Notes: generated by a model not told the origin, from the letters alone. 64,000 nucleotides of DNA from Oikopleura dioica (GCA_907165135.1 OU015567.1:9734001-9798000), one strand, 5' to 3'; positions 1-64,000 are shown, counted from the first letter of the stretch. A program made the numbers and translations.

Positions 1-933
1 GTCCCGCTTTCTTTCGAATAATTCCTGTATAAAAGAGGTCTTCAACTCTAAAGTCGTGGCGGCGCGTTGTTGAAGCAGTTTTGTAGATTTCTTTGGCAGT
101 GTATCCAGTGCAAGCTTGGCACTGTCCGTTGCAGTAGCTTGGGATATTATAAATTGAAGGCCACTGATCGCGCCAGATGAAGTATTTTCCGGAGTATGGT
201 GGTTTTCGCAAGGAAATCGGGCGCCCTCGGAGGCAGAACATTTCGTCCTGAGATCCGGTAAACAAATTATACAGTCTTTCATGTGGTTTTACTTTGCTCT
301 CAGCGGATAAATTCGGAGTCTTTAAAATCCTTCCCTGTCAAATCTAACGAGCGTATCATCGTCAACAAAGGCCACAGGCAGGTCTGAGTTGGGACAAAAA
401 TCATTGTAAAATTGATACCCAAGAAACGTTTTTATCGGCAAGTTGTCATACGTATCTTCAAAATCTCCCACTATCAAGTCGCCGTTTTCGTCAGCTTCTT
501 TCTGGATCTCTTCTTTGTTGTCTCCGTCTCCGAGGAGGAAGTAAAGATTCATATTTGGCTGAAGAAGTTTTGCATGTTCGCGAAAAGCCTGACGATTTGA
601 TGGGCCACGAGAAAGTTTTACTCGACTTTAATTGAGTTTTATTTGAGTTTTGAGCAAAACTTTTGAGATTTTATTAAGTCTTTTTTATTCGATAATTAAA
701 CTCTTTCTTGTTTTAACAAAGACGGTTATTTCTGCCTCACATTTCTGAGTCGGTTTCATCAAATAGTTTATGTGTTGTGTTGGAGAATCTTCTCGATAAA
801 TGACTGGAAGCTCGTCAGATTTGATATAGTTGTCCATCTGAAAGAGTCCCTGAAGCTTCATATTTTGTACAATGGGTGGTCCAACAAAGGAATCTTTCAT
901 GTAAACGCCATCTTTATCCATGAGTTTTGCCAT
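1..933 (-). CDS. Beta-1,3-galactosyl/GlcNAc transferase family (Galactosyl_T), multi-exon; 3' end runs off the window
   Basis: Exons encode YLMKPTQKC..ITVFVKT, NLYFLLG..IQKEADENGDLIVGDFEDTYDNLPIKT..FVDDD (DxD-type motif) and PSYCNG..EDLFYTGIIRKKAG (1-250), all typical of this family. Confidence 0.85.
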
Positions 934-1064
934 GGCGAGATGGTACTGGAAAAAGCAGTGACCAGGCTGTAGATTGTAGTTTGACGCAGTATGCTTTTTG
1001 TGTCTTTTCGTTAGTTTTGAAATTGATATCTGATTGAAAGGATTAATTTAAAAGAGAATCTAAT

Positions 1065-1775
1065 TCAAAACTCAAATATAAATGCAACAAGAACTGGGTC
1101 CAAAAGCATGCGTTGATTCTTGCTTGAAACAATACAGTCCCTTCCTTTGCTATTGTAGTATTCTATGTATTCAACCACTTCAGGGTCGAAAGAACACTCG
1201 TAAGAGCAATGATGATTTTGAGGACTTATGTACTGAAATTGCTTCTCATTCTTCAATAGTGGCTTCAGATCTTTGATATTTTGTAGAACATCTGTTTTAT
1301 CGCTCAAAATAAGGATTTTATCGAAGAGCTCCAGTTTAGAAATTAATCCAGCGGGCCAAGGATTCACCCAAAAGTCGAATTCCAAGAATTCCTCGTACTC
1401 GATGTTTTCGGGGTTTTTGACGACAAAAATCGGTTCGATGTACACTTCAGGATAGAGTAGCTTCAGATATCTGTAATTTTGGCGTTGTGCTTGAATTATG
1501 CTCTCTTGGCTTTCCGTATCGTCGTCGTAAAGGTGGATTACAGCGAGTTTGTACTCAGTTCTAATATCTTCTTGCAGAAAGAGACCTGATGCGTTTTAAT
1601 TTATGCGAAATTCTAAACCTGTACCTGGGTCATTCATATGCACATTCTGTGACGCTTCAGTAAGCACCGCTCGTACAGGAGCTATCCCGATCTCTGCTTG
1701 ATCAACTTCATAAAATAAAAGAAACACGCTCGAAACAATAAGTATCGAAATAAAAAGTGAAATATTTCTCCTCAT
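1065..1775 (-). CDS. Type II membrane-anchor exon plus unassigned exon; either a separate gene or the 5' part of the glycosyltransferase
   Basis: ATG at 1775 gives MRRNISLFISILIVSSVFLLFYEV (short basic tail + hydrophobic helix). ORF 1065-1445 follows. A phase-0 splice into the 685-933 frame is possible. Confidence 0.45.
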
Positions 1776-2274
1776 AATCCTCAAATGTCCATCTTCGAAT
1801 AAAGTTTTCTCTGGCCGCTTTTTGTTTACTGCAGATGTGATGACCTTTATATTGAATAAGGATAATAGACCCCGAAGGAGAGGTGCTTCCAAATGAATTC
1901 TGACGTGAAAGAATTTATCTCATTTTCTTATATAATTTCATAATTGAGATTCTTTGCCGCAGAAAATTTCCGGGGAAAAATGTTCTGTTTTCGTATCTTT
2001 ACAAAAGGCGGAAAAGCTTTCTGGCGTAAAACGTAAATGCTAAATCATATCCTGACAATTAAAAGGGCTTTTCGACAACGGACGAAAGAATCTCTTGAAA
2101 ACAAAGAATTGACTGCTTCATAAAAAAGTTGTATTTTTTTTGAGTTTTTTTTTGCTTTTTTTTTTATTATTGGAAATTTGAATAGTAAATAACTACAGAT
2201 TAACAGCTAAGAAATGAAAGGAATTGGAAGGCATAAATATTTGGAGAAATCTCCGGAAAAGAAGTTACAGGTTT

Positions 2275-2454
2275 TCAGATTCGGAGGACGAGTTCAAGCT
2301 TTTTAATGTACTCGCATGCGGCAGTGACGATTTCAGCCTCGTCGTCGCTTTCGAATCCGGCTTGTGAATGATTGAGGATCATTTTGAGCATGTCGAGGCA
2401 GTCCTCCTCGGAGTTGAGCTGGGAGAGGTTGATGTTTTGTCCTTCAGTGATCAT
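2275..2454 (-). CDS. 59-aa intronless HLH microprotein without a basic region (Id/extramacrochaetae-like)
   Basis: MITEGQNINLSQLNSEEDCLDMLKMILNHSQAGFESDDEAEIVTAACEYIKKLELVLRI*. DCLDMLKMIL and EIVTAACEYIKKLELVL match Id helix 1 (CYSRLKELV) and helix 2 (EILQHVIDYIRDLQLEL). A TATA box lies upstream. It falls below the ORF-track cutoff. Confidence 0.6.
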   Translation of the reverse strand: MITEGQNINLSQLNSEEDCLDMLKMILNHSQAGFESDDEAEIVTAACEYIKKLELVLRI

Positions 2455-2529
2455 TTTGGATTTTTGCTTTTGAGGCTTTGCTTCTTGCAGGAGAATGTGT
2501 TGTGATAATTTCCTGAGACTCGAGCGACG

Positions 2530-2537
2530 TATTTATA
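2530..2537 (-). promoter_or_regulatory. TATA box (TATAAATA) of the HLH microprotein gene
   Basis: tatttata on +, about 75 nt upstream of the ATG at 2454. Confidence 0.55.
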
Positions 2538-2654
2538 ACGGAACCAGCCGTAAGATGGTGCTGCGCGGAAGGGGTTCTTAAAGAGGGCGCGGCGCATCTC
2601 GCAGGTGTTGATCATATCGTTTGATAATTTTATCGCTCAGCTTGTGCTTTTAGT

Positions 2655-3630
2655 ACCTCAATTATACAGGGTAGGATGTGTTTGAAGTTCTGATGCTTCC
2701 GTCATTCTCAGCAGATGCAAATGTCTGCAGCTTGGCAGTTATTCTTCTTTGCCTCTCTGAAGTTGGCCCGGCTTAGTTATTTTATATAACAAAATTTGCA
2801 ATTATTCATGACGCATAATACTGATGCTACATTAGGCTTGAGACTCGGTTCTTCAGCTACGATTCTTTGATAATACTTGAACATTTGCGCCAAGTTAGAT
2901 GTCTGCACTAGTTGTTCGTAATTATTTTGAATACAAGGCATACGATTTTCATCAGTTTAACTAAAACCAATAATTGTCCAATTGAAATTATCAAGCAATC
3001 ATATTCTTATTCTCTTTTTGTTAATTAGAATAAGGTTTCAGATCTTTCATACTTTGTAAAACATTTGTTTCCTCGCTCAAAACAGGGTTTTTATTCTAAA
3101 TAATCGTTACTGTTAATTAAAACATGAAGATACACTAGTTTATAATCTTCATCTGTCTTCAAACCATCAATAGAAATTAAAGATATTAGTTTTCTCAAGT
3201 ATACGGTATACCTCGGAAACATCCAATTATCAGTCCTTGCAAATTGCAATGAAAACTATGAGCATTTGAATATTCCAACTTCCGGTTGATGCGTGAAATC
3301 AAAATCTTTCTGGGAGAGGCTGTTTCTGTCTCAAAAGCACCTGGGGATTACAATTGATGTCCTCATTCCCAGTACCTCCCGTATTTGCTCGTTCTAATTG
3401 AGCAATTTGTCCGATTACCATCGCCAAAAAGGGATCTGTTTATTTGTCCGATAGACAGGGGCAGGTCACCGCGGCAATAAAACTTTGAAAATGATCCTCA
3501 ATCCACATCTGGGGGAAAAACTAGGCTGTTTGTGAGCATCAAGTGTCTGGAAAGCAACGCGTTCGGTTTTTTAGGGACATGACTAGCAGAATTACTGCCG
3601 CAATAAATCCATATTCCGAATATCATATTC
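2655..3630 (-). CDS. Possible unidentified multi-exon gene
   Basis: Short open exon-like segments (MPCIQNNYEQLVQTSNLAQMFKYYQRIVAEEPSLKPN; DPFLAMVIGQIAQLERANT; PTSERQRRITAKLQ..YPV*) with some splice-like boundaries; no family recognised. Confidence 0.25.
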
Positions 3631-3766
3631 GACTAAGAAATATCGTATTTCGATTAGTGTGAGCGCACAAGATTTACTACGGAGAACAAAGATCTTTTGA
3701 AAACGGTTTTGTCAAAAGTAAAGGTGTTCTCTAAGAAGTTTATGATATCTGCGCCAGTCTACCAGT

Positions 3767-3913
3767 AGTTTTATCTTTGTTATCAACTAATTCTCTAAAT
3801 GATCAAACGAATCGTCGATTTTCTTTTAGATTTTCTTGTTCTCGACTTTTCTACAAGAAAATCGACGATTAGTTCGATCATTTAGAAAATTAGTTGATAA
3901 CAAAGATTAAACT
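3767..3913. repeat. Foldback inverted repeat (about 60-bp arms), MITE-like
   Basis: agttttatctttgttatcaactaattctctaaatgatc..atcgtcgattttctt pairs with aagaaaatcgacgatt..gatcatttagaaaattagttgataacaaagattaaact; no clear TSD. Confidence 0.7.
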
Positions 3914-4613
3914 CCTAATTTATGTTATATATATATTGTTTACGAAGCTAACATCTGCTGAAATTATTCGGTTTCGCTTCGCTGTTCACTAATTCTTTGT
4001 TTCAGAGAGAATTCATATGCCTGATCTCGAGTTATACTCAATTGATACTACCTCATGGTAAATCATTCGATATCAGATTGCTTCGTTTTTCTTTCAACGA
4101 AAAGCAACCAGTCTATCAGACCCGTTGTCTATTTGCAAAAAGAAAAGAACGCCACCCATCTTCGACGAGACATCGCAGAATGCGCTTTCGGTGCGTTTTC
4201 AGCCTTTAGCGTTCGCGGATTGGCTGAGCCCGTTGAGCTCGCTCTTCGAAATTGGCCCAGAGAAACGATCGAAATTCCTGTCGTGTTTGATAAACTACGT
4301 GTCCAACCCGAAAATAAACAAAAATTGCAGAAAACCGGGTTCAGAGGCCACTGCTCAAATTAATATTTAACCCCAACTTTCAATCGCTGGCATGCATCCT
4401 GTCATTAATTCCCGCTGATTTTTATGTGCAGAGTTCTTGCTTACAGACGTCTCGGGAAAATATTGTGTTATTTTTGAAAAAATTGATTCAGAGTGCAAAC
4501 GATGGATAGGGAATACTGCGGCTTTCTCCAGAAAGTTTAGATTTTCTCCGTTTTTTTTTTTTCTTCGTCGAGCAGTGGAAATCGTCAGCTACAGTCAGGA
4601 GAAAGCTACAGAG

Positions 4614-7070
4614 ATGAGCGCGGAGAGAGAAAGAAGATTCTTCCTAGCCTCGTGCTGCTTTTGGTTTCTTTTGTCAGGCATAGAATATAGTATAGGAATG
4701 TTGTTACATAGAATTGAATACGGATCGTTGGTATGAATAAAGACATAACAATTTATTCAAAACTTGTGGATAATCGTTTTCACATGAATGGTCATTTCCG
4801 GCAGGATAACAATTCCTCAATCTTAAGCCTTTCATACTTTCATCCTTTCTTTTTGATTCCCATGATTTTTATCATGGAGAGGGATTTTTACGCATTAATT
4901 GTCAATAATTATTTGTGTTATTGTTATTATTTAAAAATTAAAAAATGATAAACCATTAGTTTTATGTCTCGTTAAAACTGGCCATGAGACTTGCAAATAT
5001 TTGCCCTTTCTCTCTTTATTATGTGCAAAATTGCGTCAAAAAAACGACCTCGTCGTGAAAAAGTGCCCTTTGTAACAACCGAAAGTGCTTCCAACGATTC
5101 TGTACTACTTTCAAAGTGTCGGCGCGGGAATGAGCTACCACGGATATGGAATTGCTGCTCTGGCGTTTAGTGCGATGCTCAGTGCTCCAATCTACGCTAG
5201 AATCGGCGATAAGCTAATGTCGTGCAAGATGGTCTTGCAAGTGGGAATCGTGTTTTCGATCGTTGGAAACTTTGTATATTTCGCGTTTCCAAAGGCGAAT
5301 TTGATCGTCCTGGCGAGAATGATTTCGGGACTTGGATGGGGACTAGAAGGTTTGCTCAATTATCTTTTCCTCCGTAAACTTTCGTTCAGGTGCTCTAATG
5401 GGTCAAATCGGCAGAACATACAACCAAGAAAATAAGACCAAATCGTTGGCTCTTGCTCTTATCACTCGCCAAGCTGGAATCATTGCTGGCCCGCTTTCCG
5501 TGCAGTTCTTTGAAAATATCAAATTTTCCTTCACTGTTTTCGGGCTTTATATTGATGTAAATCAACACAACTTTCCCGGCTTTCTTCTTTGTAAGTCAGA
5601 ATAGACCTGAATAGCGAAGAATTGTTTTCTTACAAAAATTTCAAGGTATCGGATGGGCAATCGTCTGGATCTACATGCTACTGTTCTACCGCGATGCGGA
5701 GGCGCAGCCCGACGAAAACTGCAACTATCTGGTGATCGAAGAAAACGAATCATCCGAATCGCCTATGAAGAAAAATTCAAAGCTAACGAAAAGCTCGGAA
5801 TCGTTCAAGAACCAATCGTCGTCGCCGCTGTTTGCTCCTTCGCGACGTACTTGTTGCAGAGTGGGATGGAGTCCCTTATTACGCCATTTACGAGCCACTT
5901 CTTTGGCTGGGAACCAAAGGAGAACGCGTTTATGTACACTGTTGTTGGCCTGATCTCGTTTCTAGGTTATTTAAGGTGCGAAACATCAATGAGAATGAGC
6001 ATTTTTCTTTAATTTTTGAAATGGCCGAAATCAATGACATTTTAGTATTCAATTTCTCACAAAATGCACTGACGATCGTCACACTCTACTCGCCGGAATT
6101 TCCGCCTGTGCACTAGTCTTGGTAAAAACCCCTTTTGACCACAAAGTTTCTTATACTTTCCCTATTTTCAGTTGATGATCATCGCAATCATCCCCATCGC
6201 GACGTTCCGCGCCGAGTGGGTCTATCCACTGTTCTACATCGGAATCTTTCTCTTCTGCTGGTTCCTCCCTTACGTCGTCTCTTCATCCGCTTCCATTCTT
6301 TCCAAAGCAGCTTCAAAGGAACAGCAATCGCAGGCCCAAACGATCCGCACTTGCGGCGAAGTTGGCGCCCAAATCTTCGGCCCTTTTTGGGTCCCTTCCA
6401 TCTTCGAAATCTCCCAATCGCCCGGAATGGGCATTTTTGAATCTTCAATTCTAATGTGGCAACTTATCTTTATGACGCTGTGTATGGCATTGACGATAAT
6501 CAGCTGGGATTATATGAAGCCAGAAGGTATATTTTATTTACCGGCTTAGATAAGAAACACGTGCAGGGTTAAATTGGAATGGTCAGCGTACCGTGTGTCA
6601 TGATAATTTTTAAATCAATCAAATATAATTTTCCCAAAATATCGTATTAGATGATTATCATAATTGGCGATTATCTTATTCATATTTTGATCAACACGTG
6701 CTCTCGATTAGAATAGAGTACTATTGGATTGACGAACTTAAGTATTCAAAATATCTTCTCAAAACTAGTAGAAATAACTACAGTTGTTTGCAATTGCATC
6801 CTTTGATTAAATTTTCCTTCAGACGTGGAGCCGTATTTGGACCCAATCCTTCCGAGCGACGGGCTGGACCCAGTTGCCGGGCTGGCCAAGTACGACGATG
6901 ATTTGCTCGCCTCTCAAGCGTCGCTCCCGACTTCTATGATTTCGTCCCTTGCCGAATTGAATAAAAGGTCAAAACTGGACCATCGGATCCGCACAAGAAC
7001 GATCAGCAAGTCCGAAACGCAATCAAAACTCGTCGACTCGGTGATGCTCACCGAGCCCCGTCAAAGTTAA
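4614..7070 (+). CDS. MFS transporter, MFSD8/CLN7-like, multi-exon, with an apparent 1-nt frameshift near 5760
   Basis: MSAERERRFFLASCCFWFLLSGIEY; LPTILYYF..SAPIYARIGDK..LARMISGLGWG; RQAGIIAGP; multiple TM helices. The last exon (6823-7070) joins in phase 1 (PE|DVEPY). Confidence 0.8.
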
Positions 7071-7771
7071 CTCGCTCTGTTTCAATAATGCTTTTATTTC
7101 TCCTGAAAGTTGCCCTTCTATCGTTATTCTTCAATTCCCAATTTTGTACATAGCTGAATATAAAAGATCTTAATTTAAAGCTGTTGCATCTTCCTGTGCT
7201 TGTTGTCATTTGCGTTCCAATATGAAAATCGTATAAAAGAATCATCATCCAGTAAGGGTACTTATAAACGATTCAATAGCGATACGCGCTAGTTGAACTA
7301 ACTGGAAATCTTTCGCTCGAAATATTAAAAAAAAAATAATACTGACCGTTTAGAAAATAGCACTAAAATGACCCCTTATTTTCGTCTTTTTCAAATTTTC
7401 CTTCGTTTCAAAAATGCAGACGGCGATCTTCGCCTGAGGCAGTCCAACTGGCCGCATTTATTTCCCAAAATCCGCATCTTTCACCAATTAAATCCTTATC
7501 CAGAGAAAACATAAAGCACAGAAATGCTTGTGTAGTGACATGTATGCTTATTTTATATATTTCTAGATATTTTCCACTTTCCATACATTTTTTCTTTTGC
7601 CTGAGCTCCGTATACCTCCAGTCTCATTTTTGATTATCCTCATTCTTACTCGATTCGTAAAAAAACCTTTTTCACAGATACTTTTTTCTTCAAAAACTTA
7701 CATTCTCGTTCATGAAACAAGTCATTTCTTGATCATTTTTCTTCAGATGCGCTTTTGAGAAAAAGGAAGGG

Positions 7772-10700
7772 ATGATCATCGTTTGCAGCAAATTAGAGAA
7801 TGACCCGCGCGTTGCTGCCTCCGTCGCCTGGTTGATCCAGAGCGGCAAACGCACGAAATTCATGAGTGAAGATGGTATCATGAACTGGCTAGAGCACAGG
7901 GAGGATGAAACGCTAACTACCGTCGTTCTCGGCGAGTTCTGGGGACATTCGGTTTATCCTGCCTTGGAAAATACGTCGAATATCAATGTGTTAGGAAGGA
8001 CGATCTTTTTAGGTAAGAAAATCGAAAACAAAGACGTCTTATAAGAGGAAAATATGAGTTTCCAACTTGGAAATTCAGAGAGCTCAAAAGCTAAAGTTCT
8101 CCCCTTTTCCTCGTTCTCAACTAATCGTCTTTCCGTACAACTTCTTCCCAGAAACTTCCCTTCTTTCTAAAAACTTCTTTTGCTAGAGCGTTGCGAGCAC
8201 CGCAAATCCCTCCCAACGCGTCTTCGCCATCCTCTCTACTGTTCTGCCTTTGAGGGCCTCAATGTCGTGCTTAACACTTGCGGTAGGCCGAATATGGAGA
8301 ACAGAATCCAACGAATTCGCTGGATGGGCGGCAAAGTCTACGAGAAAATAGATTCAAACAATAACAACAACATAAACAGGCTGATTGCGACACGAGTTCA
8401 TGGCCCGAATTTCAGAAAAGCGGTTGGACTTGACATTCCTTGCGTTTCGCCTAAATATGTTCTGTAAGTAGACTTCTATTGAAAAGATTCTTAATTAACT
8501 TTTGACTAGTGATTGTTGGGATGAGAAACGGCATCTTCCGTCATTCCGCGCTTCTGATCCTGAATACACAAAGATGTACAAACGAAAGGCATTCGAAGAG
8601 TGCAAAATCTACTTTCACTGTTTCTCCCAAAAAGACGAAGAGGAACTAGAGAAATATACTGTCAAGCTTGGCGGAGAACGAGCCCAAGAAGCGCTCAAAG
8701 CGACGCATATTCTTTGCGCGGTGGATTCGCCGCCATTGACAGCTAAACTAGATGAAAGAGTTTTTCCTGTAACGGCAAGGGATGAAGCTTTATTTCTATA
8801 CCGTCACTTTGAATGAGTCTCGAATGCAAATCTTTCATCGCTTTAAAAAGTACGAGTGGTTTTGGCACTCGATTCAAATCGAAGCCCGAGCTGGTGAGCG
8901 AGCCTATCGCCCAGAAAATTGGGAACCAGAAGATTTAACCAGCTTGAGTGAGAATACATCCGCGTCTGATCTTCAAAAGAGTCGCAGCTTTGACAGAACT
9001 CTTTCACCAACAAGTATTCTTGATGAAGTTGTAAATACGAGCGTGGTTACAGGCACATGTCCTCTAATATTCATATATTTAGTGGAGTGGAAAAGGTTTT
9101 AGTCAAAAACCACCTGTCAAGAATAATTTCAGGACCTGTTTTAAGCCCAAAGGAAACGTACTAACGAGCAATTATCCGACACGTCACCAGATAGACTATC
9201 ACAACAAGAGTGTAAGACACAAATTCTCTTTGTAGTAGCCATAAAATCATAAAATGTTGATCTTACTCGTGTATGTCATCAATTTCTCTCGATTTAAGAT
9301 TAATTACACACCAATCGACATTCTAAAGTGATTGAACATATGTCTAAGCTGCTAAGCGTACATATGTGTATAACGACCTTATTGCTTCCCTAGCCAGCAA
9401 AGAATCGTCAGTTATCAGCGAGATTCTGGCAAGAACTGCCAGCTTGTCCACTCGTCCGACGCGTTCGGATTTTTATGACTCGCCGACGCGCGTAAAAAGT
9501 CGAGAGCGTTTTGGTAATTCTCACTTCTTTTTCAATCCCTTTATCACTCCTTTACGGAAATGTCTTGTTCCTCACGTATTTTTGAAAACGCATGGTTATT
9601 TTCTAAGACTACGGTAAAGCTCTTGCTTTATGAAAACAACCCCCAAGGGAGGAAGCTTTTTATTTATAGGCTATAAATTATAGCCCGTCTTTCTTCCGGA
9701 TACTCATCCCTCTTTTATCAACTTCGAAATAATCCAAAATAATCATAAACAATGATTCTCATCCGAGAGAGACTGGAATTAGAGCTATTTGAATATAAAA
9801 TCGGCTGTAAGTAATGCAAATATGCCTGAATCATAAAATTTATTATTCGCGCTGGCAAAAACTAAAATCCCATTCATCATTTTTCGAAATAAATGAAGAG
9901 AATCGCCAGAAAATCGTTTCGAGTTCTCAAAGCTATCCGGGAAGATTTTAATCGTATGTCTAACTCAACTTACTAAAAATTTTTTTGCATGCTTGAAATT
10001 CTGCTCTTCTCGATAGAAGGCACGTTTCACTTTTTCACAACTCTCATTTATCCCTTTGAAAATAATTGTTTCCTAACTCCATGTTTCGAATAGTCGGAGA
10101 GCCACAGAAAAAACTTTCAAAAGCAATCGCCCGTGAACTACTCGAAACCGAAGAAAATTACCTAAACTTATTGCGTTTTACCGTCAACGACCTGAAAGAA
10201 GCACTCGTCGCACAACCCTCAAAAAGTACGTCTTCCACCTTTGTTTTGATTCTTGAGTTACTATTTTAGGCTCTGGTCCGATATTGGATAGTCTTACTGC
10301 GAAGACTATTTTTGGCAATCTTCCGGGCATTTTAGAGCTTCATGAATCGATCTTCAAGGATTTGCAAAAAACAGTGGATGAAATTGCCCTTGGGAAACAG
10401 GTAGCAGTTACTGAAACAATTCAGTTGGATGATAAAAACTATTCAGGGGCATATTGGCGAATGCTTCGTAAATCATAGCAAAAACATGCAGACAGCATAC
10501 CGTCAATACGTCGGTTACATGGACGCATCCAAACAAGAGCGCACCTATCAACGAGAAGAGAACGACCGGTTTACGGCTTTCCTGAAACTGAAGGAGCGAT
10601 CTGCGCCTGGACGACAGGGTCTCGATGGGCTGCTGATGGCTCCCGTTCAGCGATTACCGAGAATCAGCCTGCTTCTCAAGCAATACAAAAAAGAAGTCGA

Positions 10701-12043
10701 AGCAGAAGACAACGCGTCAAAAGAGCTCGATGAAGCGATCGAACAAGTACACAAAATCACACTAGAAGTAGACGAATTCACAGCAGTTCAAAACTCCTAC
10801 CGGGAAATGTTCGCGATCGCAAACGAGATCGAAAACTGTCCAACAACGCTGTATTCTGGAAATCGCCAATATATCGACAAAGTAGAGGCGATTTGCGTAC
10901 GCGAGAATCCATACGCAAGAGTTGGTGATCAAATGATCCTGTTGATATTCAATGACTGTGTTGAAATTACAAAGGTAGATTCATCAAAAACCAATTCCTC
11001 TAACAGTTCTGTAGAAAAAGAGATCCAGAGGCGGCTCCTTCAGACTCGGTAAATCTGATACGAGGTCAGGTTGTCCGGCGAAAAAGGTAAATGAATGATA
11101 AATGGAAGCCGATTTTACGATTCTTAGATCAACTACTCACACCGTGAATTGGTAAATTTCTCCAACCCAGCTCCGGGAGGGAAACAACAAAGTAGCACGA
11201 TCTGTCAAGTGATGGATATCCTCGATTCAGAGCGCAATTTCGTGATCACACATCGACACCCAAGTGATAGTGAACCTACAGAGTTGTGTCTTCAGATCGT
11301 AATTCCGATCGATAAGCAGACAATGATTCAGGATTTCGATGAGACAGTCATGAAACACAGGAAAGCGGTTTTATATCTTTTTTTTTTTTTTTTAAATCAA
11401 CGAAGAGAACTTCCACTTGGAAATAGACACTCATAAACTATCAGTAGCAGTTTTTACGTCAATTATAAAACCTCAATGCGAAGAGCAAGTAAAGATATGG
11501 TGACGGACTCAATAATCTTACCAGTTTACGCTGAGCAAATCGGAAAATTGGCAGACCCATCGCGTCATCGCGGTTTGATGAAGTAGAGCAAATTTTTCCA
11601 GACAGGACTAATCTTTTATGACTAGGGGTTTGGGACGAAAAATGAGTTTCCGTGGAGACGACGATACCTATTCGCTAAAGCGATACGATTCACAGGCGTC
11701 TTTGGCATCTTACACTTCCATGATAAGTAACTACAGCGTACAGTCTGAATTTACATCTCCAAATCAGTTTGAATCGAGGGTAAGATAGGACTGAAAAGAT
11801 AAATTCAACTAATCTAAAATGAAGTCCCGAGCAAGCTCTATGTTCGACCAGCGCCTAAAGCCGTCCACTTCCATGTTCAATCTCCCGGATATTCCAAAGA
11901 AGATGGGCCGAACGTTCAAAAACCCGCTCAAAAAGATGGTCAACGCGTTCGTCCGGCCGCACAGTCCGAAGTCCCTTCTGAGTTCAAAGAAGTCACAACC
12001 CGCCCAGCCCTCACCACTCACCGATATGAACAAGAATTCTTAA
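7772..12043 (+). CDS. ECT2: ECT2/Pebble RhoGEF (BRCT repeats, DH, PH, basic C-tail); true start may lie in an upstream exon near 7370-7440
   Basis: HPLYC..MGGKV..AVGLDIPCVSPKY (BRCT1); AFEECKIYFHCFS..LGG (BRCT2); YEWFWHSIQIEARAGE; ELLETEENY..IFGNL..GRQGLDGLLMAPVQRLPRISLLL (DH). Confidence 0.93.
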
Positions 12044-12443
12044 GGCAGACTCCTTGAGACCCCATGTAAATTATTTTCAAGTGCCTTCGCTATCACAATT
12101 TTTGCTATCGAGTAGCAAACGTCTCTTCACTATTTTTTTCACATTCCATGGCAAGAAAAATGGTTTTCAGTTGAACTGAAGATCATTAATACTATATCAC
12201 GGTAATGCCTTTATAAGTATTTTTCTATATATGTATTCACTCACTGTACCCACACATACGCACTTAACTGCCTTTAACTCTCACCTTTCTTTCTTCCTGT
12301 TTGGACCTCGAGCACCTCCAGTACTTCTACTATTCCATCACTGAATAAAAGAATATCCAACCACTGTCCTAACAGAAAACGAACAGAAATAAAAGTGAAA
12401 TGAAAATGGTGTTATTTAGCAGGGGAGTACTTGAATTGGAGAG

Positions 12444-13952
12444 ATGTCGATTCTCCAGAAAATCTCGGATATCGAGGCCGAAATGGCCAGAACGCAGAAG
12501 AATAAGGCTACGGCTGGCCATTTGGGTTTATTGAAGGCTAAGTTGGCGAAGTTGAGAAGAGAGTTGATTGAGCCCAAGTCCGGAGGAGGCGGAGGAAAGG
12601 GAGAAGGGTTTGATGTCGCAAGAACAGGTTTGTAATTGGGAAAAATAATCCATGAATAATGGAATAAAGGTGATGCCCGAGTCGGATTCGTTGGGTTTCC
12701 GTCAGTGGGAAAGTCAACGCTCTTGTCGAATCTGGCGGGTGTTTACTCAGAAGTGGCGGCGTACGAATTCACAACTCTGACGACAGTTCCGGGTGTGATT
12801 CGATACAAAGGAGCGAAGATTCAGCTACTCGATCTTCCTGGTATCATTGAAGGTGCCAAGGATGGTAAAGGTCGAGGTAAACAGGTCAGAAAATGAATTT
12901 TTAAGTACCATTCGGAAATGGCAGTTTTTCTGATAAATGAACCTAGGTCATTGCTGTTGCCAGAACATGCCACTTGATCTTCCTGTGTCTTGATGTTCTG
13001 AAGCCTTTGGGACACAAAGCAATCATCGAACACGAGTTGGAAGGATTTGGAATTCGATTGAATAAGAAACCACCGCAGATTACATTCCGAGTGAAGGAAA
13101 AGGGAGGATTGAATTATAATGCGCAAGTCGAGCAATCGGAATTGGACAAGGAACTAGTCCAGGTAAATTTACTTCGCGCAAACTTCAGCGCGATGCCGAC
13201 CAGTTTTATGAAAACATGAATTAACCTTCTTTATTGTTTATTTTAGTCAATTTTGAAAGAATACAAAATCCACAACGCGGATGTGACATTGAACGAAGAC
13301 GCAACCACAGACATGCTGATCGACGTTATTGAAGGAAACAGAATTTACATTCCTGCGATCTACGTCCTCAACAAAATCGACCAGATCTCCATCGAAGAGC
13401 TCGATCTCATTTACAAAATCCCCCACACTGTTCCCATCAGCGCGCATCACAAGGTAAATCAAAGATGAAAAAGAAGATCATTCTAATATTAAAATTCCAG
13501 TGGAACTTTGATGATCTTCTGGAAACCATGTGGGACTATTTGAAACTCACGCGTATCTACACGAAACCAAAGGAAAGTAGATAATATCCCCTATCTTTTG
13601 TAAAAATATCACGAGCTAAAATCAGCTCATTCCTGCTATTTCGTTCGCTAAATTCGCTAAACTTGACACGTAACTCACAGCGATTATCTATCTGAAAGGG
13701 TCAACTTCCCGACTATACAGAACCTGTTATTTTGAGAAAGGACATCAATACAGTCGAAGGTTTTGTGAACAAAATTCATAGGACGCTGATGGACTCATTC
13801 AAACACGCGCTTGTTTGGGTAATTATCTGTATTTTACAGATTTTATTTAACAAAATTCGCAGGGATCTTCCGTGAAGCACTGTCCCCAGCGAGTCGGAAA
13901 GGATCATATTCTGATGGACGAAGACGTCGTGCAAGTCATCAAGAAACACTGA
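12444..13952 (+). CDS. DRG1: Developmentally regulated GTP-binding protein 1 (7 exons)
   Basis: [29 protein letters not shown]; [11 protein letters not shown]; AAYEFTTLT; [16 protein letters not shown]; NKID; TGS end [17 protein letters not shown]. Confidence 0.98.
13573..13698 (+). other. Non-canonical GA-AG intron in DRG1
   Basis: Conserved YTKPK|GQLPD can only be rebuilt with AAG|GAAAGT...CTGAAAG|GGT. Confidence 0.9.
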
Positions 13953-14121
13953 AAGACCAGCAATTTGGCCAATCCTTGATGATTTAACTTATTACTTTCT
14001 GTAGGATAAAGATTATTCTTTCGCTAGTATCTCCCCCATTTAGACCAATTTTTCAATTGATGGAATCGCAGGAACCGCCAAAAATTTTACAGCACATTTG
14101 AGTTCAAAATGCAATTTTAGA

Positions 14122-14781
14122 ATGGTCAAAAAACTCGGAACAATCACAGACATCGACACGAAGAGCTACTATCTCGTTGTGGACAGGCAGAGCTTCGTTG
14201 TGAAGGATAAAGCTCTCAAGTATGAATTTTTCTAGTGACGCAATTATGAAGATGTTATCTTTCTGCCTAGGAAAGCAAAAGTTGCGAAGCATGAAAACGA
14301 GCCTACCTTGAACATTACGACTAAGAAATTGAATTTGATGACGAAAGCGAGTGAATTCGACGAGTATCTTGTGATTAAAACACCTGGGGTAAGTAGTCCG
14401 AGCGAACAAAATTCGTTCATGTAATGGGTGAAAAAGTGGCTTCTGACGATATTGACTCTGAGACGAGACGGAAATTATTAATAACTTTTGTTTTAGTCGA
14501 AGAAACTTTCCGTAAAACGAGCATATGTGCACAGCCTTCGTCCCCGCCCCACAGATAGCCAAGATGATGGTCAAACAACGACCATCAGACGCGACAACTA
14601 TAGAGAGGCGAAATTCCGCGTGCAAGAAGAGCTTGGAGGAGCTAGGCAAAAACGAATTCTGGCCGAGAGAAAGAAAGAAAAACAGATTTTCGATCATGGG
14701 CAAGCACTGGAAGCGTCAAAGGAAGCGATCAATGCTCCACTGCCGAAGCTTGTGAAACGATTGGGCAGCAAGAGGCACTAG
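14122..14781 (+). CDS. POLR1E: About 166-aa POLR1E/PAF53/A49-like protein (N-terminal dimerisation module + linker only), 3 exons
   Basis: DEYLVIKTPGSKKLSVKRAYVHSLRP resembles RHFVGILNKTSGQMEVYDAELFNMQP; NYREAKFRVQEELGGARQKRILAERK resembles TYREKMDSCIEAFGTTKQKRALNTRR. AATAAA follows the stop and ttttag directly precedes the ATG. Confidence 0.65.
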
Positions 14782-14915
14782 AATGAAGAAGGACTTTTTG
14801 ATTGTAACTAATAAAGATGTCAAATTTGAAGTGATCTTTTCGCCATTTGAAAGGACTCTGGGTGAAGGGCTTAGATTTAGTAAACTTATCGATATTCAGA
14901 ATGTAAAATGGTTAG

Positions 14916-17900
14916 ATGATCGGATGTGTAACTGCCACAGATGATTTTGAAGGGCAGGAAGCGGTCGACTTGGCTTTTGTGAAAGGAGAGACAATCTTTT
15001 TGCAAAAGCTAGTCGATGAGAACTGGGGCGAGGGACAAATTGGAAATGATCGTCAGGGTAAGATAATCCATTGATAAAACAGCCGTGTAAGATAATCTTC
15101 TAGGTATCTTTCCTTTGACTTTTACGAATTACGCGGAGCTGCGTGACATTCCAGTTGAGCAGCGGCCGCCCTCGCCAAACAAGCAGCGCGATTTCTCCGT
15201 CGGGGCGCAAGGAACAATCGTCAAAAATGTCAAGCACGGCAATCTCGGTAACAACACTTTCTTTTTCATCCCCCGCCATTGCCACTTGTAAAATATAATG
15301 CCCGAATTTGAATCCAAATTTCAGAAATTGGAGATCTTGTCAATGTCCTGTCACGTGATGACGATGTGTTCTGGGTCGAGGATAGGAAGAAGAATATCAT
15401 TCCAGGAAATTGGTTTGAAACCGAGGTTTCTTTTCTAGAACTAAAAGGAGAAAACATGAGTCATTTGCTTCTCCCGTGTTTCGTCTTCGAGTCGAAGTAA
15501 AATTTCTCAAGGCTACAAAATATATATACAAAAAAACTTTTTCGTAATTTAGTAAGAGAGAGATATTCAATGGGAAAATATGAAAGATTGATGGAACGAA
15601 ATGTTCCTCGGCTCTCAAGTATCTTTCGTCTTCGTAAAAATCGACACTCCGTGGTAAGATAAAAAATCATTTTCAAACCAAGTCTACCAGTTCCATACAA
15701 CATGATTGAGCTCAAAACAGGGCGCAAATCGACAGAGCCTCCGAATCTACGCAATGGAAATCAACAAAGACAATCTCCAACGACAAGAGGATTTCTCGAC
15801 AAGACAAAGAGCACCTTAGAAAAGAAGCTTAAAAGAGCCTCGTGGTCGCCCGATAAATCACCGATCCTTGATTTAGGACTCGAAATCGCAAATTTTGGGA
15901 TCAGAATGTTTCTGAAAATATTTTCAGAAATTCCTCTTCGCAAAAAGTGTGAAAGTCGTTGGCCTTGATTTTAGAACTGAAATTCGGTCAATGATATTTT
16001 TGATGCTCATAAATGCGTTTACGATGCGTTATAAGATGAAACTCGTTCTGATTCCACCAACAGATATCATTTGATGATTCCTCTCCATGCAAAGATCGCC
16101 GTGAAAGGCCAAAGTCAGTTGCAGATGTCCTTGGTATGTATTTTGTTGCTAATGCCTTTTCCGTAAAATATCAATCATTTTTTGAGTGTTGCTTCTTATT
16201 TTTCCAGGTGACATTGAGTGAAATCTTCCTCTGAAACATCAAGTTTAGATCTAGCAGACGAAAGTCACATGCCACTTTTTGTAGGGGTCACACATTATGC
16301 CAATTTTATGATTCAAAGATTTTATTCTTCTTCTCCCTTTATGCTCGATCATTTCGGCGAAAACCAATGCATAAGTCAGACATAAATATGGCACACTTCC
16401 TATTTCCTCAATTGATTGCATCTAGATCGGATTTCCGAAATCATCGCTTCCTAGTAATTGACACGAACTCCTAATCCTCGCTTGCCTTAGTTAGCGTTGG
16501 CTGCGCATCTGCTGCGCCACCAGCTGCCTTATTCTTACTTCGCGCCGCGGGTGGCCGTCGCCAAACAACGCACGCGCCACCAGGGAGTCCCAATCGTAAT
16601 TTCAATCATTGCTCAATCGCAAAATCAAATCTCACCTTTTTTGAATTTGAAAAGTTAATTTTTATGACAAACATCAAGTACCCACTTCTCGCGAGAATAC
16701 GAAGAGTGCGTAAACGAAAAATGGTTATAAGAGGTTAGACAGAGCTAGAAGCTTTCAGGAACTTCGGTCAAAGTTTGACTCAAACGAATGTAGTAAATTT
16801 TCGCGTGCTCTGCAATTAAAATTCTGACTTTGGGCAGTGTTTTTTAATCAGTAAAATATTCACATGTCTTATATATAACAGCCATGATTCCTAGCCTAGA
16901 GTCGTAAAAGGCCTCACAGACCTTAAAGTAATATCGTATAATTTGTATTTCCGATAGGAAGTCCTCTATGTCTCCCAAAACCCCAATAAGTGGCGGATAC
17001 TACCCGCAGCGAATAAACACACTCGAAGGGTAGAAAAACTAACAAAGTCGTTTTCAGATTCAAACAGCAAGCGACGATCCTACCAAGAAGCAACAGAGCC
17101 GGTTTGGGAGAAGACTGCTGAGAAGGAAATACGAAGAGATCAACCTGGCAGAAAGAGCCTGAAGGACCTTTTCAAAGGCAAATTTTCCAACGCGGACTCG
17201 AAGAAAGAATCAGAAAAGCACATTCAGAAGCTAAAGGAGCAAATTGAGCGACAAGAAAAAGAGAGAAAACGTCTTGAAGACAGGTAACAGATCTCGTAGA
17301 TAGTTAAAGATTTCAAACGGGGAACTTCACTCTTCGAAATACTTCGGTATCAAAGTCTAACTGTATGAATAGATTTGGAAGCGCGAGCTCGGAAAGCGAG
17401 CGGACGACGATCCGGAATCAGCTAAAGATGGCAGACTCTAACCTTCGACGTCTGAACGTTGAGCTTTCCAAGGAGTGTCCGGTGCCTATCTATAACCATC
17501 AGCGGACGCCGTCTGCCCCTGTATCTATGGCGTCCTCCGACGAGTCCTCCCAGTCACGCGGCGAGATACAGCTGCAAAAATCCATAGAAGAGTTAAGGGA
17601 AACTGAGGTGGACTATGTCAACGATTTGTGGTTCATACTAGGAAGGCTGGCTCCGGAAATTCAACAGGACAGAGATCTTCTCTTTGGCGGAATTGATGAG
17701 ATTCATGAGTTCGCTTCAGGTAAAATATTTACAACGTTTATTGAGGGGCTCGAGATACAAATTGATAGTTCCGGAAAATCCCTTATTTATTCACCTATCT
17801 TAGATGGGATATCTTATAAACAAAATCTGAAACTGTTTTTATAGCGATCGCGTCTAAATTCGCCGACTTGGACAGATTAGAAACGCTTGAGGAACAATGT

Positions 17901-20900
17901 GCCGAACTTGCAAAGCTGTTTCTGGACGAAATCGTCGAGATGCGAAATGTTTACGGTCCCTACTGCTCGCGCCAGGGCGAGGCTTCTGTTAAAGCCGCCC
18001 AGTTGAATACACAAGAGATCGACCAGATGATTTCTGAAGCAAGGCGACGAGGAGAGACCAAGGCGTTCAACATGAACTCGTTGCTGATCAAGCCTGTTCA
18101 ACGAATCACCAAATACCCACTGCTCATCGGACAGATCATGAAGTACGCACCAACTGAATCTTCCAAGCTTCTTCTCAGCGACGCGATGAATGAAATGAAG
18201 AAAACACTTGATGACATCAACAATCAGAAGCTCAATTTCGACATTGTTGACAGGTAATATTTACAAAGAATTAGTCTTGTTTTTGTTTTCGCCTGTTAGT
18301 CTTAGTTTGCTGTTAAACATAAAAAGCTGTGAATAATCGTTTGCAGCTAAACGTGATAAAGTATGATCTCACAATATTTATCCAATTAGGGAAGAAGTGT
18401 TTTAAAAATCATTTCTCTGAAGATCTTCATTACTAACAAGGAATAATTAGCAACTGTTTCAGGTACACTCGACCTGCTCAACATCGACAGCCAAACATCA
18501 TCAACGGCTTGAAAAAAGGCCTGAAACAAATGGAACGCATCAAGCCACCACTCACAAGTCCGGCTAACCCAAGCATCGAAGACCCGAATGACAAAATATT
18601 CAACAAGGAATACCAAATCGCCACGAACGTCAAGTCTAGATAAGGGTGTCGCCTTATCATTTTAAATATTTATTTCTGTATCTATCTGTAGAAAATGTTA
18701 TGCTCTTTATTTAAATATACTGCGATAAAAACGCGCCACCCACGTGATGAGAATTGAACGATTTCTTGAAGAGCTCAAAAAGTTATTACCAACGGTTCGG
18801 GCCATGTGTCCCGAATCGGTTTTAGGAGCAGAGTTTGAGCAGACACTAAGGGGAACAATTTTTTTCCCTCTCCAAGCCAGGTTATAAATGTTCTTCGTTT
18901 ACTGGAGCGCAAGTTAATAATAACATTACTTCATAAATCATATTATTATACGTTGTTTTGGTAAACTTGGGAAGCCGTAATCATTACGGCCGCAACTATT
19001 TATTGTTAATAAATCCGATGTGGTTTTATCTGGATCCCATTAGATCAGTTGTGGAAATTTAAATTTCCTCAAGACTGGTTTCCACGTCATGCTAGTTTTA
19101 TTTGAGTTTAAAAAACAAGAGTGTCTATTTTTTGGATTTTACATGGGGAAATTTAAGTCGTCCCGGGACGAAAATTTCCCTGGGTATATCTACTACTGAA
19201 AGGGTGTTTGAGTTCGGAAAATCCATCGAAACATCATTGCTCATCAGTGATCCGTTTCATTTTCTCGAACGTTCTTTGAAGGTTGACGTAACAACCTTCA
19301 ACCAATTAAAGCCCCATATCAACAATTTTGAATTTGAATTCCTTTAGAGCAATTTTTCAAAAGACGCTCACTTCACTCTTCGAAGAACCAGAGTTCAGAT
19401 TAGCAATGAGGTTCTGATGGGATTTTTTCCGAACTCAAACACCCCGTCAGTAGAAAGGATGTCTAGTTTTTGCCAATCTTTACACCCTCCGGTCTAGTTT
19501 TTGAACATAATTATATAACCCTCTCGTAAGAAGTTCTGAAATGCTTTCAAATGCCAGATACGCTCGTCCGGAAGAGGTCGGCTAAGCTGCAAGATTACGA
19601 AAGAATGTCCAAAAGCGATCCACGTGGTGCTAGTGACGGTATTTAGCAAATAGATTTCTCCTTCTTTACGCTGTCTTTTAGCCAAGCAAGTGTTCTCCGC
19701 GCTGAATGCCCAACTGATGGCCGAGCTACCAAAATTATCCGCCTTGGCGGAATCACTATTCCTCTCAAGGAAGTGGATCATAATCATCAAATATGAGACA
19801 TATAACTTGACATTTAGCGTCGTCGAATTCTGTTAATCTTACGGAGCATTACGTCGCATTTAGCATCTGCGATCCATCGAAAAGCGTAGCCTCGTTAACT
19901 TATCTCGTCGGACAGCTTCTTGCTAAGCTGAATTCCCAGCACCCGCGTCCGTCCTCTGAAAATAATCATGCTGCCCGTGCAAAGTTTAAGAAGAGTAACG
20001 ACGATCTCTGGCTTGCCATTCAAAAGCTCGATCTTATATCCACCAATTTCAATCGCCCAAAACCAGAGCCTGTTCTTACATCGAGCACTCAAACTCCTCA
20101 TGGTAAGATCTTTGCCATTTTTGAAAAAATTTTTATCAATAATTAAGATAGAAGTATTATTGCAAATCAAAGAGGTTATGTCTTCCAAGCCAAAGATAGA
20201 TGGATATCTGGCGATAGAAGGGATCTGAAAGTTTCTAAAGGAGACCTGCTTCACAAAATACACGATCAAGTCGTCCAAGGAAAGATCCTTGTGGACAATG
20301 GTTCCAAAAAAGGATATGTTCCGATGCGGATTCTCTCTCGTACGTTAAAATTTAAATTTTAAAACAGGACACACTGATTCACCTACCTGATTCTTACGGG
20401 ATTTTCAGCAATTTCAAGGCGACAGTTAGGCTCATTCGTCAACGGAAATTCTGATTCTTCTGAGCAGCTGCAGACGGTTTTGCCGGAGAAATCCGGTAAA
20501 GACAAGAGTTCCTCGGCCTTGATAGATTTCGAAACTGAGGCTGACTCTCCTGTTTCTAACAAGACGAACACAAGCGAGTTCTTCATAAACGCAAAATACG
20601 ACTTCACTAGAAGAAGTGATGCCGAGTAAGTTTGTTATTGAGCGTCAAATTTGATTTGAGTCTATTTGATACCGCTCCCTGTATATCTGTTTTACGAGCT
20701 ATTAAAATAATTGATTTGATTAATCGCAGCGTTGTTTATATCAGTCAGTATTTTATATGCTGTCGATAAGACCAAATTTTGACGTAAATATTTAACAATA
20801 ACGGCAGGGATGATAATAAGAAATCCTAATTATGTAAAAAAAACGCTAACGCGATTAATTTCTCGCTGTTAGTTTATAGCTAATCTAAGCAAGACTTGTT

Positions 20901-22811
20901 CTTGTGATGATTTCAGACAGCATTTCACCGTTCATATTTATATTACTATAGTGTGGGACTTGACTGGAACAAAAAGGACTCAAAATGGCTCGATGATGAG
21001 GAGGAGTTTTATTGTGGTGAATGTGATGTTGAGTGATTGAAATTGCAGAGAGAGAAGTCGGCTTGATTATATGCCGAGAGGAAAGGTGTGAAACAGGAAA
21101 TATGAAGGAGAATCGGTAGGGGAAAGATTGTGTGCCAAAGAAAGCTAGGGGATAGTTCGGTAGTCTTACACTATATATAGCCCTCCCTACTTTATAGTGA
21201 GCGAAGCTCAGGTAGAATTAAAAGAAATAGTGACTGTATCAAAGAAATTAATAAATCTTTTTTGGCGAAATTTAAAGAATAAGTTTTGGCGAGCACGTTT
21301 AACTGATTTATGGATTCTTGAGAAGGTGTGTCGCGTTCAGTAGTTGCCATAGCTTTATTGACTAACTTGATAAGTGTTTTTGGAGTTAAATTTGTTTGCT
21401 AATGCTAAGAGCCATCATATCGCGAAAAATATTAATTGATAAGAATAATAAAATGATGAGTGTCAGGTAACAAGGACCATCTCACGGTTACTGGCGAACG
21501 TCGAATCTAGCTTCTTTAGGGATACCCCGACCTATTTTTTCTGTGTATTTATTTATTCTGTGGCGAACTAGTAAAGAAATTCACCAGTAATTCGCAAGTG
21601 CTACGCGATAATTATCATTTAACCAAGCGTCCCCAGTAGAATTCTTAGCATTAAATTTTTACGTTCTGAGAATACTCTTAAAATCCCGAAAAATTTTTCT
21701 TTTACTCAAGTATACAGAAATAAGGCGGAACTCTCGGTATGGGCGCTCTTCAAAACATTGGCATTTTAAAATCAAGATTTAAGTTTTTATAGTTATTTTA
21801 GAATTATCATAAATTTAAAAACTACTAGAATTTTAAATAATGAAATAGATTAATAAGTCAAATATAAGATGGAATTTAAAAGGAGATACTTTTGGGAGAA
21901 TTTTTTTAGCTGTTTCAAGGTGATGATGGTGGATGAGTTGAAGTTGAAATTGTCATCATTGTTTGTTTTGTTGTTGTCGTTGTGTTGGTTGTGGGTTGCA
22001 CCCAAGTAACAAGTTTGGCTTGACGTCTAGTTGTAGATGTAGTTGTTAATGTAGTTGCGATATGGTCATTGAAAATGTTGATGGGAATGAAGTGGGTGAG
22101 GTGGAGGAAATTGTTGGAGTAGTTGTCGTCGTTGTTGAGGTGGTGATAAACTTGAAGATGGATTTTTCTTCTCCTCCTCTTCTTCTTTTTCAGCCATTTG
22201 AGTTATTGGAGCGGCTCTTCGGGGAATCTCTTAGTTCGATCTGTTGATCAGTCACCAAACTATATAGTGTGGGACTTGACTGGAACAAAAAGGACTCAAA
22301 ATGGCTCGATGATGAGGAGGAGTTTTATTGTGGTGAATGTGATGTTGAGTGATTGAAATTGCAGAGAGAGAAGTCGGCTTGATTATATGCCGAGAGGAAA
22401 GGTGTGAAACAGGAAATATGAAGGAGAATCGGTAGGGGAAAGATTGTGTGCCAAAGAAAGCTAGGGGATAGTTCGGTAGTCTTACACTATATAATTACTA
22501 ATAATGCGGATTATCACCAAGAAAGCTTAGTTTTCATTTTTTACCATTAGAAGATAATTCAAAAAATTCTTTTAATAATTAAATTTATTACCGACAAGAA
22601 TAGTTTACCTTTTTGAATAATGTGGCGGAAGTGAAAGATCTATTGTCCGAAATAACGAAATTTTAGGCTGACTGTGGAAGAAGGGGAGCGTGTTTTGGTT
22701 GTTACGCAAGCAGATGCCGATGGAAATACAGACTGGTGGTTTGTCAGGAACAGCGTCGGAAAATCAGGATACGTCCCACGCTCCTATCTCGTCAACGAAG
22801 CCGATATCTAA
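14916..22811 (+). CDS. DNMBP: Dynamin-binding protein/Tuba (N-terminal SH3s, DH, BAR, two C-terminal SH3s); continuity across 15450-17050 not fully resolved
   Basis: SH3 ATDDFEGQEAVDLAFVKGE..DENWGEG..GIFP; DH ELRETEVDYVNDL..SLLIKPVQRITKYPLL; BAR LVRKRSAKLQDY..ALNAQLMAELPK; final SH3 YDFTRRSDAE|LTVEEGERV..DGNTDWWFV..GYVPRSYL. Confidence 0.9.
20947..22493 (-). mobile_element. Non-autonomous LTR retroelement (1547 bp) in the last DNMBP intron
   Basis: Two apparently identical 231-bp LTRs (20947-21177, 22263-22493); 5-bp TSD ATTAC (20942-46, 22494-98); PBS-like TGGTGAC.. 5 nt after the 5' LTR; PPT AGTAGGGAGGG (21181-91) before the 3' LTR; no gag/pol. Confidence 0.92.
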
Positions 22812-23209
22812 CGCCAATAACGAAAAGTACAATTTTAACATCTAAAAGTAACAATTCAATTTACCATCTGCTATTTAGCAGTACTGATCATTGTGATACT
22901 CCTTTTCAAAGTAATAACGGTTATTTTCTTCTATAGCCTTTTATCTTGTCTCCTGAAAGTACTTTTTATTTGAACAACTTCAAAAATGAATCTAAACGAA
23001 ACTTTAAAAAACTGCTCGCTCGTTTACTTACCTCTGCCTCTATTCATCTACACAAAAGTTCTAAAATCCTTCCAGCCCTTTCAATAAATAAATAAATATA
23101 ATGCACTAATTCGTATAATCATTCGAGTTCATAACCCCCTCTTTCTTTTTCTGTCAACAATGCAACTTCTGGCCCAGCCGTATTTTCTCGTGATTTTGTT
23201 GCAAGCTTT

Positions 23210-24418
23210 TTATTCTGTATTATTTTCTTTTAAAAATAAACTCATTCCATAAACACGCTCCTTATCAGACTCAAATGCATTGAACTTGACAAGATTTTTA
23301 CATTTTCTTTTTATTAGAAATAGATTTTTTTCAGAAATGACGTTCATATCTGACAGAGCATTTTCTTCGTTAGCAGGATTATAATACAGCAGAAACATAC
23401 TACGGCATCGAAACTAGTTTTACAAGTTACAAATACGAGTGGGAGACAGTTTTCTAATTCACGATTCAAGACACTTTTTTCTTGCATGTTTCTTTCTCAA
23501 CAAGAGAAGGTGAATTTAAATCGTTTCCTGAAATTCACTCGTGGATTTCGCATCTTTGCACACGGGGTAATCCACTGATGCTCCGAGCTTCACGTGGTCA
23601 GCAATTTTAATCTAATAGACCGACTCTATACAAAAACAGCCCATTCATCAATTTCGACCACTTTCCTGTGGGACCCAGCCAACACCATTAGGCACAAACC
23701 ACATTTCTCTCCACTCTCCCTCGAAGCATCCTATGCGAATGCTGTTTGCAGTGGAAATATTTCTCTGCTTGTGACATCGAATTTTAGAGCACTTGTTTTG
23801 TGTTTTGAATTAATTCCTAGTTTGGTAACTTGTTGCGGGTGATAATATAAAAATAAATTCGGTTGAACAAATCGGAACCAAACCTAATTCGTTCAAATTT
23901 ACTTTCTTTCGATTAATAGATAATAAGAAAGTTGATGGAAAATATTATAGATTGGTTGCTTCGTTAAAAAAATGGTTGTAATGACGCACATTTTTCGCGA
24001 AGCAGTCCAAAAGTATTAGACATTCCTTAATTTTAGCGGAAAAAGTCGTGTCATTGAATCATTTTTCGATTAGATATAGACCTAATATAATATTCGATCT
24101 CCTTTCTCGTGATACAATTCAAAAGAAAACAAGTTTATATTTACTGAAGCTACATCAGATGTAGTTCATCTAGGTAGCTGATATTTTTAACTCCAAACCT
24201 CTTGATAAAGATGCATTCAAAACACTTGACAAAGTCCCTTCCGGAAGCGACTCATTTGTTGTAAAACCGAGAGAATTTCTAAACGACAATTTCTTGGATT
24301 CACCGGGAGCTTTGCAACCAGAATAATCCCATAGAAGCTCTCCGTCTGGCTGCATTCCTTCTAATTTGCAACCTTTTTTCTCAGATTTTTCGCTGACTGC
24401 CAGGGCTAAAATATTCAT
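23210..24418 (-). CDS. Possible unidentified multi-exon gene
   Basis: Exon-like frames GMQPDGELLWDYSGCKAPG, NSIRIGCFEGEWREMWF and MFLLYYNPANEEN; no family recognised. Confidence 0.3.
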
Positions 24419-26407
24419 TTACCAAAAACCAACGAATAATCTATAGAATCTTTAAAATTATCAAGAATTACGATAATGTATCGTACTAACAGAAGAACTG
24501 GATTCTGATATTTCGAAAAGAACTGTACTGGCACCCCCTAATATTTATGTTTAAGGTTTAAATGGGCATTATCCGTCTAATGTCCTGCCTATACGGTACC
24601 ACACGGACCCACTGTAAGAAATATAGAAATAAACAAACAAACAAACAAGCCCTCAAGAGATCGATTTAGCGTAATATTTTTTTGGGAATTCATGACCATC
24701 AAAATCCGATTTTGTGTAATTTTTGCGGTGGATTGAATTTTGAGTTGTCAGAATCCATCTCTCGATATTTTCCTGAAATTTGTTTGACAATTTTACCGAT
24801 TGATTGTACTACAAATGAGTTTAAAACTCATCTCTATTGAAAAGAGAACACTATTAGTAATTAATATTAGCTTTAAAATCTTGGATCTGAGATAATCAAC
24901 ATTTTCGAATCCCCCCTTTCTGTATAATTACCTGGCAAAATTGTTAAGACTTTCATATTATTTCTTCTTTTGCACTCTCTTTCTGCGAATTATTTTAACG
25001 ACGGTTATTTTTAGCAATTGTAGTCGATTCGAGCTGTCAGAAATTTTTATTTTACGAAATGGTGCTCGCACCAAGGTGGTGCGCAGTACATGATTAAACC
25101 GCCGCAGGGGCTTGAATACGAAGGAAAGGGATGTTATTTTATTTTTTCTTGCAATAATTCATTTCAGCAATTTGAGCAAATGCAGGTCATAATAGGACCA
25201 TAAATAAACAGAGAAAGAGGGAAAATATAAGAGGGATTTCTGACGACATTGCTTCTCGAGCTTTTATTGCGCGGCAATGATCTTCAAGCAATTCTTAAAA
25301 GATACTCTCAGATACTGTTAGAGCGAAATCGTTAAAGATAATTGCGTCTAGGCGAACCTTTAGTTTTTCCATTTTCAATGTTTTCGATAGTCGTCAAATT
25401 TGCTGAGCCATTTTCGATTCCCTTGCAGACTCCTTCCAAGACAACCATCTAAAAAGGAACAATCAGAGTCAGTTGCTATTCTATGCGTCTGACGTCTTTT
25501 TCATCAGTAAACCAATCCTGGAGGTATGAATTCCACTGATCATTGTTCCACTCTTTGGCATTGTCGAAAAACTCCTTAGTTGCTTTCTTTTCGCAGGAAT
25601 TCAAAAACATTCATTCTTTCTAATAAGATCAGGCATCAGATCAAGCCGACGGTCCTTTTAGTTTATGTAAATCCCGTTCCTGTGCGTCACTTAATCCCTG
25701 TTCAGTTTTATCCTTTATTTCTCCAAACGCATCCGTCACTGTGTCCGAGAGCCAACTCCAGATGCTCTTTTATAAGTTTCTCATCATATTTTTGATTCTC
25801 CCCAAGAGTTACCTCTTTCTATCTTATTACTGCGGAAAAGTTTATCAGAAATAATTGATAAAACTTAATGCAAGGGTTTAATAGACAAACATCTAGAAAG
25901 GGATACATTGTTGCTCTATAAATACGACTTGAGTGGTACAAATGAAGAAATTTTGTAGAGTAGAAACATTTTTTATTTGTTTTTACAAAGCATTATTATT
26001 AATGAGTTCTCTAAATTTAAGAGTCTAAAAATCAATACTTCATTGCAAAAGATATCAGAAAAAAACTATTTATAGAAACGGTCCTGGACTTCTTCGCCGA
26101 TTCCGTCAGTTATTTCGGTGAGCTGATTTGCCTCGGAACGTTGTTCTGTTCCAGTATCTAATTCTTTATACTTTATTTGTAAAAAACGAGTATGAATAAT
26201 TTTTATGCACAAAAACTTAAGGTTAAGGTTGTTAAAAAAACTTCGACCCTCGCAAGTCAAATTATGCGTACCGGGAGGTTTATATCTCGAATCTCCCCTC
26301 TCCGGCGTATCATTGCCGAAAACTGTGTAAATTGCGTCAATGTCAAAATCATCATCGCCTGAGCTTTCGAGGCCATAATTATCAAAGCGCTCGTCGAAAA
26401 CTAAACG

Positions 26408-29400
26408 TTATGCTAGCGTTTCGGGCAACCTCGGAAACTCACTGGAATTCGTCTCTGAAAATGTGGCTGTAATCAAGGAAAGAAGAAGCAGTTTCATTTC
26501 AAATCTTCTCTTTTTGGACTCAAGTTTGAGGGATCGAGCGCACAAGTTAAACGGCTCAATAATGCAGGGCTAGAAATTATTTAACGGACTAGCGTTTCAG
26601 AATAGTGAGCTAAAAACCTCATCTTGAGCGTGTCAAAGCAAGCAGATTTAGAATTATTTGACCATGCCGCTAGTTTGACTATTATTGTAGAAACAATCAT
26701 TTTGTCCTTCTTTATTAAATAAAAACGTTTCAGAAATGCATTCACAATAACAAGTTGACAGTTGGAAATAAGCACTTTTTTTAAAGAAGTAATTCTACGG
26801 TTGCCAGTTTTCTAAATGGATATTAGTCAGCGAACTTGAACAAGGTACTTGCGGAAGTCAGGGATGTCGCTTGCGAAGTGTCCTATTTGATCGGGGACGT
26901 TGTAGAAAGGATCGTTTGGGTTTGCTTGTTCCGGAAAATTCGACATCGGCTGAGCTGATCCGATCGCGTGATTCGACACGTGTCCTCCATTCCCCATTTG
27001 ACCTAATGGAAATTCATTCGCTGTCTGGTTTCGTCCAACTGCTAGACAGAACCGAAAGCCAAATATAGTCATCCCTTCTCATACCACTATTAGATAATGT
27101 TAACTTACCCATCGAGCCATGAGTGGGATAAGAAAAGGCTCCTCCTTGAGGGCAGAAGCTGGCAGACTCGTTAGCCATCACGTGTGGTCCATTTTGAGGA
27201 TATTGACCATCACCAGGATATGGAATGTTATGACCGTGCTAGGAGGAAAGTGTTTTTCAAGTTGACGCAAAAAGAGAGAGAGAGCAGTTAGGACGATTTC
27301 CAAAAAATAAAAACCTGAGGATAGCCATTCCAATTTTGGGAGGATTCCGTGCTGCGATAAGCGTTGTACTCATTCATTTTCGACTGAACGGCCACTTTTG
27401 CTTGGTAAACTTCATGCTAGAAAGTCAAGTCATAAAATATTCTTGTGATCTAATTGACGGTGCCTTGACCATTTGCCAGAATCTCGGCTCAAGTTGACTG
27501 CTGGAATTAGTATTCATCGTGTCCACTTGAAGAGTCAATAGAAGCTCAGCAGTCGCGTGCCATTGGAGCCGCTCTTTCGGGCAAGTCTAAATAAGTGATT
27601 TCATGAAGCGACAAATCAATTTACCTGGACATCGTTTATGTATGCAGCCAAAAGACCCTTGCTTTCAAGCTGCTTGAGGATATAGTCGCGATATTTTTGC
27701 TCTTCGGCAACTTTTTTCGTCAAAATGGCTATTTGTGTTAGCATTCTTTCCTGACTCGGCGGACTTTTTTGACGAGCAATTTGGGTTAGATAAAAGGTTC
27801 GGTTCATGATTGCTTCGAGCTTACATAACCGGTTAAACATGGAATTGAGCTGTTTAGCAACTTGAGTGTCGTTCAACCGAGCCTTGGGTAAGATATTTTG
27901 ATCATTGAAGAAGCCTCCTTCGAATAAATTAGTGAGGAGCACGAGGATATCGTTGATGATTTTTCGTTGTCGAAATACGGAGTTTTCTCGCAAAATAAAT
28001 AGTATATAACATGGAAGCGCTCCTTTGAAGATCGAATTTGAGCCTAAACGATTACTTGTTCACGATTTCCATCATTTACAAAATTACCTGAGCCCGTTTC
28101 GCAGGATCTTGCGGAGTCTTCGTCATGTCATTCGTTAGAATTTTCAAAGTAGAGGTGGCTAACTCGAGCAAATCTGTACTTTTCCCTCGTGTATCCTTCG
28201 CCGACCCAATTATATGGAGCAACAGGTCTATCGAATTCGTATTGTTGACGAGATAAGCTAAATAGTGAAGTATTTATCCGTTGAACTGCGAATTTCGGGA
28301 GAAAATTGGTATTTTGTTTTTGCTTTCCACATTAGTTTTATTATAGTTAACGTGTTCTGACTACTCTCGGGCAGTCTAAAAAAAAAGACAAAAAAAAAGT
28401 AAAAAAAAATATGTTTTCAAAATAATCATGTTAACACGTTTAATGAACGCCTGTCTAAATTTTAGACTCTAAAACACTGACACTGTTTTTTTTATGTGTC
28501 ACTGTACTCTTACATTTTAACCAATATTTCTACCTTTATTGACACAATTGTTGCAAACGAGATTATACAAGATCCCTACGGCCATTGTTTTGATTCCCTC
28601 ATCTACGTTCGATGCAATAATTTTCGTCATCGCGTCAAGAATACTGTTATTATCGGCTTGCTTCGGCTGGCGGTTTGCCTCGTCGGAGAGATTGCGCAGC
28701 GTCAGAAGTGCATGAAGCAGCACTTTTTTCATGACAGCCGGGTCGCCCATGCAATTTGTTATGACAAAACCGATCGCCGTTATTCCGCCGCATTCGACGA
28801 TTTTCGGCTTGTTTAGTTTACAAACAGACAGGACCTTTTTAGGGCTCTTAACCCTTTAACTGGGCGCCTGGACCTACCCGTTAACGCGGGCGTGCAGGTC
28901 TCGCATGCACGAGAAATATTAAATTTCTAGCTGCCTGAATCATCAAAATCAAAAAAATTTTCCTAATTTATATTCATGAGCGTTTCCTCTTTCTCCTAAA
29001 TGTTTTTGTTTGCATTTGCGAATTTCGGAAAGGGCTGAAAAGTCATTTCAAAGTGAGGGTAAATTTCCCGCTCATTGGTCAAAAAGGGAAAAAGAGAAAG
29101 GGAAAGCGCGCGCCAATGCGTTTTTTCGCTGAGTTGAAATTTTCTTTTGTCCTTTTGGCGATAAGCGTTCAACTAAAATCAAAAACCGAGGAGTTGACTA
29201 GACGTAAAAATGTCTGAATTTTCCGAAAATGTAAGAATTTTTTGATATTTCATTGATAATTGAGGATTTATGGGGGGTCAAAGTCGGTGTGCAGGTGAAA
29301 CCTGCACGCCCTTGTTAACGGGTTAACTAAGGAAGGAGGAATTTTATACCTTTCTCATTAAAAATATGCTAAATACTCGTCACGAATCACATGCTCTTTC

Positions 29401-31174
29401 GATCCCCACGGATAAATCGTAAGGTAATTTATTCGATTTAATAGTTTTCGATGCTCAGAAAATGATTTTTAGCCCTTCCTTGAGAAGCCTCGTGATGTAA
29501 AGACCCAACTTTCCGTTGGAAGGTAAGGCCACAGGACGATAAAGCAGTTCCACCAGCATCTCGGGCACGTGTTCGTGGAGTAAAGCTTTCTTTGTAGCGT
29601 CATTTCGAAAAGAAACACAACGCAAAATGTCAACACATATAATGACGAACTTCGCCATCGATTGAATCATTTTTTGATCAATTTGGGAACGGTTTTCGTT
29701 CTGAGCTCTCGTAAATGCTAAATATCATTTCTATATAATAACCATGTCAGATCTTTGAGAAGAAATTCTAAAGCATCCTTTCCTGGTTTGAAGAATCTTT
29801 TCCGAAACTTTCCTTGCAACAACAGCTGGTCCTTGTATATCGCGGAATTTCGAAAAGATCGGAGCGTTAGAAGTTGGATTGCCTTCTTCATCTTTGATTT
29901 CGAGTTTAACGAGGATATTGTGAATGGAAGTGATGCTACAGAAGACCACGTGGTCGACCGTGGCGTTCAGCATTTTGATGAGCACTCGGAGCCCGTCAGT
30001 CTGCACGCCAAACATCCTACACCATGTTTTGCCTTCCTTATTTTTGGATATCGTCACATGACTCGGGAAAATATAAATTAGGACATTTGTCTAATAAGAC
30101 CATATCCTGGCCGTCTTTTGAAGTCAAATTGTAAATCGTTCTTGCCATCTCCTTCGCCACACGATCGTTTAGACATTTGTCCAGAGCTTCGACTACTTTG
30201 TGCCAGAAAGAAGGCTCTCCGGAGAGGATAGCCATTGCACCAGGACACTGACGGGTTAAATCATGGATAACTCGAGCAGCCAGGAATGTACATCGCATAT
30301 CTTCATCTGCAAGGTACTGCTCGATTTTAGGCGCGAATTGAGCCGTTGTTTGGGGCTGTTTCAAGATTTGTTCTTTGACGTTTTTGAGAACTCCTTCAAT
30401 TTGCATGATTTCTTCCTCTGATTTCCAACTGGTTCGCATTTCTTGGTGTCTAAACCATTCACTGTTCTGAAAGTCGTTGGAATATCCCGTGTTATTCGAC
30501 AGCTGCGAATCATTGAATGACGATAGTGAGTGAGTTTCTGAAGTTGTGAGAGATCCAATGCCAGAATCCTGGAGCTGTCCCCATCCATGATTCCAGTTTC
30601 CATCGATTCGACCCTGCTGGGGGCAGGGTTTGAAATCTGACGAGGTCACGAGCACGTGAGCACGTGAGTGAGCTCGATGAGCATGCTCACGCGTGCTCAT
30701 GCTCACGAAAATTTGAGCATCCCGTGCTCACGCGTGCTCATGCTCACTGAAATTTGAGCAGCCTCGTGCTCACGCGTGCTCGTGCTCACGCAAAATTTTC
30801 AGATTTCAAACCCTGGCTGGGGGTGCTGATGCTGTTGGCCGTAGTTATGATCATATGGGGCAACACTTGCTGGAGGAAACGGCTGGGCAGGATGTCCGGC
30901 AACAGTCGGCTGATAGATGCCTCTATTCTGCATTGCCTGGGACGGATTAAAAAAGTTTTACATCCGATGAACTATGGAATTATAAAGTTGAAGTAGAGAA
31001 AAGAGAGAGGTGGATTCTTCCATGTCTTCTACTAAATAAGGGTATTTCTGAAATAATATTCCACGTGAGAAACAAATTTCTTCGAATAAAAGAAGATTCT
31101 TAATGATATGAAATTTATCATGATATTATTGATGTAATCCGTGTCTGCATATGTTGATGCTGCTGACCAGCCAT
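26408..31174 (-). CDS. CTNNB1: Highly divergent beta-catenin/armadillo family protein; both ends approximate; N-terminal exon interrupted by a MITE
   Basis: Phosphodegron QDSGIGSLTTSETHSLS (S33/S37/41/S45 spacing). ARM repeats GLRVLIKMLNATVDHVVFCSITSIHNIL, KFVIICVDILRCVSFRNDATK, LLHALLTLRNLSDEAN and GILYNLVCNN align with beta-catenin repeats. Confidence 0.85.
28852..29322. mobile_element. piggyBac-like MITE in a beta-catenin intron
   Basis: TTAA|CCC...GGG|TTAA; about 34-bp imperfect TIR CCCGTTAAC..GGGCGTGCAGGT..TGCAC at 28877 and 29289-29322, plus an extra TTAA-CCCTTTAAC end at 28848-60. Confidence 0.75.
30624..30815. mobile_element. hAT-type MITE (192 bp) inserted in the coding exon of the beta-catenin gene
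   Basis: 17-bp TIR CAGGGTTTGAAATCTGA; 8-bp TSD GCTGGGGG (30616-23, 30816-23); internal GTGCTCAC/GCTCATGCTCAC arrays. Removing it restores the frame ..YGQQHQHPQQGRIDG.. Confidence 0.95.
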
Positions 31175-33693
31175 CTGAGGCCCTCGTCGAGAATTCCCAA
31201 TCGTTACATTAGGAGGAATGTTATGCTTTTACAGATGAGCGAACGTAAACGAACCCGGATTTTTTTGTGGAAATGACGTTGTTTATCATGCATAATTATT
31301 CCTATTGATATGCTCCTGGGCATTGGTACAATGAGGATTTACAAAGGCGAGCTCTTAAAATCTAAGGAAGATTAATAACCCATAAGCTCACGATCAAGAG
31401 CTTCTCACGTTCCTGATTCATTTTTGACAGAGTTTAAGATCACCAGGTACTGTTTCGTTGCGTATTTTCAATTCTTCTCATTTGCTCGATATCTCTTAAA
31501 GTCCTTGAGCGGATTGCTGAGCCGCTATTTATCACCTCAATGCTGGGCCCGTGAATCATTCATTTTAAACAAAAAAAAATAAAGAAAAATTTGACCACTG
31601 CGCAAATAAAAAAAAACGGTGAGATCAGCCAGCGCGCATCAAACGTAGTAGAGCTCAGATCTAAAAATGATCAAACATCCGCGATTCAATTATTTGAATA
31701 AAGCGAATTCCTCCACCGATTAGCTTTTCTTTCAAAAACTGATTTTCTCAGTACACCGCTCAGTAATAATACGACGCGTAGTAAGAATGTCAAGTGCAAG
31801 TGAAAAGGCAAGGTCCTACTGTAATTTCTGCTGACAGGGATGAGCGAGGTGTTTAGATGCCAGTTGTTCGTGTCCACCTGCCAGCCTTTGCTACAGGCGT
31901 TCATCATGGAAGCTGTCTTCACAATGAAGAATTAAGAATATCAACCAATAAATACGTAATTATGAAGATTAAACTAAAATATTATATAATGCTGACTAAT
32001 ACTGCGACATTACCATATTTAGGTAAATTATTTACCGCAAATACTAGATCATATTTATACTTAACGGCCTCAGAATACTGCCAGATTCATGCTACACCGA
32101 CGTAGATTTTACGGAAATTATCCTGTTTGATATATTCGGTATCTATTATTCCTGACAAACCGGCATAAGAGCGACGTCTGTCTCACTGTACATAGTACTG
32201 GTTATACAGTAGTATACTAAAATACCATAAATCAGTATTTATATGCACTCTTCAGCATGATTGAAAATCATGAAAAACCGTAGAAAGAAAAACTTTTTCT
32301 TATAATAAATTTCATTCAAACGATCGTTTTTCTGTATTCTTCCTTGTTTTCGGATGAAAATTTTTCTAAATTTTGAATCAATCTTAGCATCAGAAATCAA
32401 AGTTTCGTCTTGAGAATTAACAGAGTTTTACCTACATGGAACATAAATTTCGCGTCGTAGTGTGAAACAAATGTATGCTGAGCTTGGGCAGGTGAAGGAG
32501 GCAACTGCAAGGGGGATCAAGCCGCTTGTCACTCAAACCAGCTGCTTCTGAATGATCCATTTCCGTCTCCAGATCGCGCTGTTATCGCCACATTCGATGA
32601 AAACCTGTTTTGCATTTGTAATTTTTCTGTACTCTGCAGTCAAGAAATATTGGAAAATCGGATGCCTTCCACTACGAGATGATCTTAGGCGGCGTTCTGG
32701 ACAGGGTCTGGCCTTTGTACCTGGCTAGCAGTCGCCAGCGGGGGGTGATGGAATGACCTCGTGACCTGCTGAGTGTTTCAATATATCACGCACCAGTCGA
32801 CCCAGTCGGCGACTTCTAACAAAATTCAGATAATCGCCGATTGATGCATTTGCATACGGTCTAACGGACGCTACAGGGGGCGCTTCAGTAATTTGACGAG
32901 CCTGATTTAACTGAAAATCGTTGAAATTTGTAATTATCTTCCATTGATGTATTATCTTTTAAAATTTGAGGAGAAGGAATGGTCTTCATCAAGACTCTTA
33001 GATCCAAAATCATCATGACTTCTGAAAATCAAGCTTCATCCATGATCTCAAAGAGTAAAAAAGAGGGAGCTGAATTTTAAAGCCACAGGGTTGGACAATC
33101 TTGGCACTGTCTTTCGTACCCCACAGCGTGGAAAGTGCCCAGCTCGGTTATTGTATATTGTCTGTAGAGGTGCTCTGGGGGTGCGATGTGCCAGGTCACC
33201 AATCTAGGTGGGTCGATTGTTCTCAACCGCGGGGCGCAACTCAGATAAACTCCTTTCCCCTTTTCTTTTGGCCAGTGTGCCCATGCGGGGTTCATTGGGC
33301 ACGCCAGGGGTGCATTTGACTTATTAGAAAGCCATCCGCTTGTAATCCGGAGATGAATCCTTTTGTAAAAAGAAAAATTGAGTGTTTGATGTTTTTGTTT
33401 TTAATTTATTGGGATTTCAGTATTTTATACATTTTGATGGACTTGAACTTAAAATGAAATAATAAGAATGTAAAAGGTAGTAATGAACAGGTCCTAATGA
33501 AATAGGATGATAAAATGATATTTACAGATGGTTGATAATACCCAATATTTATTTACAATTTAGCTGGAACTTTCGCTACGGGTGTTGTGTCGAATCATTG
33601 GATCCGAGGAATCTCGTTCTGTGGAATCGCGTTTCTTTTATCTAAGCATTTACGTTCAGGAAATGAAAATTAAAGGGCAACATACCTGTCGAC

Positions 33694-35410
33694 TCAATTT
33701 TCCACGGAGATCGTAGCCACAGGGGATTCGTTGGGGGAAGACTGATCTGACGAGCCAAATTCAAGCGATGGAATTTTGCCTACAGTTGGGGGAATCTGCT
33801 CAACACGTGATAGCCGGGATCGATTTCGTTGGCACACGCGCTGTTTCTTGTGTTTCTCAAGAACAGCGTTTCGACTGAAGCTCTTGTGGCAGATATCACA
33901 TTCGTGTCGGCGAGTAGGATCTAAAATTTGAAATTGAAATTCTTTTTATATAAATGTGTTTCAATAGAATTTGAATAATTTCGAATTTCTAATCACAAAA
34001 ATTTGTCTATATATTTGTGAATTACCATGAGTAGCTCGGTGAGATCGCATGTTACTCCTGTCCGCGAAAGCTCGGTTGCAGATGTCGCAAACGTAGGGCT
34101 AGAATCAAAAGTTAGGAAAACTACTATAAGGTATACAGTAGTTGAAGACGCAGCTGAGTAGGCTTTGGCTACTGCAGGTGCACTAAGGTGTCAGGGCGAC
34201 CTTGGGAAGGCGTCCATCATTCACCTTTTCCTCACATGCGATCAAAAACGATCACTTACCTTTTCACCGGTGTGAGTTCGGATGTGGCCTTCAAGAAGCC
34301 ACTGCCTGGCGAATCGCTTGTGGCAATAGGGGCAAACACAGTTGAGCGAAATCTGCGAGCAAGTGCGAATGTGGTTCTTGTGCTCGGTGAGGCTCGTTCC
34401 GACGAACTTGCAGTGGACACAAGGAAAGGTCTTTCCAGAGCTGGGCGAGTTGGTCGATGAAGAAGGAGAGTTAGATGTGCTGGATGGAATATCTCCTTCG
34501 GAACCAGGAGTGCGCTCAGACTGGTACGCTGGTCGGCGTTTGGGTGTAACAGACCAACTGAAAATTGTAATTTATAATTATTCAGGCTGCTTTCAAGCTT
34601 ACTCTTTCTGCTGCGATGAGAGTAGGGATTCGACTTTAGCCGCTGCATCGGTGACGTTTGTCTGCGGAAAGAGAGGGCTCGGCCCTAAAGGCCAAAGATT
34701 CAATCCAGGCATGAGGGGCGTTGGTGGCGAGAGGCTGCTATCAAGCTGGAAAAGAAGACATTAGTTATAGAAATAAGTATTTTGTAGGATTATGTCGACG
34801 GAACTTACTCGAATTCGTTTGGTCTGTTGCTCAGGAGCGTCTGATTCCCCGCAAATTGTTGAGAGAAGTCCAGGCTGTCTCGAAGCGCGCAGGATGTTCA
34901 TGAAAGAATAAACCGATGGGGAGATGTGCGGCGACAGCGGAAGCTGAGGTAGACCAAGACCTGCTCCTATGAGAGAAGGATGCGATGGGAGGTAAGTTCC
35001 GCCTAATCCGAATGGTAGGAAACCAGGTACGGAAACAGGCGGTGTTGAAATGTGAGCAGGGAGGGTTGGTGTTGACTTGAGCGGAGTCTCGGGCTTTTTC
35101 TCTGGCGATAGGTAGCCGGAATCCTCCCTAGAAAACGGTAAGGAACTGTTACAATAAGTGAAAGACTTACCAAGTTTGCTGCTCGTCAGAATCTCCAACG
35201 ACATCGACTTCTTCGACTTCTGTTTTCTGAAGCATAAGAATGAGCTCTGTGCTTGAAAAACATGAGATAACAAGAAGAAGGGATTTAGAACTTCTCTTGA
35301 TGGCATGCGCGAGTTGTTACTGTACTTACAACTTCTCCCGTGAATGGGTACTGTCGCTTCAGGCTTCTTTGTGTGGTAGAGCTCTGCATCTCTGGTGATC
35401 TAGCTAGCAT
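33694..35410 (-). CDS. SNAI: Snail-family C2H2 zinc-finger transcription factor without an N-terminal SNAG motif
   Basis: [25 protein letters not shown]|[24 protein letters not shown]|..[19 protein letters not shown]. First exon [27 protein letters not shown] with a gtaagt donor. Confidence 0.9.
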
Positions 35411-35537
35411 TTTCTTTTTTGAAAAGTTGAGCAACTAGAAATTAAATTTGAGTCTTCCGAAGGTAGATGAGATAAAGGATATTATTTGAATTCGTTTGAA
35501 TTGTGCAAAATTGCAATCAACAGGTTGCTGAAGTGAG

Positions 35538-35545
35538 TATTTATA
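35538..35545 (-). promoter_or_regulatory. TATA box of the Snail gene, with a GC-rich proximal promoter (35570-35700)
   Basis: tatttata on +, about 130 nt upstream of the ATG at 35410. Confidence 0.6.
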
Positions 35546-36379
35546 CCCTCTTTGTGCTAAGGAATCGCGTGCTCTCTCGCGCGCCGTTCACAGCGCCGCC
35601 GCAGCGCCACTACCATGACTTGGGGCACGCGCCCTGCTGCGCGTGCACCGCGGGCTACGCCTAACGTATTCGGACACGCCAAATCCCGGAAGCAGAATAG
35701 GAAAAGAAGAACCTGTTAAGACCTGTGCTTGCAGTCCCAACTGACCGCACCCCGGGTGTCTTCGAAGACGGAAACAAATATGTCCGTTAGCTGTAAAGGG
35801 GAAGCATCTTTCCGTTCCACCAGTGGAAACCGTCTGATATTTAATCTTTAGGAATCAAAATTGGAATCTGTCTGCCGAATTTCCGAAAAGGACAATTATT
35901 ATATTTGATAGCCGGGGAAAACTTTCAATTTATAATTGAATTTGAAAAGAAATTTAAAAAGACAAGCTCTTTCTTATAGTTAGGCTTTTACGATATTGTC
36001 ACTTACTGTAGCAGATAAGAAATCCCAGAATATTCGTTCGTGGCTGTCTCTATCACACACAATCCCGTTTTGAAAAACGAAAAGTGCGATCTTCTAAATT
36101 CGAGTCGACCGTGATTTTTGAGAGATTGCGGAAACTTGGTGAACAAATAAAAGTAAAATGACCAGGAAAGCCTTTTTTGCAAATTTCATGACACAAAAGT
36201 CTCACTTTTCTATATGGACAGAAGCTTGATTTTGAAGGTATAAGCTGAGTATTGTATTCTGTAGCAAAATATCTTTATTGTTAATCTTATATTTGTAAAA
36301 CATCATCTTACTCAAGGATAAGCATCTCACATTTTTCCTTTGTTTGTCCTCTAGAAGAAAAATCAGGTCAGAAGGTGCA

Positions 36380-36870
36380 ATTTGAAAGGGCGGCACCGCC
36401 GGAAATATCAATAGCTAGCGCGGCGAAAGTGTTGGAAGAGAGCGCATGACAATTGGGCACACGCCTGGAGCTTTATTACTCGGCAGGGGCTTATTCAGGC
36501 ACACTGGGTTATCCTATTCAAGAAAAAGGCGGTCGGTATTACTCGATTCAAATGCCGGAAATAGCGGCAAGAGGTCGATTTGACTCTTTCACAGCTTCAT
36601 AATTCCGGGGTTTATGGGCGATCACGGTCGATCGAAATTGGAGGCTCTGCATGGAATTCTTAAATTTGACGAAGAAAAATACGGAAGAACGGTCGACACT
36701 AAATTACCCTCATATTGTCTTCAGAAGAAACCACCAACAATTCCATTTATCATGGAAACACAAACTACCCCCAGACCATCCTTCCGAGAGTCCCCAATGC
36801 TCCTAGCAACTGGGTACAGAATGACGTTATAGGAGTTAAAAGGAAGAAAACACAATCGATACAGGTGAGT
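36380..36870 (+). pseudogene. Degenerate coding remnant, possibly SPRY/B30.2-like
   Basis: Fragments GRYYSIQMPE, IEIGGSAWNS and IYHGNTNYPQT..WVQNDVIGV resemble SPRY strands; they are broken by stops and frameshifts. Confidence 0.25.
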
Positions 36871-37442
36871 ACTGCGATAAGGATGGTTCACTTGATCCAT
36901 TGGGCGTGATAGATCCTTTGAGTTCGCTTATCACCGCCCATGATGGGTTGAAAAAGGGGACCAGATGCATCGCGGGATCATCCCAAGTACTGATACCCTT
37001 GCAAACAACGAGGAAAACTTAACGGAAAACTCCGCTTCCAAGCTGGAAACAAGCTTATTCATTCATCAGAAAAAGGGACCTCTACGGATGTACCTTATTA
37101 CACATGCAAGTAGTAATAACTTTCTGAATAGTCAATGACGCGCTAGTTTCACACCTTCTGCCGCTTCCTATCACCAATTCAACCGGCGATAATCTACTTA
37201 GAACATGCACAAGTCGCAGTAATGATGGGATTATACAACTGCTCTTTGCCAAAATCAGTTTCTGCAACGCAACAGTTCGAAAAAAAAACTAGAGCAGGGA
37301 CCGGAAGGGCAGTGGCCCTCCCGCAGGTTCACCTTCGATAAAAATTCAATTAGCTCCTGTTGCGCGCGTTTTCACGGTTCTAGCAGGTGCTTTTTTGCAA
37401 GTTCCGTTTGGTCGATAATCCTCCGAGTCTTTTGCTTCTGAG

Positions 37443-37906
37443 CAGGGATCAAAATTTTTTCGCGAAAATCGCAATTTGCGAATAATTTGCGATTGCGATG
37501 CGAAATTTCGCAGAAAATTCGCAATCGCAAATTATTTTTTGATCGAATCGCAATCGCATCGCAATCGCAACTCAGTTTTCGTCAATAATTTGCAAATTGC
37601 GATTTTTTGCGAACTTCGGTCTTGTCAAAATGCTCCTTCGTTATTCTAACATGGGTTTTACTTTGACTCAGAGCCTATTTTCTGTGTTCTAAAGGCTTAA
37701 TTGAAAGCCTGACCTCAAAAAATAGTCTTAAATCCTTTGAAAAATTACTTTTTACGCTAAAATTTCGCAAATGGCGACAAAATCGCAATTCGCGAAAAAT
37801 TCGCAATTTGCGAAAAAAATCGCAATCGCATCGCAATTTCCGGACTATTTTGCGTCGCAATCGCATCGCAATCGCAATTGATTTTCGGCAAAAATTTAGA
37901 TCCCTG
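37443..37906. mobile_element. hAT-type MITE (464 bp)
   Basis: Imperfect 27-bp TIR CAGGGATC.AAATTTTT..GAAAATC; 8-bp TSD CTTCTGAG (37435-42, 37907-14); subterminal ATCGCA arrays at both ends. Confidence 0.93.
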
Positions 37907-37976
37907 CTTCTGAGATATTCCTTGCTAGAATTCTGTGTCCGAATTCTCGTAGTAGGTTTTCAATAAAATGACTTAA

Positions 37977-38664
37977 GGGATCCCCTCCCGATTTGAAAAA
38001 TATCATCGAGGGCTTTTATGTGATATATTTTCGGAATCTCCGTTGTCTGGCGATCATTTTCATATATTATGTCAAAGGGAGTCCGTCACGTGGTAACCCG
38101 TGACACAGCTTTGAAAATGGCTTATTTTATCGAAAAATTTTACTTTGTAAAAATTCGCAATTTTTTCGACTTTTCAAAGTCGACATAATCAGATGAATAA
38201 GGGCTCTTTAGAAAGCTTAGAAAAAACTGAATTAGAAAAAAATAGATTAAATGAAACATCTAACCACTCAAAGGCGCTAGAGAGCAAAGAAAGTCGAAAA
38301 AATGGCAAAAATCAGTTAAAAAACATCTTGTTAAGAAAAATTCTACAATCCTTGACGGAATCACATGCCTGTACTAGAGATTGTAGATCAGGGATCAATG
38401 AAGACAGTTGTTATTGATTTAGGGCTCTATCTAAGAGCAGAAAAAACAAGTTCGATTTTGAAAATGGCCCAAAATGGGGTTTTTCGCGAGTATCAATGTT
38501 TTCAGCCCGTCTTTTCTAGGTGTTTCCCCTTATGAAAATTAATTTCTGTACTAGAGTTTGTTCATTAAGAAACGGGCTTCAAAATGAGCCCTCATACTTG
38601 TAAAAAGCTCAGCCCTAAAAAAAGTAGTTCGAAGTCAAAGTTGACGAAATCGGGGGGGGATCCC
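37977..38664. mobile_element. TTAA-targeting MITE with GG...CC termini (Kolobok-like), 688 bp
   Basis: TTAA at 37973-76 and 38665-68; 18-bp TIR GGGATCCCC(T/C)CCCGATTT with one mismatch. Confidence 0.85.
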
Positions 38665-39847
38665 TTAAAATAATCTTACTAATACTAAACTAAGACCATG
38701 ATTCTTTGTAAATTAATAATGAAATATACAATTTTTATTATTGTACCACTTATGATGGTACTTCTTATTCTATTACAAAGAGTATTCTGCTTTTCAATAG
38801 ACCAGAAAAAATTTCAGTATTAGCGACAACGGAAAAAGTATAAGCCTGATCGGCGGCAAGCTGTAGCACTGTAGGGGGTACTAGTTGCGGGGAGCACCTA
38901 GACTCGCCCATTTCGGAACACGGGGCACAGGTGGCAAGGGTGCAATGATCCGGATTAATGTCATCGTTCTGCTCATTACAAGCTCATGAAGCCAACCTGT
39001 ACCAGCGTGGATCATCCTCGAAGATGGACGAGGAGACTGATATTTCCGTTGCGGTCATGAAGATACCATTATCCATCTGGGTTGAAAAAACGGGATCTCA
39101 TAAGGATGATGGTCGTATTGAGTAATATTTTATAAAAAAAAAAGAATAGAAACGCTCAAGAAAATGAAAGAAAGAAGATCAATGATGATACTCTTGAATA
39201 ATAATTCTGCAAGATAGGATCCTGGAACATTCTTACTGCGATCAGTGATCAGAATATCGAATCAGTATAAGCCCTTTCATTCACCCACGACATCTGCTTT
39301 CCCCTCATTTTGCTTATGTGATGATTGTCGAAGTAAAAAAAGATTCGAAGAAGAAGTTCTTACAGAAGATTATTCTCTTTTTCGATGAAGCGCTAGACGT
39401 TTTTATTGATATTTGTACAAAAAATGGCGATTTCAAGACTTGTTTCACTGGATGGGCGAATTGGCGGCTCGATTCTTCCGATTCTCAAGAACTCGTCTCA
39501 AGATTTTCCATATTCAACCTAGAATACTGATATCCTTAGAATACTGTACCTGAAGAACGAATATGAACATCTTTGTTGAGTTTTTACTTTGTTATCTTTA
39601 GAATTGGAAAAACTTTTTTTTCTGCCGATTTGGTTTTGGTTTAATTATTTACATTTTGTGGAACATTGATTGAAAATATTTGAATTGTACTTTTGGTTTT
39701 TAGTTTTTCCCAATTTCGGCCAATGAATGGGAAAATCATATTTGTGCGATTCTTGATCAGAAACGCAGAAAATAAGCTCAGGTACTGCGAATGATTTTGG
39801 TAGAAAAATTAATACAAAAAAATTTAAGCGCGAAATAAATTATGGTC

Positions 39848-42800
39848 CTAAAGAGAATCGTCATTGCATGGGTTCGATCCGTCGGGATGCCAGCTTTTGA
39901 GGGTTCCATCTTTGCAGCAAGCTTTGAATCTGAAAGAAAAACTTTGAAATCATAGAAGATAGCTAAATTTGAGGAAGGATGTTCAATTACGCGGAGAGGA
40001 AGATCAGAGTGATCATTTATGCCTTGGTCAATGTACAAAATCAAAACGATTAAGCGGTCATTAAGGTGATTTACTCTTTCGATTGATTTACCTCGAGTCG
40101 TAGGCCTTGGATGCGATTTCATGCCCACAGCAGGAGTCGATTGACGTTTTACTTCGAGCAGCCAAGCTCGGTGAAGGACCCGAGCTATGATTCCATGGGC
40201 GATTTCCGAGGCGACATTGTAGCCTAAATAGGTGGATAGATGTGAGGAATTAATTTGAATCACATCAAGAGCTCAGACGAGTCTTTTTATGGGTTTTCAG
40301 AGTGAAGAATCTTGCCGATTGTTTCGGAAGATAGAAGCCGGCTCTTGAGAAATCATCGAAAATATATACCTTTCGTCGACAAGACACATCATATTCTTGA
40401 TGCTCGCGCGCAGATGCTCAGCTTTTCCGGAAGATAACTCCTTGAAGCTCTTTACTAAGTAGCGCTGGGCATATTCATTGTCACGCAGACCGTGAGTCCA
40501 TGCTTTCGGGATAATCCTAAAGAGAAATAAAGTGTGATGTCGTTTTCCATTCGTTTTCAGCTCAGGGGAAACTGTTTACCTATAAGGAACCGTGCGCAAG
40601 AGCGTTTGAGAAAGCGGATGGATGAAAACAACGATGACAAAAGCGTTTTTGTTGAGTTTCTCGATCTCAGAATTGATGTATTCCTTGAAGTAGAGGTTAT
40701 TATTTTGATCAACAGGGCTCTGTTTAGAGCAATCAAAAATTTTTCTAAGCTAACTAAACTACATGCGTAGTACTACACCTCTTGCGAGGTTGCAGTCAGC
40801 TGATCCCACAGGATCACACTGACTACCCGAGAGTCGGAAAGGCACAGGTTAAAAACCACTCGGTGCGACAAAATAAAACGTTCACTTATGGTGTTCAGTT
40901 ACCTCGTTGACTTGGTGCAGATCATCAGGAATGTTCGTTATAAAAAGGACGACAATGTTGGTGTGGCCCGACATGAGAGTAGTTTGCTCTCCCTTTTCCA
41001 AATCCTTATTGATGCGTTCAATGAGTGGCTTGATCTTCGGCCGAGCGGTGGTGGATTTAGCACGAGTGGATTTCTGAATCTGGCGGAGCTGCTTTGCTTG
41101 CTTCTTTTTCGTGTTTGTCAAGGATGATCTGAAATATAATTTTTGAATGAAATATTTCACAGTGATCTTCATATGCCCCATGTAGGATCGCTCAGACTCT
41201 TCGTAGCGAAATGGTGTAACTTTTTCCGGAAGTTTAAAATGTCACATTTGGCTTCATTTTATGAGCTAACAAAATCTCCATATAGTCTATATGATATAGA
41301 CGTCTAGACGGGGATTACCCATGACTAAAGTACTGTACCTATAGACCGCTCCAGGATCATTGGCATCGTTGTAATCATAGACTCGGACGCGATTGGACTT
41401 GATATCTATGCCCCTGACGAGCTCCGAAATAAAGGTCATCATTTCAGAAACGGCGGTTCGTTTTGACGTCGCGTGCAGCGGCAATGTCGACTGGACGGCA
41501 AAGTAGATGTTCAGCGGGCGCTCCTCGCCGCGCCATCTTCCGCAGTTGCCGACTAAAGATACAGGTTGAGGTTGGGGTTCAATATAACAAGTGAAAAGTG
41601 AGCTCCTGAGGCTTTTATTTCTTCCCAAATAAATCATAAGAAGATTGAAGAATAAACGATTAGTTCACAAGATTAACAGTAGACAATTCAATGTCTAAAT
41701 CTACGTAAGAAAATGCTTGATGACGTTTGTAAATGGACAAAAAGGACTCTTTCCATTCTTTCAGAATATAATCTTCCCTTGCCAATATTGACAGACAATA
41801 TCACATGAACGGAAAATGCTTTCCTTTTTTACTGTCGAAGGAGAAAATTAAAATAATTCAAAATCACGAGGGAATCGCAATTTCTGCTTTTTCTAGCATT
41901 GAAGAGACATTTTCTTCTGTCTCTGCGTCACCCCTGCACATATGTTTCAAATGGAAACAAAAATCACGGGCAAAAGAATGAACATTCTCTTCTCGATCTT
42001 ATGTTAATTTTAATAGAATAGGTACAAATAATTATTACCTTAAATTTATTCTTCAAATAAAACTCATGACAAAAATTAACTGTTTCTTCGAAACGCTTAG
42101 AATCTAAGCCTTAGATACTAAAAGCAAAAAGTGGTATATAAAACTCCCAAAACGTGAAAAAACAAACTCTTCCGGTCAACATAAACCGGATGTATCAAAA
42201 CTTATAGAGTCAAACAACCAAGAATCGTGACAAATTCTTTGAGGTTTTTTATGAGATTGAGGATAAACAAGTGACTCTGCAGGTAAACAATCTACGTTGA
42301 TTCGAAATTCCAATGCATCTTTTTTCTCAGTATTTTTCTTTCGTCGATGTCATTTAATTTCAATTTACTACTGTAATTTGAAAATCAACTCAAGTGAAAA
42401 GGCACATGAGCCATGTGAGATGGCATGATCCTACACTTGCTTAGGCAAGAAATACAGTAACTAGTGGAAAGAATCTGGACCTGAACCCGGATAACTAAAG
42501 CCTCTTGGCCTTCCATCAATGGAAAAAGTCAACTTACGATCGAGAAGGGACGAAACAGCTGGAGCCAGATCCTCGTGACCCTCATGGCCAACAAACTGAT
42601 CCGGAAGTTTCGACAGTTCCTCCACAAAGCTCTTCAAGAGTGGAATTTTATGACATTTGTCGGAAAAATACACGCTTACTCTTTGCTGGAATCTTTCAAA
42701 TTCCCACGTTCGACGGTCGGCCTTCTCCCAATCTGATGCCTGCGACTTCCACATTTCCGTCAATGTAGCGTTCATTTTCTTCAGTTTCCTTTTGCTCAAC

Positions 42801-43317
42801 TTCATGCCGAGCAGCTTCGACTGTTTGTAGGATTTCCTTCTTTCCTGTCTTTCGCGTCGGAAAGCTATTCTCGCATCTTTCTCTGGCTTTTCTTTCTTTC
42901 CTCCTGCTTTCTTCAAGCTTACTTGCCCCTCGAATTCGTATAAAAGGTCCGCCCATAGTCCAGACCCCTAGAAGTATCTCAAAGACGTAAGAAGTTTGGC
43001 TCCTACCTCTTGGTTATCTTGGTAGTAATCTTCTATCCATGAATTTCCTGAGCCTTCTATCAGAAAACTCGCCTCTGGTTCCTTTTCTATCTCTCTGGCT
43101 GACCTCCTTTTAAAAATCTAAAGAAAATGATGAAAGAAATATCAAATTATTTTATCCACCATAATTTGCGTCTCATATCAGTACTACTGCCTACCAAATA
43201 ATTAAAAAGAGAAAATCGTGTCCTAAAGTATCAAACCTCTGCAGACTTTGCCAGCGAAAAAATCACTAGAACGCCTATTCCAGCGCTAATTATTGAAGCC
43301 TTGCTAAGGCGAAACAT
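39848..43317 (-). CDS. Secreted vWA-like extracellular protein with Ser-Gly motifs and a C-terminal Cys repeat
   Basis: Signal peptide MFRLSKASIISAGIGVLVIFSLAKSAE; KRRSAR; EGSG twice; PLNIYFAVQST..MTFISELVRGIDIKSNRVRV and NIVVLFITN (vWA strands); end SCCGHEIASKAYDSRFKACCKDG..NPC*. Confidence 0.7.
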
Positions 43318-44286
43318 CTTCTTTCTTCGTTCTTCTTTTTTTTTCTTTTAACCTCTTTGTGTTTTGTTCTTTTTTTATCAAAAATGGTATGTTACAAGAA
43401 ATATTTTTTGTTTAAAAAAGTGTTGTTTGTAATTTTTAGTGATTTCAAATTTTAACGGTTGTAGATCTTCGCCCGTTGCTAAGAACGAGGGCGCGCGAGA
43501 GTCGAAACCTCGGACAAATTACCGGACACTGGGTGAGATAAACGACTGGTTCGGATGACTTCTCGGCAAACTTGAGCGCGGTATCATGCTTTTAACCTAA
43601 GCCAGACCAAGTCCAAGAGTATTTTTGTGGAAACAACTTCTCCCAAAGATATCATTTACTGAAGAATTTCTACTTCTTTTATTACCCAATGAAAATGTCG
43701 TTTTAAATTGTGAACTCAAAGTTTGTGAAATGTAGGGCCACAGCTCAGCGGAATAATAAGCAGGTCAAAAGATCCGAAAAATTCATTTTTCATCTGATTG
43801 CGAAAATATTCAACTTTTCGATTAAAGTAAAAACGAGCTTATAACAGGACTAAATCAAATAAGCAATAAATAAAACCTTTTTAATGAATTTGAAGCTTGT
43901 CAAGTCTAAAAAATTATTGTTGTTGACCTTGATTTTTCGGTGCGCAAATGCCCTGGAATCCGCTGTTTGGGTTGAATTTCGCTGTTAGAGCTTGGTGCCT
44001 ACTTCAGAACTTGGTTCATGGTAATCCTTGCTCGCGCCGACTCCCTGAAATTCGACGAATACTTCTAATCAACCCAGTTTTGCTACCCGTCAATTTTCTT
44101 TCTCGCCACTCGTAACTTTCAAGTGCATCAATCTGAACATTGACCCCAACTCAGACGTGCCAATAAAAGGGATTGGCTCCTTCTCAAGAAATTGTTAACG
44201 CGAATAAACGCGCGAATAAAACACTTTTCTTCGAAGAGAATTATTACCAGAAAAAAATCCGGAAGTCGAGAAAATAGTGCAATACT

Positions 44287-47200
44287 ATGGGTGTGAAGAG
44301 GGGCATCAGGCCTACAGCCTTCAATTTCTTAGATGTTCTTGACACAAATCTACCGCCAGAAGGTGGGAAGCTAGAATCATCGTCTCGGAGAAAAAAATCA
44401 TATCTTTTAGATAGAAGATTTCTGATAATCAATAGCCACATGATGGTGATACATATTTCCGCCGAGTTCCAAGAGTGGTGCGGTTACAATCTTGCTGAAT
44501 TCAAGGAGCGGAGAGTTGACACTGTCTAAAATCCAGGACAGCCATTTTTTGTTATAAAAAGGTTTAAATAGGGTGTTGAACATTGTTGAGTCACGTTGGC
44601 AACAATATTGACATTTTCGGGGAGAATTTTTTGGGAATCATGGGATAGCTATTATCTCTAATATATTTAATATATTCGGAATTTATTACAAATGATTACG
44701 GTTATTCAAATGAAATCTCCTGACCCAGGAAGATGGTGTTGATATGTAAGAGGCTTATATAATTTTTCCTGACGCTTTTCACCGTATAAATTACCTTACG
44801 TAGGGTTAAAAACAACATTAGATAACAATTTCAATAAAAATATATCCTATATATTTCTTATAAAAGAAGCATCCTTCAAGTTGAAGATCTCAGCCTCTAA
44901 AAGACTCTTGGTCGATGATCCTCACTCAACACGAAAGTAAGAACACGTGACTCTCGCTAAACGCTCAGAATGTTGTTTCGACATCAGATTTGCTCCGGCT
45001 CAGGCTACGTTTTCACTTTCAGGGGAAAGCATTATTGTAGCTCAATAATTTTGAAAGGGAGCGGCGTTATTTACAAATAATCCGCAACAACAACGTTTGC
45101 TTGAACCAGAAAATAAATGACATCATATTTGTTTCAAATTTAAAATTTTCTTATTTAGCAGGAAAAATTTTATTTATGAAGCGATGAAAGAAGAAGGCGA
45201 CGTGGAAATCTCTAATCTTCATGTAAGGTAGGCTTTTCAAAATCGTGCGTAAACTTTTGTCTATTAAGCTTCATTTCCGTCAAATTTCCTTTAAAATAAA
45301 CGTCAATTTAAAAGATTTTCTAAGAAGGCTTTTCCAAAATTTACCCGGAAATTTTAGATTGAAAAGTGGCTGTTTGAAAAAAACCAAGTGTAAAATCCGG
45401 CCACTGAAGGACTCGGACAGTTCAGATGTAAGTCCCTGCACTTACCTTTATCACGACAAGCGTTTGACTGTTATTAGGATACTGTAACAATGTTCTCATT
45501 GACGTTCCACGAGAAGAAGGACAAGAAAGAGCAAGAGTCGTTTATTGAACTGGTACCAGATCTCGTTGATCGGATCAGGCGCGGATCATCTTCGAGACAC
45601 ATTTTAAGATGCATTTACTTGCATAAAATTACAGAACCAAACTCTCATAAGCCCTTTGCAACACGTGCACTTGATCAATCAACATGTAGCTTTTGTTAAC
45701 TTAGTTTTCAAAGTAAAAATGTGTTGATATTGATTTGCTGGGCCACAAAGACTTCTTGAGCCAAATATTATCAGTTGATATTTTGGTGATAGGATGAGTT
45801 CCAAACTTGTGGCGAGCACTGTGGGACATGGCCATCAGTTCTGCTGATCATGTAATTTGCAGTGATCTTTCTTGCTCGGAATAATTTTTCTGTTCAATTC
45901 AGCTGTAGTCACATGAAATTCGCATTCTTGCAAAATATTTTCTATTTCGATGATCCTCTGAAAAGAAGTTCCATGGGACAAAGAAGCGGACATACAGAGA
46001 TCCAGCGAGAAAGCAGGAGGGGTAAAGAGGGAATGAAATAGCAGCTCACGTTGACTTAAAATTGAGTCGTCCACCTTGGATTGAGCCGGGCAGCTCAAGC
46101 TCCTTCCGTCCAGCGATCCCGCGCTGGATCATTTGATGCTACTCATTTACAGTAGAAAAAAAGCAAAGCGCTTCGTCAGCAAAGAGTTGTTCCAAGTGTT
46201 AGATTCTTGTAGAAAGTAGAGTATTGTGAAATTCAAAGATAAAGTGAGACGAAACCCGATACCCTTGCAACGTTTCCATGATGCGCCCTATATCCCTCCA
46301 AAAAGTCAGAAACGGAAACGCTATACTATAAGTAACGAGGTGTTGGGAATACCGCGTTCCGACAGAGACGAGTTTAGCTCGTCTGGGAATTTGCTCAAGG
46401 GACGGAGACCTTCGCTGGCTGAGGAAAGTGAAGAGATTCTGAATTACTTGGAGGAGGATCCAGAATTCGATGGCTTGGAGATTAAAGTGCCTACATTTCG
46501 GCCACCTGCTGCACCTAGAATGCCACCGAAAGCGCCTTCCCGAGTATCCTTGGTCGGCTCCCGAAGAGGCTCTCTCCCAATCAACGATATAGAACTGTTC
46601 AACCAGGAGCGCCGCTCCAGCGGTAATCAAGCCACTTTTTGAACCCCTTTGAGGTTTGTTTAGAACACCCAAGACTCTTCAAGTCCTCCAGCGTAACGGA
46701 ATTCAGTGGTTCCGGTAACCTTAAGCTGTCCACATCACCTATGTGAGTTTGTTCAAAACATCGCCGCTGACATTTAAAATTATAAACTCTCTCCCTCAAA
46801 AATAGACCTGTTCTTTAGTAAGCGATCTACTGTAATGTTGGACAGTAATGGAACTCAGATATTCGCTCAACACGCTGAAGATCGACCAAGAAGAGGAATG
46901 GGAATTCCAGGAAGATACACAGAAGTAAGTCCCTCTCTTGCGAGTAAATACAGTACGTGGCAGTAAATCAGGCGCTAAGAAATCGACAGGATAATATATC
47001 AGACAAATGTGCTCAGAACTCCCAATTAAACTAGAATAGCAACAGAAAGCTGAGTTCGAGAGGAACTCCCTTTGATGAATTTTTAAAATATGAATTATGG
47101 CGGAAAAGAATGAAAGAGATAAAAAAGAAAGAAGAAGGGTCCGGCGTAGTGCAGTGAGTAAAACAATTTGACTATGAGAGAGTCTGAAGCAAGTTTTCGA

Positions 47201-50200
47201 AGATTTTCCCCAATTGCTAAGCTTTCCTATCTGCGGGATCAGAAAAGTAATTTAAAATACAAGTCATGTTTCTTCATGTTTCATTGTTGCGCGTTTTCGG
47301 TTGTGTTGAACATGAAAAAAGGGAGGAATTAAAAGAAAACTTAAAAACCGCCAGACAATCGCGGCTAAAGAGCGGTTGTTCGCGAACCGAAACGAAATAA
47401 CCAGCCCCAGAGCATCGATCATACATGAGGTGATTCAACAATTGAATGTGAATCTATAAGTCTAAATAATAAATCTTAAAAAAATAAGTTCCGACAACTC
47501 ATCCAATTGTCCGTCGATTAAAGTTCCGCTTTCTCTACTTTTAACTTTTTAACCATGAGAGATAAGCAATTTTATATAGAGGATAAGAGACGAAGGCTGG
47601 AAGCCAAGGCTAAAGAAGAAAAGCATAAAACAATGTCGATTGTCTACTCGACACTTTTTTCTCCCATTTCTATCGCTAAGGAGTTCAAATAGCATTTTTT
47701 CGATGACTAGTTTTTTGACATGAATTTTTGTCTTATCATTTGTCGTTCCCCTGAATTTTCCTCGACAAGTCCCATTTTAGCTTGAATTGAACTTCAAAGA
47801 AAGCGCTAAACAAGGACACTTTCGGAGTAAGTACTTAGCGGAGTAAAAATCATTTTACTCGAAGGGTTTAATCGCCTTCTGCGTACTAATTGAGCGTTGG
47901 AATCAATTTCCGGAATTGCGCCAAGTTGACTTCCCCTTGACATTTATTTCAGGTCCTGTCTCTTGGGGACGATCCACCCTTTCTGGACTCCGGCCTCAAG
48001 AAGATAGACAAAGAGCCCTGGATCATTTTGCATTACTCGCCCTTCAAGGCTTGCTGGGACTGGATAGTTTTGATTCTCGTCATTTACACTGCAGTTGTCA
48101 CGCCCTTTTCTGCCGCGTTTGTCTTTGACGGCAACTTGCAGGAGAAAAATCAACAACTCGGGTACTGCCTGAGCAATCGAGAGGATACCTGGTTCAATTA
48201 AGGGTTATCAAGTTCAAGTTTTTCGTTCGATGAAGATATCGCTTAATAACCAAGAGTACAGTTGTCTGAAACTAAATGGTCTCATCGTGGTGGAAACAAT
48301 CGTCGACATCATGTTCATCATCGATATTTTCATCAACTTTATGACTACCTATGTCAGTACAAACGATGAAGTCATAACGGACAAGAAACGAATCGCCATC
48401 CACTACTTCAAGGTAGAACGTTTTCTGTATATTTCATATTTATTCTAATATTTTAGGGGTGGTTCATCATTGATCTCCTGGCAGCGATTCCGTTTGATAT
48501 CCTTGTTCCGATGGAAGCTTTAAATTCAATGGTGAGTTGTTACTTAATCGCGCGCTTATCTTCTGTTTATTTTCCCCGCCTAAACAACACAAGGGCATTT
48601 CTCAGGAAATGAGAAGTCTGGATCTCTAGAATATAATGTCCGATAACCGGCAGTCCTCCAAGCTACGATGGCCGAGTGGTTAAGGCGTTGGACTTGAAAT
48701 CCAATGGGGTCTCCCCGCGTAGGTTCAAATCCTGCTCGTAGCGCCATTTTTGCCCCCGGCGAGTGTCCTCTAATTTTATTTCTAGATCGGTAGTGGCGAT
48801 TCTACGGAAGTGGCGGAAATGAAACAGGTAATTATTAACGATTTTTGCCCCTTTTATCTAAAAAATATCAGATTTTTAAGTAAAAAAAGCTTCAACAGTA
48901 AATTTTCGATTACTCAAGTTCAAGTAGCAAATCAAAAGCTCAAGGCAAAATTTTCTAATGATCTGATTTCTTGCGAATGAAAAATTCCAACATGAACCTA
49001 AAAATGCAATTACATAGATTTAGAAATTAGAAACCCCTTCGCTCCTTTCAATTTGTTAACATAAACGACATTCCGGTTTCTTCTGGTCGAGTTCAGCCGG
49101 GTTTTTCTACGAAACAGACCCGGCTGACACTACCTTACCTAATCTTTTCCTAATAATCTTCCACTAAATTGAACGTAATTGAAAGACAGCACTGGTCGGA
49201 TTGATGAAAACGGCTCGGCTACTCCGTCTCGTTCGGGTCGCAAGAAAAATCGATCGATATTCTGAATATGGTGCTGCTGTTCTTGTCCTGTTGATGGCGT
49301 TTTTCGTTCTTCTGGCGCACTGGCTGGCTTGCATCTGGTACGCGATTGGAATGGCTGAGCATAGCGAGTTTGGATGGGTTACCGTGGGTTCTCTTTATTG
49401 TAGAAAAAATGATCATTTGATTATTCTAGTATCTTGGCGAGTCGATAAACGTTCCTCTGATCATCGAAAACAACGTTGTAAAAGACGGCCCCACTGTAAA
49501 GCAAAAGTACATCACAGCAATGTACTTCACCTTCAGGTACCTTAAACTTTTTAAGCCTCGGAGAGCGTTTTTCTAGCGCTCCGCGAATCAAATTAAAAAC
49601 GAGTACGGCCCGTTTTCAACCTTTTTAGAAATCGGCTTCCGTTCTAATTGAATTGTTTACAAAGAAAAGAGATCAATTTTTCACTGATTTTGTAAAGCAA
49701 GGCGAAAAATGAGAATTGACCTTATGCAATTTTTTCCAGCCGACTCCTGCAGAAAGAGTTATTGGCATTTTCGAGCGATAATGATTTTTTCAATGCTTCG
49801 AACATTTTAAAGAGAACAGCTCCAACTGGGACCGAAATGAGAAGGTCGCGCTGGGGCGAGATCAAAAGCTCTGACGAGCGGTTTGAAGTGTGAAGAAAGG
49901 CTTTAGAGGAATTCTGGGCGAAAATTTAATCCAAGTTTAGCTCCCTCACATCGGTTGGTTTTGGAAATGTCTCGCCGAATACCAATATTGAGAAGATGTT
50001 CTCCTGCTGCGTTATGGTCATTGGATGTGAGTTTGATAAAAGACCTAATTAGTTATTTCGCGTGTTATTCTGTCTTTAGCTCTTTTCTACGCAACAATCT
50101 TTGGTAACGTTTCTGCCATCATCCAACGTCTCTACTCCGGTACCTCCAAATACCATGCTCAAATCGCCAAAGTGAAGGAGTTCTCTCGCTTCCATCAGAT

Positions 50201-61121: not shown

Positions 61122-64000
61122 ATGGCCGAAAATCAACCGGCAGCAAACGTTTTTGCCGATAAACAAGAGCTAGGCAGAGAGTCCAACAAAAAGGCCTACC
61201 GTGATCTTACCAGCCAAAACAAGAGTAAAAAGAACATCAAAAAAGGTTTCTTAGAATTCCATCTATCTGACCCATTCTTTGATCTTAGTTTAATTAATCC
61301 AGTGATTTATAGGGTGAATAAACGTTGAATAAGTCACGTTTTTAATCTTTTACGAGCCTTGACGAGGTTGCACTAGAACTTGGCCTATCCGCTATTTTCG
61401 CGTGAATCACCGTCGTTGAAAAAGAAACTATCTAACCGAATGAAAGCAAAATTCCAGACTCTGGATAATTGACTGTCACGTAAAACTAAAACTGGACCAA
61501 GCGTGAAACCTGATTTTTAATTACAGCAGCACGATCCTTGAATCCAACAATTATTTCAATTACCAAGAAATTAAACTTTGAGGGGACGGGCAGACAAGTC
61601 GTAGTTGACAACTTTTCTGGGTCACAAGTTTTCAGCAATTTAGTAATCGGAATCATCATCTATCCGAATGAAATTTTTATGGTCTTCTTTTCAGGTTACG
61701 AGTACGAATCACAGCAGTGGGACAGTGATGAAATTCCAGCGACCGAGCGCGACTTGGCCGACGACGCGCCCTGGAAGCAAATCCAGAAGAACACCTTCAC
61801 CAGATGGTGCAACGAGCATCTCAAAGTCGCCAACATGAGACTCAACGATCTGGGCACAGACCTGTCCGACGGTTTGCGGCTCATTGCGCTCATCGAGGTC
61901 CTCTCGCAAAAACACGTCGGAAAATTCAACAAACGGCCAACTTTTAGGTAAATTGAACTTTTATCAATCTTCTTGACTAAGTTTTTAGACAAATGAAGAT
62001 GGAAAACGTAGCCCTCGCTTTGGAGTTTTTAGAAAGCGAGCGAATCAGATTAGTGTCGATCGACGCCCAAGCTATAGTCGACGGCAACCTCAAGTTAATA
62101 TTGGGTCTGATATGGACCCTTATTCTTCACTATTCCATATCGATGCCGATGTGGGAGGGAGAAGAAGAAGGTGCCCAGGACCTTACACCGAAGCAACGTC
62201 TCCTTGGCTGGATCCAAAACAAAATCCCTCAAATTCCTATTACAAATTTCTCCAGAGATTGGCAAGATGGTCGAGCTCTTGGTGCTCTTGTTGACAACTG
62301 CGCTCCAGGTAAAAACACATTCTCTCTACTATCTTCATCAGCACTTTCCTTCTTTCTTTCTTCACAATTTCTAATAACTCTAAGGCCTGTGCCCTGAATG
62401 GGTCGAATGGGACCCTCAGAATCGCGTTGAAAACGCAACCACAGCCATGGGCCTTGCCGAAGAGCATTTAGGCGTGGCTCAGGTAATATTTTTTCCGACC
62501 TTTCTTTCATTTCTTTCACCCTCTTGGTGACTCTCATTCTTTCTTCCGTTTGACCGTGTGATAACCATTTGAAACATTGTGTGATTTACAGGTTTGTGTC
62601 CTGACTGGGAAGACTGGGGCCCTGATGGCCAAAGAAACGCTGATGAAGCAATGGCTTTGGCGGAGAAATATCTTGGAGTGGCGAAGGTGAGCCTACTTTT
62701 AGGCACACTCGGAGAAATCGTTTTGCACATTTATGCTTTTATTTCATCGTGTGTTTGTTTTAGCGTGATTTTTATTACCCGTTGTACCTTTTTTAAATAT
62801 CTGTCTATTAGGTCATCGCGCCGGAAGAAATTACCAACCCTCATGTTGATGACCAGTCGGTTATGACCTATTTGTCGCAGTTCCCCAATGCGAAGCTCGT
62901 CAAAAACGCTCCTCTTCGCAACAAAACCGATCCCAAAAAAGCTCGAGCGTACGGCAAAGGTGTCACTGCAACCGGCAACAAGGTGAGTTTAGAGAAAAGT
63001 GCTTGATAAACATGTTCCGGAAGTAAAGGTTATAAGTTCTCCACCCTCTGCAGAGGAAGGCTGGCTCTGCCGCAGGCCGTGTTCAGCGGGGCTTTGACGA
63101 TAAACAAGCATTCCATGTCTCTTTTTTGGATAAGCTCTAATTTAGTATTTTTATTTACTCCAAAGAGAAAGTACTTCTTTTACCTGCGATTTTCAGGTCG
63201 GTGAACCAGCTCCTTTCACCGTTGATACTGCCTCCGCTGGCACCGGCGACGTCCTTGTTTACGTTCAGGACCCTGCTGGTCATACAGAGGAAGTAGCTGC
63301 AGTTGCCAATAACGATAAGAATAAGACCTACTCTGTCGTTTATCATCCCCAGCTCCCTGGCCAACATCAAGTCACAGTCCTTTTCTCTGGAAAGGACATC
63401 AACAAGAGCCCATTTGTCGTCGACGTAGCAGACTCCCCTCCCTGCCCAGACCAAGTCATCGCGAAGGGTCCTGGTCTTGAAGCTACAGGAAACATCGTCA
63501 GCAGAGAAACCCATTTTGAAGTCTTCACTGCTGGTTGTGGAATTGGCGAGCTCGAGGTTGTCATTCTTGATCCAAATGGTGCACCTAGTGTTATTCCTGA
63601 TGTCTTCCCGACTGGCCCCGGAAGTTTCTCAGTAAAATACATTCCCCAACAACAAGGACCTCATAACGTGCAAATCCTCTTCGGTGGCGGCCACATCCGA
63701 CACTCCCCGTTCAACGTCCAAATTGACCTCCCCTTTAACCCTCAAGCTGCCTGGGCGGAAGGACCTGGCCTTGCTCCAGAAGGACTTATTGTTCGCGATC
63801 AAGCAGCCTTCGTTGTTCACACAGAAGAAGCTGGAAGCGGCCAACTTGATATTCGAATCATTGGTCCACGGGGTATCTCTGAACCAGTAAACATTGTTGA
63901 CAACGGTGACGGAACTTACTCCTGCGATTACGTTCCGCTCAAAGCTGGCCAATACAACGTAGCGATTTCATACAGTGGTAAGCCTATCAACGGAAGTCCT
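61122..64000 (+). CDS. FLN: Filamin (CH1, CH2, first Ig repeats), truncated by the window end
   Basis: [28 protein letters not shown]; [33 protein letters not shown]; [15 protein letters not shown]; [10 protein letters not shown]; filamin repeats KSPFVV..AKGPGLE. Proximal first exon 61122-61245. Confidence 0.98.
62385..62686 (+). other. Two tandem homologous, mutually exclusive filamin CH2 exons (62385-62482 and 62592-62686)
   Basis: [32 protein letters not shown] (98 nt) versus [31 protein letters not shown] (95 nt); both phase 1 to 0, so joint inclusion shifts the frame. Confidence 0.92.

Follow-up and report, generated by a model that had tools for sequence, protein, structure and literature searches.

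Transposon-born introns, also known as introners, have reportedly been studied by Huff et al. in 2016 and by Gozashti et al. in 2022. They are established in algae and other protists, such as Micromonas and Aureococcus (PMC11282704), and tunicates are not mentioned in PMC9860276. Typically, an introner is a short element with TIRs that is found between the two copies of a TSD in a coding exon, that has related copies in unrelated genes as well as empty alleles or lineages, and that takes one splice site from the element and the other either from the element or from the TSD. The insertion described here shows all these traits, the last one only as a potential. However, introners count hundreds to thousands of copies, their splicing has been proven with RNA, and they usually rely on GT or GC donors, whereas the family presented here comprises 11 complete copies, needs in most of its in-frame routes a GG, GA, or CC 5' end, and is known to us from DNA sequence.

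In maize, exon insertions of Ds, a non-autonomous hAT element, were reportedly found by Wessler and colleagues in the late 1980s to be spliced by means of donors located in the element termini. This removal is said to be imprecise, with a few codons left or deleted, resulting in a leaky rather than a null allele. The element described here is likewise a non-autonomous hAT-type element placed in an exon and provided with terminal donors; it differs in its host and in that the RNA products, which were sequenced in maize, are here predicted.

A different solution is represented by the nonconventional introns of euglenids (PMC11282704, PMC12501133), where paired TIRs join the intron ends, the borders are TSD-like, and the removal is precise even without GT-AG. 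The TIRs of our element can pair as well, in a predicted hairpin of -105 kcal/mol. Nevertheless, euglenids belong to an unrelated lineage whose pathway is distinct and does not look spliceosomal; a counterpart of it in Oikopleura dioica would be hypothetical.

Among larvaceans, the MITE-derived non-canonical introns of Fritillaria borealis were reportedly described by Henriet et al. in 2019. They are documented in PMC13326754 and PMC11282704. Like O. dioica, this species is a larvacean without the U12 spliceosome, and its introns resemble our element in having TIRs and TSD-like repeats, the border repeat being YAY there and CAG...CAG here if the removal is read as scarless. Contrary to O. dioica, about 95% of the introns of Fritillaria are non-GT/AG (AG/AC, AG/AT), along with duplicated U2AF subunits. 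O. dioica combines 11-12% of non-GT/AG introns, mostly GA-AG, with a permissive major spliceosome (PMC8008620, PMC7072748, PMC4122922), the value for the Okinawan assembly OKI2018_I69 being 11% (PMC8008620), and a CC-AG class has not been reported for it. This species has also undergone a massive intron gain, with 76% of its mapped introns at new positions and the fastest turnover known in animals (PMC4122922). The initial annotation of the locus presented here took transposon-born introns as established for larvaceans in general, which holds for Fritillaria; for O. dioica, our literature search found no paper showing them. A transposon allele that segregates as present and absent in O. dioica makes the first step of such a gain testable.

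The window, which is the whole stretch of 64,000 nucleotides analysed, lies on the second-largest scaffold (16.16 Mb) of the 64,281,565-bp assembly. Within it, exon 1 of a gene on the minus strand is interrupted by a 192-bp element, flanked by the perfect 8-bp TSD GCTGGGGG, for a total gain of 200 nt (Table 1). The element starts with the TIR CAGGGTTTGAAATCTG and ends with its exact reverse complement; 16 nt of this pairing are perfect, a looser complementarity extends over 41 nt at 73%, and the 16-mer occurs twice in the window, compared with 0.10 occurrences expected by chance. On the gene strand, GTGAG, a donor-like motif, occurs six times over the whole element (offsets 27, 43, 69, 85, 110, and 126). 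Its RNA is predicted to fold as a near-perfect hairpin (-105.4 kcal/mol, z = -9.1), with which an Rfam search gave no match. Extra copies or haplotigs of the beta-catenin-like locus were looked for in the assembly, and none was found.

Table 1. Position of the element, of the exon it interrupts, and of the candidate routes for its removal (window coordinates)
Feature	Position	Strand	Remarks
Exon 1 ahead of the insertion (44 codons, starting with ATG 30933)	30802..30933	-	N-terminal extension specific to O. dioica lineages; dN/dS 0.12
TSD, right copy	30816..30823	.	Direct repeat
192-bp non-autonomous hAT-like element (MITE)	30624..30815	.	One of 11 complete family elements
TIR right arm, element 5' end on the gene strand	30800..30815	-	Bears the in-frame TGA and two donor-like sites, CAG|GG and CAGG|GT
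In-frame TGA ending the read-through (..HPQPGFEI*)	30799..30801	-	Translation
Three internal tandem units, 41-42 nt each	30684..30805	.	Repeat analysis
TIR left arm CAGGGTTTGAAATCTG	30624..30639	+	Repeat search of the window
TSD, left copy (GCTGGGGG; gene strand CCCCCAGC)	30616..30623	.	Direct repeat, 200 nt spacing; the X5 empty-site joint fits 8 letters on both sides
Exon 1 downstream of the insertion	30101..30615	-	DSGIGS degron (30568-30551) and first armadillo repeats
Intron 1 (inferred), 64 nt, GT-AG, phase 0	30037..30100	-	Junction ..DGQDM|EGKTWCRMFGV.., in agreement with the relatives P0005 and P0006
Candidate GG-AG intron, 176 nt, +24 nt	30812-30637	-	Reads ..HPQPDFKPCPQQGR..; from sequence only
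Candidate GT-AG intron, +90 nt	30811-30702	-	Weak internal acceptor ..TTTTCGTGAG|; exon resumes at 30701
Candidate GA-AG intron, 164 nt, +36 nt	30800-30637	-	Donor T|GAAAAT splits the stop codon; absent from the initial annotation
Candidate scarless removal of 200 nt, CC...AG	30816-30617	-	Good 3' site CCCTGCCCCCAG| from the second TSD copy; absent from the initial annotation

The minus-strand ORF that starts at ATG 30933 reads MQNRGIYQPTVAGHPAQPFPPASVAPYDHNYGQQHQHPQPGFEI (MQNRG...HPQPGFEI) and ends at the TGA inside the TIR, while a second open frame leads out of the element through ..PQQGRIDGNWNHGWGQLQDSGIGS... Upon deletion in silico of the element and one TSD copy, a 633-nt (3 x 211) open exon is obtained, reading ..HPQQGRIDGNWNHGWGQLQDSGIGS.. 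across the empty site. The initial annotation had described precisely this arrangement, namely 192 bp plus an 8-bp TSD adding 200 nt, a TGA in the TIR, and an ORF restored by the removal of the element, and our recomputation agrees with it. For intron 1, the span 30100-30001 was rejected in favour of 30100-30037, as decided by the relatives P0005 and P0006.

The element is a member of a small family. A genome-wide search gave 29 exact occurrences of its TIR and, when one mismatch was tolerated, 35, compared with a single one for the reversed-pattern control. By pairing these TIRs, 11 complete elements are obtained, which measure 192, 192, 192, 198, 395, 464, 1079, 1195, 2300, 2462, and 2597 bp. 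Two of them (L033 and L040) represent one insertion duplicated with its flanks, which leaves 10 independent insertions; the copies nearest to the element of the window are 94%, 91%, and 83% identical to it. The TSD is a perfect 8 bp in 10 of the 11 complete members and matches at seven of its eight positions in the other one, and all 11 have the CAGGG terminus in common, with differing flanks. The motif YARNG is characteristic of hAT-type termini, and the TIR of our element begins with it. Judging by these features, the element is a non-autonomous hAT-type MITE, as proposed in the initial annotation, with the limit that its superfamily is read from the 8-bp TSD and the CAGGG terminus only.

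The autonomous partner of the family was not found. Its long copies (2.3-2.6 kb) contain no ORF over 100 aa and no transposase ORF, and none of the nine matches in the genome to PF05699, the hAT dimerisation domain, is flanked by the family TIR, even allowing up to 4 mismatches. The nearest hAT partner candidate, a degenerate element on C3, was rejected because its TIR differs (CAGGGCTGCC...). A scan of metagenomes for the TIR gave 92 matches, each of them a single TIR per contig, and none of the 80 that were searched by BLAST matches the element beyond 20-23 nt. Regarding the insertion sites, one strand reads AG at positions 6-7 in seven of the 10 independent TSDs, as would fit a target preference.

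The beta-catenin-like identity of the interrupted gene was settled by PDB sequence searches, after Pfam had found no armadillo match in the exon pieces. Two of these pieces match PDB beta-catenin collinearly, with best E values of 8.5e-4 and 1.2e-6; on the zebrafish beta-catenin chain the collinear matches cover residues 235-265 and 374-434, the best E values coming from other beta-catenin chains. The canonical beta-catenin is located on scaffold C4 in two copies, with a 464-aa ORF matching PDB beta-catenin at E 6.7e-154, and a third paralogue is also present; overall, the genome holds three beta-catenin family loci besides the gene of the window. The latter is 41-45% identical to the canonical C4 copy over two short stretches only, and is, as judged from these comparisons, a divergent beta-catenin paralogue and not the canonical CTNNB1 orthologue. 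Thus, the initial annotation, which placed the element in the N-terminal exon of beta-catenin, was correct regarding a degron-bearing member of this family, and has to be amended regarding which member it is.

The degron of vertebrate beta-catenin has the sequence DSGIHSGATTTAPS. In the gene of the window, the corresponding DSGIGSLTTSETHS has S/T at +1, +5, +9, and +13, the same spacing as that of the vertebrate GSK3/CK1 sites, and is conserved in the relatives P0002, P0004, P0008, and P0009. A word search with the 222-aa ORF gave no full-length or transcript-derived protein of this gene, returning two short DNA-derived ORFs, and an exhaustive search of representative proteins gave nine short relatives, all of them fragments and none full-length. 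Three of these nine start with MNKM..W..W..VDSGI, about 12 residues ahead of the degron. Because the related larvacean proteins start near the degron, the ~45 residues hit by the element represent an extension specific to O. dioica lineages.

Exon 1 has a dN/dS of 0.021, and the extension alone one of 0.12 (against lineage L050, dS 0.67), with one indel, of 6 nt. These values indicate that the N-terminal extension, even though it is lineage-specific, is translated and selected, and, since purifying selection on the gene is this strong, a null allele should be costly. The insertion is therefore placed in a lineage-specific but selected part of a paralogue, and the canonical beta-catenin is spared.

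Reads of three DNA runs (X1, X3, and X5) and one RNA run (X19) were placed on the locus. X5 belongs to the same lineage as the reference, with most contigs at least 99% alike, and one of its contigs joins 30615 to 30816, skipping the 200 nt with 8 letters that fit both sides, which makes an exact empty site. The depth of this joint (80.8) equals the local single-copy depth, and there is no sign of an occupied allele. In X1, a 332-nt contig (30344-30675) consists of 280 nt of flank, the left junction, and 52 nt of the element; it is as deep as its surroundings and differs from the reference by two SNPs, and this run gave no report of an empty-site joint. The contig of X3 is ambiguous, ending at 30623 and continuing with 34 unlike letters. 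In the more distant lineages L050 and L051 the exon is uninterrupted, these exons coming from two contigs, one of Logan DNA, with 97% identity at the protein level, and one of a Tara metagenome, with 68%. The insertion allele is thus missing from X5, and none of the other lineages seen has it. With X5 empty, X1 occupied, and the exon uninterrupted in L050 and L051, the insertion is derived, young, and segregating, which supports the recent origin first attributed to it, and it occurs beyond the assembled animal. A metagenome scan for the empty or the spliced junction gave no matches, and the RNA run X19 placed 22 partial reads with 90-95% likeness on the locus, effectively none of them on exon 1, probably from another lineage.

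The assembled animal was a single Okinawan male from culture generation 47, whose genome (OKI2018_I69) measures 64.3 Mbp in 19 scaffolds and has a heterozygosity of about 3.6%, the haplotypes having been merged to yield two sets of sequences, the reference and the allelic one (PMC8008620). The scaffold of the window should be an autosome, because the two largest scaffolds are described as such in PMC8008620. In view of the merged haplotypes, the heterozygosity of 3.6%, and the autosomal scaffold, the sequenced male may carry the insertion in heterozygous state, in which a recessive defect could be sheltered. As a side observation, the same beta-catenin-like gene contains another polymorphic transposon, 1.5 kb off.

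All splice and initiation routes around the element were recomputed by script, and every one of them keeps the DSGIGS degron, as the initial annotation had anticipated. This annotation had also noted that the TIR supplies the donor-like sites CAG|GG and CAGG|GT on the gene strand, and both were located in the right arm. In the GG-AG route, the pyrimidine tract of the acceptor GACCTCGTCAG| is poor, and the remnant of 3 + 13 + 8 = 24 nt would add the 8 residues PDFKPCPQ, in line with the about 8 aa first estimated. Because both sites are located in the symmetrical TIRs, any frame would be kept in either orientation of the element, the retained 16 nt being free of stops in all frames. In the hairpin of the element, this terminal donor and this acceptor are both enclosed by a perfect stem of 17 bp.

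One base downstream of the GG donor lies a GT donor, which would cause a frameshift with the TIR acceptor and a stop at codon 82, the only in-frame partner of this donor being the weak internal acceptor; this GT-AG route had been predicted before, and it is indeed in frame with 90 nt, but the exon resumes one base away from the 30702 originally given. The six GTGAG donors are all located downstream of the in-frame TGA (offsets 15-17). Since these donors follow the TGA and the GT donor shifts the frame, the conventional choice of sites would mostly yield premature stops. In O. dioica, GA donors have AG| on the exon side and are followed by A (PMC7072748); the exon side of the GA-AG candidate is CT, unlike this AG|GAA consensus. 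The scarless reading, CAG|CC...CAG|, has a short repeat at both borders. Finally, the in-frame ATG predicted inside the MITE was found at 30700, sharing the frame of the coding sequence that follows and with an A at -3.

A similar situation is found in a second gene. One of the other 192-bp copies (L036, on C4), the one 94% identical to the element of the window and in the same orientation relative to its gene, sits 19 nt past an acceptor, inside the stretch ..VDVVYPP|VDDPHIAG.. of a selenophosphate-synthetase-like gene. The piece downstream of this copy matches human SEPHS1 in PDB (E 1.6e-19), and the sole other genomic match of this gene is 33% identical. Here the reading frame meets a TGA at element offsets 8-10, so that the gene would be rescued only by the GG donor, with 8 residues added to a conserved core, or scarlessly. 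Strong conventional donors can rescue neither this gene nor that of the window. Two longer members of the family cross open frames of 117 and 125 aa, which look coding, homology support having been searched for and none found. In consequence, between two and four of the 10 independent insertions are exonic as read from the sequence, and a depletion of the family from coding sequence is not visible.

Taken together, a recent insertion of the 192-bp non-autonomous hAT-type element into the translated N-terminal extension duplicated 8 bp and set a TGA in frame. From this point, we propose, with a probability of about 0.5, that in the carriers the element leaves the pre-mRNA as a newborn intron and that a working protein would still be made. 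The most conventional way of doing so would join the CAG|GG donor to the TCAG| acceptor, two sites that belong to the TIRs, keeping 24 nt, and the 8 added residues would fall in a part of the protein that the related larvaceans do not have. Alternatively, the element would be removed scarlessly by means of the CAG of the duplicated target, with the TIR hairpin juxtaposing both TSD copies and the second copy supplying the 3' site. Within the expectation of removal by some route, we give the scarred GG/GA route and the scarless one roughly equal weight. The broader notion that O. dioica removes TIR-bounded transposons scarlessly through a non-G 5' end, CAG|CC...CCCTGCCCCCAG|, is a tentative one that we hold for rather doubtful; if true, it would mean that Oikopleura has an undescribed ability, comparable to that of Fritillaria or Euglena, for which the present and absent alleles of the window and the L036 copy, in its YPP|VDDP core, represent natural test cases.

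Removal as an intron is favoured by the anatomy and the frame arithmetic, the polymorphism of the insertion, the strong constraint on the gene, the sister exonic copy in the L036 gene, the lack of a visible depletion of the family from exons, and the intron turnover and permissive splicing published for this species. It is disfavoured by the rarity of GG donors as a class, the frameshifting GT donor next to the GG one, the location of the strong donors after the TGA, the burial of the sites in the hairpin, and the poor pyrimidine tract, and also by the absence of the allele from X5, its possibly heterozygous and sheltered state, and the three other beta-catenin family loci.

The insertion could instead be an ordinary deleterious allele, null or hypomorphic, in which the protein is truncated after 44 residues or the internal donors lead to RNA with a premature stop, and which would persist owing to its youth, its recessivity, its autosomal site, and its sampling from a small laboratory culture. 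We take this as a serious possibility, even if not the likelier outcome: the insertion is polymorphic, with X5 and all other lineages showing only the empty site, the strongest splice signals lead to premature stops, and the reference was merged from the haplotypes of a heterozygous male that belonged to the 47th generation in culture (PMC8008620). Moreover, the second polymorphic transposon, 1.5 kb away, shows that young insertions accumulate in this haplotype. However, such an allele would have to exist in a gene with a dN/dS of 0.02, and in X1 the occupied junction stands at full local depth without an empty joint, even though a 476-bp indel, 1.5 kb from the insertion, is visibly heterozygous in this run; the sister copy in a second conserved gene and the lack of depletion from exons also speak against it. 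The locus offers a clean presence/absence pair in one lineage together with the sister copy. It is a demanding one, as its strong conventional donors would lead to premature stops. A functional transcript would point either to a GG or GA donor or to a non-canonical removal without a scar, whereas broken transcripts would reduce the case to a young deleterious insertion.

The element could also stay in the mRNA if translation restarted at the MITE-internal ATG 30700, giving MSTREHAHRAHS...PQQGRIDG..., with the degron and the conserved parts intact. The frame and the A at -3 of this codon are suitable, and the start of the related larvacean proteins about 12 residues before the degron indicates that the extension is not universally required. 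Nevertheless, four out-of-frame ATGs come first (30933, 30854, 30741, and 30720), and the codon is enclosed in the hairpin of -105 kcal/mol (z = -9), which should block 43S subunits, as the scanning model holds for very stable hairpins. Together with the purifying selection on the extension itself (dN/dS 0.12), this makes an internal start improbable. Excision of hAT elements usually leaves footprints, and the exact empty site of X5 argues in the same way against a somatic excision of the DNA, in which the sperm-rich DNA of the sequenced male would show the insertion and the expressing tissues would be without the element. Such an excision has nothing direct in its favour, beyond the mature male source (PMC8008620) and the hAT transposase remnants in the genome, and no intact partner transposase with the family TIR was found. 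Since the empty site of X5 is at full depth with no occupied allele, as in a plain polymorphism, we consider it very improbable. Removal as a newborn intron is the reading that we prefer to all of these.

One minor regularity concerns the four copies of the family that interrupt ORFs, all of which have the AG at TSD positions 6-7 on the sense strand. The probability of this by chance is about 1/16, so that it is a suggestive pattern of the sequence only.

The beta-catenin paralogue interrupted by the 192-bp MITE also carries a polymorphic transposon of 476 bp, which is probably located within an intron. This element looks piggyBac-like, as judged by its TTAA borders (TTAA|CCCTTTAAC...GTTAACGGG|TTAA) and its subterminal inverted repeats of 35 nt. 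The transposon is missing from two of the DNA sequencing runs compared with the locus (X3 and X5), and run X1 is heterozygous for it, with a joint from 28849 to 29326.

The start codon of this paralogue is uncertain, since the codon aligned with ATG 30933 is ATA in L050, a contig from a relative (L050 41-49 versus window 30933-30925), and a T-rich stretch followed by AG lies directly upstream of this ATG (..tccgtcccag|GCAATG) in all three lineages compared. Thus, the gene may truly start in an exon further upstream, or its 5' end may be a trans-splice acceptor. The protein of the L050 lineage is 97% identical to that of the window gene, with a dS of 0.67.

A sister copy of the MITE (L036), with the gene-strand target-site duplication (TSD) CCACCAGT, lies in a selenophosphate-synthetase-like gene, where it interrupts the conserved core ..YPP|VDDPH... 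The insertion point is 19 nt 3' of an acceptor, and the reading frame meets a stop at element offsets 8-10.

Elsewhere in the family, copies L033 and L040 share their TSD and have near-identical flanks (..VTQIMYFLGKSAHFLSSSPTSRASSS..), and would therefore represent either a single insertion that was duplicated onto a second chromosome along with the adjacent sequence, or one lying inside another repeat. Among the 10 independent target duplications, 7 show AG on one strand at positions 6-7 and four terminate in AGC, a pattern unlike the hAT target consensus, nTnnnnAn. The repeated block L060 includes an element of 1.58 kb that has CAGGGCTGCCGAATTC... TIRs and a degenerate hAT dimerisation domain, adjoined by stretches 78% similar to the MITE internal repeats.

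Coordinates of the features (C3, C4 and C5, scaffolds of O. dioica assembly G000)
Feature	Location	Remark
Polymorphic transposon	window 28850-29325	476 bp
Sister MITE copy	L036 2001-2192 = G000:C4:6945932-6946123	192 bp; 94% identical to window MITE
MITE copy L033	C3:684645-684836	
MITE copy L040	C5:15728039-15728236	
Segmentally repeated block	L060, G000:C3:1856000-1864500	~4 kb
Canonical beta-catenin matches	G000:C4:6448234-6448419 and C4:6474750-6474935 (L052)	26.5 kb between them
Third divergent beta-catenin paralogue	C4:4303156	
Insert in channel gene	window 50691-50870	180 nt

An insert unrelated to the MITE, with inverted ends TATGGGATTTATA / TATAAATCCCATA, splits a KCNH/ERG-type channel gene just before LHLNRNLL... 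No clear TSD was found around it, and both GT and AG are absent from every frame-keeping boundary.

Canonical beta-catenin gave two matches of equal score and identity. No DSGxxS motif was found in the 2.4 kb upstream of its armadillo core, which comprises 464 aa in a single exon (PDB E 6.7e-154).
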